Below are positions 1 through 64,000 of a DNA stretch of 64,000 nt, piece after piece. The first letter of the stretch is position 1. Each line of letters opens with the position of its first letter. A program made the position numbers and the translations under genes. Location: positions 3,685 through 67,684 of IMG/VR virus record IMGVR_UViG_2531839420_000002; one strand, given 5' to 3'. The stretch is from a virus. The notes below the pieces were generated by a model. It was not told where the DNA came from, ran no database searches, and saw nothing but the letters and a program-made list of their open reading frames with translations.

Positions 1-207
1 GCTCGGGGTCTGGAGCCGCTGATTGCTTCGGTCGAGCATCTGCTGAACCGGCACGATCAAATCGAGGCGTCGATGGCCAGCACTGAGACGATGCTCTGGA
101 GCGACGCCCGGTCGCCCGAGGGTGACGACTACAACGACCTGGCAGCCGAGGTGAATGCACTGGTTGCCCCTCTCTGCGCTCTCTACGCTAATTCGCCTGT
201 TCGCTAA
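1..207 (+). CDS. 3' end of hypothetical protein (partial)
   Basis: Frame 1 is open from base 1 to TAA at 205-207 (..LEPLIASVEHLLNRHDQ..NSPVR*). Confidence 0.5.
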   Translation, partial: ARGLEPLIASVEHLLNRHDQIEASMASTETMLWSDARSPEGDDYNDLAAEVNALVAPLCALYANSPVR

Positions 208-218
208 TAAGGTGTAAA

Positions 219-600
219 ATGACCTCCCTTCGTTGGGCTTTCTTTGCCTTGTTTGCTCAATCATCGTTGACTTTTTCGGCGATCGGGGCCGAATGCCCCA
301 ACATCCCAGTGCCGGCGACCGCTACTCAGGTCGATACGGTCTGCCACGAGCGCTACTTCAGCCTGGTCGATCGGCACTATCTGATCCCGCGCGTTGTTGG
401 ATACGACCTGACGCGGGATCAGGCGCTTGGTTGCGAACCCCGGGAGCGAAGCTTTCACGTCGAAGACCAGTTGCCGAAGAGCGAGCGGGTTTCGGCGAGC
501 GACTACGCTCGCAGCGGCTATGATATGGGGCACATGATGCCGGCCGAGGACGCCTCGTCCCTTCCCCGCACCATGCGCGACAGCTTCTCGACGCCTGCCA
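219..600 (+). pseudogene. Truncated secreted DNA/RNA non-specific endonuclease (NucA/Endonuclease_NS family), N-terminal part only
   Basis: Signal-peptide-like start and the family motif DYARSGYDMGHMMPAED. Similarity stops at RDSFS, before the NxxPQ and downstream catalytic residues. The frame stays open into the next gene. Confidence 0.65.
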
Positions 601-686
601 TAATTAGCGCTTTCGCTAATTTGCCTACCGCCCTGCCTTCTGCGGGAAGTTACACTGAACACATTGAAACGCAAGGAGATTGCCCC

Positions 687-1334
687 ATGCGACACATCTG
701 CACTGCTGAATGCGGGTTCGTCACCGACACCCGCGACGATCTGATCGAAGGCTGCTGTCCCGTCTGCGGTGAGGAAGTGATTTCCGAAACGGGTGAGGTC
801 GAGGTTCACACTGTGAACGTCGGCTACAGCGAATATAACGTCAACGTGGTGGTCGTGAAGTCGATCCCCGGCACCTCGATCAAAGAAATCTGCGATCTGG
901 CCGTGCGCCGGGCCGACGGCGATTTGTCGCAGGGGTGGGGAAAAACCGACGACATCTCGAACAGCTTCGTTGATCTGATCGCCAGAGGCGAGTTCAAGTG
1001 CGCCTACGCCGCCCCCGACGCCGACACCGTGCCGGTCCCCCTGCCCCACACCGAGTCATTCGTCATCTCCGATCCCGAAAACCGGGCCAAGCTGAAGCAT
1101 TTCGACGAGGCTCTCGATCGCTTGAATGACCTGCTGAAGGGTGACGACGGCCAGGCGTGCGATGAGGCTCGGAAGTTTCTTGAGCGGGTCCGCCTCTCCA
1201 TGGCCGGGAAGGACGAGGTCGATCCCGGCCAGGCCGAAGAAGAGCTGGCGATGTGCCCCGTGTGCGGCAGTTTCGGTCCCGAGTTCGATGGGTGCGCGAA
1301 CCACACCGTCGCAAACTGCGCCGCGTCGTCGTGA
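687..1334 (+). CDS. Hypothetical protein with N- and C-terminal CxxC zinc-ribbon motifs
   Basis: RBS GGAG before ATG 687; CTAEC..CPVCG near the start and CPVCG..C near the end; in frame with the 219 ORF. Confidence 0.6.
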   Translation: MRHICTAECGFVTDTRDDLIEGCCPVCGEEVISETGEVEVHTVNVGYSEYNVNVVVVKSIPGTSIKEICDLAVRRADGDLSQGWGKTDDISNSFVDLIARGEFKCAYAAPDADTVPVPLPHTESFVISDPENRAKLKHFDEALDRLNDLLKGDDGQACDEARKFLERVRLSMAGKDEVDPGQAEEELAMCPVCGSFGPEFDGCANHTVANCAASS

Positions 1335-1546
1335 GCGACCTCGTCCACAAGATCGTGAAGCGGCCCGAGGGGTTTCTGCTGACCATCAATGGGACAATGC
1401 CTCTCGGGCTCGCCGGCGAGCCCAACCTCTATTGGTCCAAGCTCGCTGATCTGGTCGCCGCGATCAAGAAGAAGGGGTTCGAGGTTCAGAAAGACGGAAC
1501 CTGCGTCCCCGCCCACCGCATTCAGAAGAAAGGGAAGAAGACATGA
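1331..1546 (+). CDS. Hypothetical phage protein
   Basis: GTGA overlap with upstream stop; ATGA overlap with next gene. Confidence 0.55.
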   Translation: MSDLVHKIVKRPEGFLLTINGTMPLGLAGEPNLYWSKLADLVAAIKKKGFEVQKDGTCVPAHRIQKKGKKT

Positions 1547-1788
1547 TCAAATTGCCGACCGTTGTCGTTGGTCCGGTGCGCAAACACCCGACCCAAGGTC
1601 ATGGGTTCGACATCATCAATCACGACGGGGCACGTTCGTTCCGCACCTGCGAGACGGAAGACGACGCCACCGCTGAGCGCGAGAACTTCATCCATGGGTT
1701 CCGTCACCCGGTGACGATGGCGAAGGTGTTGACGCCCATGTCGCAGTCCGAATTCAAGCGCCTGCGGGAAACCTACGAACGGGCTTAG
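1543..1788 (+). CDS. Hypothetical phage protein
   Basis: Translationally coupled ORF with normal codon usage. Confidence 0.55.
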   Translation: MIKLPTVVVGPVRKHPTQGHGFDIINHDGARSFRTCETEDDATAERENFIHGFRHPVTMAKVLTPMSQSEFKRLRETYERA

Positions 1789-2162
1789 TCGGCGCCGTTC
1801 TGTAGATACGGCAGCGGGTGCCTATAGGTGATCCTGGCACCCGCCTTTTCTTGGCTTCGTCCGACGCCATGGCGTCGCCCTCGGCTCAACCGCGGCGACG
1901 CAGGATCTCGCCTTCGAACTTGTCGGCAACGCCTTGGTTTGATTGAGGCGCATCCGCCCATTCGCTAAATCGCCCATTCGCCTATTGATCAGCCATCGCG
2001 GTCTGAAGCACGCGCGCACCCGTGCTTTAATGCGCGCGTGCGCAGTCGTCCTGCTCCTCTGCCATGCGGACTGCCGCCCGCGCAACCTGTCCGATCCCGA
2101 TATCTTCAAATCATCAAGAGCGCAACGCACAACGCAAGCGCAACAACACAGGAGATAGACCG

Positions 2163-3149
2163 ATGGCCAAGCGCGCGAACACCCAAGTCAAGACCCCCGT
2201 CTCGAAGACCACCCGCTCCCGCAAGCGCAACAAAGAGGAGGCCGTCGTGATCACCGCCGCCACTGTTGCCCCCGCCCTGCCCTCCTCCCCCGTCGGGGCC
2301 GAGATTGACCTCGACTCGCTCGACAGCCTGCTCGCCGACGAGGTTCTTTCGGCTGATACCGAAGACGACGACCTGGACCTTGAGATCGAGATCGAAGATG
2401 AGAACGACGACCTGGACCTTGCGAGCCAGATCGAAGAGCCGGCCCCGGTCGAAACCACCCCCGCCAACAACGACGCCGAACTGGAAGCGCTGATGGCCGA
2501 GATCGAGGGCGATGACGCTCCGGTCGAAGCGAGTGACGAGGATCTGGAGAAGGTCGCCGGCGAGATCGCCCTGGAAGAAACCCGCCAGGAAATCTACGCC
2601 AAGCAAGAGTCCACCGTCGAACTGAAGGACGAGCCGGCGCCCAGCGAGGAAACCAAGACCGCGAAGGCCCCCAAGGAACCCCGCGAGAAGAAGGAGCGCG
2701 CTCCTCGGTTGACCCTGGAAAGCCTGCCCGCCGACGCCTTCGTGCTGACCCTGAGCGATGCGGAAGTGGACCTCGAAGAGAACAAGGCGACGGTGATTGC
2801 CCGGAAGCCGACCGCCGTGAAGGTCGCCGAGAAGTTCGAGAACACCCTGCTGTCGATCGCCGCCGGCAAGCTCCCGAGCGTCTACACGGTCCAGACCATG
2901 AAGTTGTTGCGCAAACAGGGCGGCACCGCGACCTCGAAGCAAATCGTCGAGGACCTGATGTCCCGCTACGGCGACGGGACGGCCCGTGCCCAAGGCAGCC
3001 AGATGATGCAGCTCCTCCCGGCGCTGAAGATCGCCGAACGGTCGGGGAACTCTCTGACCCTGAACGCCGAGTCCACTCTGGCGATGGCGATCTACGGGAT
3101 CATCGACGGCGCGTCGAGTGCCCCGGCGGAAGAGCCGGAAGCTGCGTAA
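2163..3149 (+). CDS. Highly acidic protein with basic N-terminus and C-terminal winged-helix-like domain
   Basis: GGAGATAGAC leader before ATG 2163; long D/E-rich tract; followed by terminator hairpins. Confidence 0.75.
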   Translation: MAKRANTQVKTPVSKTTRSRKRNKEEAVVITAATVAPALPSSPVGAEIDLDSLDSLLADEVLSADTEDDDLDLEIEIEDENDDLDLASQIEEPAPVETTPANNDAELEALMAEIEGDDAPVEASDEDLEKVAGEIALEETRQEIYAKQESTVELKDEPAPSEETKTAKAPKEPREKKERAPRLTLESLPADAFVLTLSDAEVDLEENKATVIARKPTAVKVAEKFENTLLSIAAGKLPSVYTVQTMKLLRKQGGTATSKQIVEDLMSRYGDGTARAQGSQMMQLLPALKIAERSGNSLTLNAESTLAMAIYGIIDGASSAPAEEPEAA

Positions 3150-3155
3150 GGGTTC

Positions 3156-3210
3156 GGGAGGGGCGCAGGCCCCTCCCCTACCCCCGGCGGGCCTGATGGC
3201 CCGCCTCTTT
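3156..3210 (+). terminator. Two tandem GC-rich hairpins (rho-independent terminator)
   Basis: GGGAGGGGC-gcag-GCCCCTCCC, then GGCGGGCC-tgat-GGCCCGCC followed by TCTTT. Confidence 0.6.
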
Positions 3211-3517
3211 CGTGCTCCAGCGCCGCCATGGCGACCTGAGTGACACGCCGGGACCTTGCCACCCATCGAGAATTTCCCGTCTGGGGCTGGGGTAAATCGC
3301 CCCGATTGAACCCCGCGTGTTTCGCGTTTTCCAGCCCCGTGGGGCGTAGGTAATGGGAAGTGAGCTACCCCTGTCGCCCCCGCCCCTCTTCTGCCCCTCT
3401 ACGCGCAATTTTCGCACATTCGCGAATACGTGATTTAGCGAATGTGCCAACCGATGCGCCTTTGGGATCGAGCGAAACTCTCCCCCATCGAAACGACGCG
3501 CATTGAGGAGACAGCGC

Positions 3518-4372
3518 ATGAGCAGAAAAGCGACTTTGACCCTCGTTCATCCGACGATCCCGCACTATCTGGCCGGTGTGACGGTCGAGGTGAAAGAGAT
3601 CACCCCTGAGTTTGCCAAGGAACTGCTCGACAGGCTTCAGACCGACAAGCGCCGAAACAGAAACTTCCGACGGTCCAACGCCGAGGCGATCCAGCGGGTC
3701 ATGGAAGCCGACTTGTTCAAGTTCAACGGCGAGAGCGTGGTGATCGACCGTGACGGCTTCCCGATCCAGGGGCAGCATCGCCTGTGGGCCTGCTGGAAGT
3801 CCAACAAGCCCTTCTGGACCGTCTTCGTCAACGGTGTCGATCCCGACGCGAAGGTGACGCTCGACACCTGCGCCAAGCGCAAGAATTCCGATGTGCTCAC
3901 CTACAGCAACGAGGTCCGCGCGACCGTCCTTGCCTCGGCGATCAACTGGCTGTGGCGCTATCGCAGCGGTGCCTCCCTCAGCAACCAAGGTAGCGTCAAC
4001 GCGCAAGAAATGCTGGCCCTGCTGAACGAAAACCCCGGGCTGCGCGCTTCGGTCGAAGCCACCCAACCCCTTGCCGGCATCACCCATCACTCCGTGGCCG
4101 CCTGGTGCCACTACGAGTTCGGGCTGGTGGATGCGACGGCGCGCGACTCGTTCTTCGAGAGCCTGATTGATGGCGCTGGCCTGAGCAAGGGGAGTCCGGT
4201 GCTGGCGCTGCGCAATCGGCTTTACAGCATGAAGAGGAGCGATCTGTTCGTTCGCAATGCGCACGTCGTGGTGCTCTTCATCCACGCCTGGAACGCCATG
4301 CGCCAGGGCAAGCGCGTCAAGAGTCTTGGCAGCGGGCACAAGCTGAGCGGTGCGATCCCGGTGATCTTTTAG
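3518..4372 (+). CDS. ParB/Srx N-terminal-like domain protein (phage ParB-like)
   Basis: RNFRRSN..FKFNGESVVID..QGQHRL resembles the NR..W..NGE.I...DGQHRL signature; RBS GAGGAG. Confidence 0.65.
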   Translation: MSRKATLTLVHPTIPHYLAGVTVEVKEITPEFAKELLDRLQTDKRRNRNFRRSNAEAIQRVMEADLFKFNGESVVIDRDGFPIQGQHRLWACWKSNKPFWTVFVNGVDPDAKVTLDTCAKRKNSDVLTYSNEVRATVLASAINWLWRYRSGASLSNQGSVNAQEMLALLNENPGLRASVEATQPLAGITHHSVAAWCHYEFGLVDATARDSFFESLIDGAGLSKGSPVLALRNRLYSMKRSDLFVRNAHVVVLFIHAWNAMRQGKRVKSLGSGHKLSGAIPVIF

Positions 4373-4463
4373 GCAATTCGCTCATTCGCTAATTAGCCGC
4401 CCGACCCGCCTACGTCGGACATGGAGACTGAACCCGTGAGCAACACAACGGGAGATAGACCCC

Positions 4464-4823
4464 ATGTCCGACAAGGTGTGGAACAAGGAAGCCATTCAAG
4501 AGCTTCTTGCCCGCAACGACGAAGCTGTCAAGCGCGCACTTCTGGCGGTATTCCGCCGACAGACCGCTGAAGAACAAACGACCGAGCGCACTCGTGAGAG
4601 CAACGGGGTCGGCTTCACCGGCCCCGACGCCGAGATCCTGACGAGCTTTGCCAAACAGCTCCAAACCCGCGGCTTTCTAAGCCCCAAACAGCTCGCCATC
4701 ACCCGCAACAAGATCAAGAAATACTGGCGTCAACTCCTTGACGAGATCGAAACCAAGGCAGGCTCACAGCAACGCCCGGCAGTGGCAGCCACCCAGACCC
4801 ACGCCGCCTACAGCTCGTTCTGA
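4464..4823 (+). CDS. Conserved hypothetical phage protein
   Basis: GGAGATAGAC leader; NGVGF..D..ILTSFAKQ..LSPKQ pattern recalled from large-phage hypotheticals. Confidence 0.75.
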   Translation: MSDKVWNKEAIQELLARNDEAVKRALLAVFRRQTAEEQTTERTRESNGVGFTGPDAEILTSFAKQLQTRGFLSPKQLAITRNKIKKYWRQLLDEIETKAGSQQRPAVAATQTHAAYSSF

Positions 4824-4921
4824 TCTGACGCTGGGCGGCTGTGCGAATTAGCGAATTCGCCGACCGCCCAGCCATAGGACTCTGGGTGAGAATGAGACAT
4901 CGACAACGAGAGGAGGCTCTG

Positions 4922-5233
4922 ATGTCCAGAAAAGGAATGATCGCCAGCGTTTATCGCGACGCCGATGGAGTTGATTGCACCAATGGCGGGATCAGCTCGA
5001 AAGCTGACCGGGTGCTGATCGTGGGCGAGGGCGTGCCCGAAATCTTCGCCGAGCGCAGTGGAATGCCGACGCTTTTGCTTGTGGATCGAGGCCCCAATCT
5101 GCCGCCGGCCCTTTATCCCGCCGATGATCTGCGGCCGGGTCGCTTCATGTTCGGCGGCAATTTCGCCTACAGCAGCGACAGCCGGTGGCCGACGGGCAAG
5201 CCGATCAAGATCCACGATCGAGCCGAGGACTAA
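4922..5233 (+). CDS. Hypothetical phage protein
   Basis: RBS GAGGAGG; DCTNGGISS..FMFGGNF pattern typical of phage hypotheticals. Confidence 0.65.
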   Translation: MSRKGMIASVYRDADGVDCTNGGISSKADRVLIVGEGVPEIFAERSGMPTLLLVDRGPNLPPALYPADDLRPGRFMFGGNFAYSSDSRWPTGKPIKIHDRAED

Positions 5234-5236
5234 GTC

Positions 5237-5419
5237 ATGACCAACCGCTTCTGCGTCCACTACCGCACCGGCGGCATCGCCAACTTCCGCTGGAACACCA
5301 CCTTCGAGTCGCTCGACACCACCGCGGCCCATGACATGGCCGCGCAGATCAGGCGCATGGGCTATCCCACCAAGATCGTCCCGGTCGGGGCGCCGCTTCC
5401 CACCAGCTACGAGGGCTGA
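5237..5419 (+). CDS. Small hypothetical protein
   Basis: Tightly packed in the operon; RBS GAGG. Confidence 0.55.
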   Translation: MTNRFCVHYRTGGIANFRWNTTFESLDTTAAHDMAAQIRRMGYPTKIVPVGAPLPTSYEG

Positions 5420-5422
5420 GCC

Positions 5423-5725
5423 ATGACCAAATACGCCTGGATCATTGACGCCGCCGAGGACGAACCCAGTATCATTGGCCCCAGCGACGCGCCGGAAGAC
5501 CTTCAGGATCGTCTGGTCGATGGCAAGGGGCTTCACTTCCGCCTTTATGACGATGACGACGAGCTTTGCCTGAAGGGCCGTTTGATAAGCGTCAATGCCG
5601 ACACGATGGCTGGTAACTACAGCGAGGAAGCGTTTGGGCCGCTTGATGACTTCGGGGCGCCGGCATATGGCTGCACTCGCATCGACTATCTGCATCCCAA
5701 GACCGAGCAATGGGAAACGCTTTAG
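5423..5725 (+). CDS. Hypothetical protein
   Basis: FRLYDDDDEL..G..YGCTRIDY pattern; packed in operon and followed by a terminator. Confidence 0.65.
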   Translation: MTKYAWIIDAAEDEPSIIGPSDAPEDLQDRLVDGKGLHFRLYDDDDELCLKGRLISVNADTMAGNYSEEAFGPLDDFGAPAYGCTRIDYLHPKTEQWETL

Positions 5726-5749
5726 CGGTTTCGCGAATTAGCAAACGAA

Positions 5750-5773
5750 AAGGGCCGGGAAATCCCGGCCCTT
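5750..5773. terminator. Hairpin between convergent genes, probable bidirectional terminator
   Basis: AAGGGCCGGGA-aa-TCCCGGCCCTT. Confidence 0.6.
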
Positions 5774-5793
5774 CTGCATTTGCGCCAAAAGCG

Positions 5794-6096
5794 TCAGTCG
5801 TGGGAAGAATGGGCGGCGTTGGGCTCCCGATAACAAGGGTTCTTCACCACGACATAGCGGGTGTAGCCGCCGCTTTCCTGATCGTTAATGGTGCCATCCT
5901 GGGCCACAGAAAACACCTCGGTGACGGGCAAATTCTTGGAACCGTCGTTATAGCCGGCGGTCTGGCACTTGCTGTTGGCAAAGTCCTCAGCGAGAGCGCT
6001 CAGAGCCGTGGCGCGCTCGAAATCGCTGGCGGCGAAAGCGGAACCAGCGGTGACAGCCAGCATGGCGAGGGAAAAGGTAAAGACAAACTTCTTCAT
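5794..6096 (-). CDS. Small exported protein (moron)
   Basis: MKKFVFTFSLAMLAVTAGSAFAA is a classic signal peptide; RBS GGAG; two Cys in the mature part. Confidence 0.7.
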   Translation of the reverse strand: MKKFVFTFSLAMLAVTAGSAFAASDFERATALSALAEDFANSKCQTAGYNDGSKNLPVTEVFSVAQDGTINDQESGGYTRYVVVKNPCYREPNAAHSSHD

Positions 6097-6277
6097 GGCG
6101 CATACTCCTTGGTCGAAATTTCGCGCCCCGTCGTGGGGCATGAGTCTATTATAGCCGGGCCGATATAGAATTTTGTGAGGCCGACGCTTTTTGCCGAACT
6201 TTCGCCGAAACATGTGCCTTGTTGCGCTGGGGTAAAGTTCCCTTGTCACAACACGACATTTCTGAGGTGAATACACC

Positions 6278-6667
6278 ATGTCCAGATCAACCAGAACGAG
6301 TCTTCTTTCGACTGCGACCGCGCTACCATCCGCCTATTCGCTAATTCGCTATGTCGCAGTGACCAAGGATGCATTGCAAAAACATCTTTTTTTCGCCTTT
6401 GTTCTCATCTGTCAACTGGCAGCGACGACACCGGCGATCAGCGACGAGTTCTACGTCAAGCGGGACAGCCGAGGCCGTCGCGTCAGGACCGTCGAACAAG
6501 GCCCAACCGATGGCTATTGGATTAGGAGGGACGAGAGCGGCCGTCGCGTCGGGACAGTCGAGAGAACCCCATACGGCGACAACATCGTGCGAGATAATCG
6601 TGGTCGCCGGATTGAAACCATTGAGAGGCGTAGTGATGACACGCCACAAACTCCTGGTCGCTGGTAA
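6278..6667 (+). CDS. Small exported protein with three RD.xGRRVxTVE repeats (true start probably about 6359-6375)
   Basis: Hydrophobic FFAFVLICQLAATTPAIS followed by three near-identical beta-hairpin-like repeats. Confidence 0.6.
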   Translation: MSRSTRTSLLSTATALPSAYSLIRYVAVTKDALQKHLFFAFVLICQLAATTPAISDEFYVKRDSRGRRVRTVEQGPTDGYWIRRDESGRRVGTVERTPYGDNIVRDNRGRRIETIERRSDDTPQTPGRW

Positions 6668-6741
6668 ATAGTCGAGGTTGACCATAATTTGCTCCCGGAT
6701 CGACTACCTCCGGTCGATCCGGCCTGTGGCTAGGACTAGCC

Positions 6742-8085
6742 ATGGCTCAATCATATACGAGACGCACCGTGGCAAGTCGCCTCAATTCAACCCTCGGTAT
6801 TCATTTTGATTGGGAGAGCGGCGAGGTTCGACAGAACAGCTCCGCCGCGATGCTGTCTCGCCAACAATCCGATTTGATGGAGATCCTTTGGCGCTGTCAC
6901 CCGCGCCCGGCCCGAAAAGAGGCGATTGTCTCCCAGCTCTACGGTGCCGCCGACGAGCCAGCAACCGCTGAAGACACGGTGCGCGTCCAGGTGGCCCAGC
7001 TCAGGCGCAAACTGACCCAGGCGGCGGTGAGCGTGAACATCACGACCGTTCGGAGCGTCGGTTATCGCCTCGATTTTGCACCCGATGCGACGCCGATCCA
7101 GAAACCTCTGGGCACCCAGATCTGCACGGTCGCGGTTCTCGACGAGTTCCTGACTTCCCTCGATGCCGCAACCGACGCCATGCAAATGGGTCAAGCGCTG
7201 ACCAGGGCTGCCCAGCAGCTCGGCTTCACCTACACGGGATACCAACTTGTCGCGGTTCCGGGGATCGACCACGATGGTCCACTGCCCCTGTTCGTGTCGG
7301 ACATCCCGGCGGAATGGGCCAGGGATTACGTCAACCACGACCTGGTGAAGCACGATCCGGCGGTCAGGGCCGCCATGATGTCGTCGAACGCCTTCACATG
7401 GCACACGTCGGAAGTTGTTGATGCGATTGACGACGAGACCATCGCGTCCATGGCTAGACGTGTCATTGCCAATGGCATCCTCGGCGGCTTCACCGTCCCC
7501 ATACACGACGCCGATGGAACCAGGGCCTTGGTCAATTTTCTCGTGACCGTAGACAAGGCTGAAGCAATCAGGCTGGTCGAGAACAATGGCCCGCTGCTGC
7601 GCCTGATCGCTTCACACTTGCACTCGCATATCCTGCCGCCGATGAGGGCCGCAGCCGAGGAGAGATTGGGGCCGCAGCTCACAGAGACCGAGATCGCTTT
7701 CCTCGGCACCAAGATGGCAGAAGTCTGCGCCAACGTGTGCGACTGCGAAGGCGGCTGCGGCTTGATCAGGAAAAAACTCGGTGCCAACTCGTGCATCCAG
7801 GCGGTGGTCAAGGCGATGCGTCTCGGTCTCATCAAGATGGCTACCTTCATCGTGGCACTGATGACGCTCGTCGCCGCGGTTCTCGACGATGAGCAGCTAC
7901 TTTCGGTCGATGAAAATAAGGATTACTACCGCCATAGCGATGCTATGCACAATTCCGCATATGGCACGCAACACTCGACCCGCTCCCGAAAAAGAAAGCT
8001 CGTATGCAATGACCCTTGCGCCCCTTTTTTCGCCCCGTGGGAGTGCGGAACCCAAAGCGGGACAGTGGGGGAGGGGAGGGGATAG
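6742..8085 (+). CDS. Hybrid regulator: N-terminal OmpR/PhoB winged helix, LuxR autoinducer-binding domain, degenerate LuxR HTH
   Basis: VRVQVAQLRRKL..ITTVRSVGYRL (Trans_reg_C); EW..DY..HDP..FTW..GG (conserved AHL-pocket residues); IRKKLGA..QAVVKAMRLGLI (LuxR C-terminal tail). Confidence 0.8.
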   Translation: MAQSYTRRTVASRLNSTLGIHFDWESGEVRQNSSAAMLSRQQSDLMEILWRCHPRPARKEAIVSQLYGAADEPATAEDTVRVQVAQLRRKLTQAAVSVNITTVRSVGYRLDFAPDATPIQKPLGTQICTVAVLDEFLTSLDAATDAMQMGQALTRAAQQLGFTYTGYQLVAVPGIDHDGPLPLFVSDIPAEWARDYVNHDLVKHDPAVRAAMMSSNAFTWHTSEVVDAIDDETIASMARRVIANGILGGFTVPIHDADGTRALVNFLVTVDKAEAIRLVENNGPLLRLIASHLHSHILPPMRAAAEERLGPQLTETEIAFLGTKMAEVCANVCDCEGGCGLIRKKLGANSCIQAVVKAMRLGLIKMATFIVALMTLVAAVLDDEQLLSVDENKDYYRHSDAMHNSAYGTQHSTRSRKRKLVCNDPCAPFFAPWECGTQSGTVGEGRG

Positions 8086-8248
8086 AACCCCACCCAGCAA
8101 AGCCCCACGGGGCGAGCAGTGATCCGCCGATAGACAAGCTGCCCCTAAAGACATCACGTTCAAATGACGAGCGCGCAAAGACAAGGCGAGTGGACATCGC
8201 TTGACCGTCGCGTTATGTCAGCGCTGACTTAATAAACAAGGAGGCACT

Positions 8249-8491
8249 ATGGAAGACCATGATCAGTTTCGCGAGCGGATGCGCCAGAAGGCGAAGGACA
8301 GCGACGTCAACCCGGCCGTTGCCGACGCCATGATCGACGCCTGTGCAAAGGCGTTCAACCCGTTGCTCCCTGCCGCCATCAACGCTGCCTTAATGAGTAA
8401 CGCCATGACCGCGGTTATGCGTCAGTTCCAGACGGCCGGCGCCTACGATCTGAGCGATACCGATCAACCCGAGCAGAAGCAGGCGGCCTGA
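8249..8491 (+). CDS. Hypothetical protein
   Basis: RBS AAGGAGG; operator-like palindrome upstream. Confidence 0.6.
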   Translation: MEDHDQFRERMRQKAKDSDVNPAVADAMIDACAKAFNPLLPAAINAALMSNAMTAVMRQFQTAGAYDLSDTDQPEQKQAA

Positions 8492-8667
8492 TGGCCATCA
8501 GGGCATTGAAGCTCGACACCTTGGCGGACGTTTTGTCCGCCAAGGTGCCCTTCTGGGAGCGAGTGCAGCTTGACACCATGCCGTTGACGAGCGGCGCCGC
8601 AGCCGAGATCGTTCCAGTCAAGAGACGCCCAGGATCAGCGTTGAACCCGGATTGGAAAAGCTGGTGA
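8491..8667 (+). CDS. Small hypothetical protein (58 aa, below ORF-track cutoff)
   Basis: TGATG overlap with the previous stop; translated by hand as MAIRALKLDTLADVLS..PDWKSW*. Confidence 0.45.
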   Translation: MAIRALKLDTLADVLSAKVPFWERVQLDTMPLTSGAAAEIVPVKRRPGSALNPDWKSW

Positions 8668-8751
8668 CGATCCGCCTCTCGACGAGCCACTCGGGACTGG
8701 GTCATTCTTTCATTAGCGAATAAGCCCATTCGCTAATGAAACGGAGGTCAC

Positions 8752-9147
8752 ATGGACAAGACAGAGATCGGCCAGTTCAAGAACGAACTGGCGCAATTCA
8801 ATGGCGCTGAGCGCTTCTATCGCCACCCCATGAACCAGCAAATCCTCTTCACCGACGGGGTGAAGTTCTTCGCCGAGAGGGCCGGTGCATTCTGGCTCCT
8901 CGACATTCTGGCGACCGAGTTGAACGAAATCCGCAAGGTCGAGGAATTTATCGTCGTGCGGCTGAACGTCACCGGCTCCAAGGCCGTTCTCATCTCCGAT
9001 GATGGCAACGACAACGTGCTGCACACCAAGAACATCTCCCTGACTGACGCCCCCGAAGGCGAATGGAAGTTCTACATGGTCGTGGCTGATCGCGACGCCA
9101 ATGACCGGGTGACGATGACCACCATCATGCTGCCGTCGGAGTATTGA
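8752..9147 (+). CDS. DUF6876-like protein of plasmids and phages
   Basis: LFTDGVKFFAERAGAFWLLD..SDDGND..TTIMLPSEY pattern; RBS GGAGG. Confidence 0.7.
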   Translation: MDKTEIGQFKNELAQFNGAERFYRHPMNQQILFTDGVKFFAERAGAFWLLDILATELNEIRKVEEFIVVRLNVTGSKAVLISDDGNDNVLHTKNISLTDAPEGEWKFYMVVADRDANDRVTMTTIMLPSEY

Positions 9148-9150
9148 ACC

Positions 9151-9363
9151 GTGAATGCCTTCGGATGCCACTGCCCCAAATGCGGCAGCTCTGGCCAGAT
9201 CGACATCTGCGCTCAGGTATGGGTCCGGCTTACCCGCGTTGGCACCGCCGCTGACCTGTCGCGCCAGGGCAATCACGAATGGAATGACGCCAGTCGGGCC
9301 ACTTGTGACTGCGGCTGGACCGGCCGGGTCAACGAGCTGATCAAGGAGAGCGGCAATGGCTGA
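9151..9363 (+). CDS. Small zinc-ribbon protein
   Basis: CPKCGS..CDCGWTG. Confidence 0.6.
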   Translation: MNAFGCHCPKCGSSGQIDICAQVWVRLTRVGTAADLSRQGNHEWNDASRATCDCGWTGRVNELIKESGNG

Positions 9364-9580
9364 CAAGATCGCCTGCCAGAAATGCGGCCGCAAATGGCAT
9401 CCGCATTTGATCGACGCCAAAGACGATGGGACTGGCAACTTCACCATCTTGGAGGGGCCGTGCTGCTACGGCCCGAATTGGGTGCCGACCACCTATACGC
9501 CGATCGGCGACTTCACCCGGTCAATGCTCGACGAGGGGATGAAGATGCATGAAATCCGAATGAGGGAGCTTCAGCCGTGA
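9356..9580 (+). CDS. Small Cys-containing hypothetical protein
   Basis: CQKCGRKW..GPCCYGP; RBS AAGGAG. Confidence 0.55.
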   Translation: MADKIACQKCGRKWHPHLIDAKDDGTGNFTILEGPCCYGPNWVPTTYTPIGDFTRSMLDEGMKMHEIRMRELQP

Positions 9581-9611
9581 TCGGCGAATATGCCAACGAA
9601 GGGAGAGCGTC

Positions 9612-9884
9612 TTGAGGCTGGTTGATTTCGTTCAGGAGACGCTGACCGACATCGGTGCCCAGCTTGCTTGGTTCGCCGACCCCACCACCGGCGATCATCG
9701 CTGGTGGTTCCGGTTGGGCCAAGGCGCTTTCGTCCCCTTCGACGGCAATATTCTGGCGGCCGGTGATCACCAAGAGATTGTTGACCTGATCACGACTGCC
9801 GCGGCGAATTATGACCCTGACGCCATCCCTGAGTGGCAAAGCATGATGTCCCTGCCGACCGTGACGCCTCTCCCGTTCTCGTAA
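9612..9884 (+). CDS. Hypothetical protein
   Basis: ORF in co-directional cluster; RBS GGGAG. Confidence 0.5.
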   Translation: MRLVDFVQETLTDIGAQLAWFADPTTGDHRWWFRLGQGAFVPFDGNILAAGDHQEIVDLITTAAANYDPDAIPEWQSMMSLPTVTPLPFS

Positions 9885-9916
9885 TCTGGATCAGGAATAA
9901 CGAGAGGAATTGAGCT

Positions 9917-10249
9917 ATGACAGAGTTGGCATACAACCCGCGCTATGCAAATTACGCCAGGGCTCACGGTCGAACGCCTGAAGAACAAGTAGCGCAGGAT
10001 CACCTCGACTGGCCCGGCGGCTCGATGTGCGGCTTCATGTTGTGGAACCGTGAGAAGGTCGGGGAGTTCGGAAAGGTAAATCCCGACGCCTTCATGGCAG
10101 GCGGCTTGTGGGATCATGCCGCCTATGATGCGTGGTTGACCGCCGAAGTGGACAAGATCACCGCGACCTGGGGCGAAGGCATGGACAAGAAGCCGTTGTT
10201 CGCCAGCGAAGAGCTGGAACCTTTGACTACGGACGGGGAGGGCGTCTGA
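9917..10249 (+). CDS. Hypothetical protein
   Basis: YNPRYANYARAHGRTPEEQ..FMLWN pattern; RBS GAGG. Confidence 0.65.
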   Translation: MTELAYNPRYANYARAHGRTPEEQVAQDHLDWPGGSMCGFMLWNREKVGEFGKVNPDAFMAGGLWDHAAYDAWLTAEVDKITATWGEGMDKKPLFASEELEPLTTDGEGV

Positions 10250-10250
10250 C

Positions 10251-10433
10251 ATGGCGATGAATGATCTGACGTGGCTCGACCGCAGGATCGCCGAACAGGC
10301 CGCTTATTACGGACTCGCCGTGGAGCGGTTTATCAAGACATCGAGCGATCTGGCCGAGGCCCAGGAAATAGCAGAAGCCACCGGCGAGTTCGCCTTCGAT
10401 CTACCGCCCGCGCAGCCGCAAGTATCTCCGTAA
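10251..10433 (+). CDS. Small hypothetical protein
   Basis: Starts 2 nt after the previous stop. Confidence 0.5.
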   Translation: MAMNDLTWLDRRIAEQAAYYGLAVERFIKTSSDLAEAQEIAEATGEFAFDLPPAQPQVSP

Positions 10434-10462
10434 ACTGGTCTCATCAACAACGGGGAAAGCCC

Positions 10463-10738
10463 ATGAGAACCTCGAACGCTGCCGGGCATGAGATCAAGCA
10501 CCCGGACGAAGTCATGACCCTGGACGAGCGCGCCTTCCAGATGTGGGCAGTTCACCCGAAGGATCTCGACAACCTCGGTTTCAAGACCAGGGTGAACTTC
10601 TTCAAGGCCCACCTGATCGCGGCGCAGGGAGGGAAAACCTTCTGCGTCGGCTGCCAGGATGAGCATAGTTGCTCCCATGAGGTGGTTGAGCGTTGCGCCG
10701 GTCTGCTGTTCCAAGCTCGTGAGCGAGTCGCGCCATGA
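10463..10738 (+). CDS. Hypothetical protein with C-terminal Cys cluster
   Basis: CVGCQDEHSC..C; ATGA overlap with next gene. Confidence 0.55.
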   Translation: MRTSNAAGHEIKHPDEVMTLDERAFQMWAVHPKDLDNLGFKTRVNFFKAHLIAAQGGKTFCVGCQDEHSCSHEVVERCAGLLFQARERVAP

Positions 10739-11310
10739 GCGCCGTCATGGGAGGGAAAACCAAAGGCGCGTCCCCAGCCGGCGTGCGAAAAGTCCTCGGC
10801 TTGATCGAGTCCGGCGTGAAGATCGGCATCTTCGGCTTGGAAATCCAGGATGTCGGCGACGCGAAGCTGCTGGCTCAGCTCAACGCCGCGCTCGCTCGCG
10901 CCGAACTGGACGGTCTTGTGGACACCGAAGGTCCCGAAGGCAAAGAGATTATGACGATCACCGCCCGGGGCAGGGAGTGGATGGCGGAACATGATCGTAG
11001 CCACGTCAATGGCATCGAACATAGCGTTATTGGCGAGCTGCTTTATCGCCTGGACGGGGAGCTGGCGACCAAAATAGCGCCCATACTGAACGCCTCCGAG
11101 CGAAAGGCTCTCAACACAGCCCGGCGTATGAGGTGGATTATCGTGACTTCTCACGATCGCTACATGGTCACGAATATGGGAGAAGACTGGCTGCTGCAAA
11201 CCCTCCAGGAAGACACGCTCAACAAGATCGCCGTTGGTCGCGCCCTGCGTCTCGACACTGGCGCCGAGTCCCAGCGCAGGGCGATCAATCCGCTCTGGGG
11301 AAGCTGGTGA
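10735..11310 (+). CDS. Hypothetical protein with two winged-helix-like repeats
   Basis: GLV...MTITARGREW and WII...YMVTNMGEDW are wing motifs (x-T-x-x-G-x-x-W). Confidence 0.55.
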   Translation: MSAVMGGKTKGASPAGVRKVLGLIESGVKIGIFGLEIQDVGDAKLLAQLNAALARAELDGLVDTEGPEGKEIMTITARGREWMAEHDRSHVNGIEHSVIGELLYRLDGELATKIAPILNASERKALNTARRMRWIIVTSHDRYMVTNMGEDWLLQTLQEDTLNKIAVGRALRLDTGAESQRRAINPLWGSW

Positions 11311-11522
11311 TGACCAATCTCAGTGAATACCAAACCACCAAAACACTGATCAATGCGTTTATGAAACCAGGGGAGCCAACCCTCGGTGAGCTGGCTCGCA
11401 TGAGCGACCATGATCGAGCAATGGCGATCAGACGGTCCCTGGAGAGCGCCGGCATCGAGGTCAAGAACTGGCCCAGGAAAGAAACGACCGCCGCGGTCAA
11501 TGAGCATTGGGGGACGTGGTGA
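11310..11522 (+). CDS. Small hypothetical protein
   Basis: TGATG coupling; its C-terminus VNEHWGTW echoes INPLWGSW of the previous gene. Confidence 0.5.
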   Translation: MTNLSEYQTTKTLINAFMKPGEPTLGELARMSDHDRAMAIRRSLESAGIEVKNWPRKETTAAVNEHWGTW

Positions 11523-11676
11523 CAGAGCCGACCGACATCGCCAAAAACTTCATGGCGGCGGTCTGCATTGCCGCAACCGTCAGTTACTGGTTATGAGTCC
11601 TGACCCTAAGTGCCAACCGAACAACAACCAAAGCTCCGATAGACTGACCCCATCAAAACAATGGGAGCGATCCAAT

Positions 11677-12027
11677 ATGGAATACGGCGATCTCATCATC
11701 GTGACCAGGGGCAAGCTGAAGGGGATGATCGGCATCTATGACGATGACGATTGGAGCCGAGGCCCGGAGGTCATCTTCTACATCGGCCCGCTGCTGACCC
11801 TCTGCTATAGCGTGCGCGCAAAATCATGTCGTAAGGCCACCTACGAAGACATCACCCAGCGCCATCATTGGCTCTGGCTGAACAAGATCAGCCGGATGGT
11901 TCGGAGCGCCAGCGACTTCGATCCCGATGAGGTCTTCAGGGCCACCCTGGAATGGACAATGCTGGAGAGCTGGCTCGGCGATCGCCGACATCAAGCCCTA
12001 CGTGAGATGACGGATCTGCCGGCATGA
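11677..12027 (+). CDS. Hypothetical protein with KOW-like N-terminus
   Basis: YGDLIIVTRGKLKGMIG matches the KOW pattern; RBS GGGAG. Confidence 0.55.
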   Translation: MEYGDLIIVTRGKLKGMIGIYDDDDWSRGPEVIFYIGPLLTLCYSVRAKSCRKATYEDITQRHHWLWLNKISRMVRSASDFDPDEVFRATLEWTMLESWLGDRRHQALREMTDLPA

Positions 12028-12057
12028 GGCGTAGATAGAAGAACCAGGAGTGTGCCA

Positions 12058-12288
12058 ATGCTAAAGGGAAAAGGCTTCATGCGGCACAAGCTGAAGAATG
12101 GCTGGACCATCGGCTACGATATCAAGAACCGCGCCATCATCCAGTTCACCAAGGATGACCAGATCCCCGGCTACAAGCTGATCGCCGGCTGGCTCTTCAG
12201 CTTTACCAAGGCGTCCTACGGGGATGGATATCGCACCTGGATCAGCATCGGCTGGGGACAAGGCTTCTGGTTCACCACTGGCTTGTAG
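12058..12288 (+). CDS. Small hypothetical protein
   Basis: RBS AGGAG; Trp/Gly-rich. Confidence 0.5.
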   Translation: MLKGKGFMRHKLKNGWTIGYDIKNRAIIQFTKDDQIPGYKLIAGWLFSFTKASYGDGYRTWISIGWGQGFWFTTGL

Positions 12289-12314
12289 GGTCATGCGGGT
12301 GAGAGGGAAGAGAC

Positions 12315-12629
12315 ATGAATAATTCATGCGAAATGGGATGGTCATATCCCGGCCCATCGAACTCTGGGATCGCGGACGTGATCGTTCACACCGTGTCTGT
12401 CGCCACGTTAATCGGAGATATCAATCCCATTCATGATTTGGATGGCGACACTGTCTTTGTTGCCAATACGAACAAAGGTCAGAGCCATCTAGGTTCCAAA
12501 ACCATGCTAATGGTTTCACATGAAGCGGACTGGTATATCGGCGTCTTGATTAAAGACGGGTTGATCGTGAATGACCTAAGAGTTGATAAATTTAGGCACG
12601 CCGATCCCCACAACGCCAATGAGGATTAG
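12315..12629 (+). CDS. Hypothetical protein (lower-GC moron)
   Basis: ORF with visibly more A/T-ending codons. Confidence 0.45.
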   Translation: MNNSCEMGWSYPGPSNSGIADVIVHTVSVATLIGDINPIHDLDGDTVFVANTNKGQSHLGSKTMLMVSHEADWYIGVLIKDGLIVNDLRVDKFRHADPHNANED

Positions 12630-12746
12630 CGTCGGCTTGACCCTGCGCCGATGACGTGTTTTGAATGAGGCGGGCGCGGCCCCGGCCAAGGTAGCACGCG
12701 CCCGCCGTGAAGTGAGTAGAGGTGGGTCCTGTCGAAGGGCTTACCT

Positions 12747-12959
12747 CTACTCCGTCACCACTCCGTATCCCGCCATCATCAAATCGGTGATAAGCCAAGC
12801 AAATTCGTCTTGGAAATCGCCGTTGTGCGCGTTGAGGTCATCCACCGAAAGATCGGTAATCACATTGTGCTCCCGGAGCACATCTCCGACGCAGTGAATG
12901 GCGCGCCTGATGGCCAAGCTGCGCATTTGTGAAAAGTGAACCTCCGAAACAGTGTGCAT
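12747..12959 (-). CDS. Small hypothetical protein (moron)
   Basis: AGGAG RBS on the minus strand before the ATG. Confidence 0.5.
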   Translation of the reverse strand: MHTVSEVHFSQMRSLAIRRAIHCVGDVLREHNVITDLSVDDLNAHNGDFQDEFAWLITDLMMAGYGVVTE

Positions 12960-13612
12960 TTCAACTCCTTTGCTTATGAGCGGCGCGCTCTACCAAGGCA
13001 GATACGCACCATCAGCCAACGTAAGCGCAAAAATCACAAATGAGCAATGACGAGCGGGACATAACGCCCCGAATGATTTCCGCCACTCAGGGCTATCAGC
13101 TTTGTGGATGGTTTGACAACATTGTGAATGAAAGAACCAGCAAATGGCCTAGCCGACATTGACATCCGTCTGATAGCGCTTGCAATTCGTCTCCCCCTAA
13201 AACGACCATTGGATTAACTCCGTGAACCTGTAAAAGGGAGGGCGGAAAGACGACGTAGGTGAACAAGACGGTGTTTGAGGTAAGAGAGGAGGGTGGTGTT
13301 TTTGTGTAAGGGGGAAAGGAGGTGATTTCGCCCCGGCAAGCTCTGCCCTCCGTCTCCCGAATTTTCCCTTACACCAGGCCGGAAGGTTCCCAGAGCCACG
13401 GCCGACCCTCTCTAAACCGCAGGTCGCCGCGGTCTTCGCATCCTTGGCCAGGCCGAGGTCATTCGCACGGGGCCGTGGTTAATATAAGGGTCGATGCAAT
13501 CCAGGCCGCGATCAAGAACTGCCTCGTGAATTCGCTAATCCGCCAACCGAGTGACCGTCCCTTCCCGGGGCATGATCTCTTCATTGGGATCACACGGGAA
13601 GGAACCCCAGCA

Positions 13613-13840
13613 ATGAGCGAGATCGTGACCATCGTGGAAGCCAACGTGAACACGACCAAGTTCTCCCTGCATTACCACCCGCGCTTCAATACCTGGACCA
13701 TCATGAGCGACGCCGGCGCCGGGTGGACTGAGATCGCCCGCTTGCGCAGCATGGTGGCGGCGATCCAGGTGCTTCAGCACGAGATTAAGATGGAGCTGAC
13801 CACCCTCCGGGTCAGCGATTTGATTTCCCAGGCCGCCTGA
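13613..13840 (+). CDS. Small hypothetical protein
   Basis: RBS GGAAGGA; followed by a terminator. Confidence 0.55.
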   Translation: MSEIVTIVEANVNTTKFSLHYHPRFNTWTIMSDAGAGWTEIARLRSMVAAIQVLQHEIKMELTTLRVSDLISQAA

Positions 13841-13892
13841 GCGCCAAAAAGGATCGAGAACAAACTTCGGCGTCTATCCCTGCCGACCAACT

Positions 13893-13929
13893 GCCCCAGG
13901 CGTCCCAGTGGCGTCTGGGGCGTTTTTTT
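13893..13929 (+). terminator. Rho-independent terminator
   Basis: GCCCCAG..CTGGGGC hairpin followed by T7. Confidence 0.6.
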
Positions 13930-14379
13930 GGGAAGAGCCGTGCGTGGTAGCGCCGGAAGGGCAGGGAGGTTTCGCCGTGGTCAGAATACGATCGGGTCGC
14001 CTCTAGGATACGGCTGGCGCTGCCTATGGCTGATCCATGGTGCCGCCAGAAGGATACGGCACGGGCCGCCTATGGCTGATCCGTGGCGTTGCCTTGGCGG
14101 CGGGAAAGAGGCGCCGCCAAGGCGAGACCTGTCGATCGGGTGGCGTCACCGAGGTTCAGCCTCGTGACTGGGTGGCAAAGCGACACCGTGGCGGCGGGAT
14201 GCGGGGGTGGGAGATGCCGCCACGGCGTCATTGCATGGGGGAGATATAGCGCATTCGCGAATTCGTGACCATGGCGAACTGCGCCGGGGTCGAAATCTGC
14301 CGTCGAACCGCCACGAGAACAGCCTACTGGGGATGGGGATGATGAGTGCATCGAACAACGCACATGAAAGGGTGCCCCC

Positions 14380-14574
14380 ATGACGAAGCAGCAAGAACGC
14401 GACCTGATCGCCGCCCAACTCCAGGGGCGTCCCGTGCAGAAGATTGCCACCGGCAAGTCGGGTCTCGACGGCGAGCAGCGTTTCAAGCTGAAGTGCGCCA
14501 TTCACGGGGACGAGTGGGCTGCCAAGCGGGTGGCAGGGCGGTCAGTCTTGACTCCGCAAGCCTGCCACCCATAA
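14380..14574 (+). CDS. Small hypothetical protein
   Basis: RBS AAGGG; sits just upstream of the TA pair. Confidence 0.5.
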   Translation: MTKQQERDLIAAQLQGRPVQKIATGKSGLDGEQRFKLKCAIHGDEWAAKRVAGRSVLTPQACHP

Positions 14575-14580
14575 TTACGA

Positions 14581-14886
14581 ATGATCGAGATCCGTCAGAC
14601 GGCCACGTTCCGCGATTGGCTGGCCAAACTGAACGATGAGCGCGCTCGAAGTCGTATCGCCAAAAGGATCGCCATCGTTCAGTCCGGCTTGCTGGGCGAT
14701 GCCAAGTTTTTCGACGGCATCGGCGAGCTTCGCATCGACTACGGCCCCGGCTATCGCCTCTATTTCGTTCGCCGAGGCTCGGTGTTGATTGTCCTGCTGT
14801 GCGGCGGCGACAAGGGGAGCCAAGTGCGCGACATTCGCAAGGCGAAAGAAATGGCTGCGGAATTGGAGAGATCATCATGGCTCTGA
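14581..14886 (+). CDS. Type II TA toxin, RelE/ParE (HigB-like addiction module killer) family
   Basis: F..WLAKLND..ARSRI..RI..G.LGDAK..GIGELRIDYGPGYRLYF..LLCGGDK.SQ..DI..AK is a full family match. Confidence 0.92.
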   Translation: MIEIRQTATFRDWLAKLNDERARSRIAKRIAIVQSGLLGDAKFFDGIGELRIDYGPGYRLYFVRRGSVLIVLLCGGDKGSQVRDIRKAKEMAAELERSSWL

Positions 14887-15128
14887 ACACATTCCCCTTC
14901 GACGCGGCGGAATACCTGACCGACCCGGAAGACCAGACCGATCTCCTGAACGAAGCGCTGGCCAGCGGTGACGCCAACGTCGTCGCCAACGCCTTGAGCA
15001 TCGTGGCTCGAGCGCGAAACATGGCTCTCAGCGGCGACGGCGAAAGCGCCCCGCTTCTGGCAACCACTCTTGGGTTGATGCGTGCGCTTGGGGTGACGCT
15101 CAAAGCCCAGATTAAACCAGCAGCTTAG
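14877..15128 (+). CDS. Addiction module antidote protein (HigA-like), HTH internally shortened
   Basis: FDAAEYL..LNEALASGD..AL..VARAR..LMRALGVTL; the usual T.LA..TGLSRESLY helix is missing. Confidence 0.8.
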   Translation: MALNTFPFDAAEYLTDPEDQTDLLNEALASGDANVVANALSIVARARNMALSGDGESAPLLATTLGLMRALGVTLKAQIKPAA

Positions 15129-15561
15129 AACGCGATTTCCGGGGCACTGAGCGCCCTTTTTGCCCCGTGGGGTATGTCTCCCGCCCCACGGGGCTTTCCC
15201 CGTTCTACGGGCTTTAAATCGCGATTTCGCGAATACGGTCCAACAGGGTCAGGTTACTCGACCCGTCCCGGCCTGACCACGGCGGCACCTGGTTCCCAGG
15301 CCGGCGGTGCCGTGGCGTTGGGGTCTGGGTCTTCCAGGCCAAGGCGGTCACGTTGCCCGCGGCCAGGCCACCCGTTGACCGGACTCCGGCCGTCCACAGA
15401 ACCTCGGCCGTCCACAGACTCCAGGCCGCCATCAATCCACCACCCAACCACCCGGAAATCCGCCTCCCGCCCGCCGCGCGAGCAGCCTTCGGTTCTGGGC
15501 GAAGATGATCTTGTCCCGAGGGAATAGCCCCTCGGGAGAACGCAACAAGGGATGGACACCC

Positions 15562-15768
15562 ATGGGCAAGACTTTTCGCCGTGACGCTGAACTCGCCGAC
15601 GCCTGGGCTTTGGAGGCCGAGCGCAAGATGAAGGTCAAGAAGCGCCAGAAGCGTCACGCTCGACGCTTCTTGAGCAAATGCATGGCTCTTAGTGCTGTCG
15701 ATGGCTTGTTTGTCCCCGATCTCAGCAGCTCCGATCTGATCGACCCGCCGGTGTTCGACGCCATCTGA
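15562..15768 (+). CDS. Small basic hypothetical protein
   Basis: MGKTFRR..K/R-rich; followed by hairpin at about 15776-15800. Confidence 0.45.
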   Translation: MGKTFRRDAELADAWALEAERKMKVKKRQKRHARRFLSKCMALSAVDGLFVPDLSSSDLIDPPVFDAI

Positions 15769-16377
15769 TCAAGCCAGGGGAGGGGCGTTCGCCTCTCCCC
15801 GCTTCGTCAATTCGCGAATTAGCCATGGTCGTCTGGAGGTGTCGCCTCGGTGCCGCCTGTTGGATACGGCGGGGCTCGTCGCCAGGTGAGCCGTGGCGGC
15901 GCCATAAGGATACGGCACGGACTCAGACAGGCGATCCTATGGCGCCGCCATAAGGATACGGCTCACGCCTGACCTGGGATGTCCTGGCGGCGCCGCCGCC
16001 GAGCCAGACTTCCCCGTTCGATCCCCGTCTCGGGTTGAACGCGGGGGCTTTTTCGTCCCCTCCCCGCGTTCGGGGCTTCTGTCCCCTCCCGTCACTTCCC
16101 GAGGTGGGTATCCCCGGGATGCTCGCCTCTTTGGGCTATGTCGCTTTCTTCATCGCTGTCTCATTTCGCGTCCCTCGAAACCGTTGCTCATGGGTCTTTT
16201 ATAACCCCGTCTTTTGAGGGACGCAATACCCTTTTTTATGTCCCTTCGTTTTTTTGCGCCCTCGCTTTCAAAGAGCGCGAGCGCAACCCCCTTTATAAGA
16301 GGGGGAGGAGGGACAAACCCAAATTTTCCCTTGTTTTCAAGGACGACCAAAAAAATCAGTCAGCATTGATTTTTCTG

Positions 16378-16416
16378 TTGCGTAGGACATTCGGGACGCT
16401 ATTATGAGGGACACAA
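16378..16416 (+). promoter_or_regulatory. Sigma70-like promoter followed by GAGGGACACAA leader
   Basis: TTGCGT-N16-TATTAT, immediately followed by GAGGGACACAA. Confidence 0.55.
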
Positions 16417-16457
16417 GCGACGCACAAAGCGACGCAACAAACGAAGGGATAGACATC

Positions 16458-17129
16458 ATGGAAAATTTCGCTAACGCCCTCGCGCTCGTCACCCCGGAAC
16501 AGATCGAAGCGAAGCGCGCCCATGTTGAAAGCGTTATCAACGCCCGCATTGAGCGGGAAGTCGCGAAGGGAACGACCCTTCCCGCGAAGCTCGCGAAGCA
16601 TCGGGATCGCTTCGTTGCCCCCGGAGTCCTTCGCGTTCTGTGCGCGATGGGCGTTGATCTTTCCCTTGTGTTCAATGAGGCGAAAGTGGACGGCCAACAG
16701 TTTTGCGAGAAAGCCCTTAACCGTGCGTGCCTCGCGCTCTCCCGTGCCGTCAACTATGCCATCCCCTTGAGCGAAGCGGAAATTGACGACAGCGGGAAGC
16801 ACGGGAAAAAGGGAAGCGTAGAACTGAAGTATATTCATATCTTCATGCACAATGCTTCTATTCTTGCTTCTCTCGGGGAATACTTCACAAGCGATCTTCA
16901 GTGCTTCACTGTTAGCAACAAATACACCCCCAAGGGAAAGCGCGTTTCGGGTCTTCTCCGTCACTCTCTCGCTGTCGAAACCGCGTCCCGTCAATCGGGG
17001 CTTACCCGCCGCGCTTTGATCGCGCTCGGGGTTGCGAAGGGGAAAGCGGAAGCGACGGGGCGGGATGCGACGATTGTTATCAATCTGGAACACCCCCTGT
17101 CTCAGTTCTTCCTGAACATCGAGAAATAA
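16458..17129 (+). CDS. Hypothetical protein in compositionally distinct island; C-terminus resembles that of the 2163 protein
   Basis: GGGATAGAC leader, own promoter and terminator; atypical codon use. Confidence 0.75.
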   Translation: MENFANALALVTPEQIEAKRAHVESVINARIEREVAKGTTLPAKLAKHRDRFVAPGVLRVLCAMGVDLSLVFNEAKVDGQQFCEKALNRACLALSRAVNYAIPLSEAEIDDSGKHGKKGSVELKYIHIFMHNASILASLGEYFTSDLQCFTVSNKYTPKGKRVSGLLRHSLAVETASRQSGLTRRALIALGVAKGKAEATGRDATIVINLEHPLSQFFLNIEK

Positions 17130-17137
17130 GGGGCGCT

Positions 17138-17160
17138 GGGGCGGGGGAAAACCCCGCCCC
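17138..17160 (+). terminator. Hairpin after the 16458 gene
   Basis: GGGGCGGGG-gaaaa-CCCCGCCCC. Confidence 0.5.
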
Positions 17161-17256
17161 GCTACTACCCCACCCCGGAAGGGGAACCCGCCCCACAGGG
17201 GCTTAAAACGGGCTTTCACGGGGTGTCGCTTTTCTTCACTGTCCCTCACATTCCGC

Positions 17257-17299
17257 TTGCAATGTCACTCGTTGCAGGGGTATTTAAAGAGGGACACAA
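17257..17299 (+). promoter_or_regulatory. Second sigma70-like promoter with the same GAGGGACACAA leader
   Basis: TTGCAA-N18-TATTTA, then AAGAGGGACACAA. Confidence 0.5.
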
Positions 17300-17319
17300 C
17301 AAACCCAAAGGGGTAGACA

Positions 17320-17379
17320 AATGAAACACGTTCTCGGGTTTTGCTGGGCCTTCGCTCGCAGCTATTCGGGTGGATATAG
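17320..17379 (+). CDS. Putative 19-aa hydrophobic peptide MKHVLGFLLGLRSQLFGWI
   Basis: Same AAGGG(A)TAGAC leader as the 16458 gene; translated by hand. Confidence 0.35.
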   Translation, partial: NETRSRVLLGLRSQLFGWI

Positions 17380-17667
17380 GGTGCGCAAGTCACCCGTTGC
17401 GCTTCGGATCAAAAAAGGGACTTGACACACGCGGGACGTGTGGGGCGATCACTCGCCCCACAACCTAGGGGTATATTAGAAGTCTTAGAGATTTTCGCGG
17501 CCCGGCATGGCCATGCCGCCTGTGTGCCGACCCCGCCACCGACCAACCTTATAGAACCGACCCGCCGGCGCGCAGACGATCCTTATACAGGCGCGCAGAC
17601 CCCTTGACCTCCCAGACCCCAACTCGCATTCTCCCAGCTTGACGAACGATAGAACCGGAGGCTGACG

Positions 17668-17958
17668 ATGAACGAGGCTGGAGTCTCCCCAAAGCACTTG
17701 GCGGTGCTCTACCGCATCGACCGACGAATGGTGAAGCTGTGGCAAATGCCCCAGCTACTCGTCGCGCTATCGCGCGACGAGCTGCCGCGGGCGGCCGCCG
17801 ATCTCGCGAGCAGGGAGCTGCACAACCAGCGTGAGGCCAACGCCATGGTGGCCACGATCTCGATGCTGCCGACCGAGCTGCGCCGCAGCCAGAGCCTTAT
17901 AGAGGCTCTGGGCCGGGCGTTCGAGCTGTCCTATGGCGTCGGCGGAACGGTTCACTGA
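17668..17958 (+). CDS. Hypothetical protein
   Basis: RBS GGAGG before the ATG. Confidence 0.55.
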   Translation: MNEAGVSPKHLAVLYRIDRRMVKLWQMPQLLVALSRDELPRAAADLASRELHNQREANAMVATISMLPTELRRSQSLIEALGRAFELSYGVGGTVH

Positions 17959-18263
17959 AGCTCGAACCGGGTCAGCTTGATCTTGCCGTTCGGGCCTTCG
18001 CACATCGCGTCATAGGTAGCCTTCTGATCGACAATCTTCCCCATTAGAATTATCGAGACCGAGGTCAGCCCTTCTGTTTCAACCGAGCTGGCCCAGAGCG
18101 TTTCGGTTGCCTTGAACGCCTTCGGTGCCCGATCGAGCGCCAGCAGCAGACACTTCGTTTGCAACATCTTCGCCTCGTCAGGCGGGATGTTGCGCGACTT
18201 TAGTTCGGCCAGAGCCGGGGTGCTCAACACCAGCAGAGCGGCTATCAGCAGCGATCCTCTCAC
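17952..18263 (-). CDS. Small exported protein (moron)
   Basis: Signal peptide MRGSLLIAALLVLSTPALA; RBS AAGGAGG; Cys pair. Confidence 0.7.
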   Translation of the reverse strand: MRGSLLIAALLVLSTPALAELKSRNIPPDEAKMLQTKCLLLALDRAPKAFKATETLWASSVETEGLTSVSIILMGKIVDQKATYDAMCEGPNGKIKLTRFELQ

Positions 18264-18285
18264 GTTTCCTCCTTAAAACAGTCAA

Positions 18286-18990
18286 TCACCACCTAATCTT
18301 GAACCATCGAGAAATTCTCGGGTAACGACAACTATAGCGCAGATCAATGACGTTCGTTTCGGACGAACCGCGTAAAGCCCGCTTGGCTATCGCAGCGTCT
18401 ATTTTTTTGACCCACTTCGGCGAAAAATTGCTGCCACGATAGGTCCCGTCGCACAAGCGCCGAAGATAGCGAGGCATGATGAACACTGGTCTGTGACGTC
18501 GCTCTTGTCTTACTCCAAGCGTCCTGATCCTGCGCCTACCGGCGCTGGCGTAGCTCCAGGCAAATAGCGAAGGCTCAGGCCCTTCATCGTCATCCATGTC
18601 TGGTTCGTCAAAGCCAGGCACCGGCGTCCCGACAGTGTCGCGCCAAAGCTGACGAGCATCAGCCCAGAACACGTCAGGTGCTCTGCCGGCGTCGGACTCG
18701 TAAAGCAGTAGCCATCGCGCCAAGGCAAATTCTGGGTTCGTCATGGCAAGCGTCACCATGCCGACGCCATTATCTTCCCAGCCGCATTCGGTGCGCAGCT
18801 CTTCGGGCCACATGTGCTGATACCATTCTCGCATGAGCTGGCGCCCAGCCCATGACAGTCTCTCGCTCACCCCCAGTTCGATGGCTATTTTCTGCCAGCG
18901 ATCCCAGGGATAGTCGCCGGCTACGTAGGTCGCTTCAGAGACAGATCGCAGTTTCTCGATGTCAACTTGATCAAGGATCTTTTCGACCAT
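18286..18990 (-). CDS. Hypothetical protein (Trp-rich)
   Basis: 234-aa ORF with RBS; the 3' part may be extended or chimeric. Confidence 0.55.
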   Translation of the reverse strand: MVEKILDQVDIEKLRSVSEATYVAGDYPWDRWQKIAIELGVSERLSWAGRQLMREWYQHMWPEELRTECGWEDNGVGMVTLAMTNPEFALARWLLLYESDAGRAPDVFWADARQLWRDTVGTPVPGFDEPDMDDDEGPEPSLFAWSYASAGRRRIRTLGVRQERRHRPVFIMPRYLRRLCDGTYRGSNFSPKWVKKIDAAIAKRALRGSSETNVIDLRYSCRYPRISRWFKIRW

Positions 18991-19128
18991 TCAGACCACC
19001 CTTGATTATGCGGAACTGACGGCGGCGCTCCAGCGCCTTGACGTGGCGCACCTGACGCTCGAGATCCACGTCGCTGTCGGCTGATAGACTCTCGATCAAA
19101 GCCTCGATCTCAGCCGCTTCCTTTTCGG

Positions 19129-19362
19129 TCATAACTTTGGTCCTCCGAACTTCTCAACATAGGCGGCGTAGGCCCGACGCAGCAGCTCGACCTGCGAGAT
19201 GCGATGCTGGGCAGCCAGCACGGTGAACTCATATTGGAAATCGGGATCGACCTTGAAGTTCAGATCCTTCCACTTCCCCGCTGGCTTCTCGACGTTGTTC
19301 AGCGTCTCGGTTGGCGCTGGCGGGGCCTCCCCCAGACTCTTCTTTCTCCCGAAATTGGCCAC
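19129..19362 (-). CDS. Small partition partner, ParG-like ribbon-helix-helix centromere-binding protein
   Basis: Directly after parA; flexible N-terminus then DLNFKVDPDFQYEF..AA..ELL (beta-strand, helix, helix). Confidence 0.7.
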   Translation of the reverse strand: MANFGRKKSLGEAPPAPTETLNNVEKPAGKWKDLNFKVDPDFQYEFTVLAAQHRISQVELLRRAYAAYVEKFGGPKL

Positions 19363-19363
19363 C

Positions 19364-20002
19364 TCAATCCTCCTGCAACGCAGCCAGCTTATCGGCGATG
19401 GCCTGGGCTACCTCGTCGGCGCGCTGGTTCAACGAGGCGTGCTTCGTCTCGGTGACGGCCCGCCCGCTGTCCTGAGCATCCGCATAGCCGGCGCGATCAG
19501 CAAGATCCCCGCGCAGGCACTCGTAGCCGGCCTGGGCGATATAGTCCCTGGTGGTCGCCAGTCGGGCCTCGGAACTTTTCGTGCGGCAGAGCACGAAGGC
19601 GATCCGTTGACCTACGACGCCGGCCTTCACCAGCTCGTGCGCCAGCAGCACTGTCGGCTTGAGATCGTCCAGGGTGTCGCCGGTGGGCAGAAGCACAAGA
19701 TCAGCCAGCTTGGCGGCCTCCTTGGTATCGGCATCGCTGTGAGGCTTGCCGTCGATCACCACCGCTTCATAGGCGGCCACCGGCGCTCGATCGAGCCGTG
19801 CCACGGGTTGAGCGTCAATTGTCGGCTCCTGAGCCGCGGCGTTGCGCCGACGAACCCATTCGGTCGAGGACATTTGCTTCTGATCGAGATCGGCAATCAA
19901 AGTCTTGAAGCCGTTGGCAGCCAACTCTCGGGCTACCAGGCGGGTGATCGTGGATTTGCCGACGCCACCCTTTTGACTGACGCAGGCGATGATGGTAGCC
20001 AT
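19364..20002 (-). CDS. parA: ParA family partition ATPase (short type Ib / ParF-like)
   Basis: Deviant Walker A SQKGGVGKST; DLDQKQ; VVIDG; 212 aa with no N-terminal HTH. Confidence 0.93.
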   Translation of the reverse strand: MATIIACVSQKGGVGKSTITRLVARELAANGFKTLIADLDQKQMSSTEWVRRRNAAAQEPTIDAQPVARLDRAPVAAYEAVVIDGKPHSDADTKEAAKLADLVLLPTGDTLDDLKPTVLLAHELVKAGVVGQRIAFVLCRTKSSEARLATTRDYIAQAGYECLRGDLADRAGYADAQDSGRAVTETKHASLNQRADEVAQAIADKLAALQED

Positions 20003-20196
20003 GGCCTTCTCCGTTCGCTAATTCGCTACGATGCGAATTCTCGAACAGCCTACATCGGACACCATCAAAAGGAAAGGGCGCCTCCTGGCGCCCCGTCCGG
20101 CCTGCTCGCCCAAGCCTTTTTGCTTCAATACTCGCCCGAAGGCGCAATCTCGCGCTTGCGAGAACCCAGATACCTTCTCACAACCAATCTGACACG

Positions 20197-20637
20197 TCAA
20201 TCTCTCGGGACCGGAGCCATCTTCACGCCCTTCAGACCGCGTGTGAAGAATTTATGGAAGGCATAGTCGTGCGCCACCACGCGCCGACCGATCTTGCCCA
20301 GGTTCGAGAGCTTGATGTCGGTCATGAAGCTGGGGAGCTGGGTCGGCAACTTGGTGATCGGCTCGGTGCGCTCCTGGATGAGCACCGAGCCCGAATGGCT
20401 GATCCAGCGACAGGGGGCAAGAAACTTCTCCCACTCAGTGCCGCGCAACTCGTTCCAGACCTCCCATTCGCAGACGTTGCAAAACTGCCGACTGTCGCGG
20501 ATCTCGATCTTCATCACCAGACGCGGGTTGATGGCGAGTTCGTAAACGTCGCGGTAGCAGCCGCTCCCCAGCTTGTCGCCGAGGAGCAGATCGTTGAATT
20601 CATGCTGAACGGTTTCGGGAAGTTTCACAGAGGTCAT
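20197..20637 (-). CDS. Minimal protein-kinase-fold protein
   Basis: Gly loop LGSGCYRDV; VMK; helix-C E; catalytic DIKLSN; DYA in place of DFG. Confidence 0.7.
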   Translation of the reverse strand: MTSVKLPETVQHEFNDLLLGDKLGSGCYRDVYELAINPRLVMKIEIRDSRQFCNVCEWEVWNELRGTEWEKFLAPCRWISHSGSVLIQERTEPITKLPTQLPSFMTDIKLSNLGKIGRRVVAHDYAFHKFFTRGLKGVKMAPVPRD

Positions 20638-20918
20638 GATTGGATCGGCCTGAAGTCGCTATGGTCGAATAGACGCTCGAAGTCGAGCACGCTCTCCAGC
20701 TCGACTTCGGGCTCGCCACTGAGCGCGGTCACATCGCGCATGTAGATTTCGTGATACGCTCGATCCTCAATATCCATGCCGACCGGCGGGCCGTAGGGCA
20801 CGGCGACACGAACCTTGCCACAGCCGTCGTTGTAGATCGGCATCTGGCCAACACGCTCGCCGGCGAAGCGGATAAAGGTCTGCTTGATGAGGCTTGTGGT
20901 GGTGCACCGGATCATCAC
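20634..20918 (-). CDS. Hypothetical protein
   Basis: ATGA overlaps at both ends. Confidence 0.55.
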   Translation of the reverse strand: MMIRCTTTSLIKQTFIRFAGERVGQMPIYNDGCGKVRVAVPYGPPVGMDIEDRAYHEIYMRDVTALSGEPEVELESVLDFERLFDHSDFRPIQS

Positions 20919-21493
20919 AGCACCCGGGGGATGAAGGTGGTGACGATCCGGCGCAACTCCCGACGCCAGTGCTCGACCTGTTCAGGGGGAACGACCAGTG
21001 GCGCCGGGTTGACGATGCTGTAATCCACCAAGCCGGCGTCGTAGCGATCGAAGGCATAGGGGCTGGGCTGCACGCCCGAACGCACCACCTCGACCACCAC
21101 GCCGCCGGCCCGCTTGTAGGCGAGCCCCTGCGTCTTCCGAACACTCGGGAAGACGAACAAGTCAGTGTCCGAGCGCAGCTCACGCATCTTCTTAACCTGA
21201 CGCAGTGCCATCTCAGGAACCACCTGCTCACCATAGCGATCCTCGAGCATCTGGCCCAGATCGCCGAGGAGCTGACGCACTTGCACCTTCTGACCGCAAA
21301 CCTCGACGAAGCTCGCCTTCCCCTCCTGGGTGGAGACGTGCCACTCGGTCAGGCCATAGAGAACGATGCCGGCGTCCCGAAGCGCCCTGCCATCGTCAAC
21401 GGTGATTGCGCCGAATTCCTCCTCGAGGATCTGGGCCACCTCCGACTTGCCCGACTTGGGCCAGCCGCAGAGGGCGATGTAAGGGATCGTCAT
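20915..21493 (-). CDS. Deoxynucleoside monophosphate kinase-like P-loop kinase
   Basis: IALCGWPKSGKSEVA; R.LLG.LG..E; SVR; GGVVVEVVR fits the phage dNMP kinase pattern. Confidence 0.75.
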   Translation of the reverse strand: MTIPYIALCGWPKSGKSEVAQILEEEFGAITVDDGRALRDAGIVLYGLTEWHVSTQEGKASFVEVCGQKVQVRQLLGDLGQMLEDRYGEQVVPEMALRQVKKMRELRSDTDLFVFPSVRKTQGLAYKRAGGVVVEVVRSGVQPSPYAFDRYDAGLVDYSIVNPAPLVVPPEQVEHWRRELRRIVTTFIPRVL

Positions 21494-21534
21494 GTCTATC
21501 TCTCGCTTGATGCGACGTTAAATCAACCTTGACT

Positions 21535-21846
21535 TTATTTTTCATCGCTGTCAAGAGGCTCCGCGTCGAGCGCGAAACGCTCCGTGAAACGCTGATACAA
21601 TTCATCAAGCGCGCCTTCGCCCTCGGGGGTAAAAGCCCAGGTCAGCATGATGGCCCAGCCGCGACTGCTGTTTGACCCCTCCGTTTGCTCGGACGCTAAC
21701 ATGCAGGAGACCTCACCCGTTTCCGTAATCAACACCGCGGAGTCGCGCGGACCAAGCACGACCAGGGTTGTGCCCAGCTTAGAATAGATGACCGACAGGG
21801 TGTTGGTGATCAGCTCGACGAGCCAGCGCTTCATGTGGCACCTCAA
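21535..21846 (-). CDS. Hypothetical protein
   Basis: Coupled ORF in the leftward operon. Confidence 0.5.
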   Translation of the reverse strand: MRCHMKRWLVELITNTLSVIYSKLGTTLVVLGPRDSAVLITETGEVSCMLASEQTEGSNSSRGWAIMLTWAFTPEGEGALDELYQRFTERFALDAEPLDSDEK

Positions 21847-22037
21847 TGGAGAACGCGAGCCGGCGCCGCCGGGACGCCGGCATTAATCATCTGCTGGCGT
21901 CGCAGCGCCCTCGCCAGGGTTTCGACCTGCGACCGCAATTTGGCATTCTCGCTTTCCAGCGCCAAGCGCCGGGCCACGGGCTCGCCATCATAGTCGTGCA
22001 GGTGTGCCAACAGGCACGTCTCGCAGGTCTTCTTCAT
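21843..22037 (-). CDS. Small protein with CxxC and coiled coil
   Basis: CETC..LESENAKLRSQVETL. Confidence 0.55.
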   Translation of the reverse strand: MKKTCETCLLAHLHDYDGEPVARRLALESENAKLRSQVETLARALRRQQMINAGVPAAPARVLH

Positions 22038-22040
22038 GAT

Positions 22041-22370
22041 CTACCCCTGCAATGCCTTGATCAGCTCAGCCTTCTGCTCGGGAGTCATGTCGCCGATGAG
22101 TTTCTTGATGGCCGACATCTTCGCCTTGCCCTTGCGCGGGCTGATGAACGGTTCAGCCAACCTTTCGAGATGCGGAAAGGTGTCATCGTTGAGATAATGC
22201 TCGGCAAGCAGACAAACGACCCGGTTCTGATCCACACCAAGACGCTTGGTCGCCGCCTGCAACTTCTCGCTCGCTTCAAGCGTGAGTCCCATAGAGGTCT
22301 TGCGAGGGTAGTCATTAACAGCCATTGCATATCTTTCACAAGATGGTTCTTCTGTCCCCATTATACACAC
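22041..22370 (-). CDS. Small putative DNA-binding (RHH-like) protein; start uncertain
   Basis: SMGLTLEASEKLQAATKRLGVDQNRVVCLL resembles a strand-helix-helix fold. Confidence 0.5.
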   Translation of the reverse strand: MCIMGTEEPSCERYAMAVNDYPRKTSMGLTLEASEKLQAATKRLGVDQNRVVCLLAEHYLNDDTFPHLERLAEPFISPRKGKAKMSAIKKLIGDMTPEQKAELIKALQG

Positions 22371-22382
22371 GCCATGCAGAGA

Positions 22383-23924
22383 TCAAGCGGCTTTCTTTCG
22401 AGCCTCAAAGCCCAAACCCTCGAAATCGAAATCGACCGAACGCGGGAGAATGTTTTCGACGAAGCCCGGCGTGTCCTCCACGATCGCCCGCCGAGTGAGC
22501 GCGTGCTTCTTCAAGTGGCTATTGTGCTCATCCGAGAAGTCCACGATGAAAGCGACGTTGGGGCCAAACTTTTTAGCGCGCAAGCCGCGACCAATGCGCT
22601 GACGCAGAGCAATCTCAGCCTTGCCGCCGCCGGCGAGGATCACCATGCCGACCGCAGGCACGTCTACGCCCACGTCAAGAATGGTCGAGCCGATCACCAC
22701 GTCGATCCGCCCGTCGCCCAGCTTCTTCAGCGTGGTCCGACGCTTGTCCCGATCGGACTCACCGAAGATGAACTCCACTCGAAGGCCGGCGGCGATCAGT
22801 CGGTCCTTCAGCAGCCGGCCGTGATCCTTCCGACCAACCAGGATCATCACCGGGAGCCCATAGCTCGCGGCCCGCACCGCCTCGAACACGATGTCGGCGT
22901 TGCGATGCTGGTTCTCGATGATCCCGAGATTGACAGCGCGCTGGTAGGAGCTGCCGCGCTTTAGCTTCTCCGGGCACTTCGAAGAGACATACTTGAAGAA
23001 CGGCTTGGCCAGAATGCCGCGCTCGATCAGCATCTTCTCGGTGATCTTGATCCCGATTGACCCGATGCAGGCCATCAAGCGCGCATTTGACTCTTCGTCC
23101 TGGCGCATGAACGGCGTCGCGGTCAGCGCAAGACGGTAGTAGGCGTTCTTGCAATGTCGAGCGACCTGATAGAACGAGTCCGAGCCTACCTCGTGGGCCT
23201 CCTCGAGGATCAAGAACTCGAAATACTCAAGGAACTTAATGGTTTTGGCACGAACAGCCGCCTGCCGAGCCTGTTTCTCCGGCGGATCGAAGGGGTCAGG
23301 CTCTTTCAGCTTGGCCGCCAAGGTCTGCACCATGCCGCAGTTGACGCCCTTCTTCGGCTCCCACTGGCTGTCGCCCAGGATGCCAGGCACGAAGCCGGCC
23401 TCCCTGAAGCCGTCGGCCATCTGATACATCAGCACCGACCTGGTGGTCAGGAACAGGGTTGGTCGCCGAATGCGCGCCACGGCGAGCTTGGCGATCTTCG
23501 ACTTGCCGCCGCCGGTGGCCACCTGAGCAACCATCTGCCCCAGCTTCAACAGTCGGCGCACCGTCTCCATCTGGTAGTCGTAGCGCGGATCGTCGTTGCC
23601 GAACCCATCAACAATCGGGTTCTCGGGACCGAGAGGGGCGGGCAGGGGCTTTTTCACCAACTGAACACGATGCCCGAGCCTGATCAGCTCAGAATGGACC
23701 TTGTGAAAAAAGCCAGCGGGGAAGGTCCCCGATCGCATGTCGAAGAAGCTCGACCGACCGTCCCAGCCTTTCGACTTATAGGCATCGGTGTATTCGTAAC
23801 CGTCAACCTTATAAGACAGAAGCTCCGAGATACAGAGCTTCACATCCCTGTCGGCGTTGAACAGTTTCGCCACAATGGCGTTGGCTGCGATCTGAATAAC
23901 GGCCACGTCCTTTTCCCTTGCCAT
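22383..23924 (-). CDS. Superfamily 2 DEAD/H-like helicase (UvsW/ResIII-like)
   Basis: YDYQ Q-motif; VATGGGKS; LEEAHE; LALTATP; TILDVGVDVP; QRIGRGLR. Confidence 0.92.
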   Translation of the reverse strand: MAREKDVAVIQIAANAIVAKLFNADRDVKLCISELLSYKVDGYEYTDAYKSKGWDGRSSFFDMRSGTFPAGFFHKVHSELIRLGHRVQLVKKPLPAPLGPENPIVDGFGNDDPRYDYQMETVRRLLKLGQMVAQVATGGGKSKIAKLAVARIRRPTLFLTTRSVLMYQMADGFREAGFVPGILGDSQWEPKKGVNCGMVQTLAAKLKEPDPFDPPEKQARQAAVRAKTIKFLEYFEFLILEEAHEVGSDSFYQVARHCKNAYYRLALTATPFMRQDEESNARLMACIGSIGIKITEKMLIERGILAKPFFKYVSSKCPEKLKRGSSYQRAVNLGIIENQHRNADIVFEAVRAASYGLPVMILVGRKDHGRLLKDRLIAAGLRVEFIFGESDRDKRRTTLKKLGDGRIDVVIGSTILDVGVDVPAVGMVILAGGGKAEIALRQRIGRGLRAKKFGPNVAFIVDFSDEHNSHLKKHALTRRAIVEDTPGFVENILPRSVDFDFEGLGFEARKKAA

Positions 23925-23965
23925 TCGCGAATAGGCGAATTAGAGTTTAAGTCAGCGTTGACTTA

Positions 23966-24613
23966 ATGGCAATACCTATGAAACAGCTTGATCTCGACCC
24001 CCGGCTGTTGAAGCCGAACCCCTGGAACACCAACATCATGTCGCCCGACAATGAGGCGAAACTGGACGAGTCGATCCGTCGGTTCGGCATGTTCAAGCCC
24101 GTGGTCGTTCGCGAGCTGCCCGATGGCTCCCTGGAGATCCTCGGTGGCGAACACCGCAACGAAGCGGCTATTCGTCTGCGCCTGCCGACCATTCCGGTTG
24201 TCAACCTCGGCCCGATCGACGATCACAAGGCCAAGGAGATCGGGTTGGTGGACAACGGACGCTACGGCGCAGACGACACGCTGGCCCTGGCAGACTTGCT
24301 GTCCGAACTTGGATCGGCCGAGGATCTCGCGGAATTCCTTCCCTACAGTGACACCGAGCTGTCCGCGATCTTCTCCAGTTCCAGTATAGTGTTGGACGAT
24401 CTCGAAACTTTCGGCGAAGAAGAAGATCCGACGAAAGAACCTTCCTTGAAGATGCCGAAGACTCACACTATTCAGCGCTTCAAGGTTCCGCTTGAAGACG
24501 CCGAACGAATTTCAGAACTGATCGAGAAGACCATGCGTGAACAGGGTTTTACCGAGAGCGACGCTCTCACAAACGCCGGGGACGCTTTGGTGTTCCTTCT
24601 GCGCAATTCGTAA
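23966..24613 (+). CDS. ParB N-terminal (ParB/Srx) domain protein
   Basis: LKPNPWNTN..LDESIRRFG..PVVVR..ILGGEHR..AA. Confidence 0.85.
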   Translation: MAIPMKQLDLDPRLLKPNPWNTNIMSPDNEAKLDESIRRFGMFKPVVVRELPDGSLEILGGEHRNEAAIRLRLPTIPVVNLGPIDDHKAKEIGLVDNGRYGADDTLALADLLSELGSAEDLAEFLPYSDTELSAIFSSSSIVLDDLETFGEEEDPTKEPSLKMPKTHTIQRFKVPLEDAERISELIEKTMREQGFTESDALTNAGDALVFLLRNS

Positions 24614-24628
24614 AGTCAGGGTTGACTG

Positions 24629-24796
24629 ATGTCAAAGGTTCGTGACGAGAAGTTCACCGGCTGCGCGGACTGCCAGAACTTCCGGGTCAAGTCCGCGATC
24701 TGCCGCCGGTGCGCCTGCGGCGAAGAATTCGAGCCGCGCGATACCCGCGGTTCGATTGACGAAGAGCTTACCTGGGGAGGCGACTATGACGAGTAG
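24629..24796 (+). CDS. Small Cys-rich (Zn-binding) protein, 55 aa, not in ORF track
   Basis: Translated by hand: MSKVRDEKFTGCADCQNFRVKSAICRRCACGEEFEP.. Confidence 0.6.
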   Translation: MSKVRDEKFTGCADCQNFRVKSAICRRCACGEEFEPRDTRGSIDEELTWGGDYDE

Positions 24797-25460
24797 AGCA
24801 GAGCACAAGCTGGCACCCCAGATTTGGGAAATCGACCGGCTGACCCCCTACGAGCGCAACGCTAAGAAGCACTCGGATGAGCAGGTCGAGACGCTGGCCA
24901 AAGCAATCCAGAGCCTCGGGTGGACCGCACCGATCGTGGTGGACAAGAACGGCGTGATTATCGCCGGTCACGGCCGCCGGCTGGCAGCTCTCAAGCTGGG
25001 TTTGAAGAAGGTTCCGGTGCTGGTCCGTGACGACCTCACCGACGACCAGGTGATCGCTTTGCGCCTCGCCGACAACAAGGTCAGCAGCACCGACTACGAC
25101 ACCAATCTCCTTCAGCTCGACCTGTCGGATCTGCATCTCGCCGACTTCGATCTGTCGGCGATCGGGTTCAACGAGAAGGAGTTGTCCTTCCTGATCGAAG
25201 ACCTCGCCGAAATGAACGGGGAGGCCCTGGTCGAAGACATCACCGAGGCGATCGAGACCCAGAAGGCCGAGCACGAGAAAGCGTTCAAGGCGACAGACGA
25301 GCGGCCGATCCCTCTGGCGCAAGCGTTCGGGTTCAAGCACGTCCCCGGCGCCAAAGAGAGCGTCATTGCCCGCTTCATGGCCCAGCTCGAAGCCGAGACC
25401 GGCCTGAAGGGCGCCGACGCCCTGCTGCACTTCGTCGAGGGTCTTCAGGAGGCGGCCTGA
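24786..25460 (+). CDS. Second ParB N-terminal (ParB/Srx) domain protein
   Basis: LTPYERNAKKH..Q..LAKAI..GW..PIVVD..IIAGHGRRLAA..LADNK. Confidence 0.88.
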   Translation: MTSRAEHKLAPQIWEIDRLTPYERNAKKHSDEQVETLAKAIQSLGWTAPIVVDKNGVIIAGHGRRLAALKLGLKKVPVLVRDDLTDDQVIALRLADNKVSSTDYDTNLLQLDLSDLHLADFDLSAIGFNEKELSFLIEDLAEMNGEALVEDITEAIETQKAEHEKAFKATDERPIPLAQAFGFKHVPGAKESVIARFMAQLEAETGLKGADALLHFVEGLQEAA

Positions 25461-25897
25461 TGGGAAGCTCGGGCGGCCGCGATTGGCCAACAATCCTACG
25501 TCGGAGACTCGCCGGTCTGCCGGACGAAGAAGGTGACGAAGCGGCCGAAATCGGCCCGATGATCATCGACTTTCGCGACCGTCTGATCAAGCCGGCCGAA
25601 GCGTTCGTATCGGCGTCGATCGAAGACGGCGCCGGAACGCCCGACGCGGAAACCGTCGAAATCCTCGAGGAGCTGCTGGAGCGCGCGAAGTCCGGCGAGG
25701 TGGTCGGCGTTTTGACGGTGGTCATGGAAAAGACCGCCGTCGGCAACCGCTATGACTGGTTCCGCACTCCCAGCATGGATAGCGATCGCCACGCAGTCAT
25801 TGGTCAACTCGAGGTCCTCAAGACATGGCTCGCCGAGGAGGCTCTTGATGAAGTCCTCGGCATCAACGACGAGTTCGCCGAGGAGGGCGAAGAATGA
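25460..25897 (+). CDS. Hypothetical protein
   Basis: TGATG coupling; acidic. Confidence 0.6.
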   Translation: MGSSGGRDWPTILRRRLAGLPDEEGDEAAEIGPMIIDFRDRLIKPAEAFVSASIEDGAGTPDAETVEILEELLERAKSGEVVGVLTVVMEKTAVGNRYDWFRTPSMDSDRHAVIGQLEVLKTWLAEEALDEVLGINDEFAEEGEE

Positions 25898-26574
25898 CCA
25901 AGTATGTGATCAATAAGGCTTTTTCATCCTCGGTCCAGCGCACTGATCGCGTGCTGGAAGTGGGCGAAGCGTTCGGGATCGGTCTCTCTGATCGCCAGTT
26001 TGTGATCTACGACAACCTCGAGATCGAGGTGCGACCGGGCGATGTCGTCTACATCACCGGGCAGTCGGGGTCGGGTAAGTCGCTTCTACTGCGCGAGCTT
26101 CAGGCGGCGATGAAAGCCGACGGGCTCAATGTGCGCAACATCGACGAGGTGGAGCTGAAGGAGGAGCCCCTGGTTGACCAGGTGGGCACCAACATGACCG
26201 AAGCGCTCCAGACCCTTTCCAAGGCCGGCATCAACGACGCCTATCTGGTGATCCGCACGCCGTCGGAGTTGTCCGATGGACAACGCTACCGTCTGCGGCT
26301 GGCCAAGCTGATCGAGTCCAATGCCGAGGTCTGGGTAGCCGACGAATTCGGCGCCGTGCTGGATCGCGTCACCGCCAAGGTGGTCGCCTTCAACATGCAG
26401 AAGCTCGCCCGCCAACTCGGCAAGACCCTGATTGTGGCAACCACCCATACCGACCTTGACGAGGAGCTTGGGCCGAACTTGGTGATCACCAAGCGGTTCC
26501 ACGATCGGGTGGACATTCGGGCTTCCGAGTCCGACGCCGGACTGTGCCCAATCTGCGGCGAGGAGAAGCAGTGA
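25894..26574 (+). CDS. Soluble ABC-type ATPase (GNAT-associated phage type)
   Basis: Walker A GQSGSGKS; signature LSDGQRYR; Walker B WVADEF; H-loop ATTH; no cognate permease. Confidence 0.9.
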   Translation: MTKYVINKAFSSSVQRTDRVLEVGEAFGIGLSDRQFVIYDNLEIEVRPGDVVYITGQSGSGKSLLLRELQAAMKADGLNVRNIDEVELKEEPLVDQVGTNMTEALQTLSKAGINDAYLVIRTPSELSDGQRYRLRLAKLIESNAEVWVADEFGAVLDRVTAKVVAFNMQKLARQLGKTLIVATTHTDLDEELGPNLVITKRFHDRVDIRASESDAGLCPICGEEKQ

Positions 26575-26648
26575 TGAACATCGCACTCTTCCTCGCCGCA
26601 ATCGTCATGGCCGTAACATGGTGGTTCTTGCCGCACGGTGACTTCTGA
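26574..26648 (+). CDS. Putative 24-aa membrane peptide
   Basis: TGATG overlaps at both ends; MNIALFLAAIVMAVTWWFLPHGDF. Confidence 0.4.
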   Translation: MNIALFLAAIVMAVTWWFLPHGDF

Positions 26649-26932
26649 TGGACCAGATATTCACCTACGGGATGCTCTGGCTGACCAGCTTCGTCAGCGT
26701 CTTCCTGTTGGGCAGCCAGAGCAAGAACGTCCAGCACAGCCGTTATTTGGCAGCCGCGATCACCAGTTTCGGTATTGCCGGCACCCAGCTCTGCTTTGTT
26801 CGGATCTCGGTCATCGGCGATCCGCTGACGACGCTGCTCGTCTCGGGCTCGGCCGGCTCGCTGGGCATCTGTGCCGCCATCTTCATTTTCGACTTCATGC
26901 GCCGGCGCCACGCCGGCAAGGAGACCGCATGA
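26648..26932 (+). CDS. Small multi-pass membrane protein
   Basis: About three hydrophobic segments in 94 aa. Confidence 0.6.
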   Translation: MDQIFTYGMLWLTSFVSVFLLGSQSKNVQHSRYLAAAITSFGIAGTQLCFVRISVIGDPLTTLLVSGSAGSLGICAAIFIFDFMRRRHAGKETA

Positions 26933-27105
26933 GAACCTCGATTTTTTCGCCCCCTGGGGGCGGGAAGGGGAAGGGGGCACTCCTGATGCCCCCGATTGCG
27001 ATTGCGCTGTTCCTGGGCGCGTTTTCGGGCTTCTGTCGGGGCGTCTTCCTTGAACGCATGACACCGGCCGAGCGCATCTTTTGGGATCGGGGGGCGTGGT
27101 CGTGA
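26929..27105 (+). CDS. Small hydrophobic hypothetical protein
   Basis: ATGA/GTGA overlaps chain it between its neighbours. Confidence 0.4.
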   Translation: MRTSIFSPPGGGKGKGALLMPPIAIALFLGAFSGFCRGVFLERMTPAERIFWDRGAWS

Positions 27106-27977
27106 ACGACGTGATGATCGAACGCCGGGAAAACCCGCGCCCCGCCTTCCCGCTGCTGAATGAGATGTATGTCGAACGCGGCACCAAGGACGACTGGAAC
27201 CTCTACGCCGACCTCCACTACAAATCCGAGGGTGGGCTGCCGGCCGCCATTCGCTTCTGGCGGATCGTGCTGCGCGGCGAGACCATCGGCGTGCTGGTAT
27301 CGGCCGCGCCCAAGCCGCTGCTGAAGGAACGCCACGCGCTGTTCCCGCGGCTGAAGCCTGGGCACGACACCAAGATCACCAACGTCCACCGACTGACTTG
27401 GCTTAACGGCAATGTCCGGGTAATTGCTCGCTTCGTCGTGGACACGATGTATCGCGGCATCGGCGTCGGCTACCGGGCTCAGAACCTCATCTCTCGGATG
27501 GAAGGCTGCAAGCTCATGGAGATCCAGTCCTCCATGAGCAAGTTCAACTTCTTTGCCCATCGGGCCGGGTTTCGCTTCGTCAAGCCGATGGACAGTAACA
27601 AGTTCGACGTGGGCATTAAGTTCTTCCGTCGCGTCTTACGCTGCAATCCGGCCGATTACGAGGCTATCAAGCAGGAATTGGCGTCCATGACGCCCGAGCT
27701 GCGCGAGTGGACGATCGACCAAATGCGCGAGTTCTATTTCAAGCACTCCGCGCTGGAGAAGACCGGCGCCCGCGGCCAGAAGAAGGACCATCACGCTGGC
27801 CGTATCCCGGACACCAAGCTGATCAAGAACCTCCAACAGATGGTCCTGGGGGCGCCACTCTACGGCGTCTACCAGAGCCCGGATTGGAAGCGCGCCGATC
27901 TGCCAACCAGGCTGCCGCTGACCGCATTCGACAACCAGGCGCCCGATCAACCGCTCGATCTGGACAAGCTGTCATGA
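27102..27977 (+). CDS. GNAT-family acetyltransferase (ABC-ATPase-associated, Mom-like candidate)
   Basis: LHYKS near the N-terminus; IARFVVDTMYRGIGVG acetyl-CoA-binding motif A; IEIQSSMSKFN.F. Confidence 0.8.
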   Translation: MNDVMIERRENPRPAFPLLNEMYVERGTKDDWNLYADLHYKSEGGLPAAIRFWRIVLRGETIGVLVSAAPKPLLKERHALFPRLKPGHDTKITNVHRLTWLNGNVRVIARFVVDTMYRGIGVGYRAQNLISRMEGCKLMEIQSSMSKFNFFAHRAGFRFVKPMDSNKFDVGIKFFRRVLRCNPADYEAIKQELASMTPELREWTIDQMREFYFKHSALEKTGARGQKKDHHAGRIPDTKLIKNLQQMVLGAPLYGVYQSPDWKRADLPTRLPLTAFDNQAPDQPLDLDKLS

Positions 27978-28228
27978 GTCGATTAGCGGCGCTCGACGCG
28001 AATGATACCGAATGGGTCGGTATCGGCATGACCGACAAATGTGTTCGCTCAAAGATCGAAGGTAATCCCGACGAATACGATCGGCAGTTTGATCATTTGG
28101 TCGGATTAGAGCCGGGCTGGAACGCAAGCTTCCTTATCACCTGGGACGGCTTCATTCGCCTCAAGCACGTCCTCGAACTGGTGACGTGCTTGGTCATCAT
28201 CGCCGGTGTTTACCGGCACTGGAGTTGA
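27974..28228 (+). CDS. Hypothetical protein with C-terminal hydrophobic helix
   Basis: ATGA overlap. Confidence 0.5.
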   Translation: MSRLAALDANDTEWVGIGMTDKCVRSKIEGNPDEYDRQFDHLVGLEPGWNASFLITWDGFIRLKHVLELVTCLVIIAGVYRHWS

Positions 28229-28229
28229 A

Positions 28230-28607
28230 ATGGTTTTTTTTCTGCTGATCCTTTCCTTGCTGATCATTGCTCACTTCGTGGCGGATTTTGCTCTGCAAAA
28301 CGAATTCGTCGCCAAGTTCAAGGCTCGATCGTCGGGTGTGACCTGGTGGCCCTGGGTGCTGTCGAGCCACTCTTTCGCCCACGGCGGCATCGTCGCGCTC
28401 GCCGCCGTAATCGGAACCTCGTTCGGACTGAGTGAGTGTGCGGTTCTTGGTCTGATCCTAGCGGAAACGGGGGCTCACGCCCTGACTGATTTTGCCAAGA
28501 CCGAGGGGTGGTTTGGCGCCGGGGATCGCGCATTTCACATCGACCAGACGATCCACATCGTCACGAAGATCGCATGGGCCGCCGTCATTGTTGGGGTCGC
28601 CGCATGA
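28230..28607 (+). CDS. DUF3307-like membrane protein
   Basis: AHFVADFALQ..H..H..HALTDFAK..DQTIH His/Asp motif pattern. Confidence 0.75.
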   Translation: MVFFLLILSLLIIAHFVADFALQNEFVAKFKARSSGVTWWPWVLSSHSFAHGGIVALAAVIGTSFGLSECAVLGLILAETGAHALTDFAKTEGWFGAGDRAFHIDQTIHIVTKIAWAAVIVGVAA

Positions 28608-28882
28608 GCGGCACCCTAATGATGTCGCAAAAGCAGATCGCCATCATTAGGGCGATCATGCGCGGCAATGCCGAAGGCGACTTTGTGGATCTGGACGAAC
28701 TGCTGAAGCTGCTGCCATACACGACCACCAAACAGAGTCTTCAGTTCTCGATCCGGGCGCTGATCAAGCATGGTCTAATCGAGAAGAGACCGAGGGAGGT
28801 GCGCCGGGGACGAGCACGCAGAGTTCTGGCCCCTACGCTGCTGGCTTACAGGTTGATGGGTGAGGGCATTCCGGGGACGTGA
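28604..28882 (+). CDS. Winged-helix DNA-binding protein upstream of terminase
   Basis: KQ..II..I..DLDELL..TTKQSLQFSIRALIKHGLIEK..RRGRARR. Confidence 0.75.
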   Translation: MSGTLMMSQKQIAIIRAIMRGNAEGDFVDLDELLKLLPYTTTKQSLQFSIRALIKHGLIEKRPREVRRGRARRVLAPTLLAYRLMGEGIPGT

Positions 28883-28924
28883 GTCGGCGCTGTCCATTCA
28901 ACGCTGACTTTTTGCTTGCGCGCG

Positions 28925-29035
28925 AAAAAATTATGAGTAAAATAGCTGTGTAAGCTACGGGAGAAGAGGTTTATATAACCTATTATATATAATATATTTA
29001 TTACTTTTCCCTTGTTTAACATAAATTTTTTCGCC
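28925..29035. other. Very AT-rich intergenic tract flanked by operator palindromes, upstream of terS
   Basis: TTTATATAACCTATTATATATAATATATTTATTACTTTT within a GC-rich genome. Confidence 0.7.
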
Positions 29036-29184
29036 CACGAGCGCCGCTGAGGACACCCTCCGGGAAACGAAGGACAGTCCCATTCATAAAGTCAGCTTTG
29101 ACTTGACACGCAACCCCGGAATGGGTGATCATGTTGGCTCATGTGGGACGACCTTTCTGACTGGTCCCTCCGTTCCGTTCCGTC

Positions 29185-29210
29185 GGGCGCCCCTCGGGGC
29201 GCCCTTTTTT
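29185..29210 (+). terminator. Hairpin with T-run just upstream of terS
   Basis: GGGCGCCCC-tc-GGGGCGCCC followed by TTTTTT. Confidence 0.55.
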
Positions 29211-29223
29211 CTGGGTGTGACGA

Positions 29224-29850
29224 ATGAGTGAGGAAAGAAGGGTTCCCAAAAAGCTGACCCCGGAGCAGTGGGCCGAAGCTCAGACGCTTTGGGAAATCGG
29301 AAATCTCACCCTTGATGAGCTGGCGGAAAAATTCGGCGTTGATCGCTCGACGATGTATCGGCGCTTCAAGACCGCCGGCGTCGAGCGTGGGGCGAAAGCT
29401 GGTCAGGTTGCCGAGAAAGTGCAGCAGCAGATCCTTGATGAGACCGCAGCAGCCGCGGCCGAGGAAGCGCTGAAGCTGGCCGCCAGGAAGAAGGCAACCA
29501 AGGAAGACTGCTACGCCTGGATTGAGCAGATCCAGAAGGCGACGATGGCTGAGATCGTCAAGGCCGCTCGCGACAAGACGCCATTTGGCGTCATCAAGGG
29601 CAACCTCCAGGCGCTCGAAAAGGCGATGAACGTCATTGCCTCGGGTCGCAGAGAGCGTTTCGAGCTGCTGGGTCTGGATCGTGAAGAGATGGCTCCCGAC
29701 GATCTGCCGGATCTGTTGATCCGCGAACTGACCGCTGACGAGATCCATCAGCTTCAGTCCTCCGACGAGGACGATTTCGACGAGATGGACGAACTCCCGG
29801 ACGTGGTTTTCGAGGAGATCGAGGAGCTGTTGGATGACGATCAGGGCTGA
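29224..29850 (+). CDS. terS: Terminase small subunit (N-terminal HTH)
   Basis: TLDELAEKFGVDRSTMYRRF HTH; directly precedes and overlaps terL. Confidence 0.75.
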   Translation: MSEERRVPKKLTPEQWAEAQTLWEIGNLTLDELAEKFGVDRSTMYRRFKTAGVERGAKAGQVAEKVQQQILDETAAAAAEEALKLAARKKATKEDCYAWIEQIQKATMAEIVKAARDKTPFGVIKGNLQALEKAMNVIASGRRERFELLGLDREEMAPDDLPDLLIRELTADEIHQLQSSDEDDFDEMDELPDVVFEEIEELLDDDQG

Positions 29851-31144
29851 GCTTGACTCCAGCACCAGCCTGACCGACCGGCCAACTCTGCGCCTGCACC
29901 GCGGTCAGGTCGAGGTTCTGCTTCATGACGCCCGCTTCAAGGTGGTGGTCGCTGGCCGGCGCTGGGGAAAGACCCAGTGCGCCAAGACAGCGATCATCAA
30001 GGCCGCGAAGATCAAGAAGCGGAAAATCTGGTATGTCGCGCCGACCTACCGGATGGCCAAACAGATCATGTGGACCGAGTTGCTGGAGGCGATCCCGAGG
30101 AAGTGGATTAAAAAGCTCAACGAGACCAGCTTGGATATCACGCTGCGCAACGGGACGATGATCTCACTGCGCGGCGCTGATAAGCCTGACACCCTGCGCG
30201 GCGTCGGTCTGCACTATTTGGTGCTGGACGAGTTTCAGGACATGCGTGAGGACGTGTGGAAGAAGGTGTTGCGCCCGACTCTGGCGAGCACCGGCGGCCA
30301 CGCCCTGATCATCGGCACGCCGAAGGCGTTCAATCTGCTCTACGAGCTTTATATGCTCGGACAGCGCGGTGACACCTTCGTCAACAAGAAGGGCAAGCGG
30401 GTCAAGAACCACTGGAAGTCGTGGCAGTTCCCGACCATCACCTCGCCGTTCATTCCGAAGAGCGAAATCGAGGCGGCTCGTGCTGACATGGACGAGCGCA
30501 GCTTTCGTCAGGAGTTCCTGGCCAGTTTCGAGGCGATGAGTGGGCGAGTTTATTATGCATTCGATCGGAGCATTCATCTTGTCGATCTGGAACTGAACCC
30601 TCAATTGCCGATTTGGGTCGGCATGGACTTCAACATCGACCCCATGTCCGCGATCATCATGCAGCCGCAGGATGACGGCACGGTGCATGTTCTCGACGAA
30701 ATCATCCTCTATGGCTCGAACACCCACGAGACCGCCGAGGAGCTGGAGCGGCGCTTCTGGCGTCAGGTTGGGCAGCGGCAGGTGACGATTTACCCCGACC
30801 CCGCCGGCGGCACGGGTTCGACCAAGAGTCATGGCAAGTCGGACTTCGACATTCTTCGCGAGAAAGGGTTCGTTCGGCTCAAGTATCGTCTCAAACATCC
30901 CAAAGTGGCCGATCGCGTCAACGCGGTGAACCGGATGCTGATGAGCGCAGACGGCCGGGTGCGGATGAAGATTGACCGGCGCTGTAAGGCGCTAATCGAG
31001 GCACTGGAGCAGGTGATCTACAAGCCCGGCACCCGCGAGGTGGATAAGACGATGAGTCTGGAGCATCCGGCAGACGCTCTTGGCTATGCGATCGAGAAGG
31101 AATTCCCGGTGCGTAAGCTCAAGGTCATCGGCGCGTCCATTTGA
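29834..31144 (+). CDS. terL: Terminase large subunit
   Basis: VVAGRRWGKT Walker A; YVAPTY; LRGVGL..LVLDEF; IGTPK; GMDFNIDP RNase H domain; HPADALGY. Confidence 0.96.
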   Translation: MTIRAELDSSTSLTDRPTLRLHRGQVEVLLHDARFKVVVAGRRWGKTQCAKTAIIKAAKIKKRKIWYVAPTYRMAKQIMWTELLEAIPRKWIKKLNETSLDITLRNGTMISLRGADKPDTLRGVGLHYLVLDEFQDMREDVWKKVLRPTLASTGGHALIIGTPKAFNLLYELYMLGQRGDTFVNKKGKRVKNHWKSWQFPTITSPFIPKSEIEAARADMDERSFRQEFLASFEAMSGRVYYAFDRSIHLVDLELNPQLPIWVGMDFNIDPMSAIIMQPQDDGTVHVLDEIILYGSNTHETAEELERRFWRQVGQRQVTIYPDPAGGTGSTKSHGKSDFDILREKGFVRLKYRLKHPKVADRVNAVNRMLMSADGRVRMKIDRRCKALIEALEQVIYKPGTREVDKTMSLEHPADALGYAIEKEFPVRKLKVIGASI

Positions 31145-31196
31145 TATTGCCGTAAAGTCAAGGCTGACTTACCATAGAGGCACCAGGAGAATAGGA

Positions 31197-32813
31197 ATGC
31201 CGGATTTCGCAACCGCTGACCAAAAGATGCTGAAGCGCATGATCGAGCGTCGGCATCCCGCCTACGACGATTTGCTGCCGCATTGGCAGTTTCTCGAAGC
31301 CTGCTACGAAGGCGGGAGAAGATGGTTTGCAGACAATGTCTTCCGTTACATGAAGGAAGGCGACACCGAGTTCGGCGACCGGGTGAAGCGGGCCTATCGC
31401 TTCAATCACACCCGCGAAGTCGTGGATCTGGTGAACAAATATATCTTCAAGGCCGACATTATCCGCAACACGGATGATGCACCCGAGGGGGTGAAGCGGT
31501 TCTGGCAGCGGGCTACTCGCTCGAACCTGACGATCGACCAGTTCATGAAGGAGGTTTCGAAGAAATCCTCGATCTACGGTCGCGTCTGGGCGTTCGTGGA
31601 CACCAACATGCCGGCTGTCGGCGACGGTCGCGTGGCCACGCTCGCCGATGAGAAGAAGCTCGGTGCTCGGGTCTATTCCTACATCGTCACGCCGCCGCAC
31701 GTTCTCGATCTTGGATACGACGACGAAGATAAGCTCAACTGGATCATGGTTCACGAGTCGGCTCGTGACGACGCCGACCCGCTGGGAAGCACCGGCGCGG
31801 TGTTCTCCCGCTTCCGGTTGTGGACCCGCACAGAATGGTTCCTGTTCGAGCTGCGTGTCCGCGAGCGGAACAAGAAGATGGTCGAGCTGGTCGATCAGGG
31901 CGAGAACAGACTTGGCGAGGTGCCGTGTGTTCGGGTCGATCACATTCACTCCGACGATCCCTACAACGCCTCTGCACTGATCGCCGATATCGCCTATCTG
32001 GATCGGGCGGTGGCCAACTATCTCTCGAACCTGGACGCCATTATCCAGGATCAGACATTCAGCCAGCTCGCCATGCCGGCGCAGGGGATGCTGCCGGGCG
32101 AGGAGGGCTACGAGAAGATCCTCGAGCTGGGCACCAAGCGCATCTTCACATACGACGGCGAGCACGGGTCGAAGCCCGAGTTCATCGCCCCGGACCCGAA
32201 GCAGGCCGGTGTGGTGTTGGACGTGATCAACAAGATTATCAACGAGATTTATCACACCGTCGGCATGGCCGGCGAGCGCACCAAGCAGGACAACGCCGTC
32301 GGCATCGACAATAGCTCGGGCGTGGCCAAGGCGTATGACTTCGAGCGGATGAATGCCCTGCTGGCGTCAAAGGCGGACAGCCTGGACAACGCTGAGAACG
32401 CCATCGTGCGTCTGGTCAAGCTCTACACCGGCGAGAAGGTGAAGGAAGACGATGTCGATCTGGTGAAATACCCGGACAGCTTCGACGTGCGCGGACTCTA
32501 TGACGAGTTCGAGGTGGCTGAACGCCTGTCGCTGATTGAGGCCCCAGACGAGGTGCGTCGCGAACAGATGCGTCAGGTCATTGACAAGCTCTGGCCGCGG
32601 ATGGCCGCGAGCTTGCGCGCGAAGCTGGAGGCTTCTCTGAAGGATTGGCCACCGCAGCCGATGGATCAGATTGGCGCAGCCCTGGTCAAGGGCGAGGGCG
32701 GCGCCGCCATTGGGTCGCTGTCGATCAAGCGACAGCCCCAGCAGCCGACCGTGGGCGCGTCGAAGGACAGCACCCAGGGTCAGAACAACAAGGGCGCCAA
32801 GACGGCGGCCTGA
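31197..32813 (+). CDS. Portal protein
   Basis: Position after terL; about 540 aa; HP.Y..W..Y.GG N-terminal pattern; SGVAK..D. Confidence 0.88.
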   Translation: MPDFATADQKMLKRMIERRHPAYDDLLPHWQFLEACYEGGRRWFADNVFRYMKEGDTEFGDRVKRAYRFNHTREVVDLVNKYIFKADIIRNTDDAPEGVKRFWQRATRSNLTIDQFMKEVSKKSSIYGRVWAFVDTNMPAVGDGRVATLADEKKLGARVYSYIVTPPHVLDLGYDDEDKLNWIMVHESARDDADPLGSTGAVFSRFRLWTRTEWFLFELRVRERNKKMVELVDQGENRLGEVPCVRVDHIHSDDPYNASALIADIAYLDRAVANYLSNLDAIIQDQTFSQLAMPAQGMLPGEEGYEKILELGTKRIFTYDGEHGSKPEFIAPDPKQAGVVLDVINKIINEIYHTVGMAGERTKQDNAVGIDNSSGVAKAYDFERMNALLASKADSLDNAENAIVRLVKLYTGEKVKEDDVDLVKYPDSFDVRGLYDEFEVAERLSLIEAPDEVRREQMRQVIDKLWPRMAASLRAKLEASLKDWPPQPMDQIGAALVKGEGGAAIGSLSIKRQPQQPTVGASKDSTQGQNNKGAKTAA

Positions 32814-32837
32814 CGAGCGACAACACGAGGTAGACTT

Positions 32838-33719
32838 ATGGTTGATAAGGTCATCAAGATCACCACGCCGACCGATCCCTATGATCCGGCATGGCAGGTG
32901 TGGAACGCTCAGAACCCGGGCGTCTACAAGTCCGTCGGCGCGGCTGCCGCGACCGAGGGTGGGGAAGACGAGAGTGGTGAGGAGAAACCCGTGACGAAGC
33001 CGGGTAAGAGATCCGATCGCGAGACGTCCACTCCCACTGACGCTGCGCGCCTGGCTGCTCTGGAGACCGAGCTGGCGAGTGCGCGCCAGTCCGCTGACGA
33101 GGCGAAGCGTGCTGCCGAAGATGCCGCTGCGCGCTTGGCTGCCTTCGATGGCGTGGACCCCGTCGAAGCGAAGCGTCTGCTGAAGGAGAAGCAGGAGGCT
33201 GAGCTGGCCGCTGCCGAGGCGCGTGGCGAGTTTGATCGGGTCAAGGCTGCCATGGTCGAGGCGCATCAGGTCGAGCTGAGCGCCAAGGACTCGGCGATTT
33301 CGACCCTTCAGGGTCAGCTCACCAGTCTTCAGGCTCAAATTGACGAGCTGACCGTTGGTCGGTCGTTCAGCGACAGCGCCTTTATCCGCGATGAATTGGT
33401 GCTGACCCCGGCCAAAACCAGGACTCTCTATGGAGCCCACTTCGAGATCGAGGGTGGCGCGCTGGTTGGTTACGACAAGCCGAAGGGCGCGAGCGATCGC
33501 ACGCCGCTGGTGGACGCTCGCGGCAACAAGCTGGGCTTTGAGGACGCTCTGCGGCGGCTGATCGACGCCGATCCCGACAAGGAGCGTCTGCTGAAGTCGA
33601 AGCTGGCCGCCGGCGCCGGGTCTGGAACCCAGGAGAAGGCCCCGGCGCCGACCAAGCAGGTCGAGTTGCACGGCATGAGTCGGATCGCCGCTGCTCTGTC
33701 CAAGCAGAAGAGCAAGTAG
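32838..33719 (+). CDS. Capsid scaffolding protein (coiled coil)
   Basis: Ala/Glu-rich coiled coil between portal and capsid; C-terminal GAGSG linker. Confidence 0.8.
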   Translation: MVDKVIKITTPTDPYDPAWQVWNAQNPGVYKSVGAAAATEGGEDESGEEKPVTKPGKRSDRETSTPTDAARLAALETELASARQSADEAKRAAEDAAARLAAFDGVDPVEAKRLLKEKQEAELAAAEARGEFDRVKAAMVEAHQVELSAKDSAISTLQGQLTSLQAQIDELTVGRSFSDSAFIRDELVLTPAKTRTLYGAHFEIEGGALVGYDKPKGASDRTPLVDARGNKLGFEDALRRLIDADPDKERLLKSKLAAGAGSGTQEKAPAPTKQVELHGMSRIAAALSKQKSK

Positions 33720-33845
33720 ATCATCAATTCGGATCGAATGGAAAGTCAGCGTTGACTTTATGTGCCTTATGGCGCGATAATTAAGTCAACGCTGACTTTC
33801 CGTCGGAAAGCGTGTCTGGTTCCAACGGGCAATAGGGAGTAATTC

Positions 33846-34790
33846 ATGCCCCTTCTCCGCACCACCGCCGAGCTTCTGTCGCAGGAGCAGATGGAGCGCG
33901 GCATCATCGAAGAGATCATCGACAAGGACGACCTCTTCGCCGTTCTTCCCTTCAAGCAGGTTGTCGGCAAGGCTTACGTGTATGACCGCGAGCTGACCCT
34001 CTCCGAAGGCGATTTCATTGACGTGAACGATGACGTTCCCGAAGGCGCTGCGACCTTCGAGGAAGTCGTGTGCCGCCTCGCTCGCCTGGCTGGCGATGTG
34101 GATGTGGACAAGTTCCTCGACGAAACCATGTCGGACATCAATGACCAGAAGGCCACCCAGATCGCCTCGAAGGCGAAGGCCCTGGGTCGCAAGTTCAAGC
34201 GCACCCTGGCCACCGGCGATCGCTCGGTGAACAGCAAGGCGTTCGACGGCATCGCGAAACTGGTCGCCGCCGGTCAGACCATCTCGGCTGGCACCAACGG
34301 CAACGCTCTGTCGTTCTCGATGCTGGATGAGCTGCTCGACGCCGTTCCGTATGGTGCCGACGCGATCATCATGCGCTCGGGCACCGTTCGCGCCTATCGC
34401 GCTCTCCTGCGCGCCACCGGCGCTACCGGCCCGACCGAGGTGATGATCGAAAACTTCGGTCGCCCGATGCTGTGTCACAACGGCGTGCCGATTATCGTGA
34501 ACGACTTCCTGCCGCTCAACGAGGTTCAGGGCTCCAGTTCGACCACCTGCTCGATCTACGCGGCCCGCTTCAACGAAGCCGACGGTCTGCATGGTATCTA
34601 CGGCGGCTCGAGCGCCGGCATTCGCATCGAAGACATCGGCACCGTTCAGACCAAGGACGCCTCGCGCACCCGTCTGAAGTGGTATGCCGCCCTGGCTCTG
34701 AAGTCCACCAAGTCGCTGGCGCGCATCAAGGGCGTCACCAACTCGGGCGGTCAGGATCAGTCCGGGACCGGCAAGCCGACCTTGGTCTGA
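33846..34790 (+). CDS. Major capsid protein (HK97 fold)
   Basis: 314 aa; ..GDVDVDKFL..AFDGI..GVPIIVND..RLKWY; strongest codon bias in the window. Confidence 0.9.
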   Translation: MPLLRTTAELLSQEQMERGIIEEIIDKDDLFAVLPFKQVVGKAYVYDRELTLSEGDFIDVNDDVPEGAATFEEVVCRLARLAGDVDVDKFLDETMSDINDQKATQIASKAKALGRKFKRTLATGDRSVNSKAFDGIAKLVAAGQTISAGTNGNALSFSMLDELLDAVPYGADAIIMRSGTVRAYRALLRATGATGPTEVMIENFGRPMLCHNGVPIIVNDFLPLNEVQGSSSTTCSIYAARFNEADGLHGIYGGSSAGIRIEDIGTVQTKDASRTRLKWYAALALKSTKSLARIKGVTNSGGQDQSGTGKPTLV

Positions 34791-34822
34791 GCCTTGATGT
34801 AAAGTCAGGGTTGACTTAAACT

Positions 34823-34856
34823 AGAGGGCGGGGGAAACCCCGCCCTCTACGTTTTT
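34823..34856 (+). terminator. Terminator hairpin after capsid gene
   Basis: AGAGGGCGGGG-gaaa-CCCCGCCCTCT followed by ACGTTTTT. Confidence 0.65.
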
Positions 34857-34867
34857 GAGGAAACCCT

Positions 34868-35119
34868 ATGTTCGTCATCGTCTATTCCACTGCCACCTGC
34901 CCGCACTGTGTTCGCGCCAAGAGCTTCCTGCGCTCGGCCGGCGTCGAATTCGAAGAGGTGAACCTGACCACGAACCCGGAGCGTCAGGCTGAATTCGCGG
35001 AGCGCACCAACGGCGCCCGCGCCGTTCCCCAGATCATCATCGGCAACAAGCTGGTCGGCGGTGCTGACGAGCTGATCCGCCTCGGCCGTCAGGCTGTTCA
35101 GGCGATGGTTGTCGAATAA
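34868..35119 (+). CDS. grx: Glutaredoxin (Grx3/NrdH-like)
   Basis: YSTATCPHCVRAK dithiol motif; VPQIIIG..VGGADEL. Confidence 0.92.
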   Translation: MFVIVYSTATCPHCVRAKSFLRSAGVEFEEVNLTTNPERQAEFAERTNGARAVPQIIIGNKLVGGADELIRLGRQAVQAMVVE

Positions 35120-35128
35120 GGAGCCATC

Positions 35129-35578
35129 ATGAAGAAGATCCGCATCGTGGAGCCCGGCTTCGAGGGCTACAACGGCTACATCGGCATCACCCAGTTCGTG
35201 GATGGAGTCGCAGAGGTCGATCACATTCGTCTTTCCCAGATTGCGGCTGCCATGCGCGTCGAGGATGCTGAAACCGAGCGTCAGGTTGGCCCGGCGATGG
35301 ACCTCATCGACGCGCATCACGTTAAGGCCGAGGTCGAGGCGCCGCTGGAGCGCGGCCATGGTGACGCCCCGGTCGAGAATGTGCTGGCTGAAGAGCCCGC
35401 GGCCGAGATCAAGCTGACCGTCACCCGTGAGGAGCTGGAGGGGCTTGCCGACAAGAAGGGCATCGCTGGTTTGCGCGAGATTGGCGATCAGCTCGGCGTG
35501 AAGAGCAATAGCATCCCTGGCCTGATCGACAAGATTGTTCAGGCGCATGAGGTCGCCAAGGCCAAGATCGCCCAGTAG
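35129..35578 (+). CDS. Virion-associated protein with C-terminal HeH/LEM-like domain
   Basis: TREELEGLADKKGIAGLREIGDQLGVKS.SI..LIDKI. Confidence 0.65.
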   Translation: MKKIRIVEPGFEGYNGYIGITQFVDGVAEVDHIRLSQIAAAMRVEDAETERQVGPAMDLIDAHHVKAEVEAPLERGHGDAPVENVLAEEPAAEIKLTVTREELEGLADKKGIAGLREIGDQLGVKSNSIPGLIDKIVQAHEVAKAKIAQ

Positions 35579-35582
35579 GAGA

Positions 35583-35813
35583 ATGATCGTGGATAACCAG
35601 CATAAGCACATTCGCGGGTATCGCGATCTGTCGGTCGAGGAGATCGCTCTCATGAACGAAGCGAAAGCTTTGGCCGAGCGGGTTGGCGATTTGGTCGAGA
35701 AGATCGCCGGCACGCCGGGGGTTGACGGCCGCTGGGTGTCGATCGGAAAGACGGATCTTCAGAAGGGCTTCATGTCGCTAATTCGCGGCATCGCCCAGCC
35801 GACCACCTTCTAG
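35583..35813 (+). CDS. acb2: Anti-CBASS cyclic-oligonucleotide sponge, Acb2 family
   Basis: DNQHKHIRGYRDLSVEEI..MN..K and RWVSIGKTDLQKGFM.LIRGIAQP..F match both conserved ends of Acb2 as recalled. Confidence 0.88.
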   Translation: MIVDNQHKHIRGYRDLSVEEIALMNEAKALAERVGDLVEKIAGTPGVDGRWVSIGKTDLQKGFMSLIRGIAQPTTF

Positions 35814-35822
35814 GGGGCGGTC

Positions 35823-36608
35823 ATGCAGGTCTATCGCGCATCCACCCCTGTTACCGTCACTTTTCCGCTCGACGGCTTGGCGCCGATCGCGGCCGAATAT
35901 GAAGTCCGCAACGAGGAGGGCGAGATCGTCGTCCCCTCCGAGTCTCTGACGATCTCCGACGGCCAGCAGGCGGTGGCTGTCGCGATAGCGCCTGTCGCCA
36001 ACTCGTTGCCGATCGACTCGGTTCGCGCTATGCGGGTCGTGAAGCTGACGCTGGTCACAGCCGTCGGCTCGATCGAAAGGGTCGAGCGATATATTGTCGA
36101 GGCGGCGCAGACGCTCGTGATCATGGAGAACACCTATCAGACTTTTGAGAGCGCCCTGCTCGAAGCGATCGAGATGCCGACGCTAAAGGCGTGGCCAACG
36201 AAGGCTGAAGGACCGCGGCGAGCGGCTCTGGTCGAGGCATTTCACCGGCTCGGCAAGCTGAAGTATCGTGTCGTGAAGGGCGGCTACACCGAGGACGAAC
36301 TGTCTCGGTTAGAACCCGTCAGAACGCAGTTCATCAACGACTTGAACGAGCGGTCGCTGAGCGAGTTCCTGAGCTTCCCGTCCAGGTTCCGTCAGGCACT
36401 TCGACGCGCCCAAATCGCCGAGGCCGACATCGTTTTGGAGGGCGATATCATCGGTGATCGCCGGCGTGACGGACTCTTGTCAGAGTCGATTGGCGAAAGC
36501 TCGATGATGTTCCGTTCGGGCAAGCCGGTGATCCTGCCGGTCAGCAATCAAGCTCTTCGCTATTTGCAAGGCTACGTCTCTCACTCTGTCAGCTTGACCA
36601 GATCATGA
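35823..36608 (+). CDS. Head-tail connector / head completion protein
   Basis: Position; LV.MENTYQT..A..A.EM..W..AL.EA..R; C-terminal ESIGESS.MFR. Confidence 0.6.
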   Translation: MQVYRASTPVTVTFPLDGLAPIAAEYEVRNEEGEIVVPSESLTISDGQQAVAVAIAPVANSLPIDSVRAMRVVKLTLVTAVGSIERVERYIVEAAQTLVIMENTYQTFESALLEAIEMPTLKAWPTKAEGPRRAALVEAFHRLGKLKYRVVKGGYTEDELSRLEPVRTQFINDLNERSLSEFLSFPSRFRQALRRAQIAEADIVLEGDIIGDRRRDGLLSESIGESSMMFRSGKPVILPVSNQALRYLQGYVSHSVSLTRS

Positions 36609-37372
36609 TCGAAAGCGCCAAACAGCGCTGGTTCGATGCCGAGAGGGCGGGGGAGCGCTACGCTTCCTTGGCCCATGGCATGAACGGGCTTTACGCCGAG
36701 GCTTTGGGCAGCGTCGATCCGACCTCGCCCAAAGCGCGCTCTGACCTTCGTATCGCCATTTACCAGCTTGCCCAGAGCTTCGTCGCTGGCGAACAGGCCT
36801 TCATTGACGATGGGCTCACGGTCGCCGCTCACCAGGGACTCGCTGACGCCCTGGAAGCGCTGGGGTTGGGTGAGACTACTGCCCCTGATCTTCCAGAGCC
36901 CGTCAGCGAGCTTCTGAGCGCGACCGGGGAGCATCTGCGCGCTGAAATCGTGATGCAGATCGAGCGTGACGTTCTGGCCGTCGAGAAGCGGCTGCGCGAT
37001 CTCGCGCTCAAGGTCAACGTGATGACTCGGGCCAGTGACATCTCGAAGCGGGCTGCGATTATTCGTGCCCAGATCAAGGATCGCGGCAGTGTCGAATTCT
37101 CCTTCGTGGATCGCGCCGGCCGCCGATGGCCCAGTCAGCGCTATATCTCGACCGTTTGGCGTCAGCACCTTCTGAATGTTCACGTTGAGACGACCCTTCA
37201 TGTCTTCGCTGAGCGCGGGGCGCAGGCGGTCGAAGTGGTTCATCCCGATCCTAAGAGCGCCAAAAATGGTCTGATGTTCGGTCTTGTCGGACAGCATGAT
37301 CTGCCCGGTCTCGATGAGATCCGCGACGATGTTTTCCATCCGAATTCGCAGGTCTGGTTACGTCCTTTATAA
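36605..37372 (+). CDS. Minor head / morphogenesis protein
   Basis: Position; F.DRAGRRW..Y pattern and C-terminal FHPNS seen in minor capsid proteins. Confidence 0.5.
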   Translation: MIESAKQRWFDAERAGERYASLAHGMNGLYAEALGSVDPTSPKARSDLRIAIYQLAQSFVAGEQAFIDDGLTVAAHQGLADALEALGLGETTAPDLPEPVSELLSATGEHLRAEIVMQIERDVLAVEKRLRDLALKVNVMTRASDISKRAAIIRAQIKDRGSVEFSFVDRAGRRWPSQRYISTVWRQHLLNVHVETTLHVFAERGAQAVEVVHPDPKSAKNGLMFGLVGQHDLPGLDEIRDDVFHPNSQVWLRPL

Positions 37373-37421
37373 AGTCAGCTTTGACTTTATAAAGCCTTCG
37401 ATGGCTGATATAATCGAAGCC

Positions 37422-37775
37422 ATGACTATGCTGCCGCATCTCGACTGCACCATCGCCAAACGGGCGGGCAACGACCGTCACGGTCAGCCCGTCTATGGCG
37501 AGATTTTGCCCGCGCATGTTGGCGTCGTGAAGTTTGATGTCGGGGCTGACAAGACCTCTGTGCGTTCTGACTCGTCGGCGTCGCGCGGCAAGGGTGACGA
37601 GCCCCAGGCCGACGCTCGGCTGCTGTTCCCGGCCTGGGGCGTGCAGCCGAGCGTCGGCGACATCGTGGAGCTTCAGGGTGCCCGGTTGCGGGTTCAGACG
37701 GTGAACCCCCGGCTCGCCGTGCTCGGGCGTCTCGATCATTGGCAGGTGGACTGCGTGATTGCGGGGGCCGGCTGA
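37422..37775 (+). CDS. Head-tail adaptor/stopper (gp16-like)
   Basis: About 117 aa beta-rich protein; P.VGDIVE..G..RV..V..DHWQV. Confidence 0.65.
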   Translation: MTMLPHLDCTIAKRAGNDRHGQPVYGEILPAHVGVVKFDVGADKTSVRSDSSASRGKGDEPQADARLLFPAWGVQPSVGDIVELQGARLRVQTVNPRLAVLGRLDHWQVDCVIAGAG

Positions 37776-38272
37776 TGGGCGGCAGCGTCACCGGCTTCGA
37801 GCAGGTCAAGCTGATGCTGATGCAGGGCGGCGAGCGCGCCACCCAGGCGGCGCGTCGGCAGATGAAGAAGGAAGCCAAGAAGATCAAGGATCTGTCGGTG
37901 CTGAACTGCCCGGTGGACAAGCACAATCTTGAAAAGGCCCATCATCTGGTTGAAGAGCGCGTTGGCGTTGGTGGGCGCAAACGCTTCTACGTGGTGGTCG
38001 GTGGCACGGTCGATGGTGTGAATGTGGACCAGTATGCCATGCGAGTTCACGAGGAGCATGGGCCGAGACCCGACGGTTTTGGCGTCGGGCCGGGGACGAT
38101 CGCCAAGGCAAAGGCGTTGAACCGCTTTGTTGGTCGGAAGTTCCTCGAACGCGCCTACGACGAACGGGCGCCGCATATCACCAATGAGCTGATCCAGGCC
38201 GTCTCGAACGCGATCGAAAGCCGCGGCGTCGGGGCGTTCGAGGGTGCTGATGGCGATTGGAGCGAAGAATGA
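37775..38272 (+). CDS. HK97 gp10-like tail completion protein
   Basis: PVDKHNL..YA..VHE..KFLERA. Confidence 0.7.
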   Translation: MGGSVTGFEQVKLMLMQGGERATQAARRQMKKEAKKIKDLSVLNCPVDKHNLEKAHHLVEERVGVGGRKRFYVVVGGTVDGVNVDQYAMRVHEEHGPRPDGFGVGPGTIAKAKALNRFVGRKFLERAYDERAPHITNELIQAVSNAIESRGVGAFEGADGDWSEE

Positions 38273-38646
38273 AGATTGACGATCTGGCGGATCGCCTTGG
38301 TGAGAAGGGCGTTGGTGTGGTCGGTGTGGACGTTTTCACCCACTACATGCCCGACACTTGTGAGGCCGGCGTTTTGCTGCTGCTTGGCGACGATCCGATT
38401 GACGCTGAAATTGGCAGCTATCGACCCAATGCCAAATTCCAGGCGGTGGTCAGACATAGCCAGTATCCCGCCGGGTTTGCCCTGGCGGACAAGGTGATCG
38501 ACGCCTTAACCATCATGGAAGAGAAGACGGCTGGCATGTTCATCAACTTCTGTCGCCCTCGGCATGAGCCCGTCGTCTTCCCCAGATCGACCGGCAACTT
38601 GCTCGAATGGTCGATCAATTTCGACGCCAACTACGTCAAGCTGTAA
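38269..38646 (+). CDS. Tail terminator / minor capsid-type neck protein
   Basis: Position before tail tube; FQ.VVR..Y..G..A..V..AL..WSINF. Confidence 0.65.
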   Translation: MKIDDLADRLGEKGVGVVGVDVFTHYMPDTCEAGVLLLLGDDPIDAEIGSYRPNAKFQAVVRHSQYPAGFALADKVIDALTIMEEKTAGMFINFCRPRHEPVVFPRSTGNLLEWSINFDANYVKL

Positions 38647-38659
38647 GGAGAGAGTAACG

Positions 38660-39190
38660 ATGGCGAGCGATACCAAAAACGTCAAACTGGGGGTGTGCAA
38701 GATCACCTTCGGCGGCACCGACCTGGGTTACACCAAGGGCGGTGTTGAGGTGGAAGTGACCACCGAGGTTCATAAGGTGACGATTGACCAGTTCGGCACC
38801 ACCAGTGTCGCCGACCTGATCCAGGGTCGGAACATCAAGGTGAAGGTGCCCCTGGCTGAGACCACCCTGGAGAACCTGGTGAAGATCATGCCGGGCGCGA
38901 CCCTGGTGACGGACGGGACGACCCCGACCAAGAAGCGGGTGGATGTGCAGACCGGCATCGGCATCAATCTGCTGGATGTCGCCCAGGAGATGATCCTGCA
39001 TCCGGTCTCGAAGGCCGACGCTGACGTGAGCGAGGACTTCATCATCCCGAAAGCGGCCACCGCCGGCGCCCTGAACTTCGCCTACAAGGTGGACCAGGAG
39101 CGCATCTTCAACACCGAGTTCAGCGGCTACCCGGACCCGGAAACCAAGGTTCTGTTCAAGGTCGGCGACAAGACCGCTGTCGCTGCGTAA
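38660..39190 (+). CDS. Major tail (tube) protein
   Basis: NVKLGVCKITFGG.DLGYTKGGVEVEV..DQFG..RIFNTEF.GYPD. Confidence 0.85.
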   Translation: MASDTKNVKLGVCKITFGGTDLGYTKGGVEVEVTTEVHKVTIDQFGTTSVADLIQGRNIKVKVPLAETTLENLVKIMPGATLVTDGTTPTKKRVDVQTGIGINLLDVAQEMILHPVSKADADVSEDFIIPKAATAGALNFAYKVDQERIFNTEFSGYPDPETKVLFKVGDKTAVAA

Positions 39191-39261
39191 TTCGTCAAGT
39201 CAGCGCTGATTTGTCTGTGCGGCGGATCAGCGCTGACCAACCACAAGCCAGGAAGATAGAC

Positions 39262-39570
39262 ATGACCAAGATGCTGAACCTTGACGCCGTGAAGCCCAAA
39301 ACCGAACGGGTGCTGAAGCTGAAGGGCCAGGAACACGCCCAGGCGCCGCTGAGCGTCGGCGATTTCATCGACAACGCGCGGGCGTCGCGGCGCCTGGCTG
39401 AAAAGCCCGATCTGGTCGAAGAGTTCGAGTTGGTGCTCGGCATGGTCGGCCGGTCGTTCCCGACGGTCCCGGAAACCGATCTGCGTGCCCTGACCTTTGA
39501 GCAGCTCTCGACGATCCTGAGTTGGTCGCAGACCGACGAGAGCGCGGAGGACGCCGAGGGAAAGGAGTAA
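39262..39570 (+). CDS. Tail assembly chaperone (gpG-like)
   Basis: Between tube and tape measure; ends GAG GGA AAG GAG TAA. Confidence 0.8.
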   Translation: MTKMLNLDAVKPKTERVLKLKGQEHAQAPLSVGDFIDNARASRRLAEKPDLVEEFELVLGMVGRSFPTVPETDLRALTFEQLSTILSWSQTDESAEDAEGKE

Positions 39571-39887
39571 GCGGCGAGGAGGAAGGTGACGAAGTCGAGG
39601 AGATCGACTTCGCCTTCTTCTTTTGCCGCGTGATGCACCACTACCGGATGAACTACGACGAGCTTTTGGCGCTGCCTGTTGAGGTCTTCTGGGAGCTGAA
39701 CAAGAACGTGAACCGCATTCAGGCCGAGAAGGATCTGAGGGCGACACAGGTGGCCCAGGCCGGACAGTTGACCGGCGAGGGCGTCAAGACGTTCGAGGAC
39801 TCTCTGCGCCGCGAGATGGGCAGGGTGGTCGTTGAAAAGCCGAAGTTGGACAGGGCCGCGTTGAGCGATCTTCTCGCGTCCTTGTAG
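39558..39887 (+). CDS. Tail assembly chaperone gpT-like extension via -1 frameshift
   Basis: Slippery GGGAAAG at 39558-39564 opens the -1 frame (..GKGVSGEEE..IDFAFFFCRVMHHY..). Confidence 0.8.
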   Translation, partial: GKGVSGEEEGDEVEEIDFAFFFCRVMHHYRMNYDELLALPVEVFWELNKNVNRIQAEKDLRATQVAQAGQLTGEGVKTFEDSLRREMGRVVVEKPKLDRAALSDLLASL

Positions 39888-39917
39888 GTAAGTCAAACTT
39901 GACTTTATAGGTGGGCG

Positions 39918-42900
39918 ATGCGCGCAGGTGTTATTCGGGTCGAACTGGAGCTGGAGAACGGCGAATTCACGCACCGGCTGGTAAAGGCCGGCACGGATCT
40001 CAATGCGCTTCAGAACCAGCTTGGCTCGACCATCGTCGCCGTCAAGCGCATGGACAGCGCCAGCCTTGGCCTGGGCCGGACCCTGCACGACTTCGTGACC
40101 ACGGTCGGCCTGGCCAAGGCTGCTATGAGCAACCTCTGGGGCGCCAGTGGCGGCTGGATCTCTAACATCGTCAAGACCAACGGCGAGTTGGAGCGAATGC
40201 AGATGCTCATGAAGGGCATGAGCACCGCCGCAACCACCGCCGGGCGAACCTCCGAGGCGAAAGAAAACGTCTCTTGGTTGATGAGCTATGCCAAGGAGGC
40301 GCCGTTTAGCCTGAGCGCGCTGAATGACACCTTTGTCAAGTTCGCCACCGGCGGACTCGACAATACCAGATCGAAGATGCGGGCGCTGGTCGATGCCACC
40401 GCGGCGTTTGGTGGCACCGAAGATCAGCTCCATCGTGCAGCCATCGCCATTCAGCAGATGGCTGGTAAGGGCGTGATCTCGATGGAAGAGCTGCGGCAGC
40501 AGCTCGGTGAAGCCGTGCCCACGGCAATGAAGGCGATGGCCATCGGCTCGGGCGTTTCAATGGCTGAGCTGGCCAAGACTGTTTCCAAGGGCGTTGTCGA
40601 GTCCAAGACGGCGATGGAGCGCATGTTCGCCACCATGCAGCTTCTCTATGGCGGCTCGGCCCAGGAAATGATGTCGAGCTTCACCGGCCTGCTGTCGCAG
40701 ATCGAAACCCGCTGGGTGACGCTACAGAAGACCATCGGCGACGGCGGCGGTGGTGAGAAAAATGGCTTCTACGCCACCGTCAAGCAGCAGCTCGTCGATA
40801 TTATCGCCTTGTCCGACGACCCTAGGGTTAATCGGATCGGTGACTCCTTCGGTGCCGGCCTGAAGGACACGATGCTTCAGGTTCGCAACATCGTCGTCGA
40901 GATGGCGAGTTGGCGCCAGGAGATCGGGGCTGTAGCGATGGCCCTTGGCGCTCTCGTCGCGGCGAATGTCGTCAGCAGCTTCCTGAACGGCATTCGGAAC
41001 ATGCTGGTCGCCGGCGTTATGGACTGGAAGGTCTATTCGGCGGGCGTCAAGACGGCCGCGGCCGACGTTGTTGCGGCGGCCGCGCTGATGCGTCAGGCGA
41101 CCACCGCAACTCAGGCGATGAGTATGGCCGTGACCGGCGCCGGCGCCGCGGTGACGATGTTCGGCCGTGCTCTGGGGATGCTCACCGGCCCCATCGGTAT
41201 CGCTTTGACCTTCCTGACGATCCTTGCCATTGAGCTGGATCTGTTCAAGAGCAAGACCGCCGCGGCTGCGGAGAGTTACGCGGCGTTCAAGCGTGGCATC
41301 TACGATCAGAAGCAAATCGAGACCGCGACGGAAGACATCAAGGCTCTTACCGACAAGATCGCCGAACTCGAAGACACGAAGAGAAGGAGACAGAAAGACT
41401 CTACCGATCCGAGCATGAGCGCTGTTCAGCGTCGCAACGCTCTCATCGCCGTCGCCGATCTCGAAGAGAAGATCGCCAAGAAGCGTCAGCAGATTGCTGA
41501 GCGCCAGGGTCTTCTCGACAGTGCCCTTAGCGAGCAGAGGGAAACCGAAGCTCGTCAGGTGGCGACGCGCAATCTTGCTCGATTGAACCAGGAAGTTGCC
41601 AGCCGCAAAGCGGTCAACGACAAGGAAATCAACGATCGGTTCGAGCAGTTTCAGAAGGAATACGATGCTCTCGGCAACAACGAGGCTGCGAAGCTAAAGC
41701 TGCGCGACAAGTTCTTTGCCGAAAATCACGCGCGCGCCGACCAGTATTACGGCGATGTGATCGCGATGGCCCAGAAAGAGGTCGATATCTGGCGCCAGAA
41801 GGCGGCGGCCGGCGGCGATCAGGGTCAGATTGCTCAGGCTCGCGAGAGCTTGAAGTTGGCCGAAGAGCGTCTCGAAACGCTTCGGGCCGAGCGCCGTTTG
41901 CAGCAGGAACAGAACTTCAAGGCGCTCAAGCTCAATACCGACAAGAACGACCCGGCGGCCGAAAAGGCAAAGACGCAGTTCGATCAGCTCAAGACGGCGA
42001 TCGTCAACGCTCAGGGCGCGCTCGCGAGCATTCATGCTCAGATGAAAGGCGGCAACGCTGATCTGGCGAAGTTCGACGCAAAGATCGACGCCGGTCAGTT
42101 TTCCGAAGCCCTGAAGAGCCTCCCGGAGGCCCAGAAAGCCTACGCCAAGCTGCGCGAGATCATCAAGCAGACCGGCGAGGCCAAGCTGGAGCTGGAGAAC
42201 CAACAGGCTCGCGAGAAGATCGACAACATCTTCAGGTCGATGGACGACTCGATCGCCAAATCGAGCGAGCGTCTGGAGGAGTTCAAGCGCGAGCTGACGG
42301 ACGACACCGCGGCGCGGTTCGGCGGCGAATACGCCAATGCGATGGCTCAGATCGAGAAGAAGGCCAGGGATGTCGCCGAGACTGAGAAGGCGACCGCCGA
42401 GGATCGCATTCGGGCCGAAGAAAAGGTCGCCGCTGCCAAGCAGGGCTGGATCAATCAGTATGCCGCCAGTCAGGCGTTGAAGTGGCGCGAGGCGAACCAG
42501 CAGGAAGAGCTGGAGTTGGCCAAGACCGAAGACGCCAAGCGGGCAATTCGCGAGAAGCACGCGCAGATCGAGATCGAGCGCATTCGCACTCTCGCCGACT
42601 CCTATGCCAAGAGCGAGAACGGCAAGGTCGAAATCACCGAAGCTGCGGCGAAGCGCATTGAGGCGATCCAGGCCCAGTTGGCCGAGGCCAACAAGGGGCC
42701 GATCCGTCGGATGTTCGATAGCTGGAGCGATTACACGGCGCGCATGGAGGAGGCCGGCGCTCGCTGGATCGACGGGTTCACCGACAAATTGGTGGATTTC
42801 GCGGTAACGGGCAAGGCCACATTTGCTGACTTCGCCGAGTCGATCCTCCGCGACATTCTGAAGATGCAGTATCAGGCCGCCATCGCTCAGGCCAGCAGCG

Positions 42901-43388
42901 GATGGCTTGGGAACGCACTGAGCGGGCTCGGGAGCGCCATTGGTGGCTTCCTGGGTGGCGGCAGCACTCCATCAAGTGGTCTTGGGGATTATGGGTCCGT
43001 TGGTGGCGGATCAATGGTCGCCCAGGCTCACACCGGCGGCATTGTTGGTGCGGACGGGCTCGCTATGCGGCGGGTTGATCCTTCGTGGTTTGAAAGCGCG
43101 CCGAAATTCCATACCGGCGGCGTCGTTCGCGGGCTCAAGAACGATGAGGTGCCGGCTGTCCTGCGCAAGGGCGAAGGCGTCTTCACCGAAGAGCAGATGA
43201 AGGCGCTCGGCCGCGATCGCGGCGGCGCCAACGTCCAGATCAACGTCATCAATCAGACCGGTCAGGGCGTCACTGCCGAGCAGGGACAGCCGCGCTTCGA
43301 CGGCGAGCAGATGGTGCTCGACATCGTGCTACGCGCGGCGTCGCGCCCCGGCGCGTTTCGCGATGGGATGAAAGGAGCCATGTCGTGA
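39918..43388 (+). CDS. Tape measure protein
   Basis: 1156 aa; tape-measure domain (APFSL.AL..F..EELRQQLGEA.P); Ala-rich helical repeats; C-terminal FHTGG..EVPAVL..GE. Confidence 0.95.
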   Translation: MRAGVIRVELELENGEFTHRLVKAGTDLNALQNQLGSTIVAVKRMDSASLGLGRTLHDFVTTVGLAKAAMSNLWGASGGWISNIVKTNGELERMQMLMKGMSTAATTAGRTSEAKENVSWLMSYAKEAPFSLSALNDTFVKFATGGLDNTRSKMRALVDATAAFGGTEDQLHRAAIAIQQMAGKGVISMEELRQQLGEAVPTAMKAMAIGSGVSMAELAKTVSKGVVESKTAMERMFATMQLLYGGSAQEMMSSFTGLLSQIETRWVTLQKTIGDGGGGEKNGFYATVKQQLVDIIALSDDPRVNRIGDSFGAGLKDTMLQVRNIVVEMASWRQEIGAVAMALGALVAANVVSSFLNGIRNMLVAGVMDWKVYSAGVKTAAADVVAAAALMRQATTATQAMSMAVTGAGAAVTMFGRALGMLTGPIGIALTFLTILAIELDLFKSKTAAAAESYAAFKRGIYDQKQIETATEDIKALTDKIAELEDTKRRRQKDSTDPSMSAVQRRNALIAVADLEEKIAKKRQQIAERQGLLDSALSEQRETEARQVATRNLARLNQEVASRKAVNDKEINDRFEQFQKEYDALGNNEAAKLKLRDKFFAENHARADQYYGDVIAMAQKEVDIWRQKAAAGGDQGQIAQARESLKLAEERLETLRAERRLQQEQNFKALKLNTDKNDPAAEKAKTQFDQLKTAIVNAQGALASIHAQMKGGNADLAKFDAKIDAGQFSEALKSLPEAQKAYAKLREIIKQTGEAKLELENQQAREKIDNIFRSMDDSIAKSSERLEEFKRELTDDTAARFGGEYANAMAQIEKKARDVAETEKATAEDRIRAEEKVAAAKQGWINQYAASQALKWREANQQEELELAKTEDAKRAIREKHAQIEIERIRTLADSYAKSENGKVEITEAAAKRIEAIQAQLAEANKGPIRRMFDSWSDYTARMEEAGARWIDGFTDKLVDFAVTGKATFADFAESILRDILKMQYQAAIAQASSGWLGNALSGLGSAIGGFLGGGSTPSSGLGDYGSVGGGSMVAQAHTGGIVGADGLAMRRVDPSWFESAPKFHTGGVVRGLKNDEVPAVLRKGEGVFTEEQMKALGRDRGGANVQINVINQTGQGVTAEQGQPRFDGEQMVLDIVLRAASRPGAFRDGMKGAMS

Positions 43389-43768
43389 CGGTTCGCAGCT
43401 TTCCGGCCATCTCTGGCCGTGATCAGAAATACTACAACGAAAAATTGGACAATCCCGCCGCTGGATCGAAATCCGAAGGTGGTTACGAGTTCACCAGGCC
43501 GAAGTTCACCCGGCGCCCGCGTCGCACGTTCGCTGACGGTTACACGGCTATCAGCCAGGCTGAAAAGACCAGTCTGGAGCAGTTCTGGAACGACGTGCGC
43601 GGCAGCTCTGACATTTTCCTGTGGACGAGCCCTATTACCGGCGAGTCGGTTCAGGTTCGCTTTGTTCTCGGGAAGACCTTGGACTTCAAGTATTCGCACT
43701 TCCAGAAGACGCTCGATGATGAGCCGGATCATCGCTGGGATGTGAGCTTCGAGGTGAGGGAGGCATAA
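43385..43768 (+). CDS. Distal tail protein (lambda gpM-like)
   Basis: Position after TMP; R.PRR.F..F.WTSP..VRF. Confidence 0.7.
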   Translation: MTVRSFPAISGRDQKYYNEKLDNPAAGSKSEGGYEFTRPKFTRRPRRTFADGYTAISQAEKTSLEQFWNDVRGSSDIFLWTSPITGESVQVRFVLGKTLDFKYSHFQKTLDDEPDHRWDVSFEVREA

Positions 43769-44389
43769 ATGGCTCGCCATCTCTCTGTCGGAACCGTCAT
43801 TGAGAAGAACAGAATTGCCTCGAACGTCGCCTTCGTCATTTTGATCGAGGTCGAGGTGAAGGATAGCTTCGGGAACCTGGTTGAAATACTCAGAATGGCC
43901 AGGAACAACGAACCAATCATCTTTCAGGACAATGAGTATGTTGCGGCAAATTTCGAGTTGAGCTTGAAGGAGCAGGCTGGCTCGATCCCAGAGATCCAGG
44001 TTGTCGCCCAGGATCATACCTTGGCGATCCAGCAGCGGATGCAGGAATATGGCGGGGGCGTCGGGTTCGGCATCAGGATGATCGTCGTCAACACGGGCAA
44101 TCTCAGTCAACCGCCCGAAATCGTCGAGACCTTCAAGGTCATTCGGGCCAGCGCTCGCGGCTATGTTGTGACTTTCGGGCTCGGCGCAGAGAACCCCCTG
44201 TCGATGCGTTTCCCGCGCCGTCGGCAGATGCGTGATCGCTGCTCTTGGCGCTTCGGAAGCGCCGAGTGCGGCTATGTCGGCGATCTTCGCTCGTGCGATC
44301 TTTCTCTTCAGGGGCCGAACGGGTGCGCGGCTCACGGGAACACCCGGCGCTTTGGCGGCTTCCCTGGTCTTTCTGTGGGTAAAAGATAA
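43769..44389 (+). CDS. Minor tail protein (lambda gpL-like, C-terminal Fe-S Cys cluster)
   Basis: CSW.F.SAECGY..CD.SL..GC..HGN..RFGGFPG. Confidence 0.85.
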   Translation: MARHLSVGTVIEKNRIASNVAFVILIEVEVKDSFGNLVEILRMARNNEPIIFQDNEYVAANFELSLKEQAGSIPEIQVVAQDHTLAIQQRMQEYGGGVGFGIRMIVVNTGNLSQPPEIVETFKVIRASARGYVVTFGLGAENPLSMRFPRRRQMRDRCSWRFGSAECGYVGDLRSCDLSLQGPNGCAAHGNTRRFGGFPGLSVGKR

Positions 44390-44401
44390 AGTCAACGCTG
44401 A

Positions 44402-44824
44402 ATGGTGCAAACTCACAAGGATGTGGTAGAATTGATCGGTATCGCGTTCCGTTACGGCGGGCGCGGGCCCGAAGACTACGACTGTTGGGGCCTGTTGATG
44501 GAGCTGTGTCGCCGGGATAATAAAGTCATCCCTGACTTTCGCAGCACTTCCAATATAGCGAAGATCGCCAGGATCATGGCGACCAACAGGCACCAGTGGC
44601 GACAGATCGAGCTTCGGCCAGGCTGCGGGCTCTGGTTTCGGGTCCGGGGGTTCGCGTCGCACGTCGGCTACTACCTGGGGAACGACAAGTTCGTTCACAC
44701 CTGGGAGGAGTCAGGCGGCGTTGTGGTTGAGCGGCTGAGCCAGTGGGAACACCGTCTGATTGGGGCCTTTGAGTATGTCGGAGACGAAGCAGATCCAGCC
44801 GCTTTACGCCCTGGCGAACCCTGA
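44402..44824 (+). CDS. NlpC/P60 tail assembly protein (gpK C-terminal-like, no JAB domain)
   Basis: GI.FRYGGR..DCWGL..HVGYYLG..FVH. Confidence 0.88.
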   Translation: MVQTHKDVVELIGIAFRYGGRGPEDYDCWGLLMELCRRDNKVIPDFRSTSNIAKIARIMATNRHQWRQIELRPGCGLWFRVRGFASHVGYYLGNDKFVHTWEESGGVVVERLSQWEHRLIGAFEYVGDEADPAALRPGEP

Positions 44825-47800
44825 AGCCAAGGTAAACTGCCTCATCGTTTACAACCCCCTCGATGTCAGCCAGCGCTCGCGCTGCGAGATTGTCTGGGGC
44901 CTGAACCGGACGCTGGCCGACTATTTGGATGGCCTGCCCGAGGGGATCGAGTGGGGCGTCTGTGTCAACGCGGACGCGATCGAGCGCGAGCGCTGGGGAA
45001 GCATCTATCTCGCACCCGATGACTGGATCACGCTGATGCCGGTCCCCGAGGGCGGCGGAGGGGGGGGTGGGAAAACTGTAATGCGTCTTGTGGCAATGAT
45101 TGCTGTTGCGGTCGTTGCCTGGCAGGCGGCTCCATATCTCGCTTCAATGATCCCTGGGGCAGTGGCCGCTGGCCCTACGATTACCGGCGCCGCCGGCTAC
45201 ATGACGACGATGGGGAGCATTGCCTCTTCTGTAATCGGCGGCGCGATTACAGTTGTCGGTGGCATGCTGGTCAACGCTCTGATGCCAGCACCCAGGGCCA
45301 AGACTGCCGACGCGTCGTGGAACTCATCCTCGGGCGGAACCGATAGCCCCTCTTATGGCATCGACGGTGCCAAAAACACAGCGAATGAGGGCGTTCCGGT
45401 GCCGGTCCCCTATGGCGCGTTCCGCATCGGCGGCAACATCGTCAATTTCAAAACCGTCAATGACGACAACACCCAGATCATTTACATGATGACCGCTCTG
45501 GGTGAGGGCGAGATTGAGAGTGTCTCGGACATCGAGATCAACGAACAGCCTCTTTCGAACTACAGCGACGTGGAGGTGATCACTCGTCTGGGCGTCAACA
45601 ACCAGGAAATAATCCCCTGGTTCGATGACACCCTGGCCTCCTACAACCGCGGCGTCAAGATCACCCGCAACTGGACCAAGCACAAGACCGTCGGCGAAGT
45701 TGACAGGTTCCGCGTTGACGTTGTGTTCCCTTATGGCCTGTGTGGGACGGATACCGCCAGCGGCGGTCGCGTGACGATCTCTGTCCCGGTCGAGATCCAG
45801 TATCGTAAGGTGGGCAGCGCCGTCTGGAGCACTCTAGGCGTCTACGACATCGGCGCTGCCCAGCGCACCGCCCTGCGCAGGAGCTTCGAGTCGCCGCTGC
45901 TCGAACAGGGGCAGTATGAAATCTGGGTGCGCCGCAACACTGACGATAGCGACTCCGATACTATTCAGGATGACGTTAATCTGTCTGATGTGTGGGAAAT
46001 CGTTACTGACGATGTTTGCTATAATCACTCAGCGATCTTGGCACTTAAGATAAAGCTGACGGATCAGCTTTCCGGGGTGCCCAAGGTCACGGCGTTGGTA
46101 AAGGGGCGGAAGCTCAACATCTTTGATCGTCGCGGCGATCTCGTTTCAACCGTCTTCAGCGCGAACCCGGCGTGGATCGCGATCGACATCCTGACGCACC
46201 AGCGCTACGGCGGAGGGATGGGGCTCTCTCGGATCGATTTCCCCCGCTGGGTCGATCTGGCTGATTACTGCGCCGAAAAGGGCTTGGAGTTTAACGGCGT
46301 CTTCGACTTTAACACCAACGTCTGGGAGGCGCTCCAGAACGTCCTACGCGTCGGGCACGCCCAGATCATCAATGTCGGCACCCGCTATTCCGTGGCGATC
46401 GAACGCCCCGACGATCCTGTGATGATGTTCGGTGTCGGCGACATTATCGCCGACACCTTCAACATCGAATGGCTGGCGCTCGAGGACCGGGCGAACGAAA
46501 TCGAGGTCGCCTACTACGATCGCGACGATGGCCACAAGCGGCGCACTATCAAGGTGGCCGACGAGGAGGCCCTGGACCGCGGCGTCCCCCAGCGTTCCGC
46601 GAGCGTCGCTCTTCTCGGCGTGACCAGCGTCGATCAGGCATACAAGGAAGGCTGGCTTCAGCTTGCGCTGAACAAATACATCCTCCAAACCGTCTCCTTT
46701 GACGCTCCGCTGAGCGCCATCGCCTGCACCGTCGGCGACCTGGTGTTTGTGCAGCACGACATGCCGAAGTGGGGCGACGCTGGCAAGGTCGAGGCCGGCT
46801 GCACGTCTAGCTTGATCAAGCTAGACCGCCCAGTCACGATGGTCGCCGGGCGGCAATATAAGTGCCTGATCCACTTTGATGCCCTGAAGCGCTACACCGG
46901 CATCGTGCATCACATTGTCGGCACTTCGGTTTTCGTGTCCGGGATCGACGACGCCACCTTGAAGCACTGCCGGCGGTTCGTCAGCAATGGGCATGATATC
47001 GCCGTTCTAGGGTTGGTGAAGCAGAACCCCTATGTCGAGGTTATCCTCGACACCACGAGCGGGTTGGCCACCGGCGCGTCGTTCGAGCTGTGGGATACCG
47101 ACGTTCTCGAGGATCGCTCGGTCGTCGGCGCCGCCGCAAGCGGGGAGGTGACAGAGATCACCCTCGCCACGCCGCTGAGCCAGGCGCCAGCCCAGTTCGC
47201 CAACTGGATGTTCGGCGAGAACACCAAGATCAAGAAGCCATTCCGCGTGCTTTTGATCGCCGGCCAGGGCGAATACACGCGGACACTGAGCTGCCTCGAA
47301 TACAACGAGTCGGTCTACCAGGACCCCGAGCACGCCACGCCGACGCCGAACTATTCAGCGCTGCGCGGGGGCATCGGGCACGTTCTCGACCTAGCTGCCG
47401 TCGAGGAGCTTTATCAGGTCGGCAGTGCCGTCAGGACGCGCCTGAACATTGGCTGGACACAGCCGTTGACCGGGCTCTATGGCGGTGCCGACATCTACCT
47501 GTCGATCAACAATGGCGAATATCGCCTGATCGACAGCGTGGTCGGCACGGTCTATTCGATGGATGTCACCGACGGCGATCGGATGTCGTTCGTCGTGGTG
47601 GCCAAGGATGCGCTTGGCGTGCGCGCCGAGCGCATCACGGCCCCGAGTGTCTGGCATCTGGTGCTCGGAAAGACCACCCCGCCGGCGGACGTGACCAACT
47701 TCTCCGTTCGGAAGGTGCCGGGCGGCATCGAGTTCACCTGGAGCCCGATCCCCGACATCGACCTTCGGGGATATGAGATCCGCGAGGGCCTGTCCTGGGA

Positions 47801-49037
47801 TGATGGCGTCGTGATCATGCACGACTTCATGGGAACCCAGTTCACCGCCGCGAAGGCGGCCGCCGGCGCCTTCGCCTGGCACATTCGGGCGAAGGACACC
47901 AACGGGAACTACTCGAACGGCGTCGCCACCTGCCGTCTCAACGTGCCAGCACCGAGGTCGGTGCGCGGCTTCAACGTGGTCAAGAACATCGACACCCTTC
48001 ATTTCGTGTGGCTGCCGAACAGCGAGGTGGACATCAGCCACTATGAGATCCGCGAGGGCGCGACGTGGGCTTCCGGCATCGTCATCGGCCGCATTCAGGG
48101 CGCCCAGCACACGGTCCCGGCGGCGACCGGCGGAAATCGTTCGTTCTGGATCAAGGCGGTGGATAGCGCTGGCATCTACAGTGATCAGGCTGCGTTCACG
48201 ATGACCACGGTGGCGATCAGTGATGACCACAATCTGATCCTGGCCAAGAATGAGTCGGCTAACAGCTACCCCGGCACCAGGCTGAACATGGACACGAACG
48301 GTAGCGATCTCGTCATGAGCGTTGGTGCTCAGCACGGCGAATATATCCACAAGATCGAGTTGGCGACGCAGAATACCGGGCGGGTGATCATCAACGACGC
48401 TTTCGACGCTATCATTGTGGATGGGAAGACCTGGGGCGACGCCGGGTTTAATTGGGCAAGCGCGGACTCGAACGTGCCGTGGATCAGACCGGGCATCCTC
48501 GACACCATCTCGATCGAGCGGCAGATCGCCATCTGGAGCGGGTTGCAGGCGGGCGAGATCGAAGCGTGGTCGATGAACGGGATGGTTGTCGGCATGAAGG
48601 GGACAGCCGCCGTGACGAACTCGAAGATCACCTTCGAGCAGGGTCGCTTCAACCAGGGCGCCCTGATCGGGGATACCTCGGCTCTGAAATACGACTACAC
48701 GGTGCCGGACGCCTTCAACATGACGTTCTGGATGAAGCCGAAGCAGACCAGCGTGGGCAATAGCTTCCGCGTCGTCACCCTGTCGAAGACGGCAGGCTAC
48801 ATGCGTCTGGAGTATGACGATCAGCTCCGGTGCTTTGTGCTGGACTGCTCTGACGGGGTTCTGCTGCGCACAGATGCCCTTGATTTCGGGCCGGGGGACT
48901 TCCTGTTGTTCGCCCTTGTTCAGACCCCCGCGGCCCGCAGAGTGCATGTCGGGCGGGCGCGGGGGAGGGCAATCGTTACCGGGTCGGTAACGAAGCCGGC
49001 GATCACCGGGTTCGACACGATCCAGTTCGCCGCGTAG
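44775..49037 (+). CDS. Tail tip / host-specificity protein J-like, with N-terminal gpI-like segment, FN3 repeats and C-terminal LamG-like domain
   Basis: PVPYG..GGN..GEGEIE..NPAW..DIL; repeated PPADV.NF..W..YEIREG..W; C-terminal F...WMKP. Confidence 0.92.
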   Translation: MSETKQIQPLYALANPEAKVNCLIVYNPLDVSQRSRCEIVWGLNRTLADYLDGLPEGIEWGVCVNADAIERERWGSIYLAPDDWITLMPVPEGGGGGGGKTVMRLVAMIAVAVVAWQAAPYLASMIPGAVAAGPTITGAAGYMTTMGSIASSVIGGAITVVGGMLVNALMPAPRAKTADASWNSSSGGTDSPSYGIDGAKNTANEGVPVPVPYGAFRIGGNIVNFKTVNDDNTQIIYMMTALGEGEIESVSDIEINEQPLSNYSDVEVITRLGVNNQEIIPWFDDTLASYNRGVKITRNWTKHKTVGEVDRFRVDVVFPYGLCGTDTASGGRVTISVPVEIQYRKVGSAVWSTLGVYDIGAAQRTALRRSFESPLLEQGQYEIWVRRNTDDSDSDTIQDDVNLSDVWEIVTDDVCYNHSAILALKIKLTDQLSGVPKVTALVKGRKLNIFDRRGDLVSTVFSANPAWIAIDILTHQRYGGGMGLSRIDFPRWVDLADYCAEKGLEFNGVFDFNTNVWEALQNVLRVGHAQIINVGTRYSVAIERPDDPVMMFGVGDIIADTFNIEWLALEDRANEIEVAYYDRDDGHKRRTIKVADEEALDRGVPQRSASVALLGVTSVDQAYKEGWLQLALNKYILQTVSFDAPLSAIACTVGDLVFVQHDMPKWGDAGKVEAGCTSSLIKLDRPVTMVAGRQYKCLIHFDALKRYTGIVHHIVGTSVFVSGIDDATLKHCRRFVSNGHDIAVLGLVKQNPYVEVILDTTSGLATGASFELWDTDVLEDRSVVGAAASGEVTEITLATPLSQAPAQFANWMFGENTKIKKPFRVLLIAGQGEYTRTLSCLEYNESVYQDPEHATPTPNYSALRGGIGHVLDLAAVEELYQVGSAVRTRLNIGWTQPLTGLYGGADIYLSINNGEYRLIDSVVGTVYSMDVTDGDRMSFVVVAKDALGVRAERITAPSVWHLVLGKTTPPADVTNFSVRKVPGGIEFTWSPIPDIDLRGYEIREGLSWDDGVVIMHDFMGTQFTAAKAAAGAFAWHIRAKDTNGNYSNGVATCRLNVPAPRSVRGFNVVKNIDTLHFVWLPNSEVDISHYEIREGATWASGIVIGRIQGAQHTVPAATGGNRSFWIKAVDSAGIYSDQAAFTMTTVAISDDHNLILAKNESANSYPGTRLNMDTNGSDLVMSVGAQHGEYIHKIELATQNTGRVIINDAFDAIIVDGKTWGDAGFNWASADSNVPWIRPGILDTISIERQIAIWSGLQAGEIEAWSMNGMVVGMKGTAAVTNSKITFEQGRFNQGALIGDTSALKYDYTVPDAFNMTFWMKPKQTSVGNSFRVVTLSKTAGYMRLEYDDQLRCFVLDCSDGVLLRTDALDFGPGDFLLFALVQTPAARRVHVGRARGRAIVTGSVTKPAITGFDTIQFAA

Positions 49038-49116
49038 GTTGTAAAGTCAGCGCTGACTTGCTAACACCCCTTCGATAGCGCATAATAGGGGGCAGCGCTG
49101 ACTTGCCAAGGAGACA

Positions 49117-49563
49117 TTGATGAACGACACCCTGAAGATGCACGGCGCGATGGAAGCTGTGCTCGTCCGCGCCAACGGCGATGTGGAAGTGATCCGCAAG
49201 GACAACATCATCGTGGATGTGGGCTTCGATTTCATCGCCGACGCCATCGGGAAGGTCGCCAGCCGCCCGAACGTGATGGGCTACATCGCCGTCGGGACCG
49301 GCTCGACCGCGCCCGCCACCTCTCAGACCGCCCTGGTTACGGAGCTGGCCCGCGCCGCCGCCACCTATTCCCACACGACCGGCACCAAGACCTTCACCTT
49401 CACCACCACTTTCGCCGCCGGCACCGCTACCGGCGCCATTCAGGAGGCTGGAGTGTTCAATGCGTCCTCGTCCGGCATCATATTTGATCGCGTGACCTTC
49501 TCGGTGGTCAACAAGGGCGCGGACGACAGTCTGACCATCACCTTCACCTTCACCATGTCGTAA
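49117..49563 (+). CDS. Tail fibre base / fibre-associated protein
   Basis: KDNIIVDVG..IAVGTGST..T.L..E..EAGVFNA..R..F.VVNK pattern. Confidence 0.75.
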   Translation: MMNDTLKMHGAMEAVLVRANGDVEVIRKDNIIVDVGFDFIADAIGKVASRPNVMGYIAVGTGSTAPATSQTALVTELARAAATYSHTTGTKTFTFTTTFAAGTATGAIQEAGVFNASSSGIIFDRVTFSVVNKGADDSLTITFTFTMS

Positions 49564-49596
49564 TCGTCAAGTCCGCGCTGACTTGAAAGGATAGAC

Positions 49597-51144
49597 ATGA
49601 CGACGACCGAAAAGACGCTCGGCGCCAGCTATACTTGGTCCTCCGCAGATTTCGACTACAATGATCTGCGGAGTTCGACCAAGACCTGGGCCGAAGCAGC
49701 GGCGTGGAACAGCAGCGTGACCGAGACGCAAGCGTTCGCTATTGCGGAGCTTGGTTCCCGTGGCGTCACGAAGCCATTCTATCGCTCGCTTTCGGTCGTC
49801 GATGCTTTAAATCGGCTGACCGCCTTCGATCGCAAGTTCAGCGAAGCCTTCACCACGGCCTCTGCGGTGGCGAAGGCTTTTGGACTTGCGATCTCGCAGG
49901 TTCTTGCTGTCGCCGAGATTGCCGCTAAGACGCCGCTGAAGCCGTTCGTCGAAACCTTCGGCGTGGTCGTTAGCTACTGGAAAAGCATCGGCGTGAACCC
50001 GATCGAGATGATCCGGGTGGCGGACTCTATCGCCATGCTGCGGGTCTATTCCCGCGTCTTCGACGAGACATTGGCACTGGCCGAACTCGGCTCTCGCGGC
50101 GTCACCCGGCCCATTCGGGAGGCTTTTCGCGTCGTTGATCAGGCGCCGGCCAAGAGCTTCTCGAAGGTCAATCTGGAAACACTCGGGTTCGCCGAAACCT
50201 ACACCGACATTATTGCCTTCATCGTGAAGGTGATTGAGTCAATTACCATCTCGGAGACACCTGGGAAGACCTGGAGTCATCCCGTAACCGAGAGTTTTGG
50301 CGTCTCCGACACAAAGGTTACCAAGATAGCCGGTCTGGTAAAAAACGAGACCCTGACTGTCGCTGAGGCATTCAGGTCACTGAAGACGTTCTATAGGGCG
50401 CTGCTGGAGAATTTAGGCGTCACAGACGCGCGCTCCAGCGGCGTCTACAAGCCGATCCACGAGACGATCGAGGTGGGCGAGGGTGTTGGCAAGAGCGCCG
50501 CCCTGTCGAAGGCCGAAGCGCTGGCAATTGCCGATTTGGCGACGCGAGCGTCGGTGTTTCAGCGTGAGTTTCAGCGCACCTTCAGCGTGTCGGAGGCTGT
50601 CAGGAAGACGGCAAGCCTTCGCTTCAGCGAGGTTTGGCGGATCTACGATCGTCTGGTGCGAAACGCAAACGCAGTTCTGTCCGACGTGAAGATGACCAAC
50701 GCGGCTGACATCTCAGTGGATGACTTCGACGATTTGCTGGATCGTCTGGCCCCGCCTGGCTACCAGAGCTTCAACACGTTCGTCGCTGGCGACTACACCT
50801 TCCAGAAGGCATTGGTGCGGCACGTTCTGCGCACCGAGTCGAGCGATCGGCCGCGGATCACGACGCTGAGAACAACGGTTGATCTGCCCGACGTGTTCGA
50901 TCGCGGCGAACTGTGGCTGAATGCCGTCGAAACCACCATTCCGTTCAATCGGGTGTTTAATGCGCTGCCCGAGGTCACAGTATCGCTGAAGGCGGGGATC
51001 GCCGGCGACCCTACGGCTGGGATCACCGAATTCGCCGTCCCCAGAATTACCGAGATCGGGATCGGCTACTTCAAGGTCAAGCTGATGACAAGCGCCGGGA
51101 CGCTGACGCCTGGGCGGGTCTCCTGGGCCGCTCACGGCTATTGA
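49597..51144 (+). CDS. Repeat-containing tail structural protein
   Basis: Internal repeats (AELGSRGVTKP / AELGSRGVTRP; E.L.V.E/D units); C-terminal F..PF..PEV.V..I.E..F.V..W.A.GY. Confidence 0.7.
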   Translation: MTTTEKTLGASYTWSSADFDYNDLRSSTKTWAEAAAWNSSVTETQAFAIAELGSRGVTKPFYRSLSVVDALNRLTAFDRKFSEAFTTASAVAKAFGLAISQVLAVAEIAAKTPLKPFVETFGVVVSYWKSIGVNPIEMIRVADSIAMLRVYSRVFDETLALAELGSRGVTRPIREAFRVVDQAPAKSFSKVNLETLGFAETYTDIIAFIVKVIESITISETPGKTWSHPVTESFGVSDTKVTKIAGLVKNETLTVAEAFRSLKTFYRALLENLGVTDARSSGVYKPIHETIEVGEGVGKSAALSKAEALAIADLATRASVFQREFQRTFSVSEAVRKTASLRFSEVWRIYDRLVRNANAVLSDVKMTNAADISVDDFDDLLDRLAPPGYQSFNTFVAGDYTFQKALVRHVLRTESSDRPRITTLRTTVDLPDVFDRGELWLNAVETTIPFNRVFNALPEVTVSLKAGIAGDPTAGITEFAVPRITEIGIGYFKVKLMTSAGTLTPGRVSWAAHGY

Positions 51145-51149
51145 CGGGT

Positions 51150-51195
51150 TTGTCTTGACCTCCTCGCGAGGCTATAATAAAGTCAACGCTGAGTT
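51150..51195 (+). promoter_or_regulatory. Sigma70 promoter with operator immediately after -10, upstream of the fibre-partner-rSAM genes
   Basis: TTGTCT-N17-TATAAT, then AAGTCAACGCTGAGTT. Confidence 0.6.
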
Positions 51196-51207
51196 TAAAG
51201 GTGGGCC

Positions 51208-52170
51208 ATGCAGAGCTATACCGAGATCACCGACACCATGACACTGACGGCCTCCAGGCCCCTGCTGCTAAACAACGACAAGTCGATTATGTCGTGCTTC
51301 AGCGGCACCGCGTTCCCGACGATCAATCTTCAGGTCGGTATGCTGTGCCTGCGCACCGACACCTGGCAGCTCTGGCAGCTCAAAGACGCGACGCCGACCT
51401 GGGTGCTGATCGCTGACATTTCGAAAACCTATCTTTCTAAGGAGACGGCCGACACCTATTACGCCGCTCTTGCGCACAATCACAATTCGACCTACGCCGC
51501 TCTTGTGCACAATCACGATGGCGGCGCTATCACCGCCGGCACGGTGGCTTCTGCGCGCTTGCCGGCGCCGCTTCAGCAAATCACTGCCGCTGTAAATTGG
51601 GGGGCGGTGACTATCGGCGGCGTGAATGGCGGTTGGGCTGGGATCAATTTTTCCGGCACGGGAATGTATTTCCTCGTGGGTGGGGACTCTCACGGTTTTT
51701 GGACAGGCTCCGCTTGGAAATGGCATGTCAATAATGGCGTGCTGAGCGTAGGCGTCGTTCCCGTCGCCAATGTTTCCGGTCTGGGCAGTGCCGCCACCTG
51801 CAACACGGGGACAGCCGTCGGAAACGTGCCTGCGGTGCAGGCTGATGGAAAACTGCCTGCTTCCGTGATCCCGGTGGATCTGTCGAGTCGCGTCGCCAAA
51901 TCAGGCGACACCATGACTGGTCAGCTCAATGGAACGGTTTTCAAGTCAACCGGGGCATCGTCTGCTTCGACTGGTTTCAAAATTAGCACTGGGGCGGATC
52001 TAGGAGCCTTGTTCAAAGACATTAATTACACCGCAGTTCAGACTGTTTCCATCTCCAATCCTGAGGGATGGTGCGGACAACCAACAAGCTTGTCTGTTTC
52101 CGGTGGTATTTCGGGGAACAATTTGAGTCTTGGGATTAATTGCAACTGCCTTTGCAATTGCGGAGGCTGA
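51208..52170 (+). CDS. Tail fibre protein with HxH repeats and C-terminal Cys-rich tail (NCNCLCNCGG)
   Basis: YAALAHNH/YAALVHNH 33-bp repeat; LGSAAT..G..GNVP and VAKSGDTMTG fibre motifs; terminal CNCLCNCGG. Confidence 0.82.
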   Translation: MQSYTEITDTMTLTASRPLLLNNDKSIMSCFSGTAFPTINLQVGMLCLRTDTWQLWQLKDATPTWVLIADISKTYLSKETADTYYAALAHNHNSTYAALVHNHDGGAITAGTVASARLPAPLQQITAAVNWGAVTIGGVNGGWAGINFSGTGMYFLVGGDSHGFWTGSAWKWHVNNGVLSVGVVPVANVSGLGSAATCNTGTAVGNVPAVQADGKLPASVIPVDLSSRVAKSGDTMTGQLNGTVFKSTGASSASTGFKISTGADLGALFKDINYTAVQTVSISNPEGWCGQPTSLSVSGGISGNNLSLGINCNCLCNCGG

Positions 52171-52171
52171 G

Positions 52172-52912
52172 ATGATTTTTTTCTGCAAAAATTCAGCGTC
52201 CAACGGTTTTCACGTTGCCGTTTCAAATCTGGATGACGGTATCCGGGTCGAGCTTCATCTTCCTGATGAAGGTGGAAAATTAAACCGTGTTGCCGCAAGG
52301 GATTTTCATTACGAAGATTGGCGAAATCTTCGCGGTTGGTCTGACCGTGCCTCGTGGATGATCACCTCGGATTGCGTTATGAACGGAGCGACGCCGTTTA
52401 ATCTTTATGAGAGATCCTGGCCCTTTCGCACGAGCGCGGTGGAAACCACGTCAACGATTTCGTGCTTTACCCCGGTTGTCTCTGTTCTTGTGCCGACGGC
52501 AACGGCGCCCGTGAGTCGCTGGTCGTATATTGTTTTCGCCGCAGATCGAAGCAAAGTTGTCGGCAGCTTTCCGATTGACGAAGAGGCGTCTTCTGGCGAC
52601 GAGGTGAGGGAGCGAGTTTCCCCTAAGCTGGTATTTGAAAATTTCCCTGACGCGCTGCCGAGTAATGGCTTTGTCGATCTCTCGCTCAAATTGGTCGATT
52701 TTGCCGATAAGCCTGTTGAACTGGACGCAACGGCCGAAGTGTCGGCGACTGGAGGCGTTTTGTCGTGCTCGAGACCTCAGATCAAGAGCGGGCGCGGGAC
52801 TGTTCGATGGTTTGGCGCTTACACGAGTCCCGGTGACGTTCTGGATGTAAAGGTGGGGTTCAAGCTTTTTTCTGGAACCGACAAGCGGTCTCTGAAGGTG
52901 ATCGAGGGGTAG
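52172..52912 (+). CDS. Uncharacterised partner protein with C-terminal Ig-like beta-sandwich
   Basis: Starts 1 nt after the fibre stop; C-terminus LSLKLVD..V.ATGG.L..G.GTV..DVKVGF. Confidence 0.7.
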   Translation: MIFFCKNSASNGFHVAVSNLDDGIRVELHLPDEGGKLNRVAARDFHYEDWRNLRGWSDRASWMITSDCVMNGATPFNLYERSWPFRTSAVETTSTISCFTPVVSVLVPTATAPVSRWSYIVFAADRSKVVGSFPIDEEASSGDEVRERVSPKLVFENFPDALPSNGFVDLSLKLVDFADKPVELDATAEVSATGGVLSCSRPQIKSGRGTVRWFGAYTSPGDVLDVKVGFKLFSGTDKRSLKVIEG

Positions 52913-52914
52913 CG

Positions 52915-54207
52915 ATGGAGCCGATTTTTCACGAGGTAACGCTTCGGGATCGGGGTGGAAAAGATGAAGTTTTCCGTTTCGACAGCGCCAACATGCGTTT
53001 GCTTGATCAATTTGGCGTTCTGATCGAGCCAAAGATTGACGCTTCTCTTCCGACCTTCGGAAGTTGTGGATCGAAGCCTGCAAGGGTTATTTCTCCGACG
53101 GCTCCCGGACGAAAGAGTCGCGATCTTTCATATATCAAGCTGCTGCTTGGCTTTTCTTGCAACTTCAATTGCACCTATTGCAATCAGAGGTCTCAGACGC
53201 ATGATGGCGCAAGCACGGGTGATCCCGAGGCGTTCGTCGAGGGGATGTCCAAGTGGTGCTCGGGCGGGAGCGATGATCTAGGTTCTGGTCTTCGCATGAG
53301 CCTGTGGGGCGGTGAGCCATTCGTTTATTGGAGCGTTTTGAAAAAGATGGTTCCCGCGCTGCGGCGACGCTACCCGCATATCGCCCTGAGCATGGTGACG
53401 AATGGGTCGCTTCTGACCCAGGAGCGCGTGAACTTTGTGTGCGAAAACGACATCAATTTGATGATCAGCCATGATGGACCTGGCCATTATCTTCGAGGAG
53501 TTGATCCCTTAAAGGACTCCTCCATTGTGGAGCTGATTTGTCAGCTTCTTGATCGTCGTGGCAAGGAGAAGGTTGGCTTCAATTGTGTTTTGACCAGGGA
53601 GAATTGCTCCCTGTCGAGAATTCACGATCACATCGCTGAAGCTCTTGGTCGTGAAGATTTTGGGTTCTCGACGGAGGGTGTTGTTCAGACTGAGGACGAC
53701 GGTTCTTTTTCGGTTTCCCCATCGTCGAAGGAAAATTACGAGGATATTTATTTGACGCTGCTGAAAGATGCCATCGAAGGGGGCGCTCTCAAGGCTGGAA
53801 CCTACAACCTCGAATATATCGGTGCCCTGAGAGCCTTTTCGGAGCACCCGGAAATGAATGCGTGGGGTCAGCGCTGCGGTTTGGACCGGGATGACGTGTT
53901 GGCGGTTGATCTTGCTGGCAATGTTTTAACTTGTCAGAACGAGATTGATCCCTCAATGCGAATTGGCCACGTAAACAATCTCGACGCGGTGCGCTTGAAT
54001 ACCAGCTATCACTTTATGGCGCGCGAGAGTTGTGTTCGTTGTCCTGTAGTGCAGCTTTGCAAAGGCGGCTGTATGCATCAGACGGGAGTTGCTTGGGAAA
54101 CGACCTGTCGCAATCATTACCACTATCATCTTTCTGTTCTGGCCACGGCGATATTCTCCATGACGGGCAAGATTTTAGTAGGGATTTGCTCTGACGATAA
54201 GGCGTAA
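52915..54207 (+). CDS. Radical SAM/SPASM-domain protein (peptide/protein maturase type)
   Basis: CNFNCTYC (CxxxCxxC); WGGEPF; TNGSLL; ISHDG; SPASM C..D..G....C and CVRCPVVQLCKGGC..C. Confidence 0.93.
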   Translation: MEPIFHEVTLRDRGGKDEVFRFDSANMRLLDQFGVLIEPKIDASLPTFGSCGSKPARVISPTAPGRKSRDLSYIKLLLGFSCNFNCTYCNQRSQTHDGASTGDPEAFVEGMSKWCSGGSDDLGSGLRMSLWGGEPFVYWSVLKKMVPALRRRYPHIALSMVTNGSLLTQERVNFVCENDINLMISHDGPGHYLRGVDPLKDSSIVELICQLLDRRGKEKVGFNCVLTRENCSLSRIHDHIAEALGREDFGFSTEGVVQTEDDGSFSVSPSSKENYEDIYLTLLKDAIEGGALKAGTYNLEYIGALRAFSEHPEMNAWGQRCGLDRDDVLAVDLAGNVLTCQNEIDPSMRIGHVNNLDAVRLNTSYHFMARESCVRCPVVQLCKGGCMHQTGVAWETTCRNHYHYHLSVLATAIFSMTGKILVGICSDDKA

Positions 54208-54298
54208 AGTCAGCGTTGAATGATCGCTTTTAGCGTGAGATAATGAACGGGCCGCGGCGGTGCTCGCGGCCCGTTCACTCATTTGAGAGGAGACCGCA

Positions 54299-54655
54299 GT
54301 GTCCGACCCGCAGCAGAACACTGCCAGCGCTGTTCTGATCGGCCTGGGAGAGCTGAAGGGCCAGATGACCTCGCTTCAGGCGTTCCTGGCTTCGCACACC
54401 GAGCGAATGGATCGCCAGGACGAGCGAATGGATCGCCAGGACGAGCGAATGAACGAATTCAGCCGGAAGCTGCACGAGCACAATCAGGCCGACATCACCA
54501 CCCATGAGGCAGTGCAGGAGAAAGTCAGCAGGGCGAAGAGCGAGCTGACCGAGCGCATCACCAAAGTCGAGAACAAGATCGCCTACTGGAGTGGCGGGCT
54601 TGCCATCATCTCGCTGTTCATTGGTGTTCTTCTCAAGAAGCTGGGGCTGGTGTGA
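54299..54655 (+). CDS. Holin-like / coiled-coil protein with C-terminal TM helix
   Basis: Coiled coil then WSGGLAIISLFIGVLL; directly before the lysin. Confidence 0.6.
   Translation: MSDPQQNTASAVLIGLGELKGQMTSLQAFLASHTERMDRQDERMDRQDERMNEFSRKLHEHNQADITTHEAVQEKVSRAKSELTERITKVENKIAYWSGGLAIISLFIGVLLKKLGLV
54400..54451 (+). repeat. 21-bp tandem repeat (2.5 copies) encoding a heptad
   Basis: CGAGCGAATGGATCGCCAGGA twice plus CGAGCGAATG. Confidence 0.9.
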
Positions 54656-55203
54656 TGGACAGGATCAGGCAAATGGCCACTGAAATCGTGGTTCGCGAGG
54701 GCGGCCTGAGCAAGAACAGGAACGATCGCGGCGGCATCACCAATTTCGGGGTGTCGCTACGCTACGCTCGCGGCAAGGGGCTCGTCATGGATCTGAACCA
54801 TGACGGCGTGGTGGACGAGAAGGACATTCTGCTGGTTACACCGCCCCGGGCCATCGAACTGTTCGTCGAGGATTTCTTCACGGCTCCGCATTTCGACAAG
54901 CTGCCTGAGAGCGTGCAGGAGCAGATGTTCGACATGGCGGTGAATTTCGGCCCCGGCGGCGCCGGCATCGTGCTCCAGAGGGCTCTAAACGCCCTTGGCT
55001 ATGGTCCCCTGGCCGAGGACGGCGGGGTTGGTCCGAAAACCCAGACCGCAGCAACTCTTGCCGACGCTGCCGATCGCCGGGGTCTGGTCAACGGCGTGGT
55101 GGCAGCCCGCATCGCTCGCTTCAATGCCATTGCCAAGAGCGACCCCGGCCAGATTGAGTTTCTCGCTGGCTGGATCAAGCGCGCCAACAGCTTCAAGGTC
55201 TAG
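54652..55203 (+). CDS. Endolysin, glycoside hydrolase family 108 with PG-binding domain
   Basis: REGG...DRGGITNFGVS; FDMAVNFG; LQRALN; DG.VGPKT; F..GW..R. Confidence 0.92.
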   Translation: MMDRIRQMATEIVVREGGLSKNRNDRGGITNFGVSLRYARGKGLVMDLNHDGVVDEKDILLVTPPRAIELFVEDFFTAPHFDKLPESVQEQMFDMAVNFGPGGAGIVLQRALNALGYGPLAEDGGVGPKTQTAATLADAADRRGLVNGVVAARIARFNAIAKSDPGQIEFLAGWIKRANSFKV

Positions 55204-55212
55204 GAGATTGCC

Positions 55213-55815
55213 ATGTTCCCACTGATCCCGCTCGCCATCTCCTTGGCTTCCGAGTTCGCACCGAGGTTGGTGAGCTGGATCGCCGGCGACGAGGCTGGCG
55301 AGGTGGCCCAGAAGGTCGTCGATGTCGCTAAGCAGGTGACGGGCGTCGAACGGCCCGAGGACGCTCTGTCGGTGCTGAAGCAGAAGCCTGAACTGGTCGT
55401 GCAGCTTCAGCTCGGCTTGGCTCAGGTCGAAGTTGAACTCTATAAGGCCGAGACTGAACGCCTCCAGGTGATCAACGACACCATGCGCGCCGAGGGGAAC
55501 TCGACCGATCCCTGGCAGCGCCGCTGGCGACCCACCTGGGGCTTTGTGACAGCCGGCGCCTGGGGTGTGGAGGCTCTGGCTATTGTGGGCTCTGTGGCCG
55601 GCGCAACGGCTGCCACGCTGATGGGAAAGGCGGCTGACGCCAAGATCCTGTTGGACGGGGTGAGTAACCTGATCAGCGCGATGGCGCTGGCCTGGACGAT
55701 GGCGCTGGCCGTTCTCGGCGTGCAGATCACCGCCAGGTCTCAGGAGAAGGGGGGCGGCGGCCCCGGCGGCATTGTTGGGATGGCGAAATCCCTGTGGGAC
55801 GGCGGGAAGAGATAG
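55213..55815 (+). CDS. Holin (3TM gene-transfer-release-type)
   Basis: D.WQRRWRPTWGF motif, hydrophobic segments, VLGV..RS.EK. Confidence 0.7.
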   Translation: MFPLIPLAISLASEFAPRLVSWIAGDEAGEVAQKVVDVAKQVTGVERPEDALSVLKQKPELVVQLQLGLAQVEVELYKAETERLQVINDTMRAEGNSTDPWQRRWRPTWGFVTAGAWGVEALAIVGSVAGATAATLMGKAADAKILLDGVSNLISAMALAWTMALAVLGVQITARSQEKGGGGPGGIVGMAKSLWDGGKR

Positions 55816-55897
55816 ATTTTGGCTACACGATAAAGTCAGCGTTGAGTTACAATAGGCGATGGGGCAAAAGCCCTCGCTCAACGACCGGGGAAAAGAA

Positions 55898-56623
55898 ATG
55901 AAGCAGCGTCAGGCCGCACCCAGAGGAAAGAATGGGAGGGGCCTGCCGCCCCTGTCTTTCGAAGACATGCCGGCACCGCCCGTCAGGGCGTCCAAGAAGC
56001 CCTTTGGAGCCATGAACGAGGCCCAGGGTCATTATCTCTCTACCATTGACGTGAACACGATCGCCTTCGGTCTTGGCCCGGCGGGCACTGGCAAGACCTA
56101 TTGCAGCGTCGGCGCCGCGGCCGAAGCGTTCAGGGCCGGGGAGACGCGCAAGTTGATCTTCACTCGCCCGGCCGTCGAGGCAGCCGAGGAGTCAATGGGC
56201 TATTTGCCTGGTGAGCTGGATGAGAAGTTCGCACCCTATTTCGCTCCCGTTCGCGAGGTCCTGAACGAGCGGCTGGGTCAGTCCCGGGTGGATTATGAAA
56301 TTCAGGCGGGCAAGATCGTGGCACTGCCACTGCCGTTCATGCGCGGGCACACCTTCAAGGACGCCTGGGTGATCTTCGACGAGGCCCAGAATGCCACACC
56401 CAGTCAGATGAAGCTGTTCCTGACCCGCATCGGCGAGCCAGTCAAGGTCATCATCGAAGGCGATCTCGATCAGATGGACATCGAAGGTCCGAGCGGGCTT
56501 GAGGACGCCATTCGGCGCTTGCGGCACATCAAGGGTGTTGGCGCCTATGAGTTCACGGAGGACGACATCGTGCGCTCAGGGTTCTGTCGGGAAATCGTGA
56601 AGGCTTATCGCAAGGCGGCCTGA
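55898..56623 (+). CDS. phoH: PhoH family ATPase
   Basis: GPAGTGKTY; TRPAVEA..GYLPG..EK..PY; FMRGHTF; DEAQN; GDLDQ.D. Confidence 0.95.
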   Translation: MKQRQAAPRGKNGRGLPPLSFEDMPAPPVRASKKPFGAMNEAQGHYLSTIDVNTIAFGLGPAGTGKTYCSVGAAAEAFRAGETRKLIFTRPAVEAAEESMGYLPGELDEKFAPYFAPVREVLNERLGQSRVDYEIQAGKIVALPLPFMRGHTFKDAWVIFDEAQNATPSQMKLFLTRIGEPVKVIIEGDLDQMDIEGPSGLEDAIRRLRHIKGVGAYEFTEDDIVRSGFCREIVKAYRKAA

Positions 56624-56694
56624 TTGCCGCCCGCGCCCCGTCCCCGAGCGCGCTATATCGGGGCATCCCTTCGGGGACGGAATGGAGAGATCAG

Positions 56695-57495
56695 ATGGAC
56701 GCAACGACAACTCGTCGGCTTTTTGGCCCGTTCTACGGCTGCGACTTTACGTTCGCGGCGATGGAGAAGATGGCTCTGCGCAAGGTCAGCCCGTCTGGTC
56801 CAGCGACCAAGAAGGCGATCGAGGGCGAGGATGAGAAGGTCAAAGTCACAAAGAGCCGCCCGCTGGTCACGGAAAAGATGTTCCTGGCCGAGGCTGAACT
56901 GATGCGCTCGAAGTGGTTCGACTATCGACGTATGCACCCGGTTCAGGCCACCTTCCTGTTCGCTCATTGCTACACTCTGGGCGTCAAGCGCGCATGGCGG
57001 AAATACATTGACCACGAAGCGGCAGAAAGGGCGCGTGGGCTCGCTGACGAGAACGTGTTCAAGCTGGAGCCGGGTGGTTTCACTGGCGTCTGGAAGGCTC
57101 GTCAAACCGCCGACCTGATGGGACTGCCTTACGACTTCTTCGTCAATCGCCAGATGGATCTGGCGCTCGACGGCTGCTGGAACCAGGTTCCGCGACCGTG
57201 TCATCTCTACGACCCCGATCGGCTGGCTAACGTCTCACTGGCTTGGGACGAGTGGACCGAAGCCAAGCTCCAGATGGCGAGCGATCCCTGGTATCTGCTC
57301 GTCAATTATGTCGGACATCGGAACCAGGACGCTCATCAGGAATGGCTGATCTCTCAGGCCAAGAGGCGCGCCCGGCCCGAGTTCATTCTGTCCACGATAT
57401 GTTTTAAGGAGCCGATGCTACTTCCCGAGCGCGCCGTCGCTGTTTTCGGGGATAGAAAGATCGAGATCGCTCGTGAAATTGCCTCTTCCAATTAA
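56695..57495 (+). CDS. Conserved hypothetical phage protein
   Basis: SKWFDYR.MHP.QAT..F..Y pattern; 266 aa with RBS. Confidence 0.75.
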   Translation: MDATTTRRLFGPFYGCDFTFAAMEKMALRKVSPSGPATKKAIEGEDEKVKVTKSRPLVTEKMFLAEAELMRSKWFDYRRMHPVQATFLFAHCYTLGVKRAWRKYIDHEAAERARGLADENVFKLEPGGFTGVWKARQTADLMGLPYDFFVNRQMDLALDGCWNQVPRPCHLYDPDRLANVSLAWDEWTEAKLQMASDPWYLLVNYVGHRNQDAHQEWLISQAKRRARPEFILSTICFKEPMLLPERAVAVFGDRKIEIAREIASSN

Positions 57496-57551
57496 GTCAG
57501 CGTTGACTATACTAGACGAAACGACGCGAACCGAGCGAACGGAGATAGATC

Positions 57552-57818
57552 ATGACCCAGCGCCCCACGCTTACCCTTTCTCAGAAGGGCGACAAGCCGC
57601 GCAGGCCCTTCCGCGCTCCCGTCTGGAGCCACCAGCTTGACCTGAAGGATCTGAAGGGGAAGCGGATTAAGCTGATTTTTTCCGACGACACCATCGTAAT
57701 CGGCACTCTGCTCGAAGCTGACCAGTTCACCTTGAAGGTGAAGTATGGCGAGGGTGACGCACAAGTGGTCTTCTTTAAGTCCGCCCTGGTTGGTTTTGCT
57801 CCCTTCGTGGGGGCGTAG
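57552..57818 (+). CDS. Sm/Hfq-like (LSm fold) protein
   Basis: K.IKLIF.D...GTL...DQFTL.V..QVVFFKSAL..F.P aligns by eye with the Hfq Sm1/Sm2 motifs (GQI..FDQF.ILL..Q.VYKHAI..P). Confidence 0.7.
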   Translation: MTQRPTLTLSQKGDKPRRPFRAPVWSHQLDLKDLKGKRIKLIFSDDTIVIGTLLEADQFTLKVKYGEGDAQVVFFKSALVGFAPFVGA

Positions 57819-57820
57819 GC

Positions 57821-59185
57821 ATGTCAAAACCGGCCCTGGCACTCGTTCCTCCATCGCCGGCAGAGGAGGAAGAGGAGGCGAGAACCTACGAGTTCAATGA
57901 CGCCTTTCAGATCAAGATCGCCGGTATGGTGTTGCGCGATCCGCTGTTCAATCAGCGGACGGACGGGCTGGTCAAACCCGAATACTTCACCAACGCCGGC
58001 GTCGCGACGCTGGTGAACATCGCACTCGAATATTACGGGAAATATAAGCGCTGCCCGGATGTGGTGACGCTGACGAATATCATCAGGGATCGTCGCGCGG
58101 CGAAACTGATCCGCAGCGATGTTCTTGATCTGATCAAGGAGACTCTACCGCAGGTAGGGCGCGCCGATATTTCGGATCGCGACTATGTGGTCGATCAGGT
58201 TGCGGTCTTCGCCCAGCATCAGGCGATGGAGCAGGCGATCATCAAGTCGGTCGATCTGATCGAAAAGCGCGACTTCCAGGCGATCAGGAAGCTGGTTGAG
58301 CAGGCCATTCAGGTCGGCGCCAGCGCCGACCTTGGCGGCGTGGATTATTTCGAGAACATCGAAGCGCGAACCCAGCATCGTCGTGACCTGCTGTCTGGCG
58401 CCGCGGCGACTCGGGCGATCACCACTGGCATTCCCGATTTGGACAAGGAGCTTGCGCACGGTGGCTGGGGGCGCAAGGAGCTGAGCCTGATGATGGGCGC
58501 GGCCAAGGCGGGCAAGTCGATGTCGCTGTGCGACTTTGGTCAGGCCGCCTGTCTGGCTGGCTACAATGTGCTTTACGCCACCCTGGAAGTGTCTGCAAAG
58601 ATCATCGAGGACCGTCTCGACGCCAATTTGGCCGACATCGCCGTGCGCGATCTGAAGATGCGTCCGAACGACGTGGAAGCGGCGATCAAGGCAAAGAAGC
58701 CCAAAAAGGGCATCTTCAAGATCCACGAGTTCCCGACTGGCACCATGAAGCCGTCAGACCTGCGCCGGTTGCTTGCGCGCTATCGCTCGCAGGATATTCG
58801 GTTCGATCTGATCATCGTGGACTATGCCGACATTATGGCGCCTGAAATTCGCTCGGACAGCCCGATCGAGAATTTCCGCACCATCTACGTGGATCTGCGA
58901 GCCATTGCCGGCGAGGAGGATGCGGCCATGTTGACCGCAACCCAGACCAATCGCGAGGGCGCGGGCAAGTCGGTGGCGAAAATGACCGACGTGGCCGAGG
59001 ACTTCAACAAGATCCGCATCGCCGACGTGGTGATTTCGATCAACGCGACCGACGAGGAGAAGTCGATTGGCGAGGCTCGCCTGTTTTTCGCTGCAAGCCG
59101 CAATCAGGCTGACGGGTTCACCCTGCGCATCAAGCAGGATCGGGAGAAGATGAAGTTCATCACCAAGGTTCTTGGAAAGGAGTGA
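57821..59185 (+). CDS. dnaB: Replicative DnaB-like helicase
   Basis: MGAAKAGKSM Walker A; TLEVS; IIVDYADIM; TATQTNR; AEDF.K..AD. Confidence 0.92.
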   Translation: MSKPALALVPPSPAEEEEEARTYEFNDAFQIKIAGMVLRDPLFNQRTDGLVKPEYFTNAGVATLVNIALEYYGKYKRCPDVVTLTNIIRDRRAAKLIRSDVLDLIKETLPQVGRADISDRDYVVDQVAVFAQHQAMEQAIIKSVDLIEKRDFQAIRKLVEQAIQVGASADLGGVDYFENIEARTQHRRDLLSGAAATRAITTGIPDLDKELAHGGWGRKELSLMMGAAKAGKSMSLCDFGQAACLAGYNVLYATLEVSAKIIEDRLDANLADIAVRDLKMRPNDVEAAIKAKKPKKGIFKIHEFPTGTMKPSDLRRLLARYRSQDIRFDLIIVDYADIMAPEIRSDSPIENFRTIYVDLRAIAGEEDAAMLTATQTNREGAGKSVAKMTDVAEDFNKIRIADVVISINATDEEKSIGEARLFFAASRNQADGFTLRIKQDREKMKFITKVLGKE

Positions 59186-59577
59186 CGATGAAGTTGTTCG
59201 TGCCCCCGCTGGGGACCAGACTGCGGCTCACCGCAGACTGGACCTTTCCTCTTTTCAACGAGCATCGCAATTACGCGCTCATCAAGCGGCTTGAGCTGAT
59301 CTGGCCTGAGTCTACCACGTCGTATGACCATTGGCATCGAACCGAGTTGAGTCAGGACGTGACGCTGCCGGTGGGGACCATCCTGACGGTGGATCGGATC
59401 TATATTCGTCAGGGCCAGGACAATTTCGACAGCATGACCTTCACGGTTTTCGACTGCCCCGATATGCGACTGCGCAGTAAGTCGAAAGGCGGGCCGATAG
59501 CCGGTCGCGTTCGCTTCTGGGCCAAGCTGGAAAACATCAATGGTCTGGAATGCGAACTGTTCGAGGAGGTTGCCTGA
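59182..59577 (+). CDS. Hypothetical protein
   Basis: GTGA overlap; L.LT.DW.F.L..E.RN..L..VDRIYIRQG..TF..RFW.KL pattern. Confidence 0.65.
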   Translation: MTMKLFVPPLGTRLRLTADWTFPLFNEHRNYALIKRLELIWPESTTSYDHWHRTELSQDVTLPVGTILTVDRIYIRQGQDNFDSMTFTVFDCPDMRLRSKSKGGPIAGRVRFWAKLENINGLECELFEEVA

Positions 59578-59960
59578 TGGGCAAGCAGACCATTTGCGTG
59601 GATTTCGACGGCGTAATTCATGCCTACACCAGCCCGTGGTCCGGCCCCGCGGTGATCTCCGATGGGCCGGTGCCCGGCGTCATTGAATGGCTGGTTCAGA
59701 TGTCCGAGCACTTCTCGGTGGCGATCTACTCGTCGCGCAGCAAGCACGAGGTCGGTTACGAGGCGATGCAGGAATGGCTTTACGAGCACATGCAGGCGGC
59801 CGGCTACGGCGCTCGTCAGTTTGCCGCCCTGAAGTGGCCCACCGAAAAGCCGCCGGCGGTTCTCTATATCGACGATCGGGCTTGGCGTTTCGACGGCCCC
59901 GGCACCTTGCCGACTCCCGAGCAGGTGCAGACTTTCAAGCCCTGGAATAAGGCGGCCTAA
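59577..59960 (+). CDS. HAD-superfamily phosphatase (phage PNKP phosphatase / 5'-nucleotidase-like)
   Basis: ICVDFDGVIH (DxD); YSSR; KP; YIDDRA. Confidence 0.82.
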   Translation: MGKQTICVDFDGVIHAYTSPWSGPAVISDGPVPGVIEWLVQMSEHFSVAIYSSRSKHEVGYEAMQEWLYEHMQAAGYGARQFAALKWPTEKPPAVLYIDDRAWRFDGPGTLPTPEQVQTFKPWNKAA

Positions 59961-60030
59961 CGCCGCGCGACACGCCGGGGTGTGCTGGGGCACAGTTCGC
60001 TAGTTCGCTAATTCACGGATCGGAGGGAAC

Positions 60031-60366
60031 ATGAGCGTCAAAATTGGCGACACCCTGTATCGTCACGACCCCTATCGCACGCGCCCGGAGGATCGTATCG
60101 AAAAATTCACCGTCGTCGGCGAGACGCGGGTGAGCTGGATTGTCGAGCGTTATCGGCGGGAGATCAGGGTCAGCAAGAGCGATCTGACCTACAACGAGCC
60201 GCCCTATGGGCGGCGCCAACTCTACACTCGTGCGCAGATCGAGGAGCTTGAGTGGATAAAGGCCAACAGACCGAAAATCATTGATTGCGTAACGAAAACT
60301 GACAACATCAGTCTTTTGCGCGCCATCGTGGCGGTGATCGAGTCTCATGACACGAGGGCGTCATGA
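60031..60366 (+). CDS. Hypothetical protein
   Basis: RBS GGAGG; VVGETRVSW pattern. Confidence 0.65.
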   Translation: MSVKIGDTLYRHDPYRTRPEDRIEKFTVVGETRVSWIVERYRREIRVSKSDLTYNEPPYGRRQLYTRAQIEELEWIKANRPKIIDCVTKTDNISLLRAIVAVIESHDTRAS

Positions 60367-60605
60367 GGACATGCTTGGATTGCGCCCTGTCGTATCAAGA
60401 GATTAGGGCTGTCGGTGTCGGCGTCGTGTTCATCGGTATTCGCTGCGCTCGCAAGTCGAGTGGATGGAAGGACCAGGTAACAGGCGTCTGGCGCGTCGCC
60501 GGCTTGCTGAGCGCTTATCGGCAACGCCGATTGCCGAGTTGGTGGGATCGCGATCGCTGTGGTCCCGAGGCACGCTATTTCCGCTCCAAGGAGAAGACGG
60601 AATGA
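60363..60605 (+). CDS. Small Cys-containing hypothetical protein
   Basis: CLDC..C..CGPEARYF; ATGA overlaps. Confidence 0.55.
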   Translation: MRTCLDCALSYQEIRAVGVGVVFIGIRCARKSSGWKDQVTGVWRVAGLLSAYRQRRLPSWWDRDRCGPEARYFRSKEKTE

Positions 60606-61705
60606 GTCGTGAGAAATCCCAAGAGCTGCTTGAAGCCATCGACATGGAATATTACCTCGATCGCGAAGCCATCGAATATCGGGCGGGGATGGGTTCGTCT
60701 GGGCCGCAGCTCAATCTGCGAACTTGCCCCGTCTGCGGCGGTGATGCCTGGAAGGTCTATATTGGCGCCGAGACGGGCCTGGGGAACTGTTTCCACGGGT
60801 CCTGTGGTGCGACCTTCAACAAATATTCCTTCATCAAGGCGCACCTGGGCAATCCGCCTGCGGCAGTCGTTCGAGCCCACATTATCGACGTGGCGCGAGA
60901 GATGGGCTGGCGCCCGGCCAGGAAGGTCGCCAGAGCGGTAGAGATGGATGCTGGCTGGGAGCTGCCTCACAGCATTCCGCTGCCGACCGAGGATGGTCAG
61001 AACCTCCAGTATCTCGAAGATCGCGGCGTGACCACCGAATTGGCGGCCTATTTTCATCTTCGCTACTGTCATGACGCTTGGTTCAACTACACCGACTCCG
61101 AGGGTAAGCGGAAGGGTCAGCACTTTGGCGGCCGGGTGATCGTCCCGGTGTTCAATATGGCCGGCAACCTGGTCACGTTCCAGGGTCGTGACATCACCGG
61201 CGCCGCCGATCTGCGCTATCTGTTTCCGAAGCAACTGCCAGCGACGGGGCGCTATCTCTACAACGCGCACAACGCGGTGGGCGCCAAAGCCGTGTGTGCC
61301 GGTGAGGGCGCTTTCGACACGATTGCCATCAAGAAGGCGTTCGACATGGAGCCTGGCCTGCGCGATGTGGTGCCGATCGGAACCTTCGGCAAGCACCTAT
61401 CTGGCCGTCTGGAGGCTAACAGCCCAAGTGGGGATGACCAACTCGGGGCCGTGATCGAGCTGAAGACCAGGGGTTTGGTCGAGTGGACCACCATGTGGGA
61501 CGGCGAAGTGGCTGCTTTGGAGGATGCGGTCAAGGCTGGCGAGCAGATCAGAAAGGTAGGCGTTCGTTCGTTCGTCGCTCTGCTGCCGAAGGGGCGCGAT
61601 CCCAACGAGGTGCCGCCGGCCGAGGTGATTAAAGCTTACATGCGTCGTATCGAACTGACCCCGGCGAACATGGTCAAGCTGCGTCTCAAGAACCCTTATC
61701 GGTGA
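60602..61705 (+). CDS. DNA primase (Zn-binding and TOPRIM domains)
   Basis: CPVCGG..NCFHG.C; RVIVPV..FQGR; GEGAFD; MWDGE; DPNE. Confidence 0.9.
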   Translation: MSREKSQELLEAIDMEYYLDREAIEYRAGMGSSGPQLNLRTCPVCGGDAWKVYIGAETGLGNCFHGSCGATFNKYSFIKAHLGNPPAAVVRAHIIDVAREMGWRPARKVARAVEMDAGWELPHSIPLPTEDGQNLQYLEDRGVTTELAAYFHLRYCHDAWFNYTDSEGKRKGQHFGGRVIVPVFNMAGNLVTFQGRDITGAADLRYLFPKQLPATGRYLYNAHNAVGAKAVCAGEGAFDTIAIKKAFDMEPGLRDVVPIGTFGKHLSGRLEANSPSGDDQLGAVIELKTRGLVEWTTMWDGEVAALEDAVKAGEQIRKVGVRSFVALLPKGRDPNEVPPAEVIKAYMRRIELTPANMVKLRLKNPYR

Positions 61706-61789
61706 AAGAGCGGCAAGTCAGCGTTGACTATTGATCCGCCGTCAGCGTGTCAGATATAACGATTGAACGGAACGAAGCACGAGGGACGC

Positions 61790-62245
61790 ATGAGCGAGTT
61801 CACATACAGCGTTCGCACGGTCGATATGAAATACCGGAGCGGGACGAAAGAGTATCATCTTGTTCTCGTTCAGAGAAACGACGGGCAGGGTATCGCCGTT
61901 GCTCGATGGAATGGTGACGGAAAGTGGGGTCAGATCCAGGTTGAAAAGGGTTCGATCGTAAAGATCCTTCAGTTTTTCAACAGCAAGTTCAACGAGAAGA
62001 CTGGCGCGGGCGGTTATTTCGTCGAGGCTGACAATACTAAGTCGGAACTTACTTCGGCCGGTATGCTTGCGGCCCTGGGTCGCTATCAGACGAAGCTCGA
62101 TCGCAGCCTGATCACCTATTTGGTGGGAACTGGCCCCGAGCCGTCTGACGAATTCAATGAGGATTTCGTCGAAGAGTCAGTGGTGCCGAAGAGGGCTCCG
62201 GGCGAGTCCACCGCCGTCATCAATCGCAACTGGGGAACCTGGTAG
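61790..62245 (+). CDS. WGR-like domain protein
   Basis: K.Y.L....IAVARW.G.G..GQ....F..K.NEK..GY. Confidence 0.45.
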   Translation: MSEFTYSVRTVDMKYRSGTKEYHLVLVQRNDGQGIAVARWNGDGKWGQIQVEKGSIVKILQFFNSKFNEKTGAGGYFVEADNTKSELTSAGMLAALGRYQTKLDRSLITYLVGTGPEPSDEFNEDFVEESVVPKRAPGESTAVINRNWGTW

Positions 62246-62254
62246 GAGGCAGTT

Positions 62255-63022
62255 ATGCAGCTCAGACCGTTCAAGCGTCACGCCGAGAACCACTACCGCT
62301 ACACCTGCCCGGTGCTCGGGGTTGAACGCAGCTATGCCGACGACATGGCGCTCTATGAGCAGCACATGAAGGGGCAATGCGTTGGCCCGGCATTGATCCA
62401 CACCATGATGCGGGCCTCGAAAGATCCAACGATGCACATGCTCGCCTATGAGGGTGAGCGGGGCGAAGAGGTTTTCTACGAGGCCGACCCAAACGCTCCC
62501 GTGAAGACGCTGCCGAAGGTTATTGTTGATCGCATCAAGTCAATCTTGATTGTTGATTGCTTCCACGCCCCGGGCCTCACGGAAGAGGACAAGTTGTTGA
62601 TCGCGGAGATCAATGCTGGCGTGGTTCCGGCCGACGCACGGAGCGAAGAGCGGCCGAAGGCGGCCGGTGGTCGGGGGCGGGTCAACATGGGTCAGCGGCG
62701 CGTTGAAAAGCCCGCTGCGTCGGCACCGCTGGCCGAAAAGGAGGAGGCGCTGAAGGTTGGCAGCTACGCCGACGCGTTGAACAAGGCGATCGAGCGCGAG
62801 TGCAAGACGGAAAAGCCCGTTCAGCCCGCTCAGGCAGCTCAGGAGCCCGTTCGGCTCGCCGTCGCCCCCTCGGTGCCCCAGAAGAAGGAAAAGCCCACCA
62901 GCGCCCCGAAAATGGGCGTCAGCGAGCCCACGAAGCCGGCAGAGGCCCCGGCGGGTAGTGCTCCCAAGATGAGCCTGCTCGAAATGGCCAAGCGCATGAA
63001 GAAGCCGGCCGAGGCCGCCTGA
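62255..63022 (+). CDS. Hypothetical protein with Pro/Ala/Lys-rich C-terminus
   Basis: RBS GGAGG; 255 aa. Confidence 0.7.
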   Translation: MQLRPFKRHAENHYRYTCPVLGVERSYADDMALYEQHMKGQCVGPALIHTMMRASKDPTMHMLAYEGERGEEVFYEADPNAPVKTLPKVIVDRIKSILIVDCFHAPGLTEEDKLLIAEINAGVVPADARSEERPKAAGGRGRVNMGQRRVEKPAASAPLAEKEEALKVGSYADALNKAIERECKTEKPVQPAQAAQEPVRLAVAPSVPQKKEKPTSAPKMGVSEPTKPAEAPAGSAPKMSLLEMAKRMKKPAEAA

Positions 63023-63041
63023 ACAACAACGGAGATAGACC

Positions 63042-64000
63042 GTGATCGGAAACGACATCATCGCGATCCTTGAACAGATCGCCGCCACCGCCTCCCGTAA
63101 CGACAAGGAGGCGATCCTCGCGAAGCACGCTCGCGACCCGCTGTTACGTCGGGTGCTGACCTATGCCTACGATCCATTCCGCACCTACGGTCTCAAGAAG
63201 CTGCCGAAGGTCGCCAAACGCGGTGAAGGTCAGAAGTTCATCGGCGATGAGGGGCCGATTTGGGCGGTTTTTGACGCCCTGGCGGGCGGCGTTCGGGGTG
63301 CGAAGGCTGAGAAGCTGGTTTCGGACTGGCTGACTCTGCTCGACGGCGACAATGCCACTCTGTTTGAGCGCATTCTGCTGAAGGATTTACGTTGTGGCAT
63401 TAGCGAAAAAACCATCAACGGCGTGATCCCCGGTTTAGTGCCCAACTTCGCTTGCATGTTGGCTCACAAGTTCCAGGCGAAACGGATCAAGAGATGGCCG
63501 GTGCGGGCCGACATCAAGGAGGACGGCTTCCGCGTTCTGGGCTTTGTTCAGATTGGTCGCACCGGCGCTGATGGCACGATCTACGATGAGAAAGTCGGCT
63601 TCTTTTCGCGGTCGGGCAAGCCCTATACCACGATGGATCACTTGAAGGCTCCACTCTTGGAAGCGGTCAAGAAGCTCTGCGCAGACTGGCAGAGTGGTCA
63701 TTTTGCGTCCGACATTGACACGCGCTATGTTCGACACACGAACGCTACTCTGGATGGTCTTCGTGTGGTGGTCGAGAGTGAGGTGGTCTCGAACGACAGC
63801 TTTGCCGAGACCAGTTCTGCGCTGCGGAAAAAAGATGGTGTCGCCGAGGGCGCGTCGATGTTGGTCTTCGACGTGGTGCCGATGAGTCTCTTCGATGGCG
63901 ACGATCAGAGTAATCCAGACCTGGGTGATTACAAGGTTCGGCATCGTCTTGTCGCCGAGCTGATCAAGCGCGTCCCCGTCGGCGCCAAGATCCAGCATAT
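63042..64000 (+). CDS. lig: ATP-dependent DNA ligase (T4-type), partial; runs off window end
   Basis: Translated by hand from GTG 63042: I..LEQIAAT.SRNDKEAIL..YAYDPF..YG..FACMLA..IKEDGFR (KxDG motif I). Confidence 0.88.
   Translation, partial: MIGNDIIAILEQIAATASRNDKEAILAKHARDPLLRRVLTYAYDPFRTYGLKKLPKVAKRGEGQKFIGDEGPIWAVFDALAGGVRGAKAEKLVSDWLTLLDGDNATLFERILLKDLRCGISEKTINGVIPGLVPNFACMLAHKFQAKRIKRWPVRADIKEDGFRVLGFVQIGRTGADGTIYDEKVGFFSRSGKPYTTMDHLKAPLLEAVKKLCADWQSGHFASDIDTRYVRHTNATLDGLRVVVESEVVSNDSFAETSSALRKKDGVAEGASMLVFDVVPMSLFDGDDQSNPDLGDYKVRHRLVAELIKRVPVGAKIQH

Follow-up and report, generated by a model that had tools for sequence, protein, structure and literature searches.

A candidate tail-fibre tip cassette in a viral genome, combining a cysteine ladder, an Ig-like partner and an enzyme of the radical SAM/SPASM class

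Described maturases and the enzyme of the locus

Radical SAM (rSAM) enzymes of the SPASM subfamily carry out many chemistries. QhpD, acting in quinohemoprotein amine dehydrogenase maturation, installs several Cys-to-Asp/Glu thioethers in QhpC, a subunit kept within a larger assembly, and anSME, the anaerobic sulfatase maturase, belongs to an enzyme class able to act on full-size proteins; both features recall the system considered here. PapB joins the Cys sulfur to the carbon adjoining the carboxylate of Asp or Glu and also accepts C-terminal residues (PMC12373016). As in PapB/PapA (freyrasin) and NxxcB/NxxcA, the rSAM/SPASM gene of the present locus adjoins a gene for a Cys-rich candidate substrate, in this case a phage tail fibre.

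The tail-fibre tip decides which bacteria a phage can infect. Several ways of locking fibres or virions are known, namely the isopeptide chainmail of the HK97 capsid, the HxH iron sites of the T4 gp37 type and the C-terminal cystine knot of collagen. They are functional analogies, since in each an oligomeric structural protein is locked, but these locks are autocatalytic, metal-mediated or oxidative, whereas the fibre studied here is accompanied by the gene of a dedicated radical enzyme. In the literature searched, no dedicated post-translational tip-modifying enzyme for tail fibres is described, and the work on rSAM enzymes in connection with phage tail fibres, virions or RiPPs yielded no description of such a system.

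The enzyme, of 430 aa, is encoded at 52915..54207 (+ strand) of the window, that is, the whole stretch of 64,000 nucleotides analysed, and is recognised by Pfam, NCBIfam and phrog_1802. It scores 31.1 bits against Pfam Radical_SAM (PF04055), above the cut-off of 29.5, and its residues 321-390 score 36.3 bits against the NCBIfam SPASM model TIGR04085 (cut-off 27). An alignment of 20 family members shows no variation at the cysteines of the CxxxCxxC motif (C82/C86/C89) or at C321, C340, C373, C376, C382, C386 and C398, the seven cysteines of the SPASM motif, which in this subfamily serves two auxiliary 4Fe-4S clusters. These profile scores and the alignment bear out an earlier note on this DNA, which had read a CxxxCxxC and a complete SPASM Cys set in the third gene, and assign the protein by sequence to the radical SAM superfamily and its SPASM subfamily.

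Within this subfamily, no characterised NCBIfam model came near its own cut-off. The top full-length matches are QhpD (TIGR03906; 73.8 bits over residues 68-404, cut-off 453) and PapB (NF047865; 72.6 bits, equivalog cut-off 340). The PapB model aligns along the full enzyme, but the score is far under the family cut-off and the candidate substrate carries Cys at every second residue rather than the PapA-type CX3D. The likeness to streptococcal NxxcB/NxxcA, which forms a Cys-Asn β-thioether, was drawn by description only: an (Asn-Cys)n tract holds overlapping N-x-x-C motifs. QhpC differs in being a small, non-phage, periplasmic enzyme subunit with widely spaced cross-links and no alternating ladder, whereas the neighbours of the window enzyme are phage tail and lysis genes instead of qhpA and qhpC. 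The anSME (TIGR03942) and CteB/SCIFF (TIGR03974) maturases have other substrates and motifs, a six-Cys-in-45 precursor in the latter case; the first model gives 50 bits (cut-off 349) and the second 51.7 bits (cut-off 425), and no sulfatase is encoded nearby. Among solved structures, the best profile match is TvgB (8VPO), a C-C bond-forming cyclopropylglycine synthase, which covers the rSAM half only; anSME (4K36, E 1e-14) and CteB (5WGG, E 1e-13) follow as the closest full-length solved SPASM structures. The enzyme has more than 555 matches in IMG/VR and sits on a long branch (1.39) of the family tree.

Organization of the fibre cassette

Three + strand genes, for the fibre, a partner protein and the rSAM enzyme, abut: 1 nt separates the first from the second and 2 nt the second from the third, and every start is preceded by a ribosome-binding site, either GGAGG or GAGGGG. 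The open reading frames and domain matches thus agree with the tightly packed fibre, Ig-like partner and rSAM/SPASM genes announced in the earlier note, and the promoter/operator that it placed upstream, with an operator copy near 54207, also has counterparts. A sigma-70-like promoter (TTGTCT, 17 nt, TATAAT; 51150..51178, + strand), recognised by consensus match only, lies 5' of the fibre gene and is followed by a first copy of the palindrome AAAGTCARCGYTGA, a candidate operator (51179..51192). The second copy (54206..54219), which forms an inverted-repeat pair with the first (there taken as 54205-54219), overlaps the rSAM stop codon and ends the cassette before the lysis genes. Across the whole window AAAGTCARCGYTGA is an intergenic motif, with 44 sites at no more than 2 mismatches versus 1.4 expected. 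With megablast, the region matched nothing in the phage collection. The source of the fibre cassette is a prophage.

The first gene (51208..52170, + strand) encodes a 320-aa protein with two HxH repeats. Its N-terminus is 45.6% identical to the fibre gp028 of Achromobacter phage JWF, its residues 131-293 are 38.6% identical to the distal subunit of a Vibrio phage long tail fibre, and the gene sits downstream of that for the central tail fibre J (phrog_31, E 8e-147). By homology and by position in the tail module, the protein is classed as a phage tail fibre; the Pfam, NCBIfam and PHROGs profiles and the PDB sequences gave no match. The abrupt Cys-rich terminus noticed earlier can be read directly from the translation, which closes with I-N-C-N-C-L-C-N-C-G-G (NCNCLCNCGG). 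This Cys ladder, delimited by sequence and by alignment of ladder proteins, spans N311-G320 (52138..52167, + strand) and comprises C312, C314, C316 and C318, with an additional cysteine, C289, 23 residues N-terminal of C312.

Comparison with the nearest relative, whose rSAM and partner are 61% and 55% identical to those of the window, revealed that its fibre has an unrelated shaft and the same tip from the motif GDTMTGQLNG onward. The corresponding segment of the window fibre covers residues about 223-320 (51874..52170, + strand), and some 25-100 nt past the homology onset the GC content drops from about 0.59 to 0.45-0.55. Since homology and GC fall both start within the fibre gene, near residue 223, the tip, the partner and the rSAM travel together as a single cassette. 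In the host family, 7 of 83 genomes carry the gene, a patchy distribution in keeping with mobility.

The partner, labelled fam0 (52172..52912, + strand; 246 aa from its ATG), was delineated from its family and predicted fold as an N-domain followed by a C-terminal Ig-like domain. The model of the last 95 residues (pLDDT 90.7) adopts a predicted Ig-like fold of the Big_1/intimin type, and its comparison with the Ig domains of GH2 and with intimin gives VIA Z values of 10-11 and an rmsd of 2.0-2.5 over ~92 residues. According to this model, the domain is a bacterial Ig-like β-sandwich of the Big_1/invasin/intimin type, an assignment that holds at fold level only since Pfam, like NCBIfam and PHROGs, gave no match to the partner. 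Searches with the N-domain (Foldseek PDB, VIA wide) found no recognised fold and no PqqD-like or RRE domain, the best solved structural match being SPP1 gp22 at Z 3.9, and a fold search with the whole partner against AFDB and Atlas recovered uncharacterised relatives only. The partner family counts 931 cluster representatives (E<=1e-10).

The earlier note had seen no small precursor gene nearby, and our inspection of the cassette agrees: no plausible small Cys-rich open reading frame is present, the sole other match being a 55-codon alternative frame within the partner gene. Judged by strict RiPP features, the window offers a 320-aa fibre as candidate substrate, no RRE in the partner N-domain and neither protease nor exporter in the cassette. 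It departs from ranthipeptide systems, whose substrate is a small leader-core peptide where here the candidate is the C-terminus of a large fibre of the virion, and in having an Ig-like partner family.

Association of the ladder with the enzyme in phages

A same-strand upstream open reading frame with a terminal (Cys-x)n tract was found at 106 of 161 loci of the rSAM family, compared with 4, 0 and 2 at control positions. When Hint-fused and short ladders are counted, about 120 loci carry a ladder among the 136 with enough upstream DNA. Conversely, 38 of the 39 unique testable phage open reading frames ending in NCNCNCNC have a member of the rSAM family downstream on the same strand. The co-occurrence of Cys-rich C-termini with fibre-adjacent rSAM/SPASM genes, which the earlier note had proposed to look for, therefore holds in both directions. 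The ladder loci are spread throughout the rSAM tree, and the set of ladder-bearing fibre, partner and rSAM is shared by well over a hundred phages unrelated to one another. Given the two-way linkage of ladder and enzyme and the shared cassette boundary, we rejected the view that the rSAM gene is an auxiliary metabolic gene without relation to the fibre. A 2OG-oxygenase-like accessory gene (fam1) had no association with Asn/Asp-rich ladders (p 0.55, a value that ignores relatedness).

Homologues lacking a Cys-rich fibre tail, which had been named as an argument against the proposal, comprise two small clades embedded within the tree and 5 unexplained loci, few enough to leave it in essence intact. 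Members of both clades lie in RiPP clusters of the YcaO type that also encode a short candidate precursor containing Cys, and this supports a Cys-directed peptide or protein maturase.

The ladder carriers form 42 sequence clusters, mostly of the PHROG tail fibre, tail protein and collagen-like minor tail families, so that the ladder is found on many mutually unrelated tail-fibre families. Along these 42 clusters, the four ladder Cys columns are nearly invariant; Cys is the only invariant feature of the tract, whereas x varies (21% Ala and 6% Arg among the ladder proteins compared, and Leu once in the window fibre). With Ala in roughly one x position out of five, the β-carbons of Asn/Asp cannot be the sole or universal acceptor. 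The constancy of Cys beside a variable x would also suit an enzyme that alters the ladder cysteines without cross-linking them, by anSME-like conversion of Cys to formylglycine or other Cys-centred radical chemistry, and so gives a reactive or unusual tip. Indeed, anSME, which acts on whole proteins, is among the closest full-length solved relatives. Its model, however, remains far under its cut-off and is outscored by those of PapB and QhpD, and the ladders are devoid of the sulfatase maturation motif C/S-x-P/A-x-R, so that we regard such a modification as unlikely.

Cys-x-Cys repeats are classic metal ligands, and three chains would bring many thiolates together. Together with the two HxH repeats of the window fibre, this could suggest that the ladder is a metal or iron-sulfur site of a trimeric fibre, a Cys analogue of the HxH iron sites, and that the rSAM serves another purpose. 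Yet a metal site requires no dedicated enzyme, whereas an rSAM gene accompanies all ladders but one in the reverse comparison and almost never occurs in phage DNA without a ladder, which makes this explanation very improbable. The resemblance to T4 gp37 and to collagen, some ladder carriers being collagen-like, is retained here as an analogy of locked oligomers.

The ladder terminates 0-7 residues ahead of the stop codon or runs straight into a Hint domain, the latter in 11 loci (Achromobacter phage JWF and ten others). Hint domains self-cleave. This bears on the idea that the fibre-like protein is a carrier or leader only, from which the ladder peptide is cleaved off as a free RiPP (a toxin, a signal or an exclusion factor): a self-cleaving Hint would leave the ladder attached to the fibre instead of freeing it. 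Some carriers are short (61-120 aa, for instance in RP12-like jumbo phages) and look like leader-plus-core precursors, and the RiPP clusters containing relatives of the enzyme include exporters. On the other hand, most phage loci, like the window cassette, are free of a protease or exporter, and the carriers include bona fide fibre families, collagen-like ones among them, of up to 891 aa. We consequently give this idea very little credence.

The partner co-occurs with the ladder in 91 of the 106 ladder loci and is found in none of the 10 YcaO-type loci. Its gene stands where genes for tail-fibre adhesins and assembly proteins are located, and its predicted Ig-like domain is of an exposed type. 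The rSAM might then weld the ladder to the partner, or to another tip protein, by intermolecular cross-links, making the partner a permanently attached adhesin. Against such a weld stand the 15 ladder loci with no detectable partner and the conservation of the partner family, whose one invariant and four nearly invariant positions offer no obvious acceptor site; we hold it to be quite unlikely.

Proposed function and significance

The recurrence of the same gene set in well over a hundred unrelated phages indicates that these phages very probably modify their host-recognition fibre tip enzymatically, and this modification is most likely a cross-linking. The Cys-rich fibre, put forward in the earlier note as the candidate substrate of the adjacent enzyme, gains support from the two-way association and from the tail-fibre nature of the carriers. 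The likeliest function of the enzyme is the modification of the ladder cysteines; we infer its chemistry, for which thioether cross-links are probable.

On balance we favour, with some reserve, a mobile three-part tip cassette made of the last ~100 fibre residues, the Ig-like partner and the rSAM/SPASM enzyme. The rSAM would act on the alternating (Asn/Asp/Ala-Cys)n ladder at the extreme C-terminus of the fibre as its substrate. At the stage of late gene expression, while the fibre is in the reducing cytoplasm, the enzyme would take hydrogen from the ladder region, and the Cys sulfur would be joined to a carbon of neighbouring residues. The resulting thioethers, of the ranthipeptide or sactipeptide type, could be formed within a chain or between the three fibre chains, so that the distal tip would be stapled covalently and withstand reduction. 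The partner could present the tail to the enzyme or cap the modified tip within the receptor-binding end. Here we infer the ladder as substrate, the type of bond, including the Cys-to-Asn thioethers suggested in the earlier note, and the partner role, together with any effect on stability, assembly or host range. A more specific version, in which the rSAM sets inter-chain thioether staples over the three parallel ladders of the trimer, or joins the ladder to the Ig-like tip protein, and so creates a reduction-proof covalent knot at the receptor-binding end, is tentative and in our opinion rather doubtful.

If the rSAM does cross-link the ladder, RiPP-type radical chemistry would have been recruited into virion building. 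This would bear on the stabilisation of fibres in the reducing cytoplasm and in harsh environments, and it would matter for fibre engineering, as a tip transferred in the absence of its enzyme might fail to function. For enzymology, a free C-terminus with a cysteine in every second position would be a new substrate motif for thioether-forming rSAM enzymes. Should the proposed covalent knot prove true, a virus particle would for the first time be shown to carry a post-translational modification made by a radical enzyme, one that travels together with the tip in an exchangeable cassette for host range.

Layout and mobility of the fibre cassette

The central tail fibre J gene (44760-49037; phrog_31, E 8e-147) lies on one side of the cassette and the lysis block, with its coiled-coil membrane protein (54299) and GH108 endolysin (54652), on the other. 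It is composed of a fibre gene (51208-52170, 320 aa), a partner gene (52172-52912, 246 aa), which starts 1 nt past the fibre stop with GGAGG ahead, and a radical SAM (rSAM) gene (52915-54207, 430 aa), 2 nt past the partner stop and preceded by GAGGGG. All three are on the plus strand, and the close gene spacing described in the earlier note is thus borne out, as are the Cys-rich fibre terminus (I-N-C-N-C-L-C-N-C-G-G), the promoter in front (sigma-70-like, 51150-51178) and the operator-like copy closing the unit, since the palindrome AAAGTCARCGYTGA flanks the trio at 51179 and 54206. This palindrome is a general, mostly intergenic element of the phage, with 44 sites (up to 2 mismatches) against 1.4 expected, for instance at 28898, 33742/33782, 44388, 49043, 51179, 54206, 55832, 57493 and 61714. 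It is probably a phage-regulator binding site or part of a phage promoter class.

The fibre had no match among the Pfam and PHROG models. At its N-terminus it shares 45.6% identity with gp028, the fibre of Achromobacter phage JWF, and over residues 131-293 it is 38.6% identical to the distal subunit of a Vibrio phage long tail fibre. Two HxH repeats are present, and a 27-nt direct repeat at 51460-51519 encodes two Y-A-A-L-x-H-N-H units; HxH motifs of T4 gp37-type fibres are iron ligands. For the partner (model pLDDT 90.7), the proposed Ig-like nature was confirmed for the C-terminal ~95 residues, of the Big_1/intimin type (Z 10-11), and comparison of the N-domain, modelled alone (pLDDT 88), with known folds gave no match. 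With a partner profile, 931 of 1.84 billion cluster representatives matched at E<=1e-10; each is a stand-alone protein, roughly 240-320 aa long. The partner may act as a presenter or chaperone, or be a tip protein.

The nearest relative, a 4.7-kb metagenome contig, has an rSAM 61% and a partner 55% identical to those of the window, and the N-terminus and shaft of its fibre are unrelated to ours. Similarity of the two fibres starts at residue 223 of the window's fibre, just ahead of the GDTMTGQLNG motif, and the contig's fibre has a different ladder as its tail, likewise ending in C-G-G. The GC content falls from ~0.59 to 0.45-0.55 at about 51,900 and rises back at 54,200. The shared tip on unrelated shafts, together with this GC drop, indicates that tip, partner and enzyme were acquired together and are grafted onto differing shafts. 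In the host's family the rSAM is patchy, with 7/83 genomes positive and 41% identity at best, a distribution that fits prophage cargo.

Association of Cys ladders with the rSAM family

The third gene encodes an rSAM/SPASM enzyme, passing Pfam PF04055 and NCBIfam TIGR04085; as the earlier note had it, CxxxCxxC and a full SPASM set of seven cysteines are present, all invariant in a 20-sequence alignment. The family comprises more than 1343 proteins at E<=1e-10; IMG/VR has more than 555 matches and species-representative genomes have 302, the majority of these in Alpha- and Betaproteobacteria. We fetched 160 loci with this family and scanned them by script (counts are given over 161) for a Cys ladder, defined as (Cys-x)n with 3 or more Cys in the final 14 residues of an ORF that is no shorter than 50 aa and no further than 3.2 kb away. 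The suggested co-occurrence of such fibre ends with rSAM/SPASM genes was found: a ladder lies upstream on the same strand in 106/161 loci; at the control positions the counts are 4 (upstream, other strand), 0 (downstream, same strand) and 2 (downstream, other strand). When Hint-fused (11) and two-Cys ladders and a few filter misses are counted, ~120/136 loci with enough upstream DNA have a ladder. In reverse, IMG/VR was scanned for DNA able to encode NCNCNCNC, giving at least 120 stretches. Among the matches listed, the rSAM family is on the same strand in 38 of the 39 unique judgeable cases (tract at the end of an ORF of at least 60 aa, locus long enough), and the others are tiny AT-rich pseudo-ORFs or internal low-complexity tracts. 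The pattern also occurs in giant-virus MAG contigs (L195, L197, L200, L207, L215, L229, L260, L262); there the frames are tiny or of low complexity and AT-rich, no rSAM is present, and the hits are more probably microsatellite-like repeats than the ladder-rSAM system.

Among the exceptions, ten non-phage-like loci from Burkholderiales genomes (L053, L061, L085, L089, L098, L100, L102-L105) form two small clades nested within the rSAM tree, their enzymes being 35-38% identical to that of the window. The rSAM in them comes after a SagB-YcaO fusion, an ATP-grasp-like gene and an ORF of ~90 aa (D-C-G-C or N-C-D core), the candidate precursor. Exporters are present in some loci; an OEP-type protein of outer-membrane efflux and an acyltransferase of the HlyC type occur in part of the set, and ABC/HlyD-like C-termini were read by eye in L085 and L105. 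These loci matched no NCBIfam equivalog; they are ordinary RiPP clusters. The earlier note took rSAMs lacking Cys-rich fibre tails to speak against the fibre link; such loci do exist, yet the link is not weakened, and they support the family as a putative Cys-directed peptide maturase. Five further exceptions (L066, L068, L118, L179, L187) stand outside this RiPP-cluster group.

Ladder carriers and accessory genes

Clustering sorts the 114 ladder proteins (61 to 891 aa) into 42 groups. By far the most PHROG matches are to families of tail fibres, tail proteins and collagen-like minor tail proteins, and the Pfam domains include Collagen, T7 tail fibre N-domain, CBM_5_12 and Hint. In 99 unique tails, x is Asn (52%), Ala (21%), Asp (12%) or Arg (6%), Asn precedes the first ladder Cys in 85, and a run holds 2-12 Cys (median 4). 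In 51 of these tails the last ladder residue directly precedes the stop codon, and in the rest only a few residues separate the two. Alternatively, Cys-1 of a Hint domain directly follows the tract (JWF gp028 and ten other loci), or, in one jumbo-phage contig, a motif that resembles the cleavage site of an S74 intramolecular chaperone. Since a stop, Hint or an S74-like motif comes next, the mature protein seems in all cases to end with the ladder; in tail fibres this end is normally the distal one. Long arrays were observed in L019 and L166: in L019 (8456-9200), two ~190-aa ORFs carry long (CxCxCNY)n arrays, the second followed by S-D-I-R-L-K, a candidate S74 cleavage site, and in L166 a 171-aa ORF near nt 54, far (5.8 kb) ahead of the rSAM, carries a very long Lys/Gln-Cys ladder of more than 25 Cys, unusual compared with the Asn-rich ladders.

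HMMs were built on the genes between ladder and enzyme. The partner family is present in 91/106 ladder loci and in none of the ten YcaO-type loci. A 2OG-Fe(II)-oxygenase-like family (weak PF13759 match) is found in about 65/106, and a second rSAM paralogue in 12 loci; the window cassette is the minimal trio. Ralstonia phage RSP15, a cultivated Ackermannviridae phage, encodes (L001, 3431-7341) a side tail fibre with N-C-Q-C-G-N at its end, a homologue of the partner, a 277-aa protein of another accessory family (fam3) and the rSAM. In jumbo phages (Ralstonia phage RP12, L003, 484-861; L006-L018), short ORFs (66-94 aa) lie upstream of clusters of at least 3 rSAM genes; at their ends they have an HTH-IFYDDY motif, then a (Cys-Asn)n run, then R-G, and they represent the system in small-protein form.

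Predicted modification of the fibre tip

None of the NCBIfam models of characterised rSAM subfamilies came near its cut-off with the window enzyme. Over the full length, the enzyme scores best with QhpD (73.8 bits) and PapB (72.6 bits), which form Cys-to-Asp/Glu thioethers. By profile, TvgB (8VPO), anSME and CteB are its closest relatives of solved structure; TvgB is a cyclopropylglycine synthase, though the match to it is limited to the rSAM half. The best-supported prediction has the rSAM modifying the fibre at its ladder cysteines. SPASM enzymes also form C-C bonds and formylglycine; thioether cross-links are the most likely product, because this is the chemistry of the nearest functional relatives matched over the full length, the tract consists of Cys and mostly Asn/Asp, and an (Asn-Cys)n run has overlapping N-x-x-C motifs. 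Furthermore, PapB is also able to use C-terminal residues as acceptors (PMC12373016), which fits the constant place of the ladder at a free C-terminus. Since Ala, Arg and Leu also occur at x, the side chain may not matter for the acceptor carbon (sactipeptides use C-alpha), or the links could join chains of the trimer. A full-text literature search retrieved only unrelated candidate papers and none on a ladder-fibre/rSAM system. Ralstonia phage RSP15 and Achromobacter phage JWF are available experimental systems.
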